The notes beneath the pieces were generated by a model, which searched no databases, was not told where the DNA came from, and was given only the letters and a program-made list of their open reading frames with translations. The position numbers and the translations under genes were made by a program. 64,000 nt of DNA from a bacterium (lineage in GTDB: Bacteria; Oederibacteriota; PGYV01; Palsa-1178): assembly GCA_037138355.1 (NCBI GenBank), contig JBAXIL010000002.1, positions 3,728 to 67,727 of the forward strand, written 5' to 3'. Each line of letters opens with the position of its first letter. The stretch's first letter is position 1. Shown here piece by piece: positions 1 through 64,000 of the stretch.

Positions 1-379
1 TAGCAATTACCCCATTGTGCAGCCTGCAATCTTCAGGATTAATTTCTGGTATTACTAAAGGAACTCCTTCATCCATTCTAAAAGCAGAAGAATTGTCTAT
101 CATTAGTGCTTTTGCCTCAAGTATATCCTTTACAAACATCTTAGAAATAGAAGCCCCTGCTGAAGCAAGAACTATATCAACACCTTTAAACGAGTTATTA
201 TCTAACAACTCAACTTTTAAAGTTCTTCCCTGATACTTCATTTCTTTTCCAACTGAACGCTCTGAAGCAAGAAGTTTTAGATTTTTTACCGGAAACTTTC
301 TTTGCTCGAGAATATCAAGCATGACTTCTCCAACTGCTCCAGTCGCTCCCATAATTGCAACATTATATTCCTTCTTCAT
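1..379 (-). CDS. asd: aspartate-semialdehyde dehydrogenase, N-terminal portion (gene continues beyond window start)
   Basis: Minus-strand translation from the ATG at 377-379 reads [42 protein letters not shown]..., a typical Asd N-terminal Rossmann motif. An AAGGAG RBS lies upstream and the frame is still open at position 1. It is absent from the ORF track because no stop codon falls inside the window. Confidence 0.8.
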
Positions 380-420
380 AAAAATTACTCCTTATCTATA
401 TTTTTGATTGCTAATGATAT

Positions 421-1488
421 TTATTTTACTAACCCTGCTACAAAATCACCCATTTCCTTTGTTCCCATACCCATTCTGCCAGCCGACATAGACTGTATTT
501 TTCCTGACGAAAGTGCAGCAGTTACTGCATCATCAATAGATTTTCCAATTACAGTCTCACCTAAGGTATCCATCATCATAGCCGCTGCATTTATCGCTGC
601 CAAAGGATTAATTACATTTTTGCCTGTATATTTAGGAGCTGAACCACCAATAGGTTCAAACATAGAAACACCTTCAGGATTAATGTTTCCTCCTGCTGCA
701 ATTCCCATACCACCTTGTATCATTGCTCCAAGATCAGTTATGATATCACCGAAAAGATTTTCAGTAACAATAACATCAAAAAATTCTGGATTTTTTACAA
801 ACCACATTGTTGTAGCATCCACATGAGCATAGTCCTGTTTGATATCCTTAAAATCTCTGTCACCCATTTCTTTATGTGCTCTTACCCATAAATCACCAGT
901 ATGTGTCAAGACATTGCACTTGTGAACAAGTGTCAACATTTTCTTTTTATTGCGCTTGCGGGTAAGTTCATAAGCATACTTAATACATCTATCCACTTCA
1001 AATCTGGAATAAACCATAGTCTGCGTGGCTATTTCATTTGGGGTACCTTTTTTTACTACGCCACCCATTCCTGTATAAATACCACCAGAGTTTTCTCTGA
1101 TAACTACAAAATCAATATGTTCTGGACCTTTATCTCTTAATGGGGTTTCCACATTAGGATAAAGCTTAACTGGTCTTAAATTAATATATTGATCAAGAGC
1201 AAAACGCAATTTAAGCAATATACCAAGTTCAAGAATCCCTGGTTTTACATCAGGATGTCCTATGGCTCCGAGATAAATGGCATCCACTTTTTTAAATTCT
1301 TCTACTGCTGAATCAGGCAACATTTCGCCTGTCTTTAGATATCTTTCTCCTCCGAAATCATAATCCACAAAATGCATTGCTACGCCGTGCTTTTGTGCCG
1401 CGACTTTTAAAACTTTAATACCTTCTGCTGCTACTTCTGGGCCAGTACCATCTCCGCCCATAACTGCGATGTTGTAAGTCTTACTCAT
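421..1488 (-). CDS. leuB: 3-isopropylmalate dehydrogenase
   Basis: 355 aa with N-terminus [19 protein letters not shown] and isocitrate/isopropylmalate dehydrogenase family motifs. GGAGG RBS. It is the last gene of the ilv-leu operon. Confidence 0.93.
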
Positions 1489-1580
1489 AAAACCTCCAAG
1501 TTTTTAGCCAGTTCAATTTTAGCACAGGGAAAAACACCCACAGCCAAGTAGATTCCAGCTTGATATATTAATAATAAAAA

Positions 1581-2078
1581 CTATTTTATATTAAACTTTG
1601 CTTTACCGTATGCTATCAAACCACCTGCAGCAACAAGCTCCTGCATGAAGTCTGGAATAGGTTTTACTTTATATGTTTCATGCTTAGTATTGTTTTTAAT
1701 TATGCCATTATCAGCATCAATTTCTACCACATCACCTTCGGCAATTTTAGCAGAAGCTTCTTCTGACTCAAATATTGGAAGACCTATATTAAAAGAGTTT
1801 CTATAAAATATTCTCGCAAAATCTTTTGCTATGACACAAGATACTCCAGCTGCTTTAATAGCAACAGGTGCGTGTTCGCGGGACGAACCACATCCAAAGT
1901 TTTTTCCCGCAACCATAATATCACCCTTACCAACTTTATCAGCAAATGTTTTATCAGCGTCTTCCATACAATGTTTTGCCAGTTCTGCTGGATCTGATGT
2001 ATTTAAATACCTTGCAGGTATAATTAAATCGGTATCAACATCATTACCGAACTTCCATACTTTACCTGTAAATTTCAT
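1581..2078 (-). CDS. leuD: 3-isopropylmalate dehydratase small subunit
   Basis: 165 aa with [25 protein letters not shown], the LeuD/aconitase swivel-domain signature. It lies directly downstream of leuC. Confidence 0.92.
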
Positions 2079-2182
2079 ATCTTACCTCCATGTTTTTGCC
2101 TTCATTGCTTCATCGTTGAGAAACTTGCATCTCTTAATGACAACCCATACAACTAAGAACTGTAAACTTCAAACTTTAATAT

Positions 2183-3448
2183 CTATTTTTTAAGATCGTC
2201 AGGCGTTCCTATGCGACCTAAAATCGCACTTGCTGCAGCTACTGCTGGACTTGACAAATATACTGACGATTCCGTATGTCCCATTCTGCCTACAAAATTT
2301 CTGTTTGTCGTGGATATTGCTACTTCACCTTTGGCAAGTATTCCCATATGCCCGCCCAAACAAGGTCCACATGTAGGCATAGAAAATACTGCTCCTGATT
2401 TCATAAATATCTCAACTAACCCTTCTTTAATGGCCTGTGTGTAAATATCTCTTGTTCCAGGAAAAATCAAACAACGAACTCTGGAATTCACTTTTTTTCC
2501 TTTTAATATTTTTGCAGTAATTCTTAAATCTTCCATTCTTCCATTTGTACATGAACCTATTACTGACTGATCGATTGACACTTTACCAAGCTTAGATACT
2601 GCCTTCGTATTTTCTGGTAAGCTCGGACATGAAACAATTGGTTCTATTTTCGAACAATCATATTCAATTACTTTTTCATACTTTGCATCCTTATCGCTGG
2701 TATAAACTTTCCATTTATGTTCAGCGCGTGACTTTACATAGTCCATAGTTGTTTTGTCAGGATTCATAAGCCCAACTTTTCCACCAGCTTCTATTGCCAT
2801 GTTTGACATAGTGAGTCTGGCATCCATAGACATCTTATCTATTACTGGTCCTGTAAACTCCATTGCTTTGTATAAAGCACCATCTACTCCAATATCTCCT
2901 ATAGTATAAAGAATAAGATCTTTTGAACTTACCCACTTATTCAGTTTTCCTTTATATACAAACTTAATTGAAGTTGGAACTTTGAACCATGCCTTGCCTG
3001 TCATCATAGCAAAAGCTGCATCAGTAGAACCTACTCCTGTAGCAAATGCACCCAATGCACCATAAGTACAAGTATGTGAATCGGCTCCAATTACTAAATC
3101 TCCTGGGACTACAACTCCTTTTTCAGGAAGTAATGCATGCTCTATACCAACTTCACCTTGATCATAATAGTGTGTTAATTTTTGTTCGTGTGCAAAATCA
3201 CGGAGTATCTTTGCCTGCTCTGCTGATTTAATATCTTTATTTGGTGTAAAATGATCTGGCACAAGAGCCACTTTGGTTTTATCCCAAACTTTTGTCGCTC
3301 CTGATGATTTAAACTCTCTAATAGCAATTGGTGCAGTTATATCATTCGCCAAAACCATATCTACATTGGCTATAATAAGTTCACCAGGTTCAACCTGTTT
3401 TCTTCCACTTTTAGCTGCCAAAATCTTTTCGGCTATATTCATACCCAA
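2183..3448 (-). CDS. leuC: 3-isopropylmalate dehydratase large subunit
   Basis: 421 aa in the aconitase family. Cys-containing cluster-ligand motifs (SCTNGR, MPTCGPC) are present. Operon context. Confidence 0.93.
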
Positions 3449-3472
3449 GATAAAACCTCCATAAAATTAAAG

Positions 3473-4993
3473 TTATTTCTTTTCCATTGCCTCAAACTTT
3501 CCAATTGCATTTAAGTAAGCCTTCGCACTTGCTTCAATAATGTCTGTCGAAACTCCGCGTGCAGTTATTTCTTTATTTCCTTTTTTAACTCTTATGGTCA
3601 CTTCCCCCTGCGCTTCTTCACCTTTGGTAATCGACTTTATCTGATAATCTACAAGCTTAAGGTCGGCTTTTACAATAGCATTAATTGCTTTGTATGTTGC
3701 ATCCACTGGACCATCACCAGTAGAGGCCTGAGTATATGTCTTTTCTGCTTTGATTATCTCTACAGTTGCAGTTGGTATTATTTTATTTCCAGTAGCTGAA
3801 TAAATTGATTTGAGCTGATAAGTATCCTTACCTTTTCTGCCCTCGCCTTCCATCATAGCTATTAAATCTTCATCAAATACTTCTTTCTTTTTATCAGCAA
3901 TCTGAAGGAATTTCGGATAAATAACGCCCGTCATTTCAGCATCTGTTACTTTAAATCCAAGATCCGCTAATCTATGTGTTATCGCATGTCTTCCAGAACG
4001 ACTGGTTAATATCAACTCATGACCTGGTATGCCTATTGACTTCGGCGTCATAATTCCAAAAGTCGATTCGTCTTTTAATATAGCATCCTGATGTATTCCT
4101 GAAGCATGAGCAAAAGCATTTGCGCCCACGACAGATTTATTTGCCTGCACTGACATACCCGTCAAGCGCGAAACCATTTTTGAAGTTTTATAAATTTCTT
4201 CTGTTTTTATATTTGTATCAAATCCATAAACATCTATTCTGGTTTTCAAGGACATAACTATTTCTTCCAAAGCCGCATTTCCTGCTCTCTCTCCCAAACC
4301 ATTTATAGTACATTCTATCTGCCTCGCCCCATTTTTAACAGCGGCAAGAGAATTAGCTGTTGCCATACCCAAATCATTATGACAATGAACCGCTATCACT
4401 GCTTTGTTTATATTTGGAACAGTATTCTTAAGTCTTTTTATTAAATCCCCAAACTCTTCTGGAGTTGTATAACCAACAGAATCAGGTATATCTACAGTTG
4501 TTGCTCCAGCCTTTATGGTTTCTTCAATAACTCTGCAAAGATAATCGAAACCAGTACGCGTAGCATCCATAGCAGAAAACTCTACATCATCACAAAAAGT
4601 TCTTGCATATTTGACGGCTTCAACTGCACGCCTTAATACTTCTTCGTTTGTAGTTCTTGTAATAAACTTTACATGTTGTGGAGAAGTTCCAATAAAAGTA
4701 TGAATTCTTGGTCTTTTGGCAGGTTTTAATGCAATAACACAAGCATCTATATCTTTTTTAATGGCTCTACACAAAGCAGCTATAATAGGTTTTTTTACAG
4801 CTCTGGAAATTTCCTGAACTGATTCCAAATCACCTGGCGAAGATGCAGGAAAGCCACCTTCTATCATATCTACATTTAAACATTCCAACTGTTTAGCAAT
4901 TTCAAGCTTCTCAGCTTTAGTAAGTGAAGCGCCAGGAACCTGCTCTCCATCTCTCAAAGTAGTGTCAAAAATAAATATCTTTTCATTTTTCAT
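3473..4993 (-). CDS. leuA: 2-isopropylmalate synthase
   Basis: 506 aa with MKNEKIFIFDTTLRDGEQ, an HMGL-like TIM barrel and a C-terminal LeuA dimerisation/regulatory domain. Confidence 0.93.
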   Translation of the reverse strand: MKNEKIFIFDTTLRDGEQVPGASLTKAEKLEIAKQLECLNVDMIEGGFPASSPGDLESVQEISRAVKKPIIAALCRAIKKDIDACVIALKPAKRPRIHTFIGTSPQHVKFITRTTNEEVLRRAVEAVKYARTFCDDVEFSAMDATRTGFDYLCRVIEETIKAGATTVDIPDSVGYTTPEEFGDLIKRLKNTVPNINKAVIAVHCHNDLGMATANSLAAVKNGARQIECTINGLGERAGNAALEEIVMSLKTRIDVYGFDTNIKTEEIYKTSKMVSRLTGMSVQANKSVVGANAFAHASGIHQDAILKDESTFGIMTPKSIGIPGHELILTSRSGRHAITHRLADLGFKVTDAEMTGVIYPKFLQIADKKKEVFDEDLIAMMEGEGRKGKDTYQLKSIYSATGNKIIPTATVEIIKAEKTYTQASTGDGPVDATYKAINAIVKADLKLVDYQIKSITKGEEAQGEVTIRVKKGNKEITARGVSTDIIEASAKAYLNAIGKFEAMEKK

Positions 4994-5085
4994 AAGTCAC
5001 CGCCTTCGATATCACTTCTAATTCCTACATTGTTGTAATGGCTGGACTTTACTAACCAAGTCGAGCCACTACAAAAAGTAGGTCT

Positions 5086-5111
5086 CAGGACCCGGGTTTC
5101 CCCGGATCCTG
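5086..5111 (-). terminator. GC-rich intercistronic hairpin between ilvC and leuA; candidate internal attenuator or RNA-stability element
   Basis: In mRNA sense CAGGAUCCGGG-GAAA-CCCGGGUCCUG: an 11-bp stem with one G·U pair and a GNRA tetraloop. It is followed 9 nt later by CUUUUUG, then the leuA RBS. The U-tract is short and displaced, so it is not a canonical intrinsic terminator. Confidence 0.35.
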
Positions 5112-5129
5112 ATTCCACATATTAATTAC

Positions 5130-6200
5130 TTATTTCTTTTTTCCTTTTTTTGCAACTTTCTTTGCTGTCTTTACTTTTGCTGGAGCTACTTTTACATCTG
5201 CTTCTTTTTTCTCATTTAACCAAGGCATCATCTTGCGTAAAGCTTTGCCTGTTACTTCTATCGGGTGATTTAAATCAGCCCTCAAAAGTGCGTTAAACTT
5301 AGGTTTATTTGCCTGATTTTCAAGTATCCATTCTGTAGCAAATGTTCCATCCTGAATTTCAGTTAAAATCTTTTTCATTTCTTTTTTTGTTTCTGCTGTA
5401 ACGAGTCTTGGTCCGCGTGTTACATCTCCGTATTTTGCTGTATCTGAAACAGAGAAACGCATTCCAGCAATACCATTCTCATACATTAAATCAACAATGA
5501 GCTTGAGCTCATGAAGAACTTCAAAATAAGCCATTTCTGGTTGATAACCTGCTTCTACGAGAGTTTCAAAACCGGCTTTTACAAGTGCGCTTGTTCCGCC
5601 GCAAAGTACTGCCTGCTCTCCAAAAAGATCTGTTTCTGTTTCTTCAACAAATGTTGTTTCGATAATTCCCATTTTACCTGCGCCCATTCCTTTAGCATAT
5701 GCGAGCGCAATATCTTTTGCTTTGCCTGAAGCATCTTGATGAACTGCTATCAATGATGGTACTCCTCTGCCCTGTTCAAACTGTCTACGAACCATATGTC
5801 CTGGACCTTTAGGAGCAATCATTATTACATCCACATCCTTAGGCGGAACTATCTGTCCATAATGAATGTTAAAACCGTGCGCAAAAGCTAATGTCTTTCC
5901 TTTCTTCATGCTATCTTTTACATAATTTTTGTAAATGATTGCCTGAAGTGCATCTGGAACAAGCATCATAACAATATCTGCTTCCTCCGCAACTTCTTTT
6001 GCTGTAAAAACTTTAAATCCTGCTGCGACTGCATTTTCATAGTTCTTAGTACCTTCAAGTTCACTTACAATAACTTCTACTCCTGAATCCCTCAAATTCT
6101 GTGAGTGCGCGTGCCCTTGCGAACCAAAACCGATGATACCAACTTTCTTTCCTTTCAATACTGCCAAATTCGCGTCCTTGTCGTAATAAATCTTAATCAT
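5130..6200 (-). CDS. ilvC: ketol-acid reductoisomerase (class I) with a Lys/Ala-rich C-terminal extension
   Basis: 356 aa with [40 protein letters not shown]. The core ends near ...MMPWL and is followed by [28 protein letters not shown]. Confidence 0.93.
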
Positions 6201-6715
6201 TTACTTTCTCCTTTCAAATCAAGTTTTTTAGTTTTCTTTGCCCGTGTAAGGGCGATTGTTCCTGTTCTAACCATTTCTTTGATACCAAAACTTTCAGCCA
6301 TATCTACAAAACCACTAATTTTTTCGTCGTTTCCTGTTACTTCGATAGTAAATGTTTCATTAGAAACATCTAATACCTTTGCTCTAAAAAGATTAACAAC
6401 TGTCATCAATTCTTCCTTGGTCCTGCCAGCCACATTTATTTTAACAAGTGCAAGTTCTCTTTCTATACATTTTTCCTCTGACATATCCACAACTTTAATA
6501 ACATCTATAAGCTTATTTAATTGCTTAATAATTTGTTCAAGTACTAATTCGTCTCCGCGAGCCACTATGGTCATTCTCGACATGGTCTCATCTTCTGTTT
6601 CCCCAACAGCTAAGCTTATAATATTAAAAGCTCTTCCAGAAAATAATCCCGCAACTCTTGCCAGAACTCCTGGCTGATTTTCTACAGTCACTGCTATTAT
6701 CTTTGTCTGTTCCAT
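6197..6715 (-). CDS. ilvN: acetolactate synthase small (regulatory) subunit
   Basis: 172 aa with [35 protein letters not shown], the ACT-domain signature. AAGGAG RBS. It overlaps the ilvC start by 4 nt. Confidence 0.9.
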
Positions 6716-6764
6716 AAGAATCTCCTTTAAAACAAGTTTTGAGTTTCAAGTTTTAAGTTTCAAG

Positions 6765-6887
6765 ATTTATTTATCTCAAAACTTCAAACTGCTTTTATCT
6801 TCAAACTGCTTTTATCTTAAAACTACTTTTATCTTAAAACTACTTTTATCTTAAAACTGCCTTTATCTTAAAACTGCTTTTAAGCCA
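6765..6887. repeat. 17-bp direct tandem repeat, about 7 copies (plus-strand consensus AAACTGCTTTTATCTTA), filling the ilvB-ilvN intercistronic spacer
   Basis: Unit boundaries were read at 6786, 6803, 6820, 6837, 6854 and 6871, with a degenerate copy at 6769-6785. Variants are TGC/TAC/TGCC. The last unit overlaps the ilvB stop codon at 6880-6882. A second short repeat (GTTTCAAGTTTTAA-like, period about 10) sits at 6733-6765. Confidence 0.9.
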
Positions 6888-8556
6888 AACCACCATCTAT
6901 CATTGAATGCAAGGCGGCACCTGTCGGAACCATAGGCCAAACATTTTCTTCTCTTGATGTAATAAAATCCATTATTACCAAACCCTTATGAGCAAAAGCT
7001 TCTTTCAAGGTTTTTTCAACATCAGCTTTTTTCGTTATTCTAAATCCTTTTGCCCCATACGCTTCTGCAAGTTTTACAAAATCAACACTGTTTTCAATAA
7101 GTGTTGAAGAGTAGCGTTTCTCAAAAAATAATTCCTGCCACTGTCTCACCATACCAAGCCAACCATTATTTAAAATAACTATTTTTACAGGATAATTATA
7201 TTTAACTGCTGTAGCCAGTTCTTGTATATTCATTTGTATGGAACCATCTCCAGCAATATCAATAACCAGCTTGCCAGGATTTCCGGCTTGCGCGCCTATG
7301 GCTGCAGGTAAACCATAACCCATAGTTCCCAATCCACCTGAAGTCAAAAATGTTCTCGGTTTCTTAAACTTCGAAAACTGAGCCGCCCACATTTGATGTT
7401 GTCCCACTTCAGTCGTGATTATCGCTTCACCTTTAGTGAGCTCGGCTATTTTTTCTATAACAAACTGTGGTTTTATTTCAGTATCAGAATCTTTGTAAGT
7501 TAGCGGAAACTCTTTTGCCCAATCGGTTGTCTGCTTTACCCAAGACTTGTGCTCTAATTTTTTTATCTGAGTAGTCATCTCTTTTAAGATATTCTTTGCA
7601 TCACCCACAACAGGTAAATCTACTCTTATTATTTTAGATATAGAAGTAGGATCTATATCTATGTGCAATATTTTTGCATGTGGAGCAAAATCAGCAACTT
7701 TACCAGTCACCCTGTCATCAAAACGCGCGCCCACCGCTATCAATAAATCAGCTTCCTGAACTGCGTAATTTGCACAACGAGTACCATGCATGCCCAACAT
7801 TCCCATATTTAATTTATGTACAGTAGGAAAAGCATCCATAGCCATTAAAGTTGTAGTAACAGGAATCTCTGTCTTCTCAGCAAATTTTAACAGTTCTTCT
7901 GTGGCGCCAGATAATACAACCCCACCACCTACATACAAGACAGGTCTTTCGGCTTTTTCTACCATATTTACAGCTTTTTTTATCTGAAGTTTATTTCCTT
8001 CGTAAGTCGGCTTATATCCACGCAAATTTGGTTCTGTAGGATATGTTGTAAAATCCATAATTCCCGTCAAAATATCTTTTGGAAGATCAACTAAAACTGG
8101 ACCTGGCTTACCAGTGGACGCTATGTGAAAAGCATTTTTTATTGTCTGAGCCAATTCTTTAATATCCTTCACTATATAATTATGTTTTACTATAGGTCTT
8201 GTTATACCTGTAATATCAGCTTCCTGAAAAGCATCATTTCCAATAAGAGAAGTTGCCACCTGTCCTGTTAAAGCCACCATAGGAATAGAATCCATGTAAG
8301 CAGTCGCTATACCAGTCACCAAATTTGTAGCTCCAGGTCCTGAAGTTGCCAAACATACTCCCACCTTGCCTGTAGAACGCGCATAACCATCAGCCATGTG
8401 TGCTGCACCTTGCTCATGCCTTACAAGAATTAAATCAATTGCCTTTTCAGAATATAAAGCATCAAAAAGTGGAAGAACAACTCCGCCTGGATATCCAAAT
8501 ATAGTATCCACGCCTTCCTTTTTTAAACACTCAAGTAATATTTGTGAGCCATTCAT
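6880..8556 (-). CDS. ilvB: acetolactate synthase large (catalytic) subunit
   Basis: 558 aa with [35 protein letters not shown]. ThDP-binding motif GDGS...NN and FAD-binding region are present. Confidence 0.93.
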
Positions 8557-8609
8557 ATAATTCTCCTTTAATTTTAATTTAAAATATTTATTCGCAATTA
8601 AAACTGCGA

Positions 8610-10286
8610 CTATTTTTTAAAAATTGCTCCCGTAGAAGCGGATGTTACCATTTGTGAATATCTGTAAAGCACGCCGGACTTTACTTTTGGCTCTGGTTGT
8701 TTCCACTCTGACTTTCTTTTTTTCATTTCTTCGGCAGATACCAATAAATTAATCGACCGTGCCTTTATATCTATTGCTATAGTGTCGCCTTCGCGAACCA
8801 ATCCTATAGGACCACCTTCCATGGCTTCAGGTGATATATGTCCAATAGCTGCGCCTCTTGTGCCGCCTGAAAATCTGCCGTCTGTGATTAATGCCACATC
8901 TTTATCCAAGCCCATACCAGCAATTGCTGCAGTTGGAGCAAGCATTTCTCTCATGCCAGGTCCACCTTTTGGGCCTTCATATATAATAACCACGACATCA
9001 CCGGCCTTGATTTTTTTACCAAGAATTGCTTTTTGCGCATCTTCTTCAGATGTAAAAACCCTTGCCCTAACCTCCCTTTTCATCATCTCAGGCGCAACAG
9101 CTGATTGTTTTACAACAGCGCCCTCGGGAGCAATATTACCAAAAAGTATAGCCAGTCCGCCTTGCTGTGAATATGCGGTTTCCGCAGTTCTTATAATATC
9201 AGTATTATCATTTTCTGCATCTTTAATAATTTGCTTAATTGTTCCAGCAACTGTTTTTACATCAGTGTGTAGCAATTTCTTTTTCGAAAGTTCTTTCATT
9301 AATGCTGGTATGCCACCTGCTTCATTTAAATCAGAAATAAAATATTGTCTTCCGTCTGGAAGTTTTGCTGGTGACAACTTACAAAGATTCGGCGTTCTGG
9401 CTGATATCTCATTTATTGTTTTAAGTTCAAACTTTACTCCTGCTTCATCTGCTATTGCAGGTATATGAAGCACAGTATTTGTCGAGCCACCTAAAGCCAC
9501 ATCAACTGTTATGGCATTTTCAAATGCCTTTGCATTCATTATGTCGCGCGGTTTTAAATCATCTTTTACAAGCTGCATTATCTGCATACCAGCATTTTTT
9601 GCCAATCTTAAACGCTCAGAATAAACTGCAGGTATAGTACCATTTCCAGGCAGTGCCATTCCGAGTGCCTCGGTTATACAGTTCATAGTATTAGCAGTGA
9701 ACATGCCTGCACAAGAACCACAGGTAGGACAGCTTGCATTTTCGATTTTCAATAATGTCTTTTGGTCAAGCTTTCCGTTTGTGTATTCTCCCACAGCTTC
9801 AAAGCCGCCTGATATCAAATCATAATTTTTCCCATGATATTTACCCGCGAGCATTGCGCCGCCACTAATAAAAATAGAAGGCACATTTACTCTCGCTGCT
9901 GCCATGAGCATTCCTGGTACAACTTTATCACAATTAGGGATAAATACTAAACCATCAAAAGGATATGCATTCGCCATAATTTCTACGCCGTCTGCTATAA
10001 GTTCGCGCGATACAAGTGAATATTTCATTCCAGCGTGTCCCATAGCAATGCCATCACACACTCCTATAGAAGGAAATTCCATTGGTGTTCCGCCAGCCAT
10101 TCTGATACCGTCTTTTACTGCCTGTGCTATGGTGTTCAAATGTATATGACCAGGAATAACTTCATTAAATGAATTTACAACTCCAATTATAGGTCTTTTC
10201 AACTCTTCATCAGTATATCCAATAGCTTTAAATAATGCCCTATGCGGCGTTCTTTCTATACCTTTTTTCATTGCGTCTGATCTCAT
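8610..10286 (-). CDS. ilvD: dihydroxy-acid dehydratase
   Basis: The ILVD/EDD family signature begins at [24 protein letters not shown]... The track ORF extends 46 codons further upstream into the leader, which is read-through. The start was set at the ATG at 10284-10286, which has a GGTGA RBS. Cys cluster ligands ([10 protein letters not shown]) are present. Confidence 0.92.
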
Positions 10287-10445
10287 GTTTTCACCTATAC
10301 CTTTTAATTTGATATTACATCTATCTTTGTCAAATGTTTCAAGACCAAATAGACAATAAACAGAAAACTCAAATAAACATAAACAAAATGTTTCTATAAA
10401 GATAAAACACAAAGAGTATAACAAAAATAATACTTCGCTTCAATC

Positions 10446-10475
10446 AAAAAAGCCCTAAACTATGGCTGTTTTTTC
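10446..10475 (-). terminator. rho-independent terminator-like hairpin in the ilvD 5' leader (candidate attenuator terminator)
   Basis: In mRNA sense AAAAAACAGCC-AUAGUUUAG-GGCUUUUUU: a 4-5 bp GC core extended by an A6/U6 stem and a U-tract. It lies about 160 nt upstream of the ilvD ATG and about 200 nt downstream of the leader ORF stop. Confidence 0.5.
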
Positions 10476-10683
10476 TGTTGCGCATTATAAAACCCTATAT
10501 TTTTAAGGCATATTTTCGCTTAAATATTAAGTAAAACTATCGGTCATTTTATCACTAATTTTTGCTATTTTATTACCAATATTAACAAAAACAAATAATT
10601 ATTGATATACCTATCACGGCGCTTGAAACCTTGTATTTGGGGTTTATTTCTTGAATTCCCGGGTTTCTGCGCCGTGTCCAGCT

Positions 10684-10800
10684 TTATGCTAGGACAACGA
10701 CAAGAAGCCCAGTAAGTAAAAGGACTACTACTGGAAGTACAAATGCGGATATAATAATGTTTGTGTATGTTTTTGTAAACTTTCTGTAATTGTTTGCCAT
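10684..10800 (-). CDS. 38-aa branched-chain-rich small ORF; candidate ilv-leu leader peptide (alternatively a small membrane peptide)
   Basis: Not in the ORF track because it is under 60 aa. AAGGAGG lies 7 nt before the ATG. Translation is MANNYRKFTKTYTNIIISAFVLPVVVLLLTGLLVVVLA; 17 of 38 residues are I/V/L, in runs III, VVVLLL and LLVVVL. It sits immediately downstream of a near-consensus promoter and upstream of ilvD. Confidence 0.5.
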   Translation of the reverse strand: MANNYRKFTKTYTNIIISAFVLPVVVLLLTGLLVVVLA

Positions 10801-10824
10801 TTTTATATCCTCCTTTGTGTTAAA

Positions 10825-10853
10825 ACTATAACAAATATAATTACTCATGTCAA
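10825..10853 (-). promoter_or_regulatory. sigma70-type promoter TTGACA-N17-TATAGT for the ilv-leu leader transcript
   Basis: On the minus strand the -35 TTGACA is at 10848-10853 and the -10 TATAGT at 10825-10830, with an exact 17-nt spacer. The leader RBS and ATG begin about 25 nt downstream. Confidence 0.55.
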
Positions 10854-10915
10854 ATAAAATCTTAAATTAATATAAAAAATTTTATATTATGAATAATTAA
10901 ATTAAATTGCGTACT

Positions 10916-12067
10916 TTATTTTGGATACTCTTGTCCTTGCCCTAAAACTGCATGTACCTTCGGCATCCATGAACTTATTTCAATCTGCTGAGGACACTTC
11001 ACTTCACACTCTTTACACTGAGTACACACAAAAGCCCTGTTCTCTGGTTTTACCCAAACCTCATACACATAACGAGATGAACCAGCATCATCAAATATTC
11101 TACCATCGTTATACAATTCAAAGTTTCTCGGTATTGCCACTCCCTGTGGACAAGGCATACAATAATCACAAGCCGTACATGGTATAACTGAACGACTTGC
11201 AAATTCTGCTTTAACCTTTTCTAAAAGATTTAAGTCTTCTGTAGTTAAATGGTTTGCTGTTGACTTGTGAGCCGACTGTAAATTTTCTACCACCTGCTCA
11301 TAATTACTCATGCCACTTAGTATGGTTGATACTTCTGGATGGTCCCATATCCATTGCAAAGCATATTCTGCTGGTGTTCTTTGTATTGTTGTTTTAGAAA
11401 GTATTTTTTTAACATTTTCAGGAGGTCTTGCCAACTTTCCTCCCAATAAAGGTTCCATAATAATTATTGGAATTTTTTTTGCAGCGGCATATTTTAATCC
11501 TGCTGTTCCTGCCTGATTATTAATATCCATATAATTATATTGTATTTGGCAAAACTCCCATTTATCATAACTATCAACAACCCTCAAGAAAGCATCCGCT
11601 TTATCATGAAACGAAAAACCTATATGCCCTATCTTTCCTGCTTTTTTTGCTTCTTCCATTTTTTTAAAAAGGTCAAATTTGCGCATATTAGCCAGACCAC
11701 CATCACCTATACCGTGAAATAAATAATAATCTATATGTTCTACATCTAATTTTTCTAACTGCTCATTTAAAAACTTATCAAAATCTCCTTCTTCTTTTAT
11801 AAGACCTACTGGCAACTTAGTTGCGAGTCTAATCTTTTTTCTGTAACCATCTTTGAGTGCTTTCCCTACAACTACTTCGCTTACTCCATTATGATAAAAA
11901 TATGCTGTATCTATGTAATTTATCCCTTCATCCACTCCATAGCGCATAATTCTAATACTTTCTTTTTCATCCACAGTTTTTCCATCTGGTAAATTAGGCA
12001 AACGCATTGCTCCAAATCCAAGAACAGATATTTTCCAGCCATCGCTTCCAAAAGGTCTATATTGCAT
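10916..12067 (-). CDS. aldo/keto reductase family oxidoreductase with C-terminal 4Fe-4S ferredoxin-type domain
   Basis: 383 aa. An AKR TIM-barrel N-terminal part is followed by two Cys clusters (CTACDYCMPCPQG and CTQCKECEVKCPQ). It is 71 bp downstream of dctM on the same strand. Confidence 0.85.
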   Translation of the reverse strand: MQYRPFGSDGWKISVLGFGAMRLPNLPDGKTVDEKESIRIMRYGVDEGINYIDTAYFYHNGVSEVVVGKALKDGYRKKIRLATKLPVGLIKEEGDFDKFLNEQLEKLDVEHIDYYLFHGIGDGGLANMRKFDLFKKMEEAKKAGKIGHIGFSFHDKADAFLRVVDSYDKWEFCQIQYNYMDINNQAGTAGLKYAAAKKIPIIIMEPLLGGKLARPPENVKKILSKTTIQRTPAEYALQWIWDHPEVSTILSGMSNYEQVVENLQSAHKSTANHLTTEDLNLLEKVKAEFASRSVIPCTACDYCMPCPQGVAIPRNFELYNDGRIFDDAGSSRYVYEVWVKPENRAFVCTQCKECEVKCPQQIEISSWMPKVHAVLGQGQEYPK

Positions 12068-12138
12068 TTAAAACTCCTTATTTGATTTCCACAGAATACA
12101 TCAGGTGGTATTTAATAATCATATTATTAAAAAACTAT

Positions 12139-13416
12139 TTATTCAACTTTAAGCAATTTAATCAAAAACAAACTGATATCAGGTACATAAGTTATAAGCA
12201 TTAGAACCATAAACATAATAATAAGAAAAGGCACAGCAGATTTTGCCAAAGACATTACTGGTTTTCTGAACCTGAAGCTCGCTATAAATAGATTTATGCC
12301 TGCAGGTGGGGCATTATACCCTATCTCTAAATTGGTTAAAAATATCATTGCCATGTGAACAGGATCTATACCAAACTCCTTTGCAATTGGAACCATAAGC
12401 GGAAGTACGACTATAAGTGCCGAGAACACATCAAGAACAGCCCCAACTATTATAAGGAAAATATTTAACAATAAGAGAAATAGCCATTTCTCTCTTATGT
12501 ACATTTTCATCCAATCCAAAATCCTCATAGGTATTTGTTCATCCACTAAATAATTAGTAAGTCCCATAGCAGAACCTAAAATCACAAATATACCGCCAAC
12601 AACTATCATAGACGACCTTATAATACGAGGCACATCATGTTTCATATTTAAATCCTTATAAATAAAAACTTCTACAATAAAAGCATACACAGCTGTAAGT
12701 ATGGCCGCTTCTGACGGAGTGAAAGTCCCACTATAAATCCCCCAGATAACAACTAAAGGAAGAGGAATTTCCCAGGCAGCACCTTTAATGGCCTTCAATA
12801 ATTTTTTAAAAGAAAATGGTTCAACTTCGGCAACTACCATACCTTCTTTCAAACAATAAACAGCAAAAATAATAATTAATATTAATCCAGGAATAATACC
12901 AGCAATAAACAATTTGGAAATTGAAACTTTTGCTAAAACTCCATAAAGAATAAGTAACAAGCTTGGAGGAAAAAGAAGACCGATACTTCCCGAAGTAGTT
13001 AACAACCCAAGCGAAAACTTTTCAGAATATTTATCTTTAATCAACATAGGAAGAAGAAGGCCACCAAGTGCAATAATAGTCACTCCAGAAACACCAGTGA
13101 AGGAAGTAAAGAACGCACATACCAATAAAGTAACTATAGCAGTGCCGCCTTTAAACCAACCAACAGCAGCGCGAGATAAAGCAATTAGTCTTTTTGGCGT
13201 TCCTGATTCTGCTAACATATAGCCAGCAAAAGTAAAAAGTGGAATTGATATCAAAACAGAATTAGTCGCAATCCTGCTTATTTCAATAATAACAGCTGCT
13301 ATATCAATTCCTGCTATAGCAAAAAGAACTATTGCTAAGCCACCAAATACAATAAATAAAGGAGTACCAATTAGGGCAAGACCTATGAGCGCCAGTCCTA
13401 TTATAAGAGATATCAT
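12139..13416 (-). CDS. dctM: TRAP transporter large permease subunit
   Basis: 425 aa polytopic membrane protein with a DctM-family profile. It overlaps the dctQ stop by 4 nt. Confidence 0.9.
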   Translation of the reverse strand: MISLIIGLALIGLALIGTPLFIVFGGLAIVLFAIAGIDIAAVIIEISRIATNSVLISIPLFTFAGYMLAESGTPKRLIALSRAAVGWFKGGTAIVTLLVCAFFTSFTGVSGVTIIALGGLLLPMLIKDKYSEKFSLGLLTTSGSIGLLFPPSLLLILYGVLAKVSISKLFIAGIIPGLILIIIFAVYCLKEGMVVAEVEPFSFKKLLKAIKGAAWEIPLPLVVIWGIYSGTFTPSEAAILTAVYAFIVEVFIYKDLNMKHDVPRIIRSSMIVVGGIFVILGSAMGLTNYLVDEQIPMRILDWMKMYIREKWLFLLLLNIFLIIVGAVLDVFSALIVVLPLMVPIAKEFGIDPVHMAMIFLTNLEIGYNAPPAGINLFIASFRFRKPVMSLAKSAVPFLIIMFMVLMLITYVPDISLFLIKLLKVE

Positions 13417-13904
13417 TTTTTTATTCCTTTAATCATGCCCTTTGCAGATACAATAATAGACTGCAAGTAAACGAGAGCCATAAAAAAGAAAGTAAATGGA
13501 ATCACTGTTTCAAGAACCCATATAGGAACAAAAAAGATACTCTGACTACCAGAAATTTCAGAAATTATAAAATCTACTGAAGCTTTGAAAAGAAATGATA
13601 GAATAACAAAGGATACCGTGCTAATTAAAAAAACGATGAGGTTTTTGTTAAGTTTTTTAAGGGCTTTTGAAACGACATCAAGGCTTATATGCCTTCCTTT
13701 ATAAGAAGCCAAACAAGCACCTAAAAAAGCCACCCACAAAACGAGATAACGCATCATGCCTTCTGCATTACTAATTCCACTATGAAAAATAAGTCTTAAC
13801 ACAATCTGCGCTGCTGACAATATAAGCAATATCATAAAAAGCAGCACAACTGCAATTTTTATTAATCTATATAGATTATAATTAATTAATTTTAATATTT
13901 TCAA
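13413..13904 (-). CDS. dctQ: TRAP transporter small permease subunit
   Basis: 163 aa with 4 TM helices, positioned between dctP and dctM. Confidence 0.8.
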   Translation of the reverse strand: MKILKLINYNLYRLIKIAVVLLFMILLILSAAQIVLRLIFHSGISNAEGMMRYLVLWVAFLGACLASYKGRHISLDVVSKALKKLNKNLIVFLISTVSFVILSFLFKASVDFIISEISGSQSIFFVPIWVLETVIPFTFFFMALVYLQSIIVSAKGMIKGIKK

Positions 13905-14933
13905 CTATTGCTTTACCTTCCTGCCATCAGCCAAATACTTAAGCATTTCATCTAACATAGCCTTAGTATAATATTTACCTACAAGATCATTTCCTGTTTT
14001 TTCACTAACGAACTCAAAATATTTCTCATCTTCAGGCTTCTGTATTTTAGTGAAAACAATACCCTGTTTTTTCAACACATTCAATGCATCTTCGTTTTCT
14101 TTTCTTGACATTTTAGTTAATTTATCAAAATACTTTTTGCTCGATTCCTTTACAATTATTTGATACTTCAAAGGAATCTTGTCCCACATATTTTTACTCA
14201 CAAGAACACCACCAGGAACATTGGCAATCTTTAAATCAAGCATATATTTTACTTTTGTATTCCACTGCATAGCAATTGCTGATAAAGAAGAACAATACAC
14301 ACCTTCAATAAGTCCTGTTTGTAATGACTGCAAAACATCCGTAATAGAGAGTGGTATAGGAACAATCTTTAGATTTTTAAAGAGCGTACCAACAAGTACA
14401 TCATCTCCCCATATCCACATTTTGGTTTTCTGCAAATCGGAAAGTGTCTCCACTTTATTCTTAGTAAATACATATATATATCCAACTTCTGGCCAGCCAA
14501 GAACAACAAAACCTTTGTCAGCAAACTTTTTTTCAAATGTAGGAATCATTTTTATCATTACAGAATCAACATCTTTATAAGACTGAAAGAGAAGTGGTAG
14601 ATTTAAAAGCCGAACTTCTGGCACTACTTCACCCAAACCTTGAGAAGTAAAACCACCTGCTTGTAATTGTTTAATATTGATTTTTCTAATAACATCTTTT
14701 TCATCTCCCATAACACCGCCTGGATAAAACTTAAACTTTACTTCACCATTAGTTTTTTGCTGTATCTCATCATTTAATTCATTCATAATGTTCATCCATG
14801 TAGACCCATCTGGTGCAATTGATGCCAATTTTATTTCGTACTTTGCAGGCGCAGCCCATATAAATACAGCTGTCAGCATTGCAACCAATAACATAATAAT
14901 TTTTTTCATAAAACCTCCTAAGATTAACTTCAT
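13905..14933 (-). CDS. dctP: TRAP transporter substrate-binding protein (TatP/DctP type)
   Basis: 342 aa with a signal peptide and the DctP-family periplasmic SBP fold. The true start is possibly MKKIIMLL at 14909. Confidence 0.88.
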   Translation of the reverse strand: MKLILGGFMKKIIMLLVAMLTAVFIWAAPAKYEIKLASIAPDGSTWMNIMNELNDEIQQKTNGEVKFKFYPGGVMGDEKDVIRKINIKQLQAGGFTSQGLGEVVPEVRLLNLPLLFQSYKDVDSVMIKMIPTFEKKFADKGFVVLGWPEVGYIYVFTKNKVETLSDLQKTKMWIWGDDVLVGTLFKNLKIVPIPLSITDVLQSLQTGLIEGVYCSSLSAIAMQWNTKVKYMLDLKIANVPGGVLVSKNMWDKIPLKYQIIVKESSKKYFDKLTKMSRKENEDALNVLKKQGIVFTKIQKPEDEKYFEFVSEKTGNDLVGKYYTKAMLDEMLKYLADGRKVKQ

Positions 14934-14953
14934 CGAAACTTCCCTATTCTTGA

Positions 14954-15859
14954 TTAGAATATATCATTTTCCTTGAGCAATAATAACTCAGCCTTCTTTT
15001 TGGCTACCTGTGTGAACATATGCTCTGGTATAAGATCATTATCAGCATTTTGTATTCCTGTAATCAGTTGCTCAAAAAGTTCCTTATTCTGTGACTGGGA
15101 GGCATAAAACTTAGCCATAAAATAATCTGCTATTATCAACTTATCTCCTGAAATTGCCTTTATTTTATGATATTCAGCCTTGGCCTTCTCTAAATCTCCA
15201 CCAAACATAGCTGGCATTGAATATGTCACGATAAGAAAGAGATGCGGAATTCCATAGAAATATGTAGTGTCCAATTCTATTACTCTATTTATAATAGCAA
15301 CAACTTTCGGCAGATCAGCTATATCAGATGCCGAGTTTCTATTTAAATTCACATAACTACCCCACGCAAAAGCTGTCCAAAACAAAGCATCAATATCATT
15401 TTTTCCAAAGGTTGGCATTACTTTGACAAAATCATCCAGCGAACCTTCTGCCACTGCTTTAAAATCATTATTTTTCAGCATCACTTTCATACCATAATCT
15501 TTTGCTTTTTTGTAAAAGTTGGACGCTCTTCTTGAATTAATTTTTTCTTCTTTTCTATCTTGCCCTTCATCTTCAAGAAATGCCATAGCATACATGCCAT
15601 AAAGTTTGCAGCCCTTAATAAGTAGTCCATCATTTTCATTATTTGAACCTTTTATCAGTCCATCCAATAACTTTAAATTTGCAGGACCAGCCTGTTTAGC
15701 AAAATCCATATCTGTCTCAGCTAAAAACTCATCCACCACATCATCCATAAAAAGCGCAGTAGAATTAATTACCGTTGTTTTAAGTGAACATCCACCCAAC
15801 ACTATAGCTATGAGAATCGCCGCTATAAAAACAATTGAAACTCTTAAAATTTTATTCAT
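14954..15859 (-). CDS. tatT: TatT-like TPR lipoprotein (T-component of TPR-protein-associated TRAP transporters)
   Basis: Start trimmed to MNKILRVSIVFIAAILIAIVLGGCS, which carries a lipobox. The protein is helical and TPR-like, with segments such as ALFWTAFAWGSYVNL and TYFYGIPHLFLIV, and resembles the TatT family. It lies immediately upstream of dctP-dctQ-dctM. Confidence 0.6.
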   Translation of the reverse strand: MNKILRVSIVFIAAILIAIVLGGCSLKTTVINSTALFMDDVVDEFLAETDMDFAKQAGPANLKLLDGLIKGSNNENDGLLIKGCKLYGMYAMAFLEDEGQDRKEEKINSRRASNFYKKAKDYGMKVMLKNNDFKAVAEGSLDDFVKVMPTFGKNDIDALFWTAFAWGSYVNLNRNSASDIADLPKVVAIINRVIELDTTYFYGIPHLFLIVTYSMPAMFGGDLEKAKAEYHKIKAISGDKLIIADYFMAKFYASQSQNKELFEQLITGIQNADNDLIPEHMFTQVAKKKAELLLLKENDIF

Positions 15860-16622
15860 ATTTGTCAACTCCTTCAGGCAGTTTTTCCTTCCATATGCCT
15901 GTTGTCTCATCAAATATTTTATAACCTGCAAGATCAGCCCTGTGTCCAGATGTCTCTGCAATAGTATATCCTAAGCCTTTAGCATACCAATATTTTTCTG
16001 AATGAACTCCCTTGCCATCGCCTTCATCTACATTTGCTACTATGTTATATGCCTCAAAATCACCTGCTTCAGTCTTAATTGTTTCTTTGCTTACTACTTC
16101 AAAATCTGTTTTCAAATCCCTCCCCACTTTAATAAAGCCCAAGAGAGTTGCCTCTCCCCTGCCCACATAAGTCCACTTATTACCTACAACAAGCGGGAAC
16201 TTCATAAATGTCATTTCAGGAGTTAAAGTAACTTCTATAGACATATCAAAAAACGGAAAAGGATATTTGATTATTTTCATGGCAATGCCATTTTCTTTAT
16301 CTATGTTAATTAAATATCTAATATCCACTTGCGGCGCATAAAAATAATGATAATCCTTTCCATCTCTTTGTTCTATTGCTTTTGTTTCAGCTTTAACATA
16401 AAGAAGCTTCTCTGGATTTTTTTTTCTACGACCTTTTAAGTAAAGTATATTTCCCACATGACCGGGATAATACATATAAGAATCATCCACTACTACGGTA
16501 GCTTCTATTTTTGGATTAGTAACATTTTTTGCTTTTGCTGACGAAGCAGTCGCAGTATAAGCAGCAAAAGGAACAATCAACATAAGCGAAATTAAAAATA
16601 TTTTATTCATATCTTCCTCCAT
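15852..16622 (-). CDS. secreted DUF3108-like protein (hypothetical)
   Basis: 256 aa with signal peptide MNKIFLISLMLIVPFAAYTATASSA. The C-terminal motif KTEAGDFEAYNIVANV...KYWYAKGLG resembles TTDAGEFDCIVVQPFL...IWIWLTN in the LysM-DUF3108 protein at 25323-26375. Confidence 0.6.
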   Translation of the reverse strand: MEEDMNKIFLISLMLIVPFAAYTATASSAKAKNVTNPKIEATVVVDDSYMYYPGHVGNILYLKGRRKKNPEKLLYVKAETKAIEQRDGKDYHYFYAPQVDIRYLINIDKENGIAMKIIKYPFPFFDMSIEVTLTPEMTFMKFPLVVGNKWTYVGRGEATLLGFIKVGRDLKTDFEVVSKETIKTEAGDFEAYNIVANVDEGDGKGVHSEKYWYAKGLGYTIAETSGHRADLAGYKIFDETTGIWKEKLPEGVDKYE

Positions 16623-16727
16623 AAAGTAGTATCAATTTTTAACAGAATATCACATAGCCCATACAGTGTCAATTGCACTTCTATAGGTTACGAGCCATTT
16701 ATTTACTTGTTGTTTACAACCTTTTTC

Positions 16728-17522
16728 TTAAAAACAGATTCCCACAGTTGCCCCAATCATTACAGAAAGAGTTGATGTGGGATTGTTTTTATTATCTTCA
16801 CTTTTTGATGGTGTAGTAATATTGTCTTTTTTTAGTCTTGTCCTACCTGCATATAAATCAAATTCTATTGATGCCATAAGAATAGAATCAGTAATCCAAG
16901 TAACTCCACCAGTTAAATATCCTCCAGTAAATTCTTTTGTAAATTTAACATTATCGTCTATACCAGTATCAGCGTTACTGACCTTGTCACTATAGTACAA
17001 ATCCATCATTGTAAAACCAACTCCATAGAACGGTGCCCAATCATCATCTGCTGCTGAATAATTTCCAGAAATAGCCCAAGATGAATTTTTTTCATGATTT
17101 TTATTAGCCAAAAGCCAAGATATAGTTGAGTATTCTGCAGCGACTCTCCAATTCTCATTAATAAAATAACCTAACTTTGTACCCATTGAACTCGGAGTAG
17201 ACAAAGTCTGTTCTATCGTAAAATGTTTTTTCATTCTGGCTTCAGACTTCTTCTGAATTGCTTTTGATGCCTCTTCAACAGTAGGTTCTGGTTCATCTGG
17301 ACTCTCATACAAATCCATTTCTGAAGCATTTGGCAATGCGCCTTCCATTTCAGGAGTAGCTTTTGGCACTGCAGTTGTAGTTAATGCCGCACCAACTATT
17401 TCAACTGTGCTCGGAACTGCAATCGGAGTAATTGAAAGATTGGTAGCTGTATCAACTGCCATAACTAAGCTTGACAAGAAAAATATTGATAAAAAAGAAA
17501 CTAACAAAAATATATTTCTCAC
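16728..17522 (-). CDS. small outer-membrane beta-barrel protein with Pro/Glu-rich N-terminal linker
   Basis: The start was reassigned to a GTG with GGAGG 6 nt upstream. It has a signal peptide (VRNIFLLVSFLSIFFLSSLVMA), a low-complexity segment (TPEMEGALPNASEMDLYESPDEPEPTVEE), then amphipathic beta-strand-like repeats ending in a C-terminal Phe (TVGICF). Confidence 0.65.
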   Translation of the reverse strand: MRNIFLLVSFLSIFFLSSLVMAVDTATNLSITPIAVPSTVEIVGAALTTTAVPKATPEMEGALPNASEMDLYESPDEPEPTVEEASKAIQKKSEARMKKHFTIEQTLSTPSSMGTKLGYFINENWRVAAEYSTISWLLANKNHEKNSSWAISGNYSAADDDWAPFYGVGFTMMDLYYSDKVSNADTGIDDNVKFTKEFTGGYLTGGVTWITDSILMASIEFDLYAGRTRLKKDNITTPSKSEDNKNNPTSTLSVMIGATVGICF

Positions 17523-17550
17523 ACTAAACCTCCAAAATATTTTTGAATTA

Positions 17551-18909
17551 CTACTTACTACCAACAAGTATCTTTGGAATTCTAAGCGTTGGCTGGGCAT
17601 CACAAACTGGGGAACCCTGTCCGTCCTTACCGCATGTGCCTGAATCAAAACCTAAATCAGTACACACTGCATCAATTGTATTTAAAACTGCCTTTCCAGT
17701 TCCCATAAGTGTCGCGCCACGAACTGGATATGTTATAACTCCATTTTCTATTAAGTAACCATCTTTAACTTCAAAAACAAACTCGCCTGTTACTGTATTA
17801 ACCTGCCCTCCACCCATCTTAACTACAAATATGCCATTTTTTGTGTCTTTTATAAGGTCAGCACTTAAACCCGTGCCTGGAGTAATCATTGTATTTCTCA
17901 TTCTTGGTATGGGTTTAAATTTATACGACTCACGCCTGCCATTTCCAGTTGATTCTGTTTTATCCTTAAGAGCCGTTTCTCTATCATACATAAAGTTCTT
18001 TAAAATGCCTTTTTCTATAAGCACGGTCTTTTGTGAAGGGGTTCCCTCGTCATCAAAAGATAAGGATCCGCGTTTGTTCAGCAGTGTGGCATCATCTAAA
18101 ACAGTAATAATTTCAGAAGCTACCTTTTTTCCTTTCTCACCCTGATACTGAGACAAACCTTTTTGAACCAAATCAGCTTCAAGTGAATGTCCAACGGCCT
18201 CATGAATCATAGTACCCCCAGCACTTGAAGAAATAACAGCTGTCATAGGGCCAGTTATTTTTTTGTTAGCATCAAGCAAGCGTAAAGCTAAGCTGGCAGC
18301 TAAGTCTGCTTTTTCAAAAACATCTTCAAATTCAAAAACTTCAAACCCTCTACGCGCAGCCAATACATGATATCCAGTTTCTATGCGTCCATTTTTTTCT
18401 GCAATAACCATAATAGCACAGTTTGTATAAACCCGATCTTCACGGGTTACTTCTTTCTTATCATTATAAATTACCACCTGCTGTTTTTTTTCTGAATAGT
18501 TTATGGTGACTTGTCTTATTAATCCGCTTTTCGACCTAACTCTGTCATTTATCTCTTTCAATAGATCAATTTTTTTTTGTATAGCAACAGAATCATGTGG
18601 TATTTTTGTCTCATGTATTACGGAAGGTTTTAGCTCATTAAAAATAATATCTTTACCCAAACCAGCTGCCCCGCATATATGTTCAGCAGTTTTATTTAGT
18701 GCGGCTAAATCATTAGTGTATCCATACACTGTTTTATAATCTTTTACACCTCTTAACCCTATTCCAAAATCTAAACCTGGCATTATTTTATCCACGCGAT
18801 TGTCTTCAAAGGTTATTATAGTGGAGACAACTGTTTCCTCGAAGATGTCCCATATTTGAAAACCCGCATTGATAAAACTGCGGGCTATGTTACCGTACAT
18901 GACCGTCAT
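17551..18909 (-). CDS. tldD: TldD/PmbA family metalloprotease (peptidase U62)
   Basis: 452 aa with the TldD/PmbA fold signature, including the conserved HExxxH-like HEAVGHSLEAD and the GxC C-terminal region. Confidence 0.85.
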   Translation of the reverse strand: MTVMYGNIARSFINAGFQIWDIFEETVVSTIITFEDNRVDKIMPGLDFGIGLRGVKDYKTVYGYTNDLAALNKTAEHICGAAGLGKDIIFNELKPSVIHETKIPHDSVAIQKKIDLLKEINDRVRSKSGLIRQVTINYSEKKQQVVIYNDKKEVTREDRVYTNCAIMVIAEKNGRIETGYHVLAARRGFEVFEFEDVFEKADLAASLALRLLDANKKITGPMTAVISSSAGGTMIHEAVGHSLEADLVQKGLSQYQGEKGKKVASEIITVLDDATLLNKRGSLSFDDEGTPSQKTVLIEKGILKNFMYDRETALKDKTESTGNGRRESYKFKPIPRMRNTMITPGTGLSADLIKDTKNGIFVVKMGGGQVNTVTGEFVFEVKDGYLIENGVITYPVRGATLMGTGKAVLNTIDAVCTDLGFDSGTCGKDGQGSPVCDAQPTLRIPKILVGSK

Positions 18910-19069
18910 TTTTTTTATTTTCTTCTAATATAACTGCCACCAACCATATTACAAACACAAGAGAAAATAAAATTATGTATAAAAAAATGATATTGAAACC
19001 GAATTTAAACATTCCAAATATTGCCATACATGTAATTACTGAAAATAAGATTACTAAAAACTCATACAT
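18890..19069 (-). CDS. possible small membrane protein (about 59 aa)
   Basis: The internal Met start MYEFLVILFSVITCMAIFGMFKFGFNIIFLYIILFSLVFVIWLVAVIL gives two predicted TM helices. The track ORF's N-terminal 29 aa overlap rnhA and were discarded. Weak call. Confidence 0.25.
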   Translation of the reverse strand: MYEFLVILFSVITCMAIFGMFKFGFNIIFLYIILFSLVFVIWLVAVILEENKKNDGHVR

Positions 19070-19484
19070 TTCTGATATTGCCTCCCCTTTTTGAACCTTC
19101 CTTTGAGAGCTTATCAGCTTCTTTATTCTTTTCACGAGGAATATGAGTGACTTCAAACTTAATATCTTTTTTGTATGTCAAAGCCAACTTTACAAACTCC
19201 TGTAATTTTTCATCTCTTACTTTATATTCTCCAGATAACTGTTTTACCATAAGCTCACTATCTGAAAAAACATGAAGCTCTTTAATTTTATGTTTTCTTG
19301 CCATTTCCAAAAGGTGCGTCAAAGCAGTATACTCGGCAACATTATTAGTAGCCGTACCAATATACTTTGACTCAACCAAAATCTGATCTTTCCCCTTGTA
19401 TATGACAACACCTATACCAGCATGTCCTGGGTTGCCACTGGAGGCGCCATCAATAAAAGCTGTATATTTTTCATGTTCAATCAT
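19062..19484 (-). CDS. rnhA: ribonuclease HI
   Basis: 140 aa with MIEHEKYTAFIDGASSGNPGHAGIGVVIY. RNase H catalytic residues are present (DGA...E...D...HIPREKNKEAD). Confidence 0.88.
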   Translation of the reverse strand: MIEHEKYTAFIDGASSGNPGHAGIGVVIYKGKDQILVESKYIGTATNNVAEYTALTHLLEMARKHKIKELHVFSDSELMVKQLSGEYKVRDEKLQEFVKLALTYKKDIKFEVTHIPREKNKEADKLSKEGSKRGGNIRNV

Positions 19485-19522
19485 AAAAACTCCTTGTTTT
19501 TCGTGAATTATCTAACATAAAA

Positions 19523-19551
19523 ATTATAGCAAATATAATGGGTTAAGGCAA
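19523..19551 (-). promoter_or_regulatory. candidate sigma70 promoter for rnhA (TTGCCT-N17-TATAAT)
   Basis: On the minus strand the -35 is at 19546-19551 and the -10 TATAAT at 19523-19528, about 30 nt upstream of the rnhA RBS. Confidence 0.4.
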
Positions 19552-19664
19552 CAAAGAAAAGGATGATTAAAAGATAGGGGTTTCAATAAAAGCTCTATAA
19601 TATATGGGGTTTTACAGAATAAATATCATTACATTTGAAACCAAGGCAAACTACTTTGTCTTAT

Positions 19665-20477
19665 TTACTCATTGACTAAATCGTAAATTTCTTTTAACTT
19701 TCTCAACACTGGTTCAACTTTATCAAGCGCATATTGCGAATCTTTATCAGACAAAGCCTTTTTCGGATTAGGATGGACCTCCATAAATACACCTGTTGCC
19801 CCTGCAGCTACTGCTCCTCTGGCTATGGTATCAATATATTCCCTATCGGCTCCGCTACGGTTTCCAGCTCCACCAGGACGCTGAACAGCATGAGTAGCAT
19901 CAATAATAACTGGATAACCAGTTTTTCTCATATATGCTATGGATTTCAAATCAACCACCAAATTATTATAACCAAAAGAAAAACCTCTCTCTGTTAACAT
20001 TATTTCCTTGTTTCCTGTTGATAGAGCTTTTTGTATTATGTTATCCATTTCAAAAGGTGATAAAAACTGTCCCTTTTTAATATTAATTATTTTTCCTGTT
20101 TTTGCAGCAGCAACTATTAAATCTGTCTGCCTACACAAAAATGCAGGTATTTGTAATATATCAACAACCTTTGCTGTTTGAACCACATCTTTTGTTTCAT
20201 GAACATCAGTTAATACTGGAAGAGAAAGCTTTTCTTTTATCTTTGCCATAAGATTTAGACCTTTTTTTATTCCTGGTCCACGAAAACTTCCAAGAGAGGT
20301 ACGATTCGCTTTATCATAGGAGGCTTTGAAAACAAAAGGCATACCCAATCTTTGCGTTATTTCTTTAAGCTTCTCAGCTATCAAAAAAGCCATTTTTTCA
20401 TTTTCTATAACACAAGGACCAGCAATTAAGAAAAGTCCTTTTCCTGTAATCTCAGAGTATTTTTTTGAAAGTTTCAT
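19665..20477 (-). CDS. kdsA: 3-deoxy-8-phosphooctulonate (KDO8P) synthase
   Basis: 270 aa with MKLSKKYSEITGKGLFLIAGPCVIENE, a DAHP/KDO8P synthase family signature. Confidence 0.92.
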   Translation of the reverse strand: MKLSKKYSEITGKGLFLIAGPCVIENEKMAFLIAEKLKEITQRLGMPFVFKASYDKANRTSLGSFRGPGIKKGLNLMAKIKEKLSLPVLTDVHETKDVVQTAKVVDILQIPAFLCRQTDLIVAAAKTGKIINIKKGQFLSPFEMDNIIQKALSTGNKEIMLTERGFSFGYNNLVVDLKSIAYMRKTGYPVIIDATHAVQRPGGAGNRSGADREYIDTIARGAVAAGATGVFMEVHPNPKKALSDKDSQYALDKVEPVLRKLKEIYDLVNE

Positions 20478-20697
20478 TTTTCACCGCATTTTTGCCTTTG
20501 GCAATACTGCCTGTGGCATTTTTGTCTTCAACCATCCACTCCATTATTATATTTTTTATCATTTTTTCTAATGGCATATTATATTTTTTTGCAAGTGCTT
20601 GTATAGCATCATACTTTGCTTGTGCCGACAAGAACTTGGCCTTAGCAAATTTCAGCAGATCTTCCTGCATCTCACTGCTGGGTTTTTGCGGTTCCAT
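20452..20697 (-). CDS. hypothetical small protein (81 aa) between pyrG and kdsA
   Basis: The ORF starts immediately after the pyrG stop and overlaps the kdsA start by 26 nt. It is helical and Lys-rich. No recognisable family. Confidence 0.4.
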   Translation of the reverse strand: MEPQKPSSEMQEDLLKFAKAKFLSAQAKYDAIQALAKKYNMPLEKMIKNIIMEWMVEDKNATGSIAKGKNAVKNETFKKIL

Positions 20698-22356
20698 TTA
20701 TTTTCCTTTCTTTTTATCAATCGATGCCTTTATAAACTCTCTGAATAAAGGATGTGGAGCTCTTGCTTTTGACTTAAATTCTGGGTGAAACTGAACTGCT
20801 ATAAACCATGGATGTTTAATGTATTCAATCATTTCTACAAGAAAACCGTCTGGAGAAGTTCCAGTTATAATAAAACCATTCTCTTCAAATTTATCCCTGT
20901 ATAAGCTATTGAACTCATATCTGTGCCTGTGCCGTTCAAAAATAAACTTTTCCTTATATGCTGCATATGATTTCGTAGCAGGTTTAACCTTACAAGGATA
21001 TGCACCCAATCTCATGGATGCGCCCATATACTCTATGTGTTTTTGTTCTTCAAGTTTTGATATTACTGGATATCTTGTTTTACTTTCAAATTCGGTTGAA
21101 TTTGCACTTTTCATACCCAAAACATGTCTGGCAAACTCAATTACCGAAACCTGCATTCCCAAACAAATACCAAAGTATGGTATTTTCTTTTCTCTGGCAT
21201 ATTGAATTGCTGCAATCTTTCCTTCTATGCCTCTCGTACCAAATCCTCCTGGAACAAGCACACCGTGTATTCCAGCAAATAACTTTCCAACCTGTTTACT
21301 TTTCATTAATGGCTCAATATCTTTTTCAGAATCAATCCATTTTATATTTACTTTTACATTATTACCTATACCACCGTGTAGTATTGCTTCTTTTATAGAT
21401 TTATAAGCATCTTGAACTTCAACATATTTACCAACTACCGCTATGTTAACCTCGCCTATTGGAAATTTAATTTTTCTAACGATATTATCCCATGTCTTTA
21501 AATTAATTTTTTTTGCTTTTAAACCAAGCTTCTTTACAATCAAATCATCTAAACCTTGTTGATGAAACATTCTTGGCACTTCATATATAGTAGGCACATC
21601 AAATGCCTGAATAACTGCATCATAGTCAACATTACAAAAAAGCGCTATTTTATCTCTCTCGCCTTTTGACATCTTCATTTCAGTTCTGCATAAAAGTACA
21701 TCTGGCTGAATACCGATTGAACGCAATTGTGCCACTGAATGCTGAGTTGGCTTAGTTTTAATTTCCCCAGCGGCTTTAATATATGGAACTAAGGTCAAGT
21801 GAACATACAACACATTATCACGACCTAAATCCTGCTGCATTTGCCTAATTGCCTCAAGAAAAGGCTGACTTTCTATATCACCAACCGTACCACCTATCTC
21901 TATTATCGCAACTTCAATATCCGTTCCCTTTAAAAGAGATTTCAACCTGTCTTTAATCTCATTAGTTACATGAGGAATTACCTGCACGGTTTTACCAAGG
22001 TAATCACCACGGCGTTCTCTGTCTATAATTACGCTATATATCTTTCCCGTTGTAACATTATTTTCCTTCGTAAGCACAGCATTTGTAAATCTTTCATAAT
22101 GACCTAAATCAAGATCTGTTTCAGCACCATCTTCAGTGACATAAACCTCGCCATGCTGAAAAGGACTCATTGTTCCAGGATCTACATTTAAATAAGGATC
22201 GTATTTTTGCATTGTAATTTTTACTCCGCGAGCTTCTAATAAAGCAGCGATAGAAGATGCCGCAATCCCCTTACCAAGTGATGAAACAACTCCTCCAGTT
22301 ACAAAAATATACTTTTTACCCTTCACATAGCACCTCATTATGATTGCAGAATTCAC
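20698..22356 (-). CDS. pyrG: CTP synthase
   Basis: The conserved N-terminus [15 protein letters not shown] is present, plus a GATase domain (GICLGMQ, HRHRYE). The true start may be the internal MRC at 22338. Confidence 0.93.
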
Positions 22357-22398
22357 AACCTAAAATTATAAATCCAAAATCCTGAAAACATTTGCCTT

Positions 22399-23130
22399 CT
22401 AAATTATTTTTTTTAATTTAGCAAAATCTTGTTTTGTATCTATTCCAATACTCTTGCTTTTAACTACAACAACTTTAATTTTGCAACCATTTTCCAACAT
22501 TCTTAATTGCTCAAGTTTTTCTACGCCTTCATATCTGCTATCAAACTTAAGCCACCTGTCAAGAACGCTTTTTTTATAAGCATACAAGCCAATATGTTTT
22601 AGGTACACTCCCGGCTTTAACTTTGCCTCATCACGGTTATAAGGTATTGCCGCTCTTGAAAAATACAAAGCATTTGAAAAAGAATCCAACACTACCTTAA
22701 CTACTGAGGTATTATTAATTTCTTTATTAGAAACAAGAACAGAGGCCAATGTAGAGGCCTCACATGACTTATCCTCAATCAATGCCTTTATGGCCTTATC
22801 AATAAAAACAGGTTCCAATAAAGGCTCATCGCCTTGTATATTTACTACGATATCATTCATATTTGCTCGTATTGATTTTAATGCTTCCCTTATGCGTTCT
22901 GTTCCAGATTTACATGAGGCTGGCGTCATTATTACTTTCCCACCAGCCGCTTCTATCACATTTTTTATTTTCACGCTATCAGTAGCCACAAATAACTGCT
23001 TTATAGAATTTGCCTTTTTAGCATTGGCATAAACCATTTCTATCAAACTTTTTCCTTTTATTTTAGCAAGCATCTTTTCCGGAAACCTGGTTGATTTCAA
23101 CCTTGCCGGTATTATTCCAATAATATTCAT
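22399..23130 (-). CDS. kdsB: 3-deoxy-manno-octulosonate cytidylyltransferase (CMP-KDO synthetase)
   Basis: 243 aa with MNIIGIIPARLKSTRFPEKML, the KdsB signature. Confidence 0.9.
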   Translation of the reverse strand: MNIIGIIPARLKSTRFPEKMLAKIKGKSLIEMVYANAKKANSIKQLFVATDSVKIKNVIEAAGGKVIMTPASCKSGTERIREALKSIRANMNDIVVNIQGDEPLLEPVFIDKAIKALIEDKSCEASTLASVLVSNKEINNTSVVKVVLDSFSNALYFSRAAIPYNRDEAKLKPGVYLKHIGLYAYKKSVLDRWLKFDSRYEGVEKLEQLRMLENGCKIKVVVVKSKSIGIDTKQDFAKLKKII

Positions 23131-23174
23131 AGAACTCCTTTATAATTTATAACAAAAAAAATTACTACTATCAC

Positions 23175-23666
23175 TTAATTGTAATATTTTAATACCTTTG
23201 CAATTATATTTGTTGTTGATTTGCCTTTAACATAAGGAACATTTTTAACTTTTCCACCAGCTGCAAGAACGATATCGGCTCCTATTATCTTATTCAGTGG
23301 CCAATCACCACCTTTTACCAACACATCTGGGACAATGTCCTTTATTATATTATAAGGATCCTTTTCTTCAAACAATGTGACTATGTCCACGCATTCCAAA
23401 GCCGACATTACTTCAGCCCTCTCGGCTTGAGCTGTCACAGGACGCTTTGGACCTTTAATTTGCCTAACTGACGCATCACTATTTAGCGCCAAAATTAAAA
23501 TATCGCCCATTTTTTTTGCAGCGATTAAGAACCTAACATGACCACCATGAATTAAATCATAACAGCCGTTTGTAAATACTATTTTATTTCCATTGTCTTT
23601 CAGTTTTTCCACTGTGGCAATTAGTTTTTTTCTATCAAAAATTACTTTATCAATTTTTTTCATCAA
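23175..23666 (-). CDS. hldC: D-beta-D-heptose 1-phosphate adenylyltransferase (HldE domain II-type, stand-alone), copy 1
   Basis: 163 aa cytidylyltransferase-like protein with FTNGCYDLIHGGHVRFL, the HxGH motif. It overlaps the upstream kinase gene. Confidence 0.85.
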   Translation of the reverse strand: MMKKIDKVIFDRKKLIATVEKLKDNGNKIVFTNGCYDLIHGGHVRFLIAAKKMGDILILALNSDASVRQIKGPKRPVTAQAERAEVMSALECVDIVTLFEEKDPYNIIKDIVPDVLVKGGDWPLNKIIGADIVLAAGGKVKNVPYVKGKSTTNIIAKVLKYYN

Positions 23667-24651
23667 CCGCTGCTTTTAATTCTTTTATATTGAGAGTTAC
23701 TACACCTACTTCGGCTACTACTTCTCCAGCCGCTATATTAGAAAGCACTGCTGCTTCATCAAAAGAGGAACCTGAAGCAAGTGCCAGTGTAACCACAGAA
23801 ATCACAGTATCTCCAGCGCCAGTCACATCAAATACTTCCCTTGCCACTGTCGGTACCGAACGCATTCGACCGCCTTCATATAAAGACATACCTTCTTCTC
23901 CGCGTGTGATAAGTATGGCAGCTGAATTCGTGATATTTTTTAATATTTTAGCAGCAGCTAAAACCTGCTCTTCATTTGATATTTGTATCCCAGTTGCTTC
24001 TGAAGCCTCTTTTTTATTGGGAGAAATCAATGTCACATTGTTAAATATGCTCACATTATCTGGTTTAGGATCTACTGTCACTATCTTGCCTTTAGCCAAA
24101 CTCATAATGCCTGACACAAGTCCACTTGTGAGCAACCCTTTATCGTAATCAGAAAATACTACAGCATCCATATTTTTCATGATTTTTGTTATTTTTCCAA
24201 TGATAATTTTTGCGGTCGCCAACGAAATATCATTTTTTTGTTCTTTATCAATACGCACCACCTGCTGATGGTGAGCAATTACTCTGGTCTTAACTGTGGT
24301 TGGTCTATTTTTATCTGTGACAATAGCAGAGACATCCACATTTTCTTTTTTTAAATACGAAGTAAGCTTTTTAGCTTTGTCATCTTGTCCAATCACACCC
24401 GCGGCATAAACTTTTGCACCTAATGACACAAGGTTCAATATTACATTTGCTGCTCCGCCTGGTTTAGCATCCTCTTTTTGTACTTCCACTACTGGAATTG
24501 GAGCTTCTGGTGAGATTCTGGAAACCTTGCCCCATATATACTCGTCTATCATTAAATCTCCAACCACGAGTATTTTCTTATTTTTAAATTTATGAATTAT
24601 TTTTTTTAATGTTGCTTTACTTATTTTATTCAACTTAAATTTCTCCCGCAA
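23650..24651 (-). CDS. hldA: D-beta-D-heptose 7-phosphate kinase (HldE domain I-type, stand-alone), copy 1
   Basis: 333 aa of the ribokinase/pfkB family ([20 protein letters not shown]). Confidence 0.85.
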
Positions 24652-25210
24652 GTTTTTTTTCTACAAGATCACAAATTACATGAAAATAAGTTATGTGCGT
24701 TTCCTGAATTCTCATAGTATTAGATGATTTAACGTCTATCAGTATGTCACAAAGCTTCGCCATTTTACCGCCACCTTGACCTGTAAAACCAATTACCTGC
24801 ATGCCATGTCTTTTAGCTTCCCTAATCGCAAGAATGACATTTTTTGAATTACCAGAAGTAGAAATGGCTATTGCTGCATCACCAAAATTACCCAATGCCT
24901 CAACCTGCCTTTCAAATACTCTATCAAAACCATAATCATTTCCACAGGAAGTAAGAATCGAGGAATCAGTAGTTAAAGCAATAGCAGGATATCCTCTGCG
25001 CTCCAACTTCAAACGCACAACAAACTCAGCTGCAATATGTTGGGCATCAGCGGCTGAACCGCCATTACCAAATATAAGGATTTTATTACCAGCGTGAAGA
25101 GTGGAGTATAGAGAGTCAACTGCCTTTTGAAGTTTTGACTTGTTGCCTTTATAACTTTTTAATTTTACAACACAACTTTCCTTAATTGACTTTTCAAAAT
25201 AATCTGCCAT
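24635..25210 (-). CDS. gmhA: phosphoheptose isomerase (sedoheptulose-7-P isomerase)
   Basis: 191 aa SIS-domain protein ([20 protein letters not shown]). Confidence 0.88.
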
Positions 25211-25322
25211 AACAGCTCCCTTTGTCTTAGGATATATAATTATAATAGGTTTGGACTAGTTTAGTCAACGACAAAGTGTAAAAAACTATCCCAGACCGTT
25301 TGTCTTTATAATAAAAACTTAA

Positions 25323-26375
25323 TCACTCTGCCTTTACAACATCCGCCGATTGCAATATCACATCTATAGTTCCAATCGCTATTTGACTTTTAATAATTAC
25401 TGGCATTAAGTTTTTATCATTAGTAAGCCATATCCAAATATCGCCTTTTTGTCTAAAAATTCCTTCATATTTCAAAAAAGGTTGAACCACTATACAATCA
25501 AATTCACCTGCATCAGTTGTGACTTTTTCATTACGCAGTTTTTTTACTACTATCTGATATGTTTTACATTCGTCTGAAGATACATCTATCTTTATTTCAT
25601 TTTCACCTTTATATACACTTCTAAAATAATAAAACTCAGACAAAACATCCTGAACAAAAGGAACAATGTCGCACTTGTCACCATTGTTTTTTACCGCAAA
25701 TGATTGCTCGTGGTTAAAGTCCATTATTGTGGTATTACGATACCCACCTTCCTCAAGTTTTTTTGAATATTTCCACGAAAATAAACCCATTACATCCATA
25801 TAAGTTGATATGACATCCTTGACTCTATAAAACGGCTCAAAAAATGGCGCTGTTCTGGCTGTAGCATCTATATGATATACCTGTCTGTCATTATATTTTT
25901 CTATGTCTTTTACTTCCAGAACAGCAATACCTGCTGTTACACCAAAATACTTTACCCCAAAGGTAAGCTTTTCACCAACTCCAAAGGCCTTATTTTCAGT
26001 TACCCTGTAAACAAAATTACTTTTATTCTTAACATCTTCATTATCGTCTAAACTTTCACATAAAACTGATATGTTAATTATAATGCCTTCCTTTAGTATA
26101 ATATCTTCTTTAAGAGAATTTGATAATGCCAATTTATTCCAAAGCGACCCTTTGCCTGAAATTGCTTTTGATATTTTCCATAAGCTATCACCTTTTCGAA
26201 CTTTATAAAGCATGCTTGAATCTACGGAAGAATTCTTTTCATTTTGCTTTTGTGCTTCAGCTCTAACTAATCTTTCACCTTGAGTCACTTCAAGAATAGA
26301 AACTTTATTTTGAATAGTAGCGCAGGATGAAAGTACAAAAACAATCAACCCATAAAGGAAAATATGTTTTTTCAT
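25323..26375 (-). CDS. lipoprotein with LysM domain and C-terminal DUF3108-like domain
   Basis: Signal with lipobox (LSSC). LysM segment YKVRKGDSLWKISKAISGKGSLWNKLALSN. The C-terminal part (HIDATARTAPFFEPFYRVKD ... TTDAGEFDCIVVQPF) is DUF3108-like. It is embedded in the heptose/LPS cluster. Confidence 0.7.
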   Translation of the reverse strand: MKKHIFLYGLIVFVLSSCATIQNKVSILEVTQGERLVRAEAQKQNEKNSSVDSSMLYKVRKGDSLWKISKAISGKGSLWNKLALSNSLKEDIILKEGIIINISVLCESLDDNEDVKNKSNFVYRVTENKAFGVGEKLTFGVKYFGVTAGIAVLEVKDIEKYNDRQVYHIDATARTAPFFEPFYRVKDVISTYMDVMGLFSWKYSKKLEEGGYRNTTIMDFNHEQSFAVKNNGDKCDIVPFVQDVLSEFYYFRSVYKGENEIKIDVSSDECKTYQIVVKKLRNEKVTTDAGEFDCIVVQPFLKYEGIFRQKGDIWIWLTNDKNLMPVIIKSQIAIGTIDVILQSADVVKAE

Positions 26376-27352
26376 CTGTTTATGAGTTCCTTTAATTTTG
26401 ATAATATAATTTTTCTATCAATCAAATCCATATCTTGGGGCTTTGGGTTATTATTTTTTGGTTGTATTATGACTTGCTTATTTCCAAGACAGGCCCATCT
26501 TTTTGGTTTCATTGAAGCAATTGTATCTGGGGGAAAAAAGCTCAATGTCTTTACTCCAAGCGCTGCTGCAATGTGCATTGGTCCCGTAGAACTACTTATC
26601 AAAACTTCAGCCTGAGCAATAACTCCAGCAAACTGTCGCATTGTCAATTCTTCGTTCATTATAAAAATATTATTTTTTTGTGTCATATTATTTTTAATTT
26701 TATTTAACAAATCCTTTTCAGTTTTTCCACCTGTCAATAGAATATGATATCCGTCTTCCAGTATTTCATCCGCCAGCTTTGAATATACCACTTCACTCAA
26801 GTTCCAAGCTGAGCCTTTGCTCCCTGGGTGGATAATGATAAACCCAGAACCTATTCCTTTTTGCTTGATATATTCAAGACCATTTTGCTTTTCTTTTTCT
26901 GTAATGAAATAATATTCTTTCACTGCAGTGACATTGTCTAATAATTTTCCTGCAGTCATTAAATTATAATCTGCTTCGCTTTTCTCTGATTTTTTTCTGC
27001 TCATTGCTACTTTTTGATTATATAGGAAAGAATACCATCTTGAGGCTGTTCCGTATCTTTGAGGGATACCTGTTTTAAAGAAATACCAAGCAAGTTCAGG
27101 ACGAGGATAAGCAGCAATCACTGTATCAAACTTTTCAGTTTTGAGTTTTGATAAGAGTAGGTCAGGCCGTTTTTTATCATATATTATCGTGCTGTAAACA
27201 TTTGGATTATTCAGAAGAAGGTCATTGGCATATTGAGAGACAAGGACAGTTATTTTTACAGCTGGATATTTGGCTTTAACTTCCTTTATGAGCGGAGTCG
27301 TGAGTAGTAAATCACCAATACCATCTGTTCTGGATATTAAGATTTTATCCAT
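26372..27352 (-). CDS. LPS heptosyltransferase (glycosyltransferase family 9; WaaC/WaaF/WaaQ-like)
   Basis: 326 aa with MDKILISRTDGIGDLLLTTPLI and a GT9 C-terminal region. Which heptosyltransferase it is cannot be told from sequence alone. Confidence 0.85.
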   Translation of the reverse strand: MDKILISRTDGIGDLLLTTPLIKEVKAKYPAVKITVLVSQYANDLLLNNPNVYSTIIYDKKRPDLLLSKLKTEKFDTVIAAYPRPELAWYFFKTGIPQRYGTASRWYSFLYNQKVAMSRKKSEKSEADYNLMTAGKLLDNVTAVKEYYFITEKEKQNGLEYIKQKGIGSGFIIIHPGSKGSAWNLSEVVYSKLADEILEDGYHILLTGGKTEKDLLNKIKNNMTQKNNIFIMNEELTMRQFAGVIAQAEVLISSSTGPMHIAAALGVKTLSFFPPDTIASMKPKRWACLGNKQVIIQPKNNNPKPQDMDLIDRKIILSKLKELINR

Positions 27353-27435
27353 TTTATGTCCTTTATTGATCTCAAAGCACTTATCCCAAAATCAAAGTTT
27401 AAATATACTTTAGGAAAAAGAACTTTGGGTTGAAA

Positions 27436-27912
27436 CTATTTATATTTTTCTATTATTGTCTTTATGATATCTTTAGTTGAGTGATCTTTAGAGTCGCCCA
27501 CAATCGCTATCTTAATCCCAAACTTCTTTGCCATTTCTTTTTCTGGGACTGTATCTAAAGTATAGTCAGTCCCTTTACAATGATAAGTTGGTAAAAGTAT
27601 TTGTAATGTTTTATCAACGGTTAATTCATTAAATATAACTATGTAATCCACAAACTCAAAAGCAGACATAATCTCTGCCCTCTCACGCTGATTGACAAGA
27701 GGTCTGCCTTTTCCTTTAAGTTTTCTGACAGATGAATCCGAGTTTAAGCCGAGTACAAGTGTGTCACCTTTTCCCTTTGCGGCTTTTAGAAATCTTATAT
27801 GTCCCACATGAAGTATATCAAAGCAACCATTGGCAAAAGCGACTTTTTTACCCTGTTTTTTCAATTTTGCCACAATCTTTGAAAGTGCTTCCCTGCTTTT
27901 AACTTTAGACAT
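27436..27912 (-). CDS. hldC: D-beta-D-heptose 1-phosphate adenylyltransferase-like (HldE domain II-type), copy 2
   Basis: 158 aa with FANGCFDILHVGHIRFL. It is a paralogue of the protein at 23175-23666. Confidence 0.85.
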   Translation of the reverse strand: MSKVKSREALSKIVAKLKKQGKKVAFANGCFDILHVGHIRFLKAAKGKGDTLVLGLNSDSSVRKLKGKGRPLVNQRERAEIMSAFEFVDYIVIFNELTVDKTLQILLPTYHCKGTDYTLDTVPEKEMAKKFGIKIAIVGDSKDHSTKDIIKTIIEKYK

Positions 27913-28888
27913 TTTTAAGTGCTCCCTTTAGCTCATTTACTGTTACAGTTGCAACTCCTCGTTTCATTACCACAAGTCCGCCACCTATATTTGCCAAATA
28001 AGCCGCATCAGCTAACTTTGCTCCGCAAGCTAAAGCGATTGAAATGATTGACGAAACCGTGTCACCTGCACCAGATACATCCACAATCTCATCTGTGCCA
28101 AAAGGAGTAACTTTTACAATTTTCTTATTTTCAAACACTATCATGCCTCTGCTCCCACGAGTTACAATCATACCCTTCGCTTTCATCATTGTTGCAAGTT
28201 TTTTTACAATATATTCTACATTTTTTTCTTCATACTTTTCAAAATCAACAGCAGGACCTGCTTCTGTTTCATTTGGTGTCGCAGTTGCAACATATTTGAA
28301 TTTTTTCAACCCATAACGCGAATCAACAACAACTTTTTTTCCTTTTTTAGCGAGTGCGTTTACAGTTTTAATTACTTCGTCGGTTATCATACCGCTTCCA
28401 TAATCTGATACAAGAATTACATCTATATTAGCAGCGGCCTTTTTAATATTTTCTATTAACTTTAATTCAATTTGCTTGTCCATTATTCCTTCGTTATACC
28501 TATCGATCCTTACTATCTGCTGTTTCACTGTATGAACTGAACCTGCCATAACTCTGGTTTTTACAGGGATGCTGTAATTTTCTGTCTTTACTATAAAAGA
28601 AGCATCAACTCCCTTTTCTTTCATCATGTTAAGCAAAATCTCTGAATATTCATCTGTTCCAACAATTGAAACCGGTATAGGAATAGCACCCAAATCAACA
28701 ATATTCATTACTGGATTTGCTCCGCCACCTGCAAGGTAAGTTGTTTTATTATATTTCAATATTAGAACAGGAGCTTCTCTTGAAATGCGTTCTGTTTCAC
28801 CATATAGGTATTCATCAAGTATAAAATCCCCTAAAACTAAAACTTTTTGTCCTTTAAACTTGTCTATTATTGAAGCGTATTTATTCAT
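27905..28888 (-). CDS. hldA: D-beta-D-heptose 7-phosphate kinase-like (HldE domain I-type), copy 2
   Basis: 327 aa of the ribokinase family (VLVLGDFILDEY, DVSGAGDT). It is a paralogue of the protein at 23650-24651. Confidence 0.85.
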   Translation of the reverse strand: MNKYASIIDKFKGQKVLVLGDFILDEYLYGETERISREAPVLILKYNKTTYLAGGGANPVMNIVDLGAIPIPVSIVGTDEYSEILLNMMKEKGVDASFIVKTENYSIPVKTRVMAGSVHTVKQQIVRIDRYNEGIMDKQIELKLIENIKKAAANIDVILVSDYGSGMITDEVIKTVNALAKKGKKVVVDSRYGLKKFKYVATATPNETEAGPAVDFEKYEEKNVEYIVKKLATMMKAKGMIVTRGSRGMIVFENKKIVKVTPFGTDEIVDVSGAGDTVSSIISIALACGAKLADAAYLANIGGGLVVMKRGVATVTVNELKGALKNV

Positions 28889-28974
28889 ATTGTTCTCCTT
28901 GTTTGCGTGATACGGTTACCTTCTGCCGTCCACCATAATTTATAAACTGAAATTGCATTAATAATACCTGCGTC

Positions 28975-28998
28975 AGAGAGGCAGCAAGCAGCCTCTCT
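28975..28998 (-). promoter_or_regulatory. perfect 8-bp GC-rich hairpin overlapping the gmhB stop codon
   Basis: On the plus strand AGAGAGGC-AGCAAGCA-GCCTCTCT. No U-tract follows on either strand. Possible RNA processing or stability element between gmhB and hldA copy 2. Confidence 0.3.
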
Positions 28999-29569
28999 AC
29001 ACTATCAAGAACTTAACTGCTTGATAAAAATCTTTGGCTATAAAGTCAGGTTTGTCATAAGCTAATTTGATGAGCTTCTTTTCTTCCTTGCCGTATCCAG
29101 TAAGAACAAGCGCGGTTTTCATTTTAGCATTCTTACCCAAATGAACATCCGTCAATTTGTCCCCTATTACAAAACTTTGCTTAAGATCTATGTTGAATTT
29201 TTTTTGAGCGGCTTTAATCATGCCAATTTTAGGTTTTCTACACTCACAATCTTTCAAATATTTTTTTAAAACTGCCTTTTTAGGATGATGAGGACAATAA
29301 TAATATGCGTCTATTTTCAGAAAATATTTTTTTAAAAAAGCTGTTATGTGTTTATGTACTTCTTTTACAAAGGTCTCTTTTATGTACCCTCTTGCCACAC
29401 CGGACTGATTTGTCACGACTATTACTTTATATCCAGCAGCTTTGAGCAACTGCATAGCTTTAATAGAGCGAGAATAAAACTTAATTTTTTTCAGAGAGCT
29501 TATATATCCCACTTCATGAATGAGATTACCATCACGGTCAATAAATGCAGCTTTACTTTTGTATTTCAT
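28997..29569 (-). CDS. gmhB: D-glycero-D-manno-heptose 1,7-bisphosphate phosphatase
   Basis: 190 aa HAD phosphatase (AAFIDRDGNL) with the GmhB zinc site C-x-H-H-x...C-x-C (CPHHP...CECRKP). Confidence 0.85.
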   Translation of the reverse strand: MKYKSKAAFIDRDGNLIHEVGYISSLKKIKFYSRSIKAMQLLKAAGYKVIVVTNQSGVARGYIKETFVKEVHKHITAFLKKYFLKIDAYYYCPHHPKKAVLKKYLKDCECRKPKIGMIKAAQKKFNIDLKQSFVIGDKLTDVHLGKNAKMKTALVLTGYGKEEKKLIKLAYDKPDFIAKDFYQAVKFLIV

Positions 29570-31319
29570 CTATCTTTTCTTCCTTATTAAGTTTAAATTG
29601 TAAATTGTAAAGTTTTGTATAAACTCCGTTCTTTTTAATTAAGGAATCATGACTTCCTTCTTCAACTATAATATTATTATCTACCACTATTATATTTGCC
29701 GCATTTCTTACCGTAGAAAGCCTATGAGCTATCACAAAAGCTGTTCTGTTTTTCATTAGATTATTTATAGCTTCCTGTACGAGTATTTCTGATTCCGAAT
29801 CGAGCGAAGAAGTGGCTTCGTCAAGTATTAGGATTGGTGGATTTTTCAGAATAGCTCTGGCTATTGCCATTCTCTGCCTCTGACCACCAGAAAGTCTCAC
29901 GCCTCTATCTCCAATTAAAGTGTCATATTTTTCTGGCAGTTTTTCTATAAACTCTGAAGCATTAGCCGCACGCGCTGCCATTTCAACTTTACCCATATCA
30001 TTTGTCTCTAAACCATATGATATATTGTTTTTTATTGAGTCATTAAACAGTATGGTTTCCTGAGTAACTATACCTATAAGATTACGCAAAGACTCAATTT
30101 TAATATCTTTTATATCTATTCCGTCAATGGTAATAAGGCCTTTCTTAACATCATAAAATCTGGCAAGTAAATCCGCCAAAGTACTTTTGCCTGCCCCTGA
30201 AGGTCCAACGACGGCAAATATCTGTCCTTTATTTATTTTAAAGTTTACATCTCTTAAAACATCCTGACCTTCTACATAATTAAAACTAATATTTTTAAAT
30301 TCAACTGATGATTTGAATTCATTTAACTCTTTTGGAACTTCCGACTCTACTATTTCAGGTTTCGTGTCAAGAATAGTAAATATTCTTTCAGCTGCTGCCA
30401 AAGCCTGCTGTATAACATTATTAATATCATTTAATTTTTTAATCTGCGGATAAAGTGCCGTCAAGCCACCAACAAAGGCAAAGAATGTGCCCGCCGTAAG
30501 TTCGCCTTTAATTACTGCTGTTCCAGCCGCCCAAACAAGTACGGCAACGCCTATGGCACCAATTGACTCCATTACTGGAGAAGACATAATATATGCCCTT
30601 GTCCCCCTCATGGTATGGTCAAAAAGACTTGATAGTTCAGCATTAAATTTTTTACGCTCATAATTTTCCATGCCAAAAGCTTTTACTATTCGTATTCCAT
30701 TAAAAGTTTCATTTAAAATTGATGTTAAAGTTCCCATTTTCAGCTGTACATTTCCAGCAGCAGATTTTATTATTTTACCAAATTTTGATATCGGTAATAT
30801 GGCAATCGGAAAAATAACAATTGTAATTAAAGCAAATTTCCAGCTTAAGAAAAAAAGAAGCCCAACCAATCCAGCGATAGTTAGCACACTTCCAACTAAG
30901 CTCCCAAGCAGATTCGCAAGCGCTCCTTGCACCATTTGCACATCATTAGTGATTCTTGATATAAGAATTCCTATTTTTTGGTTATTAAAAAAGTTCATTG
31001 AAAGACCAGTTATATGTTCATAAAGCTGCTTTCTCATATTCAAAATAATTTTTGTTCCAACATAATTTATTAGATAACTTTGTATATAACCACATACTCC
31101 TTTAAAAACAAAAATAACTATTATGGCAACTGGAAGAATACTTATCCAATGTATGGCCTCGGTCTTATCAGGGTTTGCAAGAATTTTATCTATGACAGGC
31201 TTAATCACATACATAGATGCGGCCGTCAAACCAGATGTAAAAATCATGAAAATCATGGCCGTAATAACTCTGTCCATGTAGGGGCTCATGTATTTTAATA
31301 ATCTCTTGTAAGTATTCAT
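29553..31319 (-). CDS. msbA: lipid A export ABC transporter, fused permease/ATP-binding protein
   Basis: 588 aa: 6 TM helices plus an ABC domain with Walker A (GPSGAGKST), the signature LSGGQRQR and Walker B (ILILDEATS). Confidence 0.9.
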   Translation of the reverse strand: MNTYKRLLKYMSPYMDRVITAMIFMIFTSGLTAASMYVIKPVIDKILANPDKTEAIHWISILPVAIIVIFVFKGVCGYIQSYLINYVGTKIILNMRKQLYEHITGLSMNFFNNQKIGILISRITNDVQMVQGALANLLGSLVGSVLTIAGLVGLLFFLSWKFALITIVIFPIAILPISKFGKIIKSAAGNVQLKMGTLTSILNETFNGIRIVKAFGMENYERKKFNAELSSLFDHTMRGTRAYIMSSPVMESIGAIGVAVLVWAAGTAVIKGELTAGTFFAFVGGLTALYPQIKKLNDINNVIQQALAAAERIFTILDTKPEIVESEVPKELNEFKSSVEFKNISFNYVEGQDVLRDVNFKINKGQIFAVVGPSGAGKSTLADLLARFYDVKKGLITIDGIDIKDIKIESLRNLIGIVTQETILFNDSIKNNISYGLETNDMGKVEMAARAANASEFIEKLPEKYDTLIGDRGVRLSGGQRQRMAIARAILKNPPILILDEATSSLDSESEILVQEAINNLMKNRTAFVIAHRLSTVRNAANIIVVDNNIIVEEGSHDSLIKKNGVYTKLYNLQFKLNKEEKIDEIQK

Positions 31320-31399
31320 TTTTCTCCTTTAAACAATGGTTAAAGATTAAGTTTTCCTGATTTGCTTCCGATGAAACTTAATGAAACAAAAGATATGTT

Positions 31400-31428
31400 A
31401 TTTTAGACGATTTTAGCAGGTAGGTCAA
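31400..31428 (-). promoter_or_regulatory. candidate sigma70 promoter for msbA (TTGACC-N17-TAAAAT)
   Basis: On the minus strand the -35 is at 31423-31428 and the -10 at 31400-31405. Confidence 0.4.
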
Positions 31429-31521
31429 GGTAAAATATAGACAGCAATTTTTCCATACTTATAAGTAAAAACTTCAAAAAAGTGAATAGTTCTTGTCAAT
31501 ATTTCCTTAATAATGTGATAT

Positions 31522-32235
31522 TTAATTGCCTTTAATTTGCTTAATAAGTTCTGAATCCTCTGGTATATCAACTGAAACTTCTTCTCCAGTGTTTGTCCCA
31601 ATATACTTCACTGAGGCCGCTAAAAGCGCAGGAAAGATTTTCCTTAGTTCTTTAATTCTGCCTGAAGCTGCAATAGAGGTTTTCCATACTTCCTGCAATT
31701 TCTCTCCAGGCTTACCATTTTTAGCATTGAAGGCATCTATAATAATGTATTTTTTATAAGAAGTATATTCACCTATTTGACTGGCAAAACCAGTCACACC
31801 ATATTGAGGTTGCACAGAAGTTATGGAATATTGATTGGTGCCTGTATTATCAGAATTATTGGTCTGACTCGACTGCGTATATATATCCACTCCAGTTTGT
31901 CCCCATACAGGAGTGGAATATGAATAAGTATGTGTTTCTGGATCTCCCACTCCGTATGAAAGATATATTTCCAGTTCTGCATGTTTTGCTGCACTTGCCA
32001 AAACAAAGCCTTGCATAGACATAGTTTTAACAAGTAATCCAGCAAATTCTTTAAACTGAAGGTCAGTTGCACTTATGTCTTTATTACCTGGCAATATTTG
32101 ATAAATTTTACTACTTACAGCAGTCATATCGCTAATGGAATCAATTTGAACATGATATGCTCTCACACATCCAGATACAGTAAATAAAATAACAAATAAA
32201 ATCCCAGCAAAAAGTGAATGCTTGTATAAATGCAT
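31522..32235 (-). CDS. hypothetical lipoprotein
   Basis: 237 aa with a signal peptide and lipobox (TVSGC). No clear family. Confidence 0.6.
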   Translation of the reverse strand: MHLYKHSLFAGILFVILFTVSGCVRAYHVQIDSISDMTAVSSKIYQILPGNKDISATDLQFKEFAGLLVKTMSMQGFVLASAAKHAELEIYLSYGVGDPETHTYSYSTPVWGQTGVDIYTQSSQTNNSDNTGTNQYSITSVQPQYGVTGFASQIGEYTSYKKYIIIDAFNAKNGKPGEKLQEVWKTSIAASGRIKELRKIFPALLAASVKYIGTNTGEEVSVDIPEDSELIKQIKGN

Positions 32236-32286
32236 TTGAACTCCTTTTCTTAAAATAGAATATCATTCAAAAACTTATCTTTTTTT

Positions 32287-32817
32287 TTAATAATGCAGCA
32301 TTGAATAAACTTTATGCGGTTTCAGTTTTTCATTTCCTTTTAAGAAATCAAGCTCAATAATAAAAGCAAATTCAACTATTTTTCCACCACATTTATCAAC
32401 CAACTTAGCTACAGCTCCAGCAGTGCCACCTGTAGCTAAAACATCATCTATAACTAACACTTTTTCGCCTTTACCTATGGCATCCTTATGTATTTCAAGC
32501 GAGTCAGTGCCGTACTCAAGAGCATACTCTTGTTTGTAAACTGGCCTTGGTAATTTCCCTGGCTTGCGCACTGGAACAAGCGAAGCCCCTAACTTATACG
32601 CAAGCGGTGCCCCAAGCAAAAAACCTCGTGCTTCTACACTCACAACTGTATCTATACCTTTATTTTTATACCTTTTAGCCAAAAAATCTATTAATTTTTT
32701 AAACGATTCTTTATCTTTAAAAAGCGGTGTTAAATCCTTAAAAATAATTCCTTTTTTGGGGAAATCTGGTACATCTAAAACAATTTTTCTCAATTTTTTT
32801 TCCATAACGCTCTCCAT
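32287..32817 (-). CDS. apt: adenine phosphoribosyltransferase
   Basis: PRTase motif VLVIDDVLATGGT and N-terminal DVPDFPKKGIIFKD. The true start may be the MEKKL at 32805. Confidence 0.9.
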   Translation of the reverse strand: MESVMEKKLRKIVLDVPDFPKKGIIFKDLTPLFKDKESFKKLIDFLAKRYKNKGIDTVVSVEARGFLLGAPLAYKLGASLVPVRKPGKLPRPVYKQEYALEYGTDSLEIHKDAIGKGEKVLVIDDVLATGGTAGAVAKLVDKCGGKIVEFAFIIELDFLKGNEKLKPHKVYSMLHY

Positions 32818-32826
32818 TTTTTGTAT

Positions 32827-33891
32827 TTAATCTGAATTTTTTATGAGATTTTTTAATTTTTTAATTGCAATAACCTCTATCTGCCTAATCCTCTCCCTTG
32901 TTAACTTCAATTTCGCCCCAATTTCCTCAAGAGTATGAACATTTCTATTATTAATTCCAAATCTACTCATTATTACTTCCTGTTCCTTTGGCTTTAATTT
33001 AGAAACTAATTCTAATATTTTTTCATTTTTATCTTTTTCAAAAAAGTCATCGTCTGGTTTAATGATAGATAGATTTTCCGTAGTATCTTTTAAGCTTCTC
33101 GTATTATCAGAATCTTCATTTTCATACTCCATATCAAGAGATTTAGGAGTTTTTACAATATTTAGAATCTCATATAGTTTAAGAGGTTCTATCCCGAGTT
33201 TTTTTGCCACATCCTCTTTTTCAGGAAAACGACCTGTATCTTTTATCTCTTTTTCTATTAATTTCAAATACTTATGATATATATCCAGTATATGTACTGG
33301 TATTCTTATTGTATTTTTTTGGTTAGCTATGGCACGATTTACTGACTGTTTTATCCACCAAGTTGCATAAGTCGAGAATCTAAAGCCAAAAGCTGGTTTA
33401 AACTTTTCTAAAGCTTTCATTAAACCTATGTTTCCTTCTTCTATGAGGTCTATGATAGGAACACCTAAATAGTCATACCGTCTTGCAATTTTAACAACAA
33501 GTTTAAGATTTGCCCTTATTACTTTTTCTCTCGCTGGGACATTACCACTTTGTGCTTTTTTTATATAATCTTTTTCCTCAGCTTGAGTCAATATTTTTTC
33601 TTTCCTTATATCTTCAAAATATAGCATTAATGAATCTTTGGATGCCAGACCTCTTTTTTCCTCAACAATCTCATCTTTTACATCTTTGTCTGTTTCTGGT
33701 TCTTCCACATCATTTTTAATCATATCGTTTATAATCTCAATATCTTCATCTTTAATATTTTCAGTTACATCTTTGTTGACCAAAAGTTTTTTTAATTGAG
33801 GCGTAGTTTTAGTTTGCAACTGCTTCTTGGTGATATTTTTTTTCATGGTTGTTTTTACAACACTTTTCTTTTTAGTCATATTTTTTTTCAT
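32827..33891 (-). CDS. RNA polymerase sigma factor, sigma-70 family (RpoD/RpoS-like) with Lys-rich then acidic N-terminal region
   Basis: Region 2 is LIEEGNIGLMKALEKFKPAFGFRFSTYATWWIKQ, region 3 contains NTIRIPVH, and region 4.2 is LEEIGAKLKLTRERIRQIE. The first 100 aa are low complexity. Confidence 0.85.
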   Translation of the reverse strand: MKKNMTKKKSVVKTTMKKNITKKQLQTKTTPQLKKLLVNKDVTENIKDEDIEIINDMIKNDVEEPETDKDVKDEIVEEKRGLASKDSLMLYFEDIRKEKILTQAEEKDYIKKAQSGNVPAREKVIRANLKLVVKIARRYDYLGVPIIDLIEEGNIGLMKALEKFKPAFGFRFSTYATWWIKQSVNRAIANQKNTIRIPVHILDIYHKYLKLIEKEIKDTGRFPEKEDVAKKLGIEPLKLYEILNIVKTPKSLDMEYENEDSDNTRSLKDTTENLSIIKPDDDFFEKDKNEKILELVSKLKPKEQEVIMSRFGINNRNVHTLEEIGAKLKLTRERIRQIEVIAIKKLKNLIKNSD

Positions 33892-33898
33892 AACACCC

Positions 33899-34189
33899 TC
33901 AATAGCCCGGATAGTGTAATATCATAAATTCGCTATTGTTTGTCTTTGCCGGGATTTCATTTTTAATTATTGTATCTACAACATAAAAGTCACTTGGTTC
34001 TGTGATTTTGTTTATAAACTCATCAATCAAAATTTTATTTCCAAATACTTCAACTTCAACACTTCTATTAGGCAAATTCATAACAGAACCAGTCAAGCCC
34101 AAAGCTGTTGCAACTTCTTGGCAATAAGATCTGTAACCAACTCCCTGTACTGTCCCTGTAATCATTATTTGATAACCTATTTGTTTCAT
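33899..34189 (-). CDS. acyP: acylphosphatase
   Basis: 96 aa with ITGTVQGVGYR, the acylphosphatase signature 1. Confidence 0.8.
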   Translation of the reverse strand: MKQIGYQIMITGTVQGVGYRSYCQEVATALGLTGSVMNLPNRSVEVEVFGNKILIDEFINKITEPSDFYVVDTIIKNEIPAKTNNSEFMILHYPGY

Positions 34190-34234
34190 TTATGGGCACC
34201 TCAAAAATATTTGAGATTTACAATCCATATAGAA

Positions 34235-34954
34235 CTATTGCAGATAAGTAATACCAAATACAAAATAATTACTTATAAATGTCCCCATTTCTTTAGCCTG
34301 TGAAATCTTTTCAATTCCTCTTATGGAAAAATCAACACTCAAATTCTGATTGAAGCTTATTTTAACTCCTGCATTAAATGTACTTTTATCATATTCAAGC
34401 ATAACAAGTACGGTATCAGCCACAACAGTTGATACATTCGCAGCAAACCCCCAATCAGAAAGACTTGAATTTCCAACAGCGAGCTGTTTTTTAACGCCTA
34501 ATGTAATATCCGTGTCCCACAACTTTTTTGAAACAGCTGCATATAGCTTATAATCCTCATGATTAATATTCTGAATAATATTTACTGGCAGTTTTTCTAA
34601 TCCTGCTGCCACGCTCACAAAATATTTGTCTTCATTTAAAATTTTTGCTTTTGCATTAAATGATAGTGTTTTTAATATTTCAATAAAAGCCGAAGAAATC
34701 CCAAAATCAATAGAAGTTCCTGCTTCAAAAATATCAAAAACTCCATAATTGAATTTTAGTATGAACTTGTGAAGTCCTATGCTATATCTTCCATTTTCCA
34801 AAATATATGCTGACTGATTATTAATAAAACCACCACAACCATTTATTGAAGGAGCCACTAAAAAATGATCAACATCTACAGTTGACGAAAAAGCTGCAGA
34901 AAAGAAGAATGTAAAAAGCAGAACAAAAATCAATGTTAATTTTCTAAAATTCAC
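34235..34954 (-). CDS. hypothetical secreted protein (GTG start)
   Basis: 239 aa. GAGGAG lies 6 nt upstream of the GTG. It has a signal peptide and is beta-rich. No family recognised. Confidence 0.55.
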   Translation of the reverse strand: MNFRKLTLIFVLLFTFFFSAAFSSTVDVDHFLVAPSINGCGGFINNQSAYILENGRYSIGLHKFILKFNYGVFDIFEAGTSIDFGISSAFIEILKTLSFNAKAKILNEDKYFVSVAAGLEKLPVNIIQNINHEDYKLYAAVSKKLWDTDITLGVKKQLAVGNSSLSDWGFAANVSTVVADTVLVMLEYDKSTFNAGVKISFNQNLSVDFSIRGIEKISQAKEMGTFISNYFVFGITYLQ

Positions 34955-34975
34955 AACATTCTCCTCTATTTATTA

Positions 34976-35052
34976 TGGTCGGGGTGACTGGTCTCGAACC
35001 AGCGACCTCTCGCACCCCAAGCGAGTGCGCTAGCCAACTGCGCTACACCCCG
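34976..35052 (-). tRNA. tRNA-Pro (anticodon GGG), 77 nt with encoded CCA
   Basis: On the minus strand it reads CGGGGTG-TA-GCGC-AGTTGGCTA-GCGC-A-CTCGC-TTGGGGT-GCGAG-AGGTC-GCTGG-TTCGAGA-CCAGT-CACCCCG-A-CCA. The cloverleaf folds, with C1-G72, G37, the T-loop TTCGAGA and GGG at anticodon positions 34-36. Confidence 0.9.
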
Positions 35053-35201
35053 CCTCATTAATTTATTTTCAATTTTAATCGGGCGTGTGTCCATATAAAC
35101 CTATAATACCATTTCCTTAATATTGTTTATAGGGGCTACACCCCGTTACCTTATTATATTTCAATTCAAAACGGCGTGTGTCCGTATCAACCAATAATAC
35201 T
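35042..35201. repeat. tandem imperfect duplication (about 68 bp twice) of the tRNA-Pro 5' end plus upstream region
   Basis: Copy A (35042-35110) and copy B (35135-35201) share about 75-80% identity. Each begins with GCTACACCCCG, which is the first 11 nt of the tRNA in antisense. Both contain GGCGTGTGTCC and a TAAAAT or TATAAT-like -10 element. Confidence 0.7.
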
Positions 35202-35218
35202 ACTTCAAAACAATACTT

Positions 35219-35575
35219 CTAATTTTCCAACATATGCAAAGCTTCTATAATTTCTTTTCTTATATCTTTGAGCTTATCTGTTGTCAATTTTTCTTCTACT
35301 CCAAAAAGTTCCATTTGCTGTCCATCAATTTCTGCTAAAACTTCCTTTAATCTTTTTTGTGCGCCGCTTATCTTAAACTCATCATTATAGAGAAGCTTTT
35401 TAATAATAAAAACCATATCAATATCTGTTTTTGTGTATTTTCTTTGACCAACCCTATTTTTAATAGGATGAAGTTCTTCGAAATTCTGCTCCCAAAATCT
35501 AATTACCGACTCTCTAACTCCAGTTAATTGTGCCACTTCGCGTATTGGATAGTACTTTTTGTCTTTTACATCCAT
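35219..35575 (-). CDS. MerR-family transcriptional regulator
   Basis: 118 aa with the HTH YPIREVAQLTGVRESVIRFWEQ and a coiled-coil C-terminus. It has no metal-binding Cys, so it is a non-metal MerR-type regulator. Confidence 0.8.
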   Translation of the reverse strand: MDVKDKKYYPIREVAQLTGVRESVIRFWEQNFEELHPIKNRVGQRKYTKTDIDMVFIIKKLLYNDEFKISGAQKRLKEVLAEIDGQQMELFGVEEKLTTDKLKDIRKEIIEALHMLEN

Positions 35576-35624
35576 TAATTTGCTCCTTAAAAGCCCATCA
35601 CAAACAACTAGTGATTTAGGCCGT

Positions 35625-36626
35625 TTATATAAGAAACTCTTTCTCGGATTTTGCCGGTCTATTCATCAAATCTCTCACTGAATCATGAGGTGATTTGTTT
35701 TCATATAGTGCTTTATAAACTTCATTACAAATAGGCATATCAACTTTATATTTTTTAGAAAGTTTGTAAATCGAAAGTGTAGATTTTACCCCTTCTGCCA
35801 CCATGACCATACCAGAAAGAATATCTTCAATTTTTTTACCAAGTCCAAGCTGTTCCCCCACAAACCTATTTCGCGAATGCTTGCTATTGCAAGTGACTAT
35901 CAAATCACCTATTCCAGATAGTCCAAAAAATGTATCCTCTTCAGCCCCCATAGCAACACCCAGGCGTCTCATCTCAGCCAGCCCTCTGGTTAAAAGTGCA
36001 GCTTTTGTATTGTCGCCAGTATTTAGTCCATCAAGTGTTCCTGCTGCTATTGCAATTACATTTTTTACAGAACCGCCTATTTCCACTCCCATAACATCAA
36101 TTCTGGTATAAGTTCTAAAATAATTTGTAATGAACATCGCCTGTATAATATCTGCAAGTTTTTTATCCTTAGATGCGACTACCACTGTGGTAGGAACACG
36201 ACGGCCTACCTCTTCTGCGTGCGAAGGCCCAGATAATACAGCAGTTTTTACTTTTCCCAGTTCATCCTTGATTACCTGCGTCATAGTCATAAGCGTCTCT
36301 TGTTCTATACCTTTTATAACACTAATATAAACTTTCTTTTTAAAATCAAGTTTTTTAATATTTTTAAGCAATGACCTTAATATATGTGATGGTATAGCAA
36401 GAACTATATAATCCGAAGCTTCAAGGGCTTCTTTTAAGTCCGAAGTAATCTTAATAGTTGATGGTATTTTTACGCCTTTCAAGAATTTTATATTCTCTTT
36501 CTTTTCATTAAGAATTTTTGCATAGTCCTCAAAAAATTCCCAAAGTATGACCTCATTATTTCTTTCACTTAAAAGAACAGCTAAAGCTGTTCCCCATCCA
36601 CCTGCGCCAAGAACAGATACCTTCAT
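35625..36626 (-). CDS. gpsA: NAD(P)H-dependent glycerol-3-phosphate dehydrogenase
   Basis: 333 aa with MKVSVLGAGGWGTALAVLL, the GpsA family signature. Confidence 0.92.
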   Translation of the reverse strand: MKVSVLGAGGWGTALAVLLSERNNEVILWEFFEDYAKILNEKKENIKFLKGVKIPSTIKITSDLKEALEASDYIVLAIPSHILRSLLKNIKKLDFKKKVYISVIKGIEQETLMTMTQVIKDELGKVKTAVLSGPSHAEEVGRRVPTTVVVASKDKKLADIIQAMFITNYFRTYTRIDVMGVEIGGSVKNVIAIAAGTLDGLNTGDNTKAALLTRGLAEMRRLGVAMGAEEDTFFGLSGIGDLIVTCNSKHSRNRFVGEQLGLGKKIEDILSGMVMVAEGVKSTLSIYKLSKKYKVDMPICNEVYKALYENKSPHDSVRDLMNRPAKSEKEFLI

Positions 36627-37261
36627 TTTTTTTCTTCCTTTTCTGAAATCGGTTTAAATTCAAACTTGTTTTCAGTTCCTTCAATCAGCCTTTTTATATT
36701 TGCCTTATGTTTATATATCACAAAAGTAGCAAGTGCCACTGCTAATAAAATCACGAGATTCAAGTAACCGCCTTCTCCAAAAATAAATATAAATACAGGC
36801 AGCAAAAATGAACAAAGGATAGAACCTAAAGATATGTATTTGAAAAAATATAATAGGATTGAAAAAACAACAAGATCTGCAAAAACCGAATATGGAGCAA
36901 GTGCTAAAAATACTCCAAGAGCCGTTGCCACACCCTTGCCACCTTTAAAATTAAGAAAAATAGTAAAAGTATGACCCAATACCGCTGAAGCTGCAGCTAT
37001 CAAAACAACTCCAGGATATCTAACTCCAAATAACTTATCAATCACAATAAGTGGTATATATCCTTTCAAGGCATCAAGTAATAGTACCCACAAAAAGCCC
37101 TTCATACCAAGCACACGCTGAACATTGGTAGCTCCGATATTACCGCTACCTACCGTTCTAACATCTATGCCTTTTGTATATTTAACCAATAGATATCCTG
37201 ACGGAATTGAGCCAATTATATACGGAACGATAAGCGCTGTTAATATTGCAATAAAAATCAT
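36623..37261 (-). CDS. plsY: glycerol-3-phosphate acyltransferase (acyl-phosphate dependent)
   Basis: 212 aa membrane protein with GSGNIGATNV, the PlsY motif. Confidence 0.9.
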   Translation of the reverse strand: MIFIAILTALIVPYIIGSIPSGYLLVKYTKGIDVRTVGSGNIGATNVQRVLGMKGFLWVLLLDALKGYIPLIVIDKLFGVRYPGVVLIAAASAVLGHTFTIFLNFKGGKGVATALGVFLALAPYSVFADLVVFSILLYFFKYISLGSILCSFLLPVFIFIFGEGGYLNLVILLAVALATFVIYKHKANIKRLIEGTENKFEFKPISEKEEKK

Positions 37262-37283
37262 AGTGCTTGCCTCCTAAAAACTT

Positions 37284-38618
37284 TTATTTTTCTTCTTGTT
37301 TCACTTTTGTTTTAATTTTAAGCCTTATTGGTGCGCCTTCAAAACCAAAGGTCGCCCTCAAACTATTTTCCAAGTATCTGGTATAGGACACATGAAGTTT
37401 TTCTTTTTTATTAACAAATACCGCAAATGTAGGAGGTGCTGTTTCAACCTGAGATAAATAATACACTTTGACATCTCCCTTTTTTGAAAAAGGAGCTTTT
37501 TCATGAACTGCCTGCTGAAACATTTTATTTAGAAGACCAGTTTTAACTCTAAAATTATACTGACTCTCAACATAAAATACAACTTCAATTAGCTTTTCAA
37601 GGCCTCTCTTCTCTTTTGCGGAAATAAATACCAAAGGTGCGTAGGATGCAAACTTCATTTCTTCACGAATATATTCAGTAAACTCAGTTCTCATACTTTC
37701 TCTTTTTTCATAAGGAATCAAATCCCACTTATTTGCAGCAATTAAAACCGCCTTATAATTTGCTGCCGCATAGCCGAGAATTTTTTTATCAGTTTCTGTA
37801 ACGCCCATAGTACAATCAAGCACCAGTATTACCATGTCTCCGCGCTTTATATTCATGAAAGCTCTGCCTATGGAATATGCTTCAACTTTTTTCTTTATGT
37901 TCTTTCTTTTCTTGACTCCTGCCGTATCAATAAGAAGCAATTTTTTTCCTTCTATTTCAACAAGAGTATCTATAGAATCCCTTGTTGTGCCAGGAATATC
38001 AGTAACTATGGAACGCTCTTCTTTAACCAAAGCATTAAAAAGAGATGACTTCCCAACATTTTCCCTACCTAATATGGCTACCTTTGTAATTTTTTCTTCT
38101 ATTTCTTTATCTTTCACTGATGGAATCTGATCAGTAATAAAGTCAAGCAAATCATCTAATCCGTATGAATGTGCCGCAGAAGTTGGAAATACATGGTCAA
38201 CTCCAAGATTATAAAACTCATATACAAGTGATGCTTTTTCATGAGTATCTACCTTATTGGCAACCACTGCAAAATTCGTAGAATTACTCCTGATAAAATC
38301 AAAAACTTCCCTGTCTTCAGGAACTATGCCAGTAGTGGCATCCACAACAAAAAGCACTAAATCTACATCCTTTATAACTTCTTTAACTATTTTAATTACT
38401 TCATTTTTAATCAAATCAGCATCATTAAAAAGAAGCCCGCCTGTATCTACTACTGTAAACGATTTTCCCATCCATTCAGCTTCGCCATATATTTTATCAC
38501 GCGTAACGCCAGGAAAATCATCGACTATTGCTTTTTGTCTGTTTATCAATTTGTTGAATATTGACGATTTGCCAACATTCTCTCTGCCTGCAATTAACAC
38601 TGTAAAGTTTGTTTTCAT
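37284..38618 (-). CDS. der: ribosome-associated GTPase Der/EngA (tandem GTPase domains)
   Basis: 444 aa with two G domains (GRENVGKSSIFN and GRENVGKSSLFN) and a KH-like C-terminus. Confidence 0.92.
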   Translation of the reverse strand: MKTNFTVLIAGRENVGKSSIFNKLINRQKAIVDDFPGVTRDKIYGEAEWMGKSFTVVDTGGLLFNDADLIKNEVIKIVKEVIKDVDLVLFVVDATTGIVPEDREVFDFIRSNSTNFAVVANKVDTHEKASLVYEFYNLGVDHVFPTSAAHSYGLDDLLDFITDQIPSVKDKEIEEKITKVAILGRENVGKSSLFNALVKEERSIVTDIPGTTRDSIDTLVEIEGKKLLLIDTAGVKKRKNIKKKVEAYSIGRAFMNIKRGDMVILVLDCTMGVTETDKKILGYAAANYKAVLIAANKWDLIPYEKRESMRTEFTEYIREEMKFASYAPLVFISAKEKRGLEKLIEVVFYVESQYNFRVKTGLLNKMFQQAVHEKAPFSKKGDVKVYYLSQVETAPPTFAVFVNKKEKLHVSYTRYLENSLRATFGFEGAPIRLKIKTKVKQEEK

Positions 38619-38702
38619 AATACCCTTTCACAAATATAGTAATGCCAAAATACGTCAGTAAAGACGCTTAGTTAAGTATTATATGGCATAAATGATATAA
38701 AG

Positions 38703-38747
38703 CAAGAAAAAAAGGCATTAAATAAAGCAGTATATTCTGCTTTATTC
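38703..38747 (-). terminator. candidate rho-independent terminator downstream of the secretion ATPase gene
   Basis: In mRNA sense AUAAAGCAG-AAUAUA-CUGCUUUAU followed by UUAAUGCCUUUUUUUC. The U-tract is slightly displaced from the stem. Confidence 0.4.
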
Positions 38748-38778
38748 ATGTGGAGAATCAACATAACTATTAATTTGG

Positions 38779-40737
38779 CTATATCCTATCTACTCTTTTT
38801 AAATCTCCTTCAATTCTGTTATTGTCACTATTTTTAGATTCATGAAATCTATACACATCATGCATAAGTATAGTGTCGCCTTCCATGCCAGTTATCTCTG
38901 TTATATGTGTTATTTTTCTGCTTCCATCTTTTAACCTTGCTTGCTGAACTATCACATTTATTGCACTTTTTACCTGTTCTCTTATGGCTCTTACAGGAAG
39001 CTCTACTCCTGACATTAGTACCATAACTTCTATTCTCGACACTGCATCTCGCGGAGTATTAGAATGAATTGTTGTCATAGACCCATCGTGCCCAGTGTTC
39101 ATAGCCTGCAACATATCAAGTGTTTCCTCACCACGACATTCGCCTACAACTATTCTATCAGGTCTCATACGCAAACAATTTTTAACCAAATCCCTTATAG
39201 TTACTTCCCCCCTGCCTTCTATATTTGGAGGTCTTGCTTCAAGTCGAATTACATGTTCCTGCAATAATCGAAGCTCTGCAGAATCCTCAACCGTAATTAT
39301 ACGCTCATCCTTCGGAATAAAAGAAGATAATACATTCAAAAGAGTTGTCTTTCCAGAACCAGTTCCACCAGATATTAAAATGTTCTTCCTTTTTAATACC
39401 GCCTCTCTTAGATATTCAACTGCTTCCTGACTGATACTGCCATAATTTACAAGATCCTCTGCTGTTAATTTTTTTTCAGAAAACTTTCTGATAGTCAGTA
39501 TAGGTCCATCTAACGAAAGAGGTGGAATAATAGCATTAACTCTCGAACCATCTGACAGTCTGGCATCCACATAAGGCATGGACTCATCTATCCTACGCCC
39601 TAAAGGTAATACTATTCTTTCTATAGTGCGCATTACATTTTCATCATCTGTAAATCTTTTTTCAGAAACAAATAACTTTCCAGCTTTTTCAATATATATT
39701 TCATTGTGCCCATTTACCATTATCTCGCTTATGCTTGGATCTTTTAGTAATTCTTCTATGGCACCCAAACCTGTTACTTCATCAAATATTTCCGTCACAA
39801 ATATTTCCCTCGTATTTCTGTCAATCATTGATGGATTGAGTCTATCAAGTATCTCTCTTATTTTATTTTTAATTTCACAAAATATTTTTATTTTTTTGTC
39901 TGGGTGAGTAAGTGCATCCTTTTCAAGATTTTTTATGTTTATCTCATCAAATAATAATTTATTTATTGTTTTTTTCAATCCCGCTTCCACTTCGTATTTC
40001 ACAGTAAGTATATTATCTTTTGATTGTATTTTGCTTTGTTTTGGACTTATTGTTTGTAATTCCATAATATACAAGTGTTGTTTCGATGCCCCTTCAAGAA
40101 GAATAGCAGCAGTATTCTTGACTACTTTAGTGAATGCATCTTTTCTGTTTTTCAAACAATAAATCTCTCCATTATTGGCTGTTTCTTCAACTGCCTTGCA
40201 ATAAGGAATTACCTCTATAACTTTGATATTATTAAACCCCTGTTGTAAATCGGCAACCGACAACAGCGTATTATTGGCTTTATTAATAAGGACATTAACG
40301 ACAGCGGCAGGATAACGCATTTCGAGAAGTGTCATAGCAGTATGACTTGCATATTTCATATCATAAGGATTTAATGCAGCAGGTATTAATATGGTATCAG
40401 ACATATCAAGCAAAGTTTGAGCTGGAAAGCCTTCAGTATCAATAAGAAGCACATCAAGAAAGCTATAAAAATGCTCTATTGTGTTTTTCCACCCCGTATC
40501 CCAAAATAGATAAAATTTTTCCTTATCAAGCTTATAATTTGTGATATCTACAAAAGATTTGATAGCGTGATCATTTTTAGGATTTAAAATTATTTTTGTA
40601 TCATAAATATGTTCCGCTATTTCAAGAACACCTACTTTAAGTCCGTATTCGTGTGCCATTACAGAAGCAAGATTCAGAGCAATAGTAGTTTTACCTGCTC
40701 CATTTTTTTTATTTAGCAAGGTAATAATTTTTTTCAT
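38779..40737 (-). CDS. fusion protein: N-terminal ParA/MinD-like (CpaE/TadZ-like) domain plus C-terminal CpaF/TadA-family secretion ATPase
   Basis: 652 aa. Residues 1 to about 220 contain a deviant Walker A (LNKKNGAGKTTIALNLA) of the ParA/CpaE type. The C-terminal roughly 430 aa are CpaF/VirB11-like with Walker A (GGTGSGKTT), Asp box and His box (TIHSNTPRD). Confidence 0.8.
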   Translation of the reverse strand: MKKIITLLNKKNGAGKTTIALNLASVMAHEYGLKVGVLEIAEHIYDTKIILNPKNDHAIKSFVDITNYKLDKEKFYLFWDTGWKNTIEHFYSFLDVLLIDTEGFPAQTLLDMSDTILIPAALNPYDMKYASHTAMTLLEMRYPAAVVNVLINKANNTLLSVADLQQGFNNIKVIEVIPYCKAVEETANNGEIYCLKNRKDAFTKVVKNTAAILLEGASKQHLYIMELQTISPKQSKIQSKDNILTVKYEVEAGLKKTINKLLFDEINIKNLEKDALTHPDKKIKIFCEIKNKIREILDRLNPSMIDRNTREIFVTEIFDEVTGLGAIEELLKDPSISEIMVNGHNEIYIEKAGKLFVSEKRFTDDENVMRTIERIVLPLGRRIDESMPYVDARLSDGSRVNAIIPPLSLDGPILTIRKFSEKKLTAEDLVNYGSISQEAVEYLREAVLKRKNILISGGTGSGKTTLLNVLSSFIPKDERIITVEDSAELRLLQEHVIRLEARPPNIEGRGEVTIRDLVKNCLRMRPDRIVVGECRGEETLDMLQAMNTGHDGSMTTIHSNTPRDAVSRIEVMVLMSGVELPVRAIREQVKSAINVIVQQARLKDGSRKITHITEITGMEGDTILMHDVYRFHESKNSDNNRIEGDLKRVDRI

Positions 40738-41729
40738 TCCTCAAAATCCTGACCAACTATCTTTGGAGTAACAAATATGACGAGCTCTGTTTTTATTTCC
40801 GTGTTTGAATTGGATTTGAATAGTTCGCCCAACAGAGGTATGCCTGACAATACCGGCACGCCAGATGAAACCTTTACCTCTTGGTTCTCAATTAAACCAG
40901 CTATTACGACAGTATTATCTGAATCAACATTAATACTTGTTTCAGCCCATCTTGTTTTTATGGCAGGAAATATATTTGTCCCCAAAGTGACTGCATTGGC
41001 ATAATCAAGATTGCTAACTTCCGCTCTAATCTGCGCTTCTATACTATTTTGCTTAGTGATTTTAGGTTCAACCTCAAGACTGACACCATATTTTTTCCAA
41101 GAAACACTTGCCTGTCCGACTGTAGAAACAGTAACTATAGGTACTTCCCCACCTGATAAAAAACTTGCCTTTCTTCCATTAGCTGCAAGTAATTTTGGTT
41201 TAGCAAGTATCTTGGCATAATTATTTTTTACAAGAAAATCGACTAACAAATTTAGCTTGCCTCTATTAAAGTCAGTTCCAAACAATTTAATAAGAGGTGG
41301 ATTTTGTTCTATTGCATTTAATGACGATACAGGCAGACCACTTTCCGGAATTGGACCTGACAACAAAGCAGGCCAGTTAACTCCGAACTCCGCTCCATTA
41401 ACATTAGCAATTTCAAGTATTTGCACATTAATTTCGATCATGGAATCAGAGACATTTGAATTTTTAACATTAACTATTAATGTTTTCTGTCCATCCGAAG
41501 TGGTTATATTTATTACTGAAGTACCTGTTTTTTTTGCTTCGAGGATGATTTCTTCATCTGATAGGATTGTGGCCATAGCTACTGAATTATTGACAACTTC
41601 TATTGACTTTGGTTTATCAATCTTTATTACTCTTGATGTGCCTTCCTTAATAGTAATCTCACGAGAAATAGCAAAAATAGACTGTAATAATAAAAATGAA
41701 AATAAAAATAAATAAATTGATTTTTTCAC
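40734..41729 (-). CDS. short secretin (CpaC/RcpA-like, type II/IV secretion family)
   Basis: 331 aa with a signal peptide, an N-domain and the secretin C-domain (VPVLSGIPLLGELFKSNSNTEIKTELVIFVTPKIV). It overlaps the ATPase start by 4 nt. Confidence 0.8.
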   Translation of the reverse strand: MKKSIYLFLFSFLLLQSIFAISREITIKEGTSRVIKIDKPKSIEVVNNSVAMATILSDEEIILEAKKTGTSVINITTSDGQKTLIVNVKNSNVSDSMIEINVQILEIANVNGAEFGVNWPALLSGPIPESGLPVSSLNAIEQNPPLIKLFGTDFNRGKLNLLVDFLVKNNYAKILAKPKLLAANGRKASFLSGGEVPIVTVSTVGQASVSWKKYGVSLEVEPKITKQNSIEAQIRAEVSNLDYANAVTLGTNIFPAIKTRWAETSINVDSDNTVVIAGLIENQEVKVSSGVPVLSGIPLLGELFKSNSNTEIKTELVIFVTPKIVGQDFEE

Positions 41730-41810
41730 GCTCTGCCCCTCTATATTTTATTTTAATGCCCCTATGGTTCGAGATTATATATTATACCTTCCTTACCGTC
41801 AACCAAATAA

Positions 41811-42425
41811 TTGTTGCCATCAGTAGACTTGTGCGATATATTTATTGATATGGACAAAACTATTTTACGAAAAAAGTATCGATTACTTAGGGATAAGTTG
41901 TCATCTCGACAAATACTTCAGAAAAGTGACGAAATCGCCGCTTGCTTTATTGATGTTTTTTATCCCTTAATAAAAAAACCTAAAGCTGTAATGATTTATA
42001 TTTCAACGCAAAGCGAAGTTAGTACATCTGAAATAATTCAATATCTATTACAAAAAAGGATCAAAGTATATGTTCCTTGCATAGATAACGGTATAATAAT
42101 TCCCGTTTTATACACAAAAAGTTGTAGTCTTGTTAAAGGTGCTTTTAACATAGAAGAGCCAAAAAAAAAGACAAAGCTTCCAAGAACAACAAACTTAGAT
42201 TTAATCATAGCGCCTGGCATTGCTTTTGACAACAAGGGCAATCGCATTGGTTTTGGCAAAGGTTTTTTCGACAAATTTCTTGCAACGCTCGATACCACAT
42301 CAATAAAACTTGCACTGGCTTTTGAAACTCAGCTGGTTAAAAAAATAAGTTCCGCAAAGCATGACATGAAAATGGATTATATTATTACTGAAAAAAGATT
42401 AATTTCTTGTGGTGTCTTTAAATGA
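41811..42425 (+). CDS. 5-formyltetrahydrofolate cyclo-ligase (MTHFS)
   Basis: C-terminal motifs DLIIAPGIAFDNKGNRIGFGKGFFDKFL are present. The true start is likely MDKTILRKKY at about 41850. Confidence 0.8.
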   Translation: MLPSVDLCDIFIDMDKTILRKKYRLLRDKLSSRQILQKSDEIAACFIDVFYPLIKKPKAVMIYISTQSEVSTSEIIQYLLQKRIKVYVPCIDNGIIIPVLYTKSCSLVKGAFNIEEPKKKTKLPRTTNLDLIIAPGIAFDNKGNRIGFGKGFFDKFLATLDTTSIKLALAFETQLVKKISSAKHDMKMDYIITEKRLISCGVFK

Positions 42426-42976
42426 AACTATTAAGTTCAAAAACAATATATAAGGGCCTTATTTTCAGGTTGGACAAAGATGTCATAATAATCAATAATC
42501 GCAAAATCACGAGGGAGATAATACATCATCCTGGTTCAGCATTAATGTTGCCATTATTAGATATTAACAATCAAACAATCATATTAATTGAGCAATATCG
42601 TTATGCCACTGGTGGCAACTTACTTGAGTTTCCTGCTGGAACCATAGATAAACCAGAGTCAGCAAAAAAATGCGCTGCAAGAGAATTAATCGAAGAAACT
42701 GGCTATAAAGCAAAGAGCCTAAAGGAAATAACCAAATTTTTTCTTGCACCTGGAACAATGACCGAAGTCATGCACATGTTTTTATGCACTAAGCTTATCA
42801 AGAAATCACAAAATCTAATGCCAGATGAAATAATAAAACCACACATAACCTCTCTAAATAAAGCAATAAGTATGGTATTTAATGGCAAAATCAGTGATGC
42901 AAAAACCATTGCAGGCCTTATGGTATTAAATGAGATTTTCAAAGACAAGAAACTGAAAAACAAGTTTTTAATATAA
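42422..42976 (+). CDS. NUDIX hydrolase (ADP-ribose pyrophosphatase-like)
   Basis: 184 aa with the Nudix box GTIDKPESAKKCAARELIEETGY. Confidence 0.8.
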   Translation: MKLLSSKTIYKGLIFRLDKDVIIINNRKITREIIHHPGSALMLPLLDINNQTIILIEQYRYATGGNLLEFPAGTIDKPESAKKCAARELIEETGYKAKSLKEITKFFLAPGTMTEVMHMFLCTKLIKKSQNLMPDEIIKPHITSLNKAISMVFNGKISDAKTIAGLMVLNEIFKDKKLKNKFLI

Positions 42977-42980
42977 AAAC

Positions 42981-43718
42981 CTACAGAAAGAACACCTTGT
43001 TTTTCGTCTTTAGTGTTTTTCCCTGCTCATCTATAATACTAATTGTTCCATCTTTATTAACTTTATTTATTGTTCCTGCTATACGCCTATTATTAATAAC
43101 AATATTTACTCTTTTTCCATTAAGATTTATTTGTTTATTTACCCACTTACTAATAAGCTGATTTTTCAGTTTTTTCATTCCAAATAAATAAGAATCAATT
43201 TTCTTTATAAGATTAATAAAAAAAGTTTCTTCATTAATTATTTTGCCTAACTGCTTACGAAGTGATGTGACAGGAAGGTATAAACCCTGTGGCAATTTAT
43301 TATTTATATTAATTCCTATACCTGTTACTATTCTTCCGTTAAAAAAGTCATTTTCTATCAATATTCCACTTATTTTTAGTGAATTCACTAATATATCATT
43401 TGGCCATTTTATCAAGGGCTTCAAATCGTATTTGGCGATTGTTTCTGCTAATGCCATAGAGGACAATATAACAAACATATAAGGGTTTATTATTTTTTTA
43501 TTTACAACAAAAGAGAACCACAGTCCGCCTTTACCAGATACCCATTTGGCCCCCTGCCTGCCACGCCCAGCAGTTTGAACTTTAGCTGCAACTATCGTAC
43601 CAGATGCAAAATCATTTTCCAGAAGATATTTATTTGTAGAATCTATTGTCTTAAAATATATTATCTTATTTAATATACGGTTTTTTTTGATAGCGGTGGC
43701 TATACTTTCAATCTTCAT
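42981..43718 (-). CDS. birA: biotin-[acetyl-CoA-carboxylase] ligase (class I, no HTH domain)
   Basis: 245 aa with the GRGRQGAKW motif and KWPNDILV. Confidence 0.85.
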   Translation of the reverse strand: MKIESIATAIKKNRILNKIIYFKTIDSTNKYLLENDFASGTIVAAKVQTAGRGRQGAKWVSGKGGLWFSFVVNKKIINPYMFVILSSMALAETIAKYDLKPLIKWPNDILVNSLKISGILIENDFFNGRIVTGIGININNKLPQGLYLPVTSLRKQLGKIINEETFFINLIKKIDSYLFGMKKLKNQLISKWVNKQINLNGKRVNIVINNRRIAGTINKVNKDGTISIIDEQGKTLKTKNKVFFL

Positions 43719-44569
43719 TTGTGAAGTGTTAAGCTAATGTCTAATGCCTGAGCTGAGTGCGTTATTGCACCCAATGAGATATAATCAGGTTTTCTTTTGG
43801 CTATTTCTTCAATTGTATCTATATTCACACCGCCGGATATCTCAACTTTGGCATCGCACTTAGTCTCTTTTAATCTCAAGAATGCTTTATCTATCATGTC
43901 AAGACTCATATTATCCAGCATTATTACATCTGGACTTGCTTTAATAGCTTTTTCAAGGAATTCAAGACTATGAACTTCTACTTCTATTTTCATTCCTTTA
44001 GGAATAAATCTTCTGCATTCCATGACTGCTTTTTCAATATTGATAAAATCTATATGATTATCTTTTATCAAGACCATATCATATAGACCCATTCTATGAT
44101 TTGATGCGCCCCCTGTTTTCACTGCATACTTTTCAAGGATTCTAAGCATTGGAGTAGTTTTTCTTGTATCAAGTATGGTAACACCGTAAGGAGTAACTTT
44201 TGACTGAAAGCTATTTGCCGAGGTAGCTATTCCTGATAATCTCTGCAAAAGGTTTAAAGCCAAACGCTCCCCCATTAAAATAGCTCTTGCAGGACCAGTT
44301 ATTAATGCAATAATATCACCATTTTTTACTTTAGCTCCATCTTTCTTTTTAAATGATATTTGAACACTTTTATCTATCTTCGCAAATACTTTTTTAATTA
44401 AAGGTAATCCACATATAACACCTTCTGCTTTTGCCTTAAAAGCACCTTTTAATATAGCCGCTGGCGGTATGATTATATCAGTAGTAACATCACCTGCTCC
44501 GATGTCTTCTTTGAGAGACATATCAATAAGCTGGTCTATATACTTTTCATTCTTTTTTAAAAGATCCAT
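43715..44569 (-). CDS. nadC: nicotinate-nucleotide pyrophosphorylase (carboxylating)
   Basis: 284 aa in the QPRTase family. Confidence 0.9.
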   Translation of the reverse strand: MDLLKKNEKYIDQLIDMSLKEDIGAGDVTTDIIIPPAAILKGAFKAKAEGVICGLPLIKKVFAKIDKSVQISFKKKDGAKVKNGDIIALITGPARAILMGERLALNLLQRLSGIATSANSFQSKVTPYGVTILDTRKTTPMLRILEKYAVKTGGASNHRMGLYDMVLIKDNHIDFINIEKAVMECRRFIPKGMKIEVEVHSLEFLEKAIKASPDVIMLDNMSLDMIDKAFLRLKETKCDAKVEISGGVNIDTIEEIAKRKPDYISLGAITHSAQALDISLTLHK

Positions 44570-44579
44570 ATCATCTCCG

Positions 44580-47234
44580 TTATTTTTTTAAATCGTTTAT
44601 TAAATCCATAAGTACTTTAATATCCGCTTCATAACCTTCAAGTTTAGCCTTTTCTTCATCCAAAGTTTTCTTCATAGCATTATTTACAAAATTCGGATTA
44701 TTAAGTTTATTTTTTACGCCAATTATTCCTTTTTCTATGTCAGCCACTTTCTTTTCTTTATTTGTTATTACCTTTTGTTTGTCTTTAATAGCAGTTGTAT
44801 TTATTCCAGCCTTACCTATTACTCTATTACCAACTACTGTAACTGGTCGTACTACCCTATTTGCACCAATTTCAGTTGTAAACTCTGTAACTTTAGCCAA
44901 CATTTTAATTATATCAGCAAACTTAAGCGTCAAATCTGCCCTTTTATCTTCCATGACAACATACGCTTCAACCTTATCAGCTGGTGATATTTCAAGATCT
45001 CCACGCAACTGCCTTATTCTGTAAATCAAGCTCATCATATCATCCATTTCATTTAATTCATCCGCTGGGAAGTTGAAGCTTTTATTATATTCAGGCCAAG
45101 TTTCAAGCATTATAGATTCTTTTTTATTACTCATTGGTAAGTTCATATATATTTCTTCAGTCACAAAAGGTACTACTGGATGAAGCATTACTAAACAATC
45201 TCTTAAAACTTTCAGTAAGACATTTTTTACTATATTTTTGTATTCTGAATCTTCCTTTAGAAGTTCTATTTTAGACATTTCTATATACCAATCGCAAAAG
45301 TCATGCCAAAAAAAGTCATATATAAGTGCTGCCGTTTCAGAGAACTTATACTTATCTAAATTTTCACTTAATTTTTTTGAAAGCGAATTTACGCCTGAAA
45401 GTATCCACTTTTCAGGTAATTTCATAGATGCCGTATATTTTGCAAGATCAACCTCTTTTATACCGCTCAAATTTGAAATAGTATATTTTGAGGCATTAAA
45501 TATTTTATTCATAAAGCCAGCATATCCTTTTGTTCTCTCTTCTGTAAAAGCAATATATCTTGACTGCGTTTCTAAAGACACCATAGTAAAACGCAGAGCA
45601 TCTGCAGAATATGTTTTGATAATATCAAGTGGATCAATTACATTTCCTTTTGACTTGCTCATTTTTTTGCCTTCAGAATCTCCAACGAGCGAGTTAATTG
45701 CCACTTCATAAAACGGCGGTTTCCCCATGAACTTGAGTCCCAACATTATCATTCTTGCTACCCAAAAGAAAAGAATATCCCAACCAGTAACTAAAACTGA
45801 TGTAGGATAAAAGACTGCAAGATCTTGAGTTTTTTCCGGCCAACCAAGAGTTGAGAATGGCCATAAACCCGAAGAAAACCAAGTATCTAAGACATCTTTA
45901 TCTTGTTTGATATTAAGACTCGAACATTTTTCACATTTTTGTGGGGTGGTCTTTGAAACTGTAATGTGCTTACAGTCATCACAATACCAAGCAGGTATCC
46001 TGTGGCCCCACCACAATTGGCGAGAAATACACCAGTCTTTTATATTATTCATCCATTCAAAATATACTTTTTTCCAGTGATCCGGCGTAAATACTACTGT
46101 ACCATCTTCAACTGCTCTTATTGCTGGTTCTGCAAGTGGCTTGATTCTAACGAACCATTGAGCTGATATATATGGCTCCACGATAGTTTCACATCTGTAA
46201 CAATGACCTACTGCATGTTTGTGATCTTCAATTTTAACCAAGTAACCCTGTTCTTTTAATGTTTCAACTATTTGTTTTCTTGCTTCAAACCTATCTAAGC
46301 CACTATACTTACCATTTTCTCCAGCTTTTTCATTCATTTTTCCGTTCTCGTGCATTACATTTATTATTGGAAGCTTATGTCTTACGCCCACCTCAAAGTC
46401 ATTTGGGTCGTGAGCAGGAGTTATCTTAACTGCCCCTGTTCCAAACTCTTTGTCCACATAAGTATCTTTTATGATAGGTATCTGTCTTCCAGTTTCTGGA
46501 AGAATTAACATAGTACCTTCTTTAATATGTTTATAACGCTCATCAGTAGGATTGACCGCAACCGCCGTGTCCCCAAGCATGGTTTCAGGTCTTGTCGTGG
46601 CCACTTCTATAAAACCTGAACCATCAGCATAAGGATACTTTATATGATAAAAATGTCCCGCTATGTCCTTGTGTGTGACTTCAATATCAGAAATTGCAGT
46701 TAAACATCTCGGACACCAGTTGACAATATAGTCGCCTCTGTATATGAGTCCCTCATTATAAAGCCGCACAAAAACTTCTTTGACTGCTTCCGAAAGACCC
46801 GCATCCATAGTGAAGCGTTCCCTGCTCCAATCGCAAGACGAACCCAATTTTCTAAGCTGTCTCATAATAGTTGTTCCGTATTTTTCTTTCCACTCCCAAA
46901 TCCGTTTCAAGAACTCTTCGCGACCTAAATCCGCTTTTTTCTTTCCTTCTTTTTTGAGCTCTCTTTCCACAACATTTTGGGTTGCAATTCCAGCATGATC
47001 ACAACCTGGTAACCAGAGCACATTGAAACCTTTTGCTCTTTTATAACGAGCTATGACATCCTGAAGAGTGTTGTTTAAAGCATGTCCCATATGTAAAGAA
47101 CCTGTTACATTAGGTGGGGGTATAACTATTGAAAATGGAGGTTTAGAGGATGTATTATCTGCTTTAAAATATCCCTTTTCGCTCCAATATGTGTACCACT
47201 TATCTTCTATTTCAGAAGGTATATATTTATCCAA
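44580..47234 (-). CDS. valS: valine--tRNA ligase
   Basis: 884 aa with HIGH (PPNVTGSLHMGHA), KMSKS, an editing domain and a C-terminal coiled coil. Confidence 0.95.
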   Translation of the reverse strand: MDKYIPSEIEDKWYTYWSEKGYFKADNTSSKPPFSIVIPPPNVTGSLHMGHALNNTLQDVIARYKRAKGFNVLWLPGCDHAGIATQNVVERELKKEGKKKADLGREEFLKRIWEWKEKYGTTIMRQLRKLGSSCDWSRERFTMDAGLSEAVKEVFVRLYNEGLIYRGDYIVNWCPRCLTAISDIEVTHKDIAGHFYHIKYPYADGSGFIEVATTRPETMLGDTAVAVNPTDERYKHIKEGTMLILPETGRQIPIIKDTYVDKEFGTGAVKITPAHDPNDFEVGVRHKLPIINVMHENGKMNEKAGENGKYSGLDRFEARKQIVETLKEQGYLVKIEDHKHAVGHCYRCETIVEPYISAQWFVRIKPLAEPAIRAVEDGTVVFTPDHWKKVYFEWMNNIKDWCISRQLWWGHRIPAWYCDDCKHITVSKTTPQKCEKCSSLNIKQDKDVLDTWFSSGLWPFSTLGWPEKTQDLAVFYPTSVLVTGWDILFFWVARMIMLGLKFMGKPPFYEVAINSLVGDSEGKKMSKSKGNVIDPLDIIKTYSADALRFTMVSLETQSRYIAFTEERTKGYAGFMNKIFNASKYTISNLSGIKEVDLAKYTASMKLPEKWILSGVNSLSKKLSENLDKYKFSETAALIYDFFWHDFCDWYIEMSKIELLKEDSEYKNIVKNVLLKVLRDCLVMLHPVVPFVTEEIYMNLPMSNKKESIMLETWPEYNKSFNFPADELNEMDDMMSLIYRIRQLRGDLEISPADKVEAYVVMEDKRADLTLKFADIIKMLAKVTEFTTEIGANRVVRPVTVVGNRVIGKAGINTTAIKDKQKVITNKEKKVADIEKGIIGVKNKLNNPNFVNNAMKKTLDEEKAKLEGYEADIKVLMDLINDLKK

Positions 47235-47267
47235 AATTAATCCTCCATAAATAATAAAATTCTATAC

Positions 47268-47296
47268 AATTTATCACTATTAACCTTCTTTGTCAA
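47268..47296 (-). promoter_or_regulatory. candidate sigma70 promoter for valS (TTGACA-N17-TAAATT)
   Basis: On the minus strand the -35 is at 47291-47296 and the -10 at 47268-47273, about 33 nt upstream of the valS ATG. Confidence 0.4.
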
Positions 47297-47389
47297 AAAT
47301 TACTTTAGCAAAAACATCAAAACAAGCTAACCACTTGGAAGTTTTAAACAGATATAACAAGTGACTTTTTGCTTTTAATTCGATTTATT

Positions 47390-48046
47390 TTATTTATAAT
47401 TAGACAAGTCCATATCTGCGGTCATTATAGATTTAATACTAATATGTCCAGCAAGCGATTCTTTTTCCATACCATTTATCACAAACTTAACACCATTAAC
47501 CCAAGGGAAATTATATGAAACTGTATTAATAATAGTATATATAGCCTCGTATTCTCCAGTCGTTCCACCTTTGCAATTTGCTGAATATTCAGCAGACATA
47601 TCAAGATAAAGAATACTATTGGCATCAAGATAAGCATCTTTTAGGGTCGTTCCTTGAGGCAATAGATTTACAGTGTCGTTATTTTTTGGCCCGTCTGTCA
47701 AAAGTATTAAAAGCTGTTTGATTCTGTTAATCTGGAGTACAGAATTGAATATAATTGCTGGAACTGTTTTAAAACCTTCAGTCTTTGGATTTCCAAAAAA
47801 TAATAATACAGTTTGTTTAGCATCGCCCTGAGAATATAGCTGATAACTTGCCACAAGACTCTGGGTTGTTTTCTTTCCGAAATTACTAACAATAACAAAC
47901 AAAACAATCAAACATAAAACGATTATACCTAAAGCCACTAATTGCCCCGGCTTAAACAAAGTCAGTATTTTTTTTAATATATTATTTTCCACTGGCGGTT
48001 GTATAGGAGTATTTTCGCTCATTTTATATCCTTGAGAAAATAGCAT
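47390..48046 (-). CDS. membrane-anchored GerMN-domain protein
   Basis: The N-terminal TM helix is followed by GerMN-like segments (TVLLFFGNPKTEGFKTVPAII ... SILYLDMSAEYS ... NGVKFVINGMEKESLAGH). Confidence 0.55.
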   Translation of the reverse strand: MLFSQGYKMSENTPIQPPVENNILKKILTLFKPGQLVALGIIVLCLIVLFVIVSNFGKKTTQSLVASYQLYSQGDAKQTVLLFFGNPKTEGFKTVPAIIFNSVLQINRIKQLLILLTDGPKNNDTVNLLPQGTTLKDAYLDANSILYLDMSAEYSANCKGGTTGEYEAIYTIINTVSYNFPWVNGVKFVINGMEKESLAGHISIKSIMTADMDLSNYK

Positions 48047-48876
48047 ACCGCTTCTTTAATATGGTAAGCCATAGTATTTATTGACTTGTCATCTTTCAGA
48101 TAGGAGTCATCACTTGCATTATTTATATTTCCAAGTTCTATTACCACTGCAGGCATATCTACACCCTCTAAAGAAATCAGTGCTGCACTCTTTTCTTTTC
48201 TGTATTTACTTAAAACAAGACTGTCTCTTACCGTATTGCCTGTTTCACCTGTCTCTTGAATTAACTGAGCCTGCATATACTGCCCTATATCTGTCGCCAG
48301 TCGTATGCTTTCATTTATGTGATAAAGCTGAACTTTAGTCCAATCAATTATATCAGTCTTATCTTTATTTGAAGCCACATCAGTCCCAACACTGTAATAC
48401 ACTTCATAGCCCTCGGTGTTTGGATTGGCCGAATAATCACTGTGTATAGAAATATACAACTGCCCTTTTTTATTATTAGCAAATCCTGCACGATCTACTG
48501 GAGTACTAAATGAATCATTTTCCCTCGTAAGAAAAACAGTAATTCCTGAACCTTGTGTTTCAAGTTTGTCTTTCAATATTTTAGCAACTTTAAGATTAAT
48601 ATCTTTTTCCAAAAGACCATGACTATTTACTCCTAAGTCATTGCCTCCATGTGCTGGATCGATTACTACGACATGAGTTATATTTTGGGTAATATCAACA
48701 ACTGGAGGTACCGTACTTTGTTCTCCATATACCCAAAATGACAAAACTAATAATAGAGCTATAAACAGGGGGGACTTAAACATTATTTGATTCATCCTTT
48801 GTACTTTGTGTTTCTGCTCTTTCATATATCCCCATATTCCTAAATTTGACATATCTATCTTCGAGTAACTTATCAA
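48019..48876 (-). CDS. N-acetylmuramoyl-L-alanine amidase (Amidase_3 family, AmiC-like)
   Basis: Amidase_3 motifs are present (VVIDPAHGGNDLG, YISIHSDY). The likely true start is the MNQIMFK at 48795, which has a signal peptide. Confidence 0.85.
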   Translation of the reverse strand: MISYSKIDMSNLGIWGYMKEQKHKVQRMNQIMFKSPLFIALLLVLSFWVYGEQSTVPPVVDITQNITHVVVIDPAHGGNDLGVNSHGLLEKDINLKVAKILKDKLETQGSGITVFLTRENDSFSTPVDRAGFANNKKGQLYISIHSDYSANPNTEGYEVYYSVGTDVASNKDKTDIIDWTKVQLYHINESIRLATDIGQYMQAQLIQETGETGNTVRDSLVLSKYRKEKSAALISLEGVDMPAVVIELGNINNASDDSYLKDDKSINTMAYHIKEAVCYFLKDIK

Positions 48877-49780
48877 GTGGTACTTTAATAAGTTGTTTTA
48901 GATTTGTTACGATTGCACTCTTTAAATTTTTTGCAGTTAGCTCATAATCTTTATGTGCTCCCTCAAGTGGCTCATCTATTATCTCGTCAATTACTTTGAG
49001 TTCAAGCAAATCTTTCGCAGTAGGTTTCAATATTTTTGCAGCATCTGATGCTTTTGTAGCATCTTTCCACAAAATAGAAGCACAACCTTCAAAAGATATT
49101 ACACTATATGTTGCATATTTTAGCATCAGTACTCTATCACCCACGCCAACACCTAAAGCTCCACCGCTTCCGCCTTCACCAATCACACTAACAATAATTG
49201 GCACTTTTAACCGAGACATTTCCATAAGATTCCTTGCAATAGCTTCGGCGACACCGCGTTCTTCACTTTCTATCCCCGGATAGGCTCCACTGGTATCAAT
49301 AAAGGTTAATACTGGCAAATTAAATTTTTCAGCATACTTCATAAGTCGCAAAGCTTTTCTATATCCCTCTGCCTGAGACATGCCAAAGTTTCTTAAAAGA
49401 TTTTCTTTGGTATCTTTACCTTTTTGAAGGCCTATTACCATGACAGAAATACCATCTATCTTTCCTATACCACCAACCATAGCCTTATCATCTGCAAAAG
49501 ATCTATCTCCATGGAGCTCCTGAAAATCGTCTATCATGAGTTTATAATAATCAAGTGTTTTTGGCCTTTTAGTATGTCTCATTATCTGCACTATCTGCCA
49601 TGAATTGAGGTTGAGATATATTTCTTCCCTCATTTTTTTTACTCTTTCTTCCAAAGGCTTTACTTCAGCATCGACATTTATATTTTTATCTTTTGCATGA
49701 GCCTTTAATTCCTCAATCTTTTTTTTGAGTTCAATAAGCGGTTTTTCAAACTCAAGTATCTGTATATGTTCATCAGCCAT
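48776..49780 (-). CDS. accA: acetyl-CoA carboxylase carboxyltransferase alpha subunit
   Basis: 334 aa in the AccA family (GGSGGALGVGVGDRVLMLKYATYSVISFEG). Confidence 0.92.
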   Translation of the reverse strand: MADEHIQILEFEKPLIELKKKIEELKAHAKDKNINVDAEVKPLEERVKKMREEIYLNLNSWQIVQIMRHTKRPKTLDYYKLMIDDFQELHGDRSFADDKAMVGGIGKIDGISVMVIGLQKGKDTKENLLRNFGMSQAEGYRKALRLMKYAEKFNLPVLTFIDTSGAYPGIESEERGVAEAIARNLMEMSRLKVPIIVSVIGEGGSGGALGVGVGDRVLMLKYATYSVISFEGCASILWKDATKASDAAKILKPTAKDLLELKVIDEIIDEPLEGAHKDYELTAKNLKSAIVTNLKQLIKVPLDKLLEDRYVKFRNMGIYERAETQSTKDESNNV

Positions 49781-49820
49781 ATAAATCTCCTTTTTACTTG
49801 CCCTAATTCAGAGCAGTCAT

Positions 49821-50513
49821 TTAAAAATATGTTATGTATATGATTCTTAAAATCCTTGATACATCATTATTCAAGTTAAACTTTAGTCCTACATCAATCT
49901 GTATCGGGTCGAAGAAATATCCTGCAACCAAATTCACATATCTGGCGTTTGGCCTCGCCCCAAAAATTCCATCACATTCAGTTCCTAAATTAAATTCTTT
50001 TGTAATTGCAAACTCAACGCCAGCCCCCATATCTACACCCTTCCCAAAATTCTTAAAATCATTTGCATACACAGTGCCAGTAAATTGGGCTATCACAGAA
50101 CCTAAAGCCAGCTCTTTCGTTGCAGCAACATAAGCACCTTTTGTCGGGACTTCATAATAGCCAGGAGCCTCGTACCCAATCGCTATTGCTGGCATATAAC
50201 CCTCGTCATCAGTAAATCTAAACTTAATTAAAAACCATGGAATTTCAAAAGAAAGATTCCCTCTCCCTACAAGATTATCCACTCTCATGGAACCACCTAT
50301 AAAGAGTCGGTCAAATAAGCCAACATAAAGTCTATTTAAAATTCCACCACCAGGATAGAACTTAAAATCACCACGGATTTCACCTTTGATAAGTGAATTT
50401 GCCGTTGGAACATCAAGTATTTCTAAGTTTCTTGCCTGCACCGCAAATAATATAGCCGGTGTAATCACTAAAAACAAACACAGAATCAATTTCTTCAAAT
50501 TATACCTCCGCAC
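49821..50513 (-). CDS. hypothetical outer-membrane beta-barrel protein
   Basis: 230 aa with a signal peptide, alternating beta-strand pattern and a C-terminal ...YITYF. Confidence 0.5.
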   Translation of the reverse strand: MRRYNLKKLILCLFLVITPAILFAVQARNLEILDVPTANSLIKGEIRGDFKFYPGGGILNRLYVGLFDRLFIGGSMRVDNLVGRGNLSFEIPWFLIKFRFTDDEGYMPAIAIGYEAPGYYEVPTKGAYVAATKELALGSVIAQFTGTVYANDFKNFGKGVDMGAGVEFAITKEFNLGTECDGIFGARPNARYVNLVAGYFFDPIQIDVGLKFNLNNDVSRILRIIYITYF

Positions 50514-50588
50514 ATTTTATTAACAACAATGCACATTATTTAATTGCTTTTATAAACCATTTCAACAAACTGAAACACTCAAAACTTC

Positions 50589-51044
50589 CTATTTATTAGT
50601 AAGAAATTTCTGAAGCTCTTTTGTGAAAGCGTTAATATCTTTAAACTGCCTATATACTGAAGCAAACCTGACATATGCTACCTCATCAAGCTTAGCTAAT
50701 TTTTCCATTAGTAATTCGCCCATAACAGTAGAAGACACTTCTTTTTCCATTCTGCTATAAAGCTGCTTTTCAATATCATCAACTAATTCATAAAGCTTTT
50801 CTACAGATATAGGTCTTTTTTCACAGGCCTTTGTTAAACCCGCAAGTATTTTATTTCTATCAAAAGCTTCCCGTCTACCATCTTTCTTTATGACCATTGG
50901 CAATGAGTGCTCTATCTGTTCGTATGTTGTGAAACGCTTTCCACATTTCAAACACTCGCGCCGCCTTCTTATAGCCTCACCGTCACGACTTTCACGAGAA
51001 TCAACTACTTTATCTTTTTTATGTCCGCAGTATGGGCACTTCAT
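50589..51044 (-). CDS. nrdR: transcriptional repressor NrdR
   Basis: 151 aa with [19 protein letters not shown] (zinc ribbon) plus an ATP-cone. Confidence 0.92.
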
Positions 51045-53302
51045 CTGTTTAACCTCTTTTTTAAAGCCGCAAGAGGTATACTTGCCCTCGTGTCGGCCGG
51101 ATTCAGCATTAAAACTTGCTCATAACAATTCGCAGCTTTATCAGACTTCTTCATAAGCTCATATAATCTTGCAAGATTTATCCAACCATCTATATAATCA
51201 GGTTTACTTTTTACGACTCTCTCAAACATATCAGCACCTTTTGCTGTCATTCCTTCATTCAAATATATTATTCCAAGATTACTATATGCCGAGGTTTCAG
51301 AAATACTATCTCTGTACCACAGTTTTCCGTTTACTGCCTGTTCATAATAAAATATTGCTTCTTTAGCGCCTTTTGGGCCTTGCAACATATAAAGATATGC
51401 TATATATGTATATGGCACGGCAAAATCAGGATAAATTTTGGTATAATTCAAACAAATATCATAAGCCTTGCTGTAATCTTTCATATCAATATACACATTC
51501 GCAAGATCAAGACCAAAATATGCGTTATTAGGATCTCTTTTAATTGCCTCATTGTAAAATTTTATTGAATCCTGGAACTTAAGAGGATCAATTGTTTCAC
51601 CGTAATATTTATAAACCCTTGCCAAATTATTGAAATTATATCCATTCATAGAGTTTAAATCCATAGTATGTCCATGAAGCTGTGCTGCTTTTTTAATATA
51701 ATCAAGTTTTTTCTGCAGATCATTTTCTACTCTCATAAGTTTCTCAAAAGCAATTCCATACTTAACAAAATACAATTCACAATTTGGATTCAAAGTAACA
51801 GCACCATTATAATAAGCAACACCAATATTATCCTTGTCTGAGTTCCCTGCTATATTACCAACTTTATAATACATATCAGACATCCATTCTCTTGTAGTAA
51901 CTGTAGTAGCGGCCAAAAGTCCAGCAATAACAGCAGTATAAAATAAAATACTGATGCCACGATTTGTAAATCCGCTAATATCTATAGCATAATATTTTTT
52001 GGAAGCAGGTTGAAGCACAATAATCAAACCCAAGCCAATCCAAAAGAACATACCATAAGCCACTACTGTATAATTAAATAATCCCTGTACAAGAAATCCA
52101 ATAATTCCTAAAAATACAGCAAAAATAAGATAACGCCTTATGGTATCTTTTTCTCCAAAAACCGAGTTAAAAGATTTCTTAAAAAATGCTACAAGTAAAA
52201 GCAGATAGATTGACATACCAAATATCCCCTGCGTTGCCAATACCTGCAAGAATATATTATGTGTTTTTTCTGGCGTTCCATTCCATTCAAGTTGCCAATA
52301 TATAGGAAATCTGTAATACGGGAACATTACCTGAAAAGTATCAAGACCTGTTCCAAATAACGGAAAGTCACGAAACATCATAAGAGCACTTTTCCATATA
52401 TAAACTCTCGGCGTTAGTGTGATTCCATTAAGAGTGAACAATCCTTTACTTCTTTGCCATAAATTTACAATAGCTTCTTGAACCTTTGGAACAAAACACA
52501 TGAGCACCATGAGAACTGCAAACATAATAAACCAAATTTTATTTCCAGAGAAAAGCCTACTATCCGATTTTTTTGAATCATAAAATGCATAAGCAATTAT
52601 TATTCCTGTGGTCACAATAAAACTTAAAATACCAGCTCTTGATTTAGTAAGAAAAAGAACAATAATAGCACATAATAAAACTACTAATATAATAATTTTT
52701 TTCTTTATGTTTTTAGTAATAAAAAACATTATGAAAATCACTGGTATCATTTCCACCAAATATGCAGCAAGGAAGTTAGGATTTCCTAAAGTAGAAAAGA
52801 ACCTTTCCTTGCTATATGTTTCAGGATTCCACATCACAAAATCAAATCCAAAATTTTGAGCCAGCCCATAAGCACTGATAATAAAAGTTGAAACCAGCAT
52901 AGCTGTCATTAGCTTATATACAATTCCTTGTTTTTTCACATGATTGACAACAACATAATACAACATGATATAAAAACAGATTGTGATAATGCCTTCAAAA
53001 TCTTCATATACTCCAAAAATAGAAATATTGTGACTTTTCGTTACAATAGTGGTAATAAGACATACCAAAAAATATCCAATAATAGGAAAATCAAAATTTG
53101 TTTTAATTAAAAGTATTTTTCTTTCACGAATAATCGTAAAAAGCCATGCAGCCGCGATTATCACAATGAACATCTTCATGACAAAAAGTTTATTTATTTC
53201 AAAGACATCGTTTGTCCTTGTATAAAAAATAATAGGAACTAATATCACTATAGCTATAAGACTCAACTCTATTAGCTTGTCTACATATTTCCTAAATGTC
53301 AT
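51041..53302 (-). CDS. O-antigen ligase (Wzy_C) family membrane protein with C-terminal TPR repeats
   Basis: 753 aa. The N-terminal 10-12 TM helices carry a Wzy_C-like loop, and the C-terminal roughly 300 aa are TPR repeats. Confidence 0.75.
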
Positions 53303-53334
53303 TTGTTCCTCACTTTTTTATTCAAGCGAAATTA

Positions 53335-54582
53335 CTATTTATTATAAACTGGGAATTTTTTACAAAGCTTCAGGACTTTTTCTCTTACGCTTTTAATAAG
53401 CTTTTCGTCGGTAGTGTTTCTCATAACTTCATCCATCCATGTCGCTATCATAAGCATTTCCTTTTCCTTCATGCCTCTGGCCGTTATTGCAGGTGTCCCT
53501 ATTCTTATACCGCTTGTGATGAAAGGGCTTTGGGTATCAAAAGGAACTCCATTTTTATTTAAGGTTATTCCTGCTTTATCTAAAGCAAGAGCTGCCTCTT
53601 TTCCTGTAATATTTTTTGACCTTAAATCCACCAGCACCAAGTGGCAATCTGTTCCATCGGTTAAGACCTTATAACCTTTTTTCATAAGTTCTGCTGCAAT
53701 CAACTTAGCATTTTTAATAACTTGTTCCTGATATAACTTAAATTCAGGTTTTAAAGCCTCTCCAAAACATATCGCTTTTGCCGCAATGACATGCATTAAA
53801 GGACCACCCTGCATTCCTGGAAAGACGGCTGAATTAATGACTTTTGCATGTTTTTCTTTGCAAAGAATAAGACCGCCTCTTGGACCTTTTAAGGTCTTAT
53901 GAGTTGTAGTTGTTACAAAATCACAGTATGGTACAGGATCCGGAAAAAGTTTAGTAGCAACCAAACCAGCATAGTGGGCAATATCTGCAAGCAAAAGTGC
54001 TCCTACAGAATCTGCTATTTCACGGAACTTCTTAAAATCAATCTGCCTCGGATACGCACTCGCACCTGCAACTATTATTTTTGGTTTTACTTCTTTTGCA
54101 ATATTCGCAATCTCATCATAATCAAGAAGATATGTATCTTTGTTGACGCCATAAGAATGTGATTTATAAAGTTTTCCTGAAGAAGAAGCTGCTGCGCCAT
54201 GGGTCAAATGGCCACCTGCTGCAAGATTCATACCCAGTATGGAATCTCCAGGTGAAAGTACTGCAAGATATACAGACTGATTTGTCTGTGAACCAGAATT
54301 AGGTTGAACATTAGCATGTTCCGCTCCGAAAAGTTGCTTAGCTCTGTCTATGGCAAGCTGCTCTATTTTGTCAGACCACTCTACACCCTGATAAAATCTT
54401 TTTCCAGGATATCCTTCAGCATACTTATTAGTAAACACCGAACCCTGCGCTTGCAGTATGGCTTCATCTGCATAATTTTCTGATGCTATCATTAAAAGAG
54501 TTTCCTTATTTCTTTTTACTTCTTGTTTTATAATATACGCAACTTCTTTATCTACTTTCTCTATATACTTCGTAAAGTCCAT
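53335..54582 (-). CDS. glyA: serine hydroxymethyltransferase
   Basis: 415 aa. The PLP-lysine motif [14 protein letters not shown] is present. Confidence 0.95.
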
Positions 54583-54617
54583 TTGTATCCTCCATTTATT
54601 TTAAATATAATTATTTT

Positions 54618-55064
54618 TTATAATAATTTGCTTTCTATAGTTTTTATTTTATTAAACCTTTTCTCATGTCTTCCAGCTTCAAAGATTGTATTTAACCAAA
54701 CCTTTACAATCTCAGTTCCAAGAGTTTTTCCAATAAGTCTTCCAGGAAGAACAAGCACATTTGAATTATTATGTTTGATTGACATTTCAGCAGAATAAGT
54801 ATTATCCACTAAAGCCGCATATATACCTTTTATTTTATTTGCTGCAATTGACATTCCTATCCCTGTACCACAAATAAGTATTCCGCGTTCATACTTACCA
54901 GAAGTTATTGCCTCTCCTACTTTTTCAGCATAGTCAGGATAATCAACAGACTCTTCATTATATGGCCCGAAATCCTTGTATTCCACCTTCTGTACACTTA
55001 AGAACTTCTTAAGCTCTTCTTTTAATTCAAAACCCGCGTGATCGCTTGCCATTGCTATTTTCAT
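54618..55064 (-). CDS. rpiB: ribose 5-phosphate isomerase B
   Basis: 148 aa in the RpiB/LacAB family (MKIAMASDHAGFELK...ICGTGIGMSIAANK). Confidence 0.9.
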   Translation of the reverse strand: MKIAMASDHAGFELKEELKKFLSVQKVEYKDFGPYNEESVDYPDYAEKVGEAITSGKYERGILICGTGIGMSIAANKIKGIYAALVDNTYSAEMSIKHNNSNVLVLPGRLIGKTLGTEIVKVWLNTIFEAGRHEKRFNKIKTIESKLL

Positions 55065-55132
55065 TTTGGCTCCTGTTTATAGCGGGATCTCCGCCTTAAT
55101 AATAATATATGTCTTCAAAAAAATATTCATTA

Positions 55133-55792
55133 CTATGGTTTTTTTATTTTATCTGTCGGCTCTAAACTCTTCGTTTGTGTAGGTGCAATTATCGTATTTT
55201 GATTTTTGTCATTTAGAAGAAAATCATGCGTGGAATTATATTCTGCAACAGCACTTTTTGTGAATATCATATCCCATAACCACGAGGTCGCAAACATAGT
55301 AAGACCTGTAAAAAATACAACTTTTGATACCGTTGTGCTTTGGTCAGATTGAACTGGGGTTAAGACCTCATTCACACTCACCGCCATTATAATGACTGAA
55401 ACTATTTCAGCACTCAGTAGAGACATACCCACACCCTGATTTTTTGCATAAAAATGACCCGACCCATGTATGACCAAACCAGGAAAAACAGCATTCCAAA
55501 AAGCTTTATCCTCAGAAATTGGCGAAATAAGTGTAGTAACCTCTGTGTCCTCTTTATTTATATAAGTATCTTCAAGCCAGCTCGAAGCAGTGGTAGTATG
55601 TTTGACAAACCGCACTTCTCTCCATGGAATATTAACTATCTTATTATTTTCAAGCTTAACAACCAAAAAGTAGCTATCAAAACTTTTTACTTCTACCGAA
55701 AATTGTTGATCGTCCTTTAAGGTTACCATGTCTGCGTATACACAAGGTGATAAAACAACGAGAGCCAAAAGCAGTGCAGCAATTTTTGTCAT
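55133..55792 (-). CDS. hypothetical membrane protein with signal peptide
   Basis: 219 aa with a signal peptide (possible lipobox LSPC), a soluble domain, then 2-3 TM helices. GAGGAG RBS. No family recognised. Confidence 0.55.
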   Translation of the reverse strand: MTKIAALLLALVVLSPCVYADMVTLKDDQQFSVEVKSFDSYFLVVKLENNKIVNIPWREVRFVKHTTTASSWLEDTYINKEDTEVTTLISPISEDKAFWNAVFPGLVIHGSGHFYAKNQGVGMSLLSAEIVSVIIMAVSVNEVLTPVQSDQSTTVSKVVFFTGLTMFATSWLWDMIFTKSAVAEYNSTHDFLLNDKNQNTIIAPTQTKSLEPTDKIKKP

Positions 55793-56046
55793 TTTTTCTC
55801 CTCAATATGGGCAACATAACTATCTTTCAATGCCACTTTTTTATTAACAAAACTTACCAGTTATTTGAATTACAAGAGCCTATTCCTATAAACATAACAA
55901 TATAATTGCCACAGATTGGCACTTAAACTCTATTTTCTATCTTTTTAAAATAAGCATAAGTTTGAATTATGGCTTGATTATATAGGAATTTTAGCAAAAG
56001 GTCAAGTATGGGTTTTATTAGGAAAAATCAAATCAAATATTACAAA

Positions 56047-56079
56047 ACACTGATAAACGACAACAAATACAGTGTTTTT
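56047..56079. terminator. bidirectional terminator-like hairpin downstream of spoVS
   Basis: ACACUG-16 nt loop-CAGUGU with A4 upstream and U5 downstream. It lies about 95 nt after the spoVS stop. Confidence 0.4.
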
Positions 56080-56172
56080 CATACATACCAACACCAGTTT
56101 CAAATATAAAAAATCTTAAAACGAAGCTTTTTTACAGTATTCTAATAAATATAAAAGCCATAAATTTTGATA

Positions 56173-56445
56173 TTACTTAAGCTGAGGGACTATCGTCAGT
56201 ATTATGGCGCTTTTTCTCTCACCCTCAAGTTCAATATGCGTAAAAGATGGTCTAATTAGCAGATCTAAACCTTCAGGTCCTATATAATCTCTGGCTATGG
56301 CAATCGCCTTTATCGCCTGATTGACAGCCGTAGGACCCATTACAATAACTTCTACATCTTTTTTTTCCCGCACATTATTAACTATAGAACCAGCAACCGA
56401 TTTAGGATTACTTGTCGCTGCAACTTTCAAACTAATTATCTCCAT
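56173..56445 (-). CDS. spoVS: SpoVS-family protein
   Basis: 90 aa with MEIISLKVAATSNPKSVAGSIVNNVREKKDVEVIVMGPTAVNQAIKAIAIARDYI, which matches the SpoVS family across its length. Confidence 0.85.
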   Translation of the reverse strand: MEIISLKVAATSNPKSVAGSIVNNVREKKDVEVIVMGPTAVNQAIKAIAIARDYIGPEGLDLLIRPSFTHIELEGERKSAIILTIVPQLK

Positions 56446-56446
56446 T

Positions 56447-57289
56447 TTATAACTCCTTTTTCATTTTAAGAGAAATTTTATAAACTTCGTTTCTTCCCAC
56501 ATTTAATTCCTGCGAAGCAGTTTTTACTGCCTCACTTAACGGATTGCCTTCAACTATCAATTCTCTCAACCTTTGTTCTATAATTTCTTCTTTGGGTTTT
56601 TCATCTTCAGGAGCTGGACCTATAACTATGATAAACTCTCCTTTTTCCATATCAACAGTTAATTGTTTGGAAACCTCCAATGGGTTTCCTCTTAATACAG
56701 TTTCATAAATTTTAGTCAATTCCTTTGCCACTGCTATCAACCTTTGTGGCATAACTTCAGCAATCATTGCCAGCGTATCTTGAGTACGATTAGGTGACTC
56801 AAAAATAATGACTGGATATTTGATAGCACTTATTTCCATAAGGGCATCTTTCTTACTTTTACCAGTTTTTTCAAGGAACCCATAGAAAAGGAATCTTGAA
56901 GGATCAAAACCAGAAAGAATAACCGCTGACAATAAAGACGAAGGACCAGGAATGGTTTCCACATTTATTCCAGCATTTATCGCTGCCTTTACAACTGTAT
57001 AACCTGGATCCGACATTAGAGGAGTCCCTGCATCTGATACTAAAGAAACAGAAGAACCGTTTTTTAATAGTTCTATAATTTCAACTTCTCTTTCTTTTTC
57101 ATTATATTTATGATATGAGATAAGTTTAGAAGTTATGGAATAGTGATGAAAAAGTTTTTGCGTTACTCTGGTGTCTTCTGCGATTACATAAGGAGTTGTT
57201 TTGAGAGTTTCAATGGCACGCAGCGTAATATCTTGCAAGTTGCCAATGGGTGTGGAAACAATGTAAAGTGTCCCTTCAGTCATATTCAT
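56447..57289 (-). CDS. rsmI: 16S rRNA (cytidine1402-2'-O)-methyltransferase
   Basis: 280 aa tetrapyrrole-methylase fold (LYIVSTPIGNLQDITLRAIETLK ... AEDTR). Confidence 0.88.
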   Translation of the reverse strand: MNMTEGTLYIVSTPIGNLQDITLRAIETLKTTPYVIAEDTRVTQKLFHHYSITSKLISYHKYNEKEREVEIIELLKNGSSVSLVSDAGTPLMSDPGYTVVKAAINAGINVETIPGPSSLLSAVILSGFDPSRFLFYGFLEKTGKSKKDALMEISAIKYPVIIFESPNRTQDTLAMIAEVMPQRLIAVAKELTKIYETVLRGNPLEVSKQLTVDMEKGEFIIVIGPAPEDEKPKEEIIEQRLRELIVEGNPLSEAVKTASQELNVGRNEVYKISLKMKKEL

Positions 57290-57337
57290 TAAACTCCTTT
57301 TTCAATTTGCAGGACAAAATACAAAAAAACGAAAAAG

Positions 57338-58192
57338 CTACTCGCCTTTTTGGTCAAGTATTTTCAAGAAATCCTTTGCAACTGCATCCATTGGATCTAT
57401 TGCCATAGACATATTCCACTGGTATCTGGCTTTTTTATATTGTTTATCTATGTAATAAGCGTTTCCAAGATTATTATATATCTGTGGTTTTGTAGAATCA
57501 AGTTTCACTGCCTGTTCTAAAGCAGATATAGCCTGTATATTTTTGCTAAGTTTTATGTAAGCAAATCCTAAATCATTATAAGCAAAAGCATCCGTAGGTT
57601 TTAACTTAACCAGCGCTTCAAAAATTTTTATCGCTGCATCATTTTTTTCAGTTTCAATATATATCATTCCAAGTTTTCTATAGACAGAATCATCATTTGG
57701 ATTTTTCAATATTACAAATTCCAATTCTGGGACAGCAGAAGCATTATCTTTTTCTGTAATATAAGCAAGTCCGAGTTTTTTATGGGCCTCTATGTTATTG
57801 CCGTTAATAGAGATTACTTTTTTCCAGAACTCCATAGCTTCACGGACTCTACCGCTATCACTTTCTTCAATTCCTAAAGTCATATATGCAGTTTCAAGCT
57901 TTCCTTTTAACTCTTCATAAGTAGGTCTAAGTTTTAAAGCCACTTCCCATTCAACTATTGCCTCAAGTAGCTGTCCTTTATCAAAATACACATCACCAAG
58001 AACTTTATGTACGATTGCATCCGAAGGGTTTGATGCAATTGAGGTTTGAAGCTCAACCACAGCAATATCAAGCTTTCCAGCTTCATAGGACTGTAAACCA
58101 AGCTCATAGTGAGTAAGAGTTGATGCACAACCTGTGAAAAGCACAACAGAAAGAGTCATAAAAACATGCCTTATTTTCAAGTTAGCCTCCAT
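57338..58192 (-). CDS. TPR-repeat lipoprotein
   Basis: Lipobox LFTGCAS followed by about 6 TPR repeats. Confidence 0.7.
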   Translation of the reverse strand: MEANLKIRHVFMTLSVVLFTGCASTLTHYELGLQSYEAGKLDIAVVELQTSIASNPSDAIVHKVLGDVYFDKGQLLEAIVEWEVALKLRPTYEELKGKLETAYMTLGIEESDSGRVREAMEFWKKVISINGNNIEAHKKLGLAYITEKDNASAVPELEFVILKNPNDDSVYRKLGMIYIETEKNDAAIKIFEALVKLKPTDAFAYNDLGFAYIKLSKNIQAISALEQAVKLDSTKPQIYNNLGNAYYIDKQYKKARYQWNMSMAIDPMDAVAKDFLKILDQKGE

Positions 58193-58320
58193 AGTTAAGT
58201 ATCAATAAGTAAAATTATAATATCATATCTCATGTATTTGTCAATAAGTTGACACAAAAAATTCACCACATATTAAAACACTATATTTCTATTAAACAAA
58301 TACCATCGCACAAAATAACC

Positions 58321-58349
58321 TTGCCAAAGCAACACTAATGTGATATATT
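58321..58349 (+). promoter_or_regulatory. candidate sigma70 promoter for rpmB (TTGCCA-N17-TATATT)
   Basis: The -35 is at 58321-58326 and the -10 at 58344-58349. The AAAGGAGG RBS lies 8 nt before the ATG. Confidence 0.45.
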
Positions 58350-58386
58350 TCTTTCACTATTTATTATTTTAAAGGAGGCAATAACC

Positions 58387-58578
58387 ATGGCAAGAAAATG
58401 TGCAATTTGCGATAAACAAGCAGTATCTGCTAATAATGTGTCGCATGCTAAGAACAGAACAAAAACAAGAAACAAACCAAACTTACAGACAGTCAAAATC
58501 ATGTTAAAAGGCGTAAAGAAAAGAGTTTTAGTTTGTACGAGATGTTTGCGTTCAGGCAAAGCTGTTAAAGTCGCTTAA
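58387..58578 (+). CDS. rpmB: 50S ribosomal protein L28
   Basis: 63 aa, MARKCAICDKQAVSANNVSHAKNRTKTRNKPNLQ. Confidence 0.93.
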   Translation: MARKCAICDKQAVSANNVSHAKNRTKTRNKPNLQTVKIMLKGVKKRVLVCTRCLRSGKAVKVA

Positions 58579-58590
58579 ACATTCATGTAA

Positions 58591-58620
58591 AAAAAGCCGC
58601 TTAAAAAGCGGCTTTTTTTT
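58591..58620. terminator. bidirectional rho-independent terminator between rpmB (+) and the relA/spoT-type gene (-)
   Basis: AAAAAGCCGC-UUAAAAA-GCGGCUUUUUUUUU: a GC core with an A-run upstream and a U9 tract downstream. Confidence 0.7.
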
Positions 58621-58650
58621 TAATAATTACTAAACGATAGCTTGTAGGAT

Positions 58651-60813
58651 TTAATCCACTCTTTCTACTGTCAAAACATCCTTAATCTTCCTTACTGACG
58701 ACATAAGCTCCGATAAATGATTCTGTCCTTTTACATTTATAGATAAATCTGCCTGCAAATGATTTTCAAACAAGATACCTGAATTAAAAGAAGATATTAA
58801 AGCATTATTTTTACCTATTGTTGTCAATATATCGTTGACCAAGTGTTCTCTATTCTTACCTGTTACTTTCAACTTACACATATAATAATTATCTGCCTTT
58901 TCATTCCAGCTGACCTCTACAATAGGTGTTGTTATATTACTCATTGCCAACATGCTACAATTTTTTCTGTGAACTGATATTCCTTTTTTTGTAAATATTC
59001 CAGTAATGTCATCACCTGGCACTGGATTACAACACTTGGCAAACTTATAAGAAATATCACCAAATTCATCCTGTACAATAATTTCACCTTTAGTCACATG
59101 CTTAACTCTTTCAAAGCCCGGCACAAATTCTTTTCTTTCTTTTAAAAATCTCGCTATATGATTTGCCACTTTAGCATCAGAAAACTCTCCATAACCTATT
59201 CCTGCAAATATATCGTCTTTATCTTTAACGCTATACTGTTCTATTAGTCCGCCCCACGCATCTTCAGGTATATCTTCTGGTCTGTGCCCATGCTTAACCA
59301 ATCTTTCATGTAATAATTTTGTTCCTTTTTCTATATTCTCTTTTATATTTTGATTGGTTCGCAGCCAGTGTCTTACCCTGTTTTTAGCTTTGGCTGTCTT
59401 GGCTATTTTCAGCCAATCTACAGTGGGGTGCTGAGAAACACCCTTCAGTATTTCAATTCTGTCACCATTTTGAAGTTCATATTTTAGAGTAACCCATTTG
59501 CCATTAACTTTAGCACCTATACACTTATCTCCCAAATCAGAGTGGACGCTATAAGCAAAGTCAAGAACTATAGAACCTTTGATTAGTTCTTTTACTTCAC
59601 CTTTTGGCGTAAAAACAAAAACCTCTTCATCAAAAAGATCCACCTTTAATTCTTTTATAAACTCTTCACTCTCTCTCATAGAGCCATGCCATTCCAACAG
59701 CTGTCTTACCCAAGCAAAAGCAGAATCAGTTTTCTTGTCAAAAGCTCTCTCTTCTTTATAATTCCAATGTGCTGCAATACCTTCCTCTGCTATCACATCC
59801 ATATCTTTTGTCCTTATCTGTATTTCTACTGGTCTTCCAGCTTCATCTAAAATTGTTGTATGCAAAGACTGATACATATTTGATTTAGGCATAGCTATAT
59901 AATCCTTAAATCTGCCCGGAAGTGGCTTCCAGTAATTATGTATTATGCCGAGTATTGTATAACAGTTATTGCTTGTATCTGTTATTACACGCAAAGCAAT
60001 TAAATCATAGATATTTTCAAATCTTTTATTTTCCCTAACCATTTTTTGATATATGGAATAAAAGTGTTTTGACCTACCTGATATTTCATATGTTATATTA
60101 AGCTTTTGAAGTTCACTTCCAAGTATGCTTTTTAGGTCTTCGATTCTTTTTTCGCGTTCTTCTTTTTTTTCAGCGATTTTTCTTGTAATTTCTCTGTATG
60201 ACTGCTGATTTAAAACAGCAAATGACATATCTTCAAGTTCGGATTTAACTTTTTCCATACCCAATCTATGTGCTAAAGGCGCGTAAACATTCATGGTTTC
60301 ATGTGCTATCACATTTTGCTTTTCTTCATCCAAAAATCTAATTGTACGCATATTATGAAGCCTATCCGCGAGCTTTATTATTATTACTCTTATATCTTTA
60401 GCCATAGCAAAAAACATTTTTTTTAAGGACTCGCTAAAAATCTGACCTCTCGTCTTGAAAACTTTTGCTGTTACATGACTAACACCTTCTACGAGAAAAG
60501 CAGTATTTTCTCCTGCTATTTTTTTTATATCTTCCACAGTGTAGGTTGTGTCTTCTATAACATCATGTAAAAACCCAGCAGCAATTGTGACAGCATCCAT
60601 TTTCATTTCTTTCAGGATTTTTGCCACTTCAAGACTGTGAGTTACATACGGTTCCCCAGACATTCTTTTTTGATTTTGATGAGCCTTATAGGCAAGCTCA
60701 TAAGCGGTCATGATTAGGGTTACGGCTTTATCATCAAAACCCGAAGCTATAATTTTTGCTTGTTCATCATAATCAATTTTATTTTTTTCCAAAATATGCC
60801 TCGCACTCTTCAT
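58651..60813 (-). CDS. spoT: bifunctional (p)ppGpp synthetase/hydrolase (RelA/SpoT family)
   Basis: 720 aa with an HD domain (HDVIEDT), synthetase domain, TGS and ACT domains. Confidence 0.93.
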   Translation of the reverse strand: MKSARHILEKNKIDYDEQAKIIASGFDDKAVTLIMTAYELAYKAHQNQKRMSGEPYVTHSLEVAKILKEMKMDAVTIAAGFLHDVIEDTTYTVEDIKKIAGENTAFLVEGVSHVTAKVFKTRGQIFSESLKKMFFAMAKDIRVIIIKLADRLHNMRTIRFLDEEKQNVIAHETMNVYAPLAHRLGMEKVKSELEDMSFAVLNQQSYREITRKIAEKKEEREKRIEDLKSILGSELQKLNITYEISGRSKHFYSIYQKMVRENKRFENIYDLIALRVITDTSNNCYTILGIIHNYWKPLPGRFKDYIAMPKSNMYQSLHTTILDEAGRPVEIQIRTKDMDVIAEEGIAAHWNYKEERAFDKKTDSAFAWVRQLLEWHGSMRESEEFIKELKVDLFDEEVFVFTPKGEVKELIKGSIVLDFAYSVHSDLGDKCIGAKVNGKWVTLKYELQNGDRIEILKGVSQHPTVDWLKIAKTAKAKNRVRHWLRTNQNIKENIEKGTKLLHERLVKHGHRPEDIPEDAWGGLIEQYSVKDKDDIFAGIGYGEFSDAKVANHIARFLKERKEFVPGFERVKHVTKGEIIVQDEFGDISYKFAKCCNPVPGDDITGIFTKKGISVHRKNCSMLAMSNITTPIVEVSWNEKADNYYMCKLKVTGKNREHLVNDILTTIGKNNALISSFNSGILFENHLQADLSINVKGQNHLSELMSSVRKIKDVLTVERVD

Positions 60814-61462
60814 TTAATTTAAATAATTGTTCAGACAAAAGTGTCTTGCACTTTTCCATGTCAGCCTCTGTCGCATTAGGTGGGACAGTTAAAGGAACCC
60901 CGAACTTAAATATCCCCTTTGCAAAAGGTAGCATTATTATTGTCTTATCCCATGATTTTAGCCGTATTTTTTTATCACAATAAAAGCCAAAAGGAATTAT
61001 TGGTAACCCAGTAAGTTTTGAAAGATATAAAGTTCCGTTTCCAACACTTTTCTCTGGTCCACGCGGTCCATCTGTATTCATTGCTATATCGTAACCAGCT
61101 TCAGCCATTTTTTTTATTTCCATTAGGCCTGCAGCAGCCCCTTTAAAAGTTGAACCTCTGGCGACTTTAAAACCAAAATTACTCACTATTCTGGCTGCTA
61201 TCTCACCATCTAAACTTACTGAGACAAGAGTAGCAATATTAAGATTTCTATAGTAACACACTGGAGCTATCAACCCTCTGTGCCAAAATGCATAAATGTA
61301 TGTCCCTTTTTTATTCTTATAGGGGGTGGTATTTTCTCCGCCTACAACTTTAAATGAATAAGTAAAAGTCAATAGTTTAAGTACTGTTATAAACAAAGGT
61401 AGAGCTAAGTTCATTATTGCCCAATGTTCAAGACTTTTCACAAACTTTGATTTCATAGACAT
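60779..61462 (-). CDS. DUF374 / lysophospholipid-acyltransferase-like protein
   Basis: 227 aa with an N-terminal TM helix and a conserved block YIYAFWHRGLI...DGPRGP, typical of DUF374 proteins found near lipid A/KDO genes. Confidence 0.6.
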   Translation of the reverse strand: MSMKSKFVKSLEHWAIMNLALPLFITVLKLLTFTYSFKVVGGENTTPYKNKKGTYIYAFWHRGLIAPVCYYRNLNIATLVSVSLDGEIAARIVSNFGFKVARGSTFKGAAAGLMEIKKMAEAGYDIAMNTDGPRGPEKSVGNGTLYLSKLTGLPIIPFGFYCDKKIRLKSWDKTIIMLPFAKGIFKFGVPLTVPPNATEADMEKCKTLLSEQLFKLNEECEAYFGKK

Positions 61463-61519
61463 TTCCTTTTTTCCTAATAATATTTTATTAACATATTGCC
61501 TTTCTGTTGAAGCTCATTA

Positions 61520-61548
61520 AATAAAAAGGCGCAGGATATACCTGCGCC
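61520..61548 (-). terminator. rho-independent terminator downstream of the LysM gene
   Basis: In mRNA sense GGCGCAGG-UAUAU-CCUGCGCC followed by UUUUUAUUU: a perfect 8-bp GC stem. Confidence 0.65.
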
Positions 61549-61614
61549 ATTTATATATTTCAGCTTTAACGGATATAAGCTTAAAATATGTCCGCCTTGT
61601 CTCCGTTTAACTTA

Positions 61615-62286
61615 TTAATCTTCCTTTTTCTTTTGCAACATCATTAACGAGACAATTACTGCTATAATTCCGAGAAGAATTGTAAGCAAAAGCATTTTAT
61701 TAGGAACGCTTTTGTTATTTGCATTTTTCTCAGGTTCAGGTATTGCTGTTGGTTGAAGTTCTAAACCATGTTTAGAAGAAGTCCCTTCTCCGGCTACCGA
61801 TGAAGAAGTTGACTTTGCTGTTTTTATTGTGGCAGATGCCTCTTCGCCCTTTTCTTCTTCGGCTTCTTTACCTGTTGCGGCTTTAACTTCCGCTTCTGGC
61901 CAATTTAACTGCGCGGAACGCTGATTTGCTGCTGCAATCTCAATCGCACTTACATTTCTTGGTATTATAAGCTTAATTCCTTCTTTAATTACTTTAAAGT
62001 TATCCAATATGTCTTTGTTAGCATCAAAAATCAAAGGCCACTGGTATTTATTTCCGTAAATCTCTGCCTTTTCTGAAATAGTTGCAAGAGTGTCGCCTGC
62101 TACCACAAGATAAGTTGTCGGCAATTCTTCTTTATTTTTCTGTGAAGCCTCATTTGTTACTTGGTTTTGTTCATCAGCTGCACTTTTGACTTTTGTTCCG
62201 CCACCGCATCCAATAAACAAAATCATTCCAACAGCAAAAAGAAGTGTAAAAAAAGCAATTAAAAGTTTTTTCATTTTTCCTCCCAA
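61615..62286 (-). CDS. LysM-domain lipoprotein with acidic low-complexity region and C-terminal TM helix
   Basis: Lipobox LFIGCGG. LysM segment YLVVAGDTLATISEKAEIYGNKYQWPLIFDANKD. An E/K/A-rich linker follows, then the C-terminal helix LLLTILLGIIAVIVSLMML. Confidence 0.7.
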   Translation of the reverse strand: MGGKMKKLLIAFFTLLFAVGMILFIGCGGGTKVKSAADEQNQVTNEASQKNKEELPTTYLVVAGDTLATISEKAEIYGNKYQWPLIFDANKDILDNFKVIKEGIKLIIPRNVSAIEIAAANQRSAQLNWPEAEVKAATGKEAEEEKGEEASATIKTAKSTSSSVAGEGTSSKHGLELQPTAIPEPEKNANNKSVPNKMLLLTILLGIIAVIVSLMMLQKKKED

Positions 62287-62441
62287 TTTGAATAATATGT
62301 AATAAAATAATTATATCATTTAAATTTCTCTTGTCAAGTTTTTATGCTCAGCTCTCCTTTTTTATCCTTATATTACAGGTGTATATTGATTAATATCAGA
62401 CCCTGCCGCGTTATATTTATCATAATCCAATCAATCGGCAA

Positions 62442-62471
62442 TTGACAATATAGCTTAAAAAGAATTATAAT
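62442..62471 (+). promoter_or_regulatory. candidate sigma70 promoter for the MFS transporter (TTGACA-N18-TATAAT)
   Basis: The -35 is at 62442-62447 and the -10 at 62466-62471. Confidence 0.4.
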
Positions 62472-62477
62472 GCCTTC

Positions 62478-63641
62478 ATGGAAAAAGAGAAAAACTTAAA
62501 AAGGTTTATGCTTACAATAGCGCTTTTCATGGCAGCGGCAGTCTTATCAGATGCTTTTGTCAATATTTATCTTTGGAGATTAAAATCTGATTACATCCCC
62601 ATAACATTATATATGCTCTCCTGTTATTTTACTGTGCCAATAGTATTTTATTTGTGTGGTTATATAGGCATGCGCATTGACCGCGTTACTATATATATAA
62701 TAGGTATCTTCTGCTACATTACTTTTTACTCTATGGTATTGGTTTTTAGGGAGAATATAACCCAGCATGTAATACTTTGGGGTTTTGTTAAGGGACTTGC
62801 TATGGGCTTTTTCTTTTTTGGATATCACATACTTACTTTTGATTATACTTCTACTGCTAACAGAGATTCATTTTATGCTAATGCCTCGATCATATCTGGA
62901 GTTAGCTCGCTACTTGGCCCCGTAACTGCTGGCTTCGTAATTAATTATTATAAGAACTTTTCAGGATATTACATAATATTTGCCTGTTCTCTCGTTTTAT
63001 TTATCACAGCAGTGATTCTTTCCTTTTCCATGAAGTCCACGCCAATAAAAAGGCCTTATAAAATCGAAGACCTCATATTCACAAAAAACAAGAAATGGAA
63101 AGATACTATGATTGCTTTTCTTTTTCTATCAGGCAAGGATACTATCGCAATGTTTTTGATAGGAATACTTGTATTTAAATCTACTGGTAGTGAGTTTTCA
63201 TTAGGCAAGTACACCATGTTTGTGGCAATTGCAACCATTACTACCGCGTGGCTACTTGGGAAATTTTCAAAACCCCATACAAGACAAGGCTATGTGTTGT
63301 CAGGAGCTATTCTTGCTTTTGCTTCTGCATTTCTTTTAATGTATAAAATAAATTTTATTACGCTTTTAATATATGGAATAGTAGGAGCAATAGCTGATTA
63401 TCTTGTTAGAATTCCTATCTCGGCACACGCTTTAGATGTCATAAGCTTAGATGCCAAAGCGAGCGAAAGAAAAATGGAATATATAGTAGCAAGGGATGTA
63501 CCTATAGCAATCGGTAGAATTACCATGCTTATTGTTTTTGTATTATTTCTGCAATATATGCCACTTAGCGGTATAAAGGCCATAATAATGCTTATCTCCA
63601 TATTTCCTTTTGGTGTTTACTGGGCAATGTATAAGAGATAA
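62478..63641 (+). CDS. MFS-type transporter
   Basis: 387 aa with about 12 TM helices and an MFS-like topology. Confidence 0.8.
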   Translation: MEKEKNLKRFMLTIALFMAAAVLSDAFVNIYLWRLKSDYIPITLYMLSCYFTVPIVFYLCGYIGMRIDRVTIYIIGIFCYITFYSMVLVFRENITQHVILWGFVKGLAMGFFFFGYHILTFDYTSTANRDSFYANASIISGVSSLLGPVTAGFVINYYKNFSGYYIIFACSLVLFITAVILSFSMKSTPIKRPYKIEDLIFTKNKKWKDTMIAFLFLSGKDTIAMFLIGILVFKSTGSEFSLGKYTMFVAIATITTAWLLGKFSKPHTRQGYVLSGAILAFASAFLLMYKINFITLLIYGIVGAIADYLVRIPISAHALDVISLDAKASERKMEYIVARDVPIAIGRITMLIVFVLFLQYMPLSGIKAIIMLISIFPFGVYWAMYKR

Positions 63642-63645
63642 AGAA

Positions 63646-64000
63646 TCAGCGATTGTTTTCCATATTTGGTTTATTATCGTCTTGATTATCCTGATTGTTT
63701 TTCAAATCTTTTTTGTCTTGAATATGTTTCTCTTTTTGTGCTTTCTCATTATTAGCTTGTGCCTCTCCCGTAGTGTCAGTCGTGTCTGGTGGCAAAGCCT
63801 CATCAGCAATATCAGAATTTATTGTTTCAGTATTTAGAGCTTCATTTTGTCTATTCTTATTTTTACTTATTTTTTGACTTTTTTGTTTCTCAGCCATGTT
63901 CGATTTATGTCCCTGCTGTGATTGAGCTTTGGGATCATTGACTTCCTCAGTCGGAACAATAACAGAAGCAGTGTTGCTATCATTTAATATTTCAGTACTG
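63646..64000 (-). CDS. C-terminal part of a low-complexity acidic, Asn/Gln/Asp-rich protein (gene runs off window end)
   Basis: The frame stays open upstream of the annotated Met through to the window edge. The composition is disordered-like (NNEKAQKEKHIQDKKDLKNNQDNQDDNKPNMENNR). Confidence 0.5.
   Translation of the reverse strand, partial: STEILNDSNTASVIVPTEEVNDPKAQSQQGHKSNMAEKQKSQKISKNKNRQNEALNTETINSDIADEALPPDTTDTTGEAQANNEKAQKEKHIQDKKDLKNNQDNQDDNKPNMENNR

Follow-up and report, generated by a model that had tools for sequence, protein, structure and literature searches.

A secretin gene overlapping a TadZ-TadA fusion gene as the probable outlying part of a dispersed Tad pilus system in an uncultivated Goldiibacteriota-related bacterium

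The RcpA/CpaC secretins of Tad pilus systems form a 13-14-mer channel in the outer membrane, often with the help of a pilotin (TadD/CpaO). In Caulobacter CpaE is required first, for the localisation of the secretin, and TadZ acts as a recruiting hub. Tad systems were formerly held to be encoded almost always at a single locus (PMC6668835). A study of July 2026 on Bdellovibrio bacteriovorus HD100 (bioRxiv 10.64898/2026.07.08.737194) described dispersed tad loci, an isolated rcpA-tadA module and a TadZA hybrid ATPase, along with nearby PilZ genes and a peptidase common to the Tad and T4aP systems; hence the preliminary description of the locus considered here started from an outdated premise in taking TadZ and TadA to be separate polypeptides. 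We also found fused TadZ-TadA forms in Bdellovibrio sp., Pseudobdellovibrionaceae, Omnitrophota, Elusimicrobiales, WOR-3 and an FCPU426-like MAG. Apparent full-length fusions returned by tblastn in many phyla were set aside, as ORF calling showed most of them to be adjacent cpaE and cpaF genes.

The present locus lies on the minus strand of a 64-kb stretch of DNA, the whole of which is termed the window below. It comprises a compact secretin gene of the CpaC/RcpA type encoding 331 aa (40734..41729), recognized by its ORF and by Pfam and PDB-sequence matches, and a TadZ-TadA (CpaE-CpaF) fusion gene encoding 652 aa (38779..40737), recognized by its ORF and domain searches. The two share a 4-nt ATGA stop/start overlap, evident on reading the sequence (40734..40737, minus strand), which suggests translational coupling of the secretin and the fusion ATPase. 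Upstream, a sigma-70-like promoter, TTGACG-17-TATAAT (41774..41802, minus strand), matches 11 of the 12 consensus positions and has its 3' end about 45 nt 5' of the GTG start of the secretin gene; it is the top-scoring site of a region in which the total of promoter-like sites does not rise above shuffle expectation, and is a call by consensus only. Between the fusion gene and der lies an intrinsic-terminator-like hairpin of 12 bp, with three G-C pairs and a T-run (38709..38748, minus strand), which begins about 30 nt past the fusion stop codon; it is the single terminator-like site found, with shuffles averaging 1.2, and is hence weak taken alone. The flanks are der, downstream beyond the hairpin, and a divergent MTHFS gene upstream, while an Rfam scan at the locus matched no riboswitch or other RNA. 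Judged by these features, the secretin-fusion pair is a self-contained bicistronic operon with a predicted near-consensus promoter and terminator of its own. The preliminary description had given the ORF coordinates, lengths, overlap and flanks exactly, the motifs that it quoted (the Walker A motifs of both ATPase domains and the His box of the motor, positioned below) are all present, and Pfam HMM searches with both proteins bear out its domain calls.

In the secretin these searches recovered two domains above the gathering score, namely a T2SS-T3SS_pil_N domain typical of Tad secretins (PF13629, residues 23-88; 41466..41663, minus strand; E 1.9e-08) and the Secretin pore domain (PF00263, residues 166-325; 40755..41234, minus strand; E 2.6e-45). 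They are preceded by a predicted signal peptide, VKKSIYLFLFSFLLLQSIFA (41670..41729, minus strand), so that, with this last element read by eye from the sequence, the protein has the pore domain, pil_N domain and signal peptide of the RcpA/CpaC Tad secretins. Among secretins of solved structure, 8jvb comes nearest in sequence (E 2e-35), followed by 8odn, which is RcpA of a Tad system (E 1e-23).

The fusion protein yielded Pfam matches to CbiA/ParA (residues 5-191, E 8.6e-10) and T2SSE (residues 322-599, E 3.6e-62). Its residues 1-229 (40051..40737, minus strand) constitute a TadZ/CpaE-like domain, for which the AF2 model (pLDDT 92.4, pTM 0.91) shows a complete MinD/ParA fold; Foldseek matches it to MinD, FlhG, FleN and ParA at TM 0.7-0.8 and E about 1e-11, and over residues 3-221 it can be aligned along its whole length with the ATPase domain of a CpaE that is encoded by a gene of its own (E 4e-11). 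This domain is therefore a genuine TadZ/CpaE-like module with the MinD/ParA fold rather than the usual N-terminal extension of CpaF, as had been surmised. It carries a deviant Walker A motif, KKNGAGKTT (residues 10-18; 40684..40710, minus strand), in register with the KGGSGKTT of ParF. When this is set beside the atypical Walker A consensus of TadZ, K/RGGxGxS/T (bioRxiv 10.64898/2026.07.08.737194), the K-N-G-A-G-K-T-T string keeps the signature K/R and the second G, has N for the first G, and has a MinD-like P-loop Lys. The domain, earlier labelled a degenerate ParA/MinD domain, is not very degenerate: the signature Lys is retained as K11 and the P-loop Lys as K16, and the model of the complete fold reaches a pLDDT of 92. 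Among relatives the motif varies (KSGSGKT, KGGMGKT, KTGSGRT, ANGGCGST), and since several of them have R or S in place of the P-loop Lys, dependence of the domain on ATP may not be a general feature. CpaE encoded on its own is a protein of about 400 aa with a receiver-like N-terminus, and three such proteins (P0184, P0199 and P0206) gave Response_reg matches; no such N-terminus is present in the fusion, in which the ATPase domain begins at residue 2, as judged from Pfam and the AF2 model. Just as canonical cpaE directly precedes cpaF, the domain is fused in frame ahead of tadA. This compact TadZ domain is rare and confined to a narrow lineage; its occurrence as a stand-alone protein was considered and rejected, the short matches being truncated fusions.

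A disordered linker (residues 230-244; 40006..40050, minus strand; model pLDDT below 50) joins this domain to the motor. The latter begins with a helical bundle equivalent to NTD1 of CpaF, as defined in PMC11300603, which occupies residues 245-322 (39772..40005, minus strand) and carries a clade-specific NLEKDALTHPDKK motif; the TadA/CpaF core, recognized by Foldseek matches to CpaF and by its motifs, follows as NTD2 and CTD (38782..39771, minus strand). The AF2 model of the motor shows the same CpaF-type layout, with helices at 244-322 followed by NTD2 and CTD, and its best Foldseek matches are Caulobacter TadA/CpaF structures (8rjf, 8rkd, 9e24; 48% identity, E down to 2e-46). The Walker A (GGTGSGKTT, 457-465), Asp box (VEDSAEL, 483-489), Walker B (VVGECRG, 530-536) and His box (TIHSNTPRD, 556-564) are conserved in 28/28 aligned relatives, with invariant core residues. 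Among the best 25 of 62 NCBIfam families the top one, TIGR03819 (the conjugal-transfer-associated TadA family), fell short of its equivalog cut-off with 333 bits versus 373, a result that carries little weight since no CpaF-specific model is among those 25. Both genes are under purifying selection (pN 0.15, pS about 0.8, with synonymous sites saturated), and the N-terminal domain by itself gives pN 0.23 versus pS 0.82 in the comparison with L089. The idea that the pair might be a relic or pseudogene was rejected on these pN/pS values.

We searched for the components that usually accompany such a motor. In the annotated parts of the window (1-23 kb and about 29-64 kb) we found no gene for T2SSF, a pilin, RcpC or an A24 peptidase. 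Local probes run over the full 64 kb in six frames, which alone cover the ORFs at about 23-29 kb, gave no match to any of these four, and none was found in a further 13 kb to the right and about 5 kb to the left. The claim that the pair is a local orphan thus holds for the annotated window, the probe scan and the ~18 kb of additional contig. A validated HMM for the platform proteins TadB/TadC (PF00482, T2SSF) had zero matches in the window or in any locus of the clade (about 280 kb), and no TadV-type prepilin peptidase (PF01478, A24) was found in any clade locus over the same about 280 kb. As a control, T2SSF genes occur within the fetched flanks of cpaF in 69/80 unrelated cpaF loci. These 80 canonical loci are the product of a full-alignment scan of genome contigs with the universal Walker A and LDMLQAMN patterns, which was flooded by generic cpaF genes and recovered no close relative. 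A scan of metagenome contigs with a clade-specific linker probe yielded five loci that were used for synteny, and T2SSF is found in 0/5 of these. The A24 peptidase may be encoded apart or be common to another system, by analogy with Bdellovibrio.

Comparison across the clade, which comprises uncultivated, Goldiibacteriota-related bacteria (a placement drawn from the names of homologues), proved informative as to where the pilin half of the system sits. Ten loci of the clade keep secretin and fusion side by side (the window, L003, L004, L087-L092 and L099), in three different genomic contexts. Transposase genes are seen near break points in relatives. In the Goldbacteria-type loci (n=3) the pair forms the 3' end of a pilin operon of the order Flp-Flp-TadE-TadG-TadE-x-RcpC-secretin-fusion. 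In the closest relative on a long contig (1.7 Mb), which shares its housekeeping synteny with the window, two Flp genes, TadE, TadG, TadE, a 238-aa protein and RcpC are encoded 95 kb from the pair; this cluster includes neither a secretin nor an ATPase gene, and its Flp pilins carry a G/MTEY processing motif. In this relative the arrangement is the split operon that the preliminary description had named as refuting its own proposal. The locus L093 has the same pilin half, with RcpC at its end and an adjacent transposase. An apparent absence of RcpC from long contigs with an isolated pair was dismissed, since the word-based search had missed the RcpC gene that is present in L100. A 908 kb contig with an isolated pair also has a TadG homologue. 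Moreover, the TadG-related protein MEI7542421.1 (43% identical to TadG of the 1.7 Mb relative) shares its GenBank accession block and sources with the proteins of the window (MEI7541708-755), and this accession numbering suggests that the MAG of the window also has the pilin half.

We therefore consider it likely that the pair is a split operon of a dispersed Tad (type IVc/Flp) pilus with its partners elsewhere, and not a new export device. As had been anticipated, location of the partners elsewhere is the best reading, combined with a fusion that would localise the ATPase in the absence of a separate TadZ. The genes of the machine would be spread over at least three loci, with the pair supplying two parts: the first gene would provide the outer-membrane secretin channel of the CpaC/RcpA type, and the second a TadZ/CpaE-type domain tethered through a flexible linker to a hexameric TadA/CpaF motor. 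The TadZ-like domain might bind nucleotide and dimerise, or dock on a positional cue, thereby bringing the motor to the place of assembly; if it acts as CpaE does in Caulobacter, it might also license assembly of the secretin there. The CpaF core would then polymerise Flp pilin while seated on a TadB/TadC platform in the inner membrane, the genes of which would lie elsewhere, and the pilus would go through the RcpC ring and exit via the secretin. On this model the pair and the pilin locus found 95 kb away in the relative probably function together, the N-terminal domain probably serves in localisation, and platform and peptidase genes presumably exist elsewhere in the genome. Since we found neither T2SSF nor A24 genes beside the clade loci of all three kinds (about 280 kb in all), a complete machine is not demonstrated for any clade genome.

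The failure to find a platform gene near any clade locus bears on several other explanations. Taken with the promoter and terminator of the pair and its movement as a unit among unrelated housekeeping contexts, it would be compatible with an autonomous, minimal secretin-ATPase exporter that makes no pilus and perhaps has an unrecognized inner-membrane partner, as entertained in the preliminary description. Nevertheless, an ATPase in the cytoplasm and a pore in the outer membrane would be left unconnected without inner-membrane and periplasmic parts, the orthologous pair terminates a complete pilin-RcpC operon in Goldbacteria, and genomes with an isolated pair carry the pilin-RcpC half elsewhere; with the Flp/TadE/TadG/TadE/RcpC cluster of the 1.7 Mb relative in view, such an exporter is very improbable. 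That TadB, TadC and TadV were found in no clade locus could also mean that the pair now serves a different type IV filament of the cell (a T4aP, a T2SS-like system or a competence pilus), borrowing a PilC-type platform and a PilD peptidase. There are precedents on the side of the peptidase, in that B. bacteriovorus processes its Tad pilin with PilD of the T4aP system (bioRxiv 10.64898/2026.07.08.737194) and prepilin peptidases have been swapped between systems (Denise et al.), but a platform common to Tad and T4aP is not documented in the literature examined. Furthermore, the motor is a typical CpaF in its identity to the Caulobacter protein, the secretin has a Tad-type pil_N domain, and the co-evolving partners in sister genomes are Flp, TadE, TadG and RcpC, which together make this alternative unlikely.

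Also improbable is the reading that the clade builds Flp pili without canonical TadB/TadC, the fusion docking on a non-T2SSF or borrowed platform; were this true, the secretin-fusion bicistron would represent an independently evolved cassette of a channel and a self-positioning motor. Finally, the GenBank annotation, which seems to have no record of the fusion protein (der ..742, secretin ..743), and the proximity of transposase genes to the break points in relatives might point to a non-functional, decaying remnant of a tad operon left by rearrangement. This is extremely improbable, as neither ORF is disrupted in the window or in any relative, the catalytic motifs are all invariant, pN is far below the saturated pS in every domain, and the predicted promoter, translational coupling and terminator are retained.

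As a probable part of a dispersed Tad pilus, the pair may be compared with three kinds of known system. Residues 1-229 share with MinD, FlhG, FleN and ParA (SIMIBI-class deviant-Walker-A ATPases) the fold, the lysines of both the signature and the P-loop, and a Walker-B-like hhhhD, but differ from them in their marginal sequence similarity (best PDB E 2e-3), in the replacement of G10 and G12 of the KGG motif by K and N, and in being covalently attached to a secretion ATPase; their nearest sequence relatives outside the clade have the receiver+ParA layout of CpaE/TadZ, unlike MinD. The canonical Tad/Cpa loci (Aggregatibacter tad, Caulobacter cpa and Pseudomonas rcp/tad) have in common with the clade the order rcpC - secretin - (tadZ) - tadA, a secretin with pil_N, a CpaF motor with NTD1 (3-helix motif), NTD2 and CTD and, in the sister loci, Flp pilins with a G/xxxEY motif and TadE/TadG minor pilins. 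In contrast to the clade, these loci normally encode TadZ/CpaE on its own, as a protein of about 400 aa that begins with a receiver-like domain, and TadB/TadC normally follow tadA. The conserved co-transcription predicted for the secretin and a TadZ-bearing motor fits the situation in Caulobacter, where CpaE comes first and is needed for placement of the secretin.

The closest likeness is to Bdellovibrio, which has the same fusion architecture, a fusion gene directly after the secretin gene (Bdellovibrio sp., L057), scattered tad genes with an isolated rcpA-tadA module, no TadV in the tad loci and PilZ genes nearby. However, its fusion gene belongs to the main tad locus and is directly followed by tadB, whereas the pair in the window is cut off from pilin and platform genes. 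The N-domain of the window is also shorter (about 229 aa, a deletion of roughly 25 residues relative to other fused forms in alignment A1), and in sequence it has little or no relationship to the fused forms with which it was compared; phmmer found no match between it and the Pseudobdellovibrionaceae and Bdellovibrio sp. fusions at E 1e-3, and gave 9 bits against the Omnitrophota fusion. Given that the window group and the Bdellovibrio-type fusions fall apart in an NJ distance tree of the CpaF domain that carries no support values, the fusion in the window may have arisen independently of the Bdellovibrio-type fusion. For automated annotation this would imply that TXSScan/MacSyFinder and PGAP miss Tad here or call it incomplete unless equipped with multi-locus models and fused TadZ-TadA profiles, and the fusion gene may even drop out of the annotation. 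Hence what appears to be an orphan secretin-ATPase device probably makes up a third of a Tad pilus system with dispersed genes, which would extend the pattern of TadZ-TadA fusion and scattered tad genes from Bdellovibrio to uncultivated Goldiibacteriota-related bacteria.

The secretin gene (331 aa; 40734-41729) and the TadZ-TadA (CpaE-CpaF) fusion gene (652 aa; 38779-40737) lie on the minus strand and share an ATGA overlap. Pfam profiles recover a T2SS-T3SS_pil_N domain (residues 23-88) and a secretin domain (residues 166-325; E = 2.6e-45) in the former, and a CbiA/ParA domain (residues 5-191; E = 8.6e-10) followed by a T2SSE domain (residues 322-599; E = 3.6e-62) in the latter, with NCBIfam assignments of the same kind. 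The motifs quoted in the preliminary description were located in the translated fusion at residues 10-18, 457-465 and 556-564, and its account of the locus proved accurate in ORF coordinates, overlap and domains alike. A near-consensus promoter (TTGACG-17-TATAAT; 41802-41774) lies upstream of the pair and a hairpin with a T-run (38748-38719) lies downstream, ahead of der; both are consensus matches only, with site counts not above the shuffle expectation. With these signals the two genes form a self-contained bicistronic unit. Neither the annotated parts of the window (1-23 kb and ~29-64 kb) nor a six-frame probe scan over its full length (the sole coverage of the ORFs at ~23-29 kb) nor a further ~18 kb of contig beyond its two ends yielded any other pilus, T2SS or Tad gene. 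All but a few genes of the window (1-64000) are on the minus strand and the GC skew is uniformly negative (~-0.2), as expected for a stretch wholly on one replichore; the AT skew is positive at 12-14 kb only, over TRAP-transporter membrane genes. ARAGORN detects a tRNA-Pro(GGG) at 34976-35052, and an Rfam scan of the whole window at gathering thresholds gave zero matches, tRNA family included.

The GenBank protein accessions follow gene order (gpsA ending in 740, der MEI7541742, secretin MEI7541743, valS ending in 748), and the consecutive numbers of der and the secretin leave none for the 652-aa fusion gene between them. The exact fusion protein was recorded from ENA and Logan only. Public annotation thus seems to omit the fusion or to flag it as a pseudogene, though its ORF is intact and conserved.

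In an AlphaFold model of the fusion (28 relatives; mean pLDDT 80.9), an ordered alpha/beta domain (1-229) is joined by a disordered linker (230-244) to a helical bundle (244-322), equivalent to the NTD1 of CpaF (PMC11300603), and a two-lobed ATPase. The best structural match of the C-terminal 400 residues is Caulobacter TadA/CpaF (8rjf; 48% identity, E = 2e-46). The N-terminal domain modelled alone (pLDDT 92.4, pTM 0.91) superimposes on MinD, FlhG, FleN and ParA-family structures with TM scores of 0.7-0.8, which bears out its earlier assignment to the ParA/MinD type, and its residues 3-221 align with the ATPase domain of a separate CpaE encoded in a canonical tad locus (E = 4e-11). Searched exhaustively, 1.84 billion representative proteins yielded just 43 relatives of this domain at E <= 1e-3, which marks it as a rare compact lineage. 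Truncated fusions aside, most of these are ~375-450 aa long and match in their C-terminal two-thirds; Pfam places ParA/AAA_31 C-terminally in all six such proteins scanned, three of which have a receiver-like N-terminal domain, i.e. the CpaE/TadZ layout. By this sequence relationship the domain is evidently a compact descendant of TadZ/CpaE that has lost the receiver-like domain. Its Walker A motif (KKNGAGKTT) is in register with that of ParF (KGGSGKTT), with both lysines kept; D100 and N152 are invariant across the family, and the P-loop lysine is R or S in some relatives.

We compared eleven loci, window included, from the Goldiibacteriota-related clade that carries the pair. In the first arrangement (the window, the identical L088 and L099, L089, L090 and L003), the pair lies between birA-NUDIX-MTHFS and der-plsY, the latter in some cases preceded by a PilZ gene. 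In the second, found in three Goldbacteria-type loci, it ends an operon of the order Flp-Flp-TadE-TadG-TadE-x-RcpC-secretin-fusion. In L087 it lies between nrdDG and metK, and L093 holds a pilin half ending at RcpC, with a transposase gene next. Purifying selection acts on both genes (pN 0.15, with pS saturated at ~0.8; pN 0.23 for the N-terminal domain). The small gene between fusion and der in three relatives (L003, 12104-12454; L089, 15699-16049; L090, 4705-5070) encodes a PilZ domain, which binds c-di-GMP; the window has a bare 160-bp intergenic gap at that position (38619-38778), and no PilZ homologue was found anywhere in its 64 kb. Mobile-element genes at or near the tad break points, namely a Y1_Tnp near the pair in L003 (4861-5448), another directly after RcpC in L093 (11457-12440) and one for an HTH_38 protein (8855-9820) within the pilin cluster of L100, may have mediated rearrangements. 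In the pilin operons of the clade, the second TadE gene is always separated from RcpC by a gene for a ~240-aa protein (L004, 7423-8154; L100, 11627-12343; L093, 8151-8861) that has no Pfam match and is a candidate clade-specific Tad component.

The preliminary description had proposed either an uncharacterized minimal secretin-ATPase export device with partners encoded elsewhere or a fusion that localizes the ATPase without a separate TadZ. A TadG profile built from sister operons gave just 35 matches, two of them on contigs bearing isolated pairs (P0254, 1,707,679 bp; P0271, 908,139 bp). The cluster around P0254 (L100) comprises two Flp-size genes, one of them with the G/MTEY motif in its classic form, together with TadE, an HTH/transposase-like insert, TadG, TadE, a 238-aa protein and RcpC; secretin and ATPase genes are absent from it, and 95,220 bp of the same contig separate it from the pair. 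The preliminary description had named just such a cluster as the finding that would refute an orphan device. A TadG-related protein, MEI7542421.1, 43% identical to that of L100, is encoded on a 34.3-kb contig; it shares its set of sources with the window proteins (MEI7541708-755), and its accession lies ~670 numbers past theirs, both indirectly suggesting that the window's own genome also holds the pilin half. A novel export device is hence not supported, the pair being probably part of a dispersed Tad system. A T2SSF HMM from six Pfam-verified TadB proteins, which matches in 69 of 80 control loci with canonical cpaF, gave zero matches over ~280 kb of clade DNA, and PF00482 and PF01478 are absent from the Pfam tables of the clade loci. 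Platform and peptidase would then be encoded in at least one further locus, shared, or replaced; that the clade truly lacks TadB/TadC, the sole exciting reading, is very improbable. According to Denise et al. (PMC6668835), nearly all Tad systems occupy one locus and scattered ones are very rare; the conserved three-way split is thus mildly unusual, yet precedented by Bdellovibrio.

The data establish what the parts are and how they fold, the layout of the operon, its conservation and the existence of a complementary locus; by analogy with Caulobacter and Bdellovibrio, the TadZ-like domain would place the motor and aid secretin placement, the CpaF core would power Flp polymerization, and possibly retraction, upon a TadB/TadC platform, and the filament would leave via RcpC and the secretin. 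Co-transcription and translational coupling of the secretin with a TadZ-bearing motor would fit the finding, reported for Caulobacter, that CpaC depends on CpaE.

The CbiA+T2SSE architecture is shared by dozens of MAG proteins that have 41-89% identity to the window fusion, several of them named Goldbacteria/Goldiibacteriota, Firestonebacteria or FCPU426, and some labeled by JGI as 'CpaF family ATPase / MinD-like ATPase'. Apparent full-length fusions in reference genomes proved mostly to be adjacent cpaE and cpaF genes. Pfam confirmed single-ORF fusions of 740 aa in Bdellovibrio sp., 738 aa in Elusimicrobiales, 810 aa in WOR-3 and 702 aa in an FCPU426-like MAG; two more, of 725 aa in Pseudobdellovibrionaceae and 719 aa in Omnitrophota, were recognized from called ORFs and their sequence. 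In all these except WOR-3 a Pfam-confirmed secretin gene is immediately 5' of the fusion. That of the FCPU426-like MAG (L006, 3109-4056) encodes 315 aa and that of the Elusimicrobiales MAG (L030, 8178-8900) 240 aa, essentially the pore domain alone; compact secretins seem to accompany fused motors in several candidate phyla. Ten Chloroflexota CpaF-family proteins of 775-911 aa (P0010, P0012, P0019, P0021, P0025, P0042-P0046; Herpetosiphonaceae, Thermoflexus, Ardenticatenaceae) score equal to the clade fusions and have no ParA/CbiA match, and many further matches are FHA-CpaF fusions, together indicating diverse N-terminal add-ons to CpaF.

The pair probably represents a TadZ-TadA-fusion, dispersed Tad system of a recently recognized kind, new in a Goldiibacteriota-related lineage. 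Work on Bdellovibrio bacteriovorus (preprint, July 2026; bioRxiv 10.64898/2026.07.08.737194) showed that the TadZ-plus-linker portion of an 'atypical TadZA hybrid protein' is what binds RomR, a polar hub. The tad loci of that species are dispersed, one module consisting of rcpA and tadA in isolation and tadC being encoded separately; PilZ genes occur close by, and the loci lack TadV, Flp being processed by the T4aP PilD. A neighbor-joining tree of the CpaF domain, computed without support values, places the clade apart from the Bdellovibrio group, and the clade fusion is possibly of independent origin; the TadZ-TadA fusion and the dispersed tad loci are common to both.
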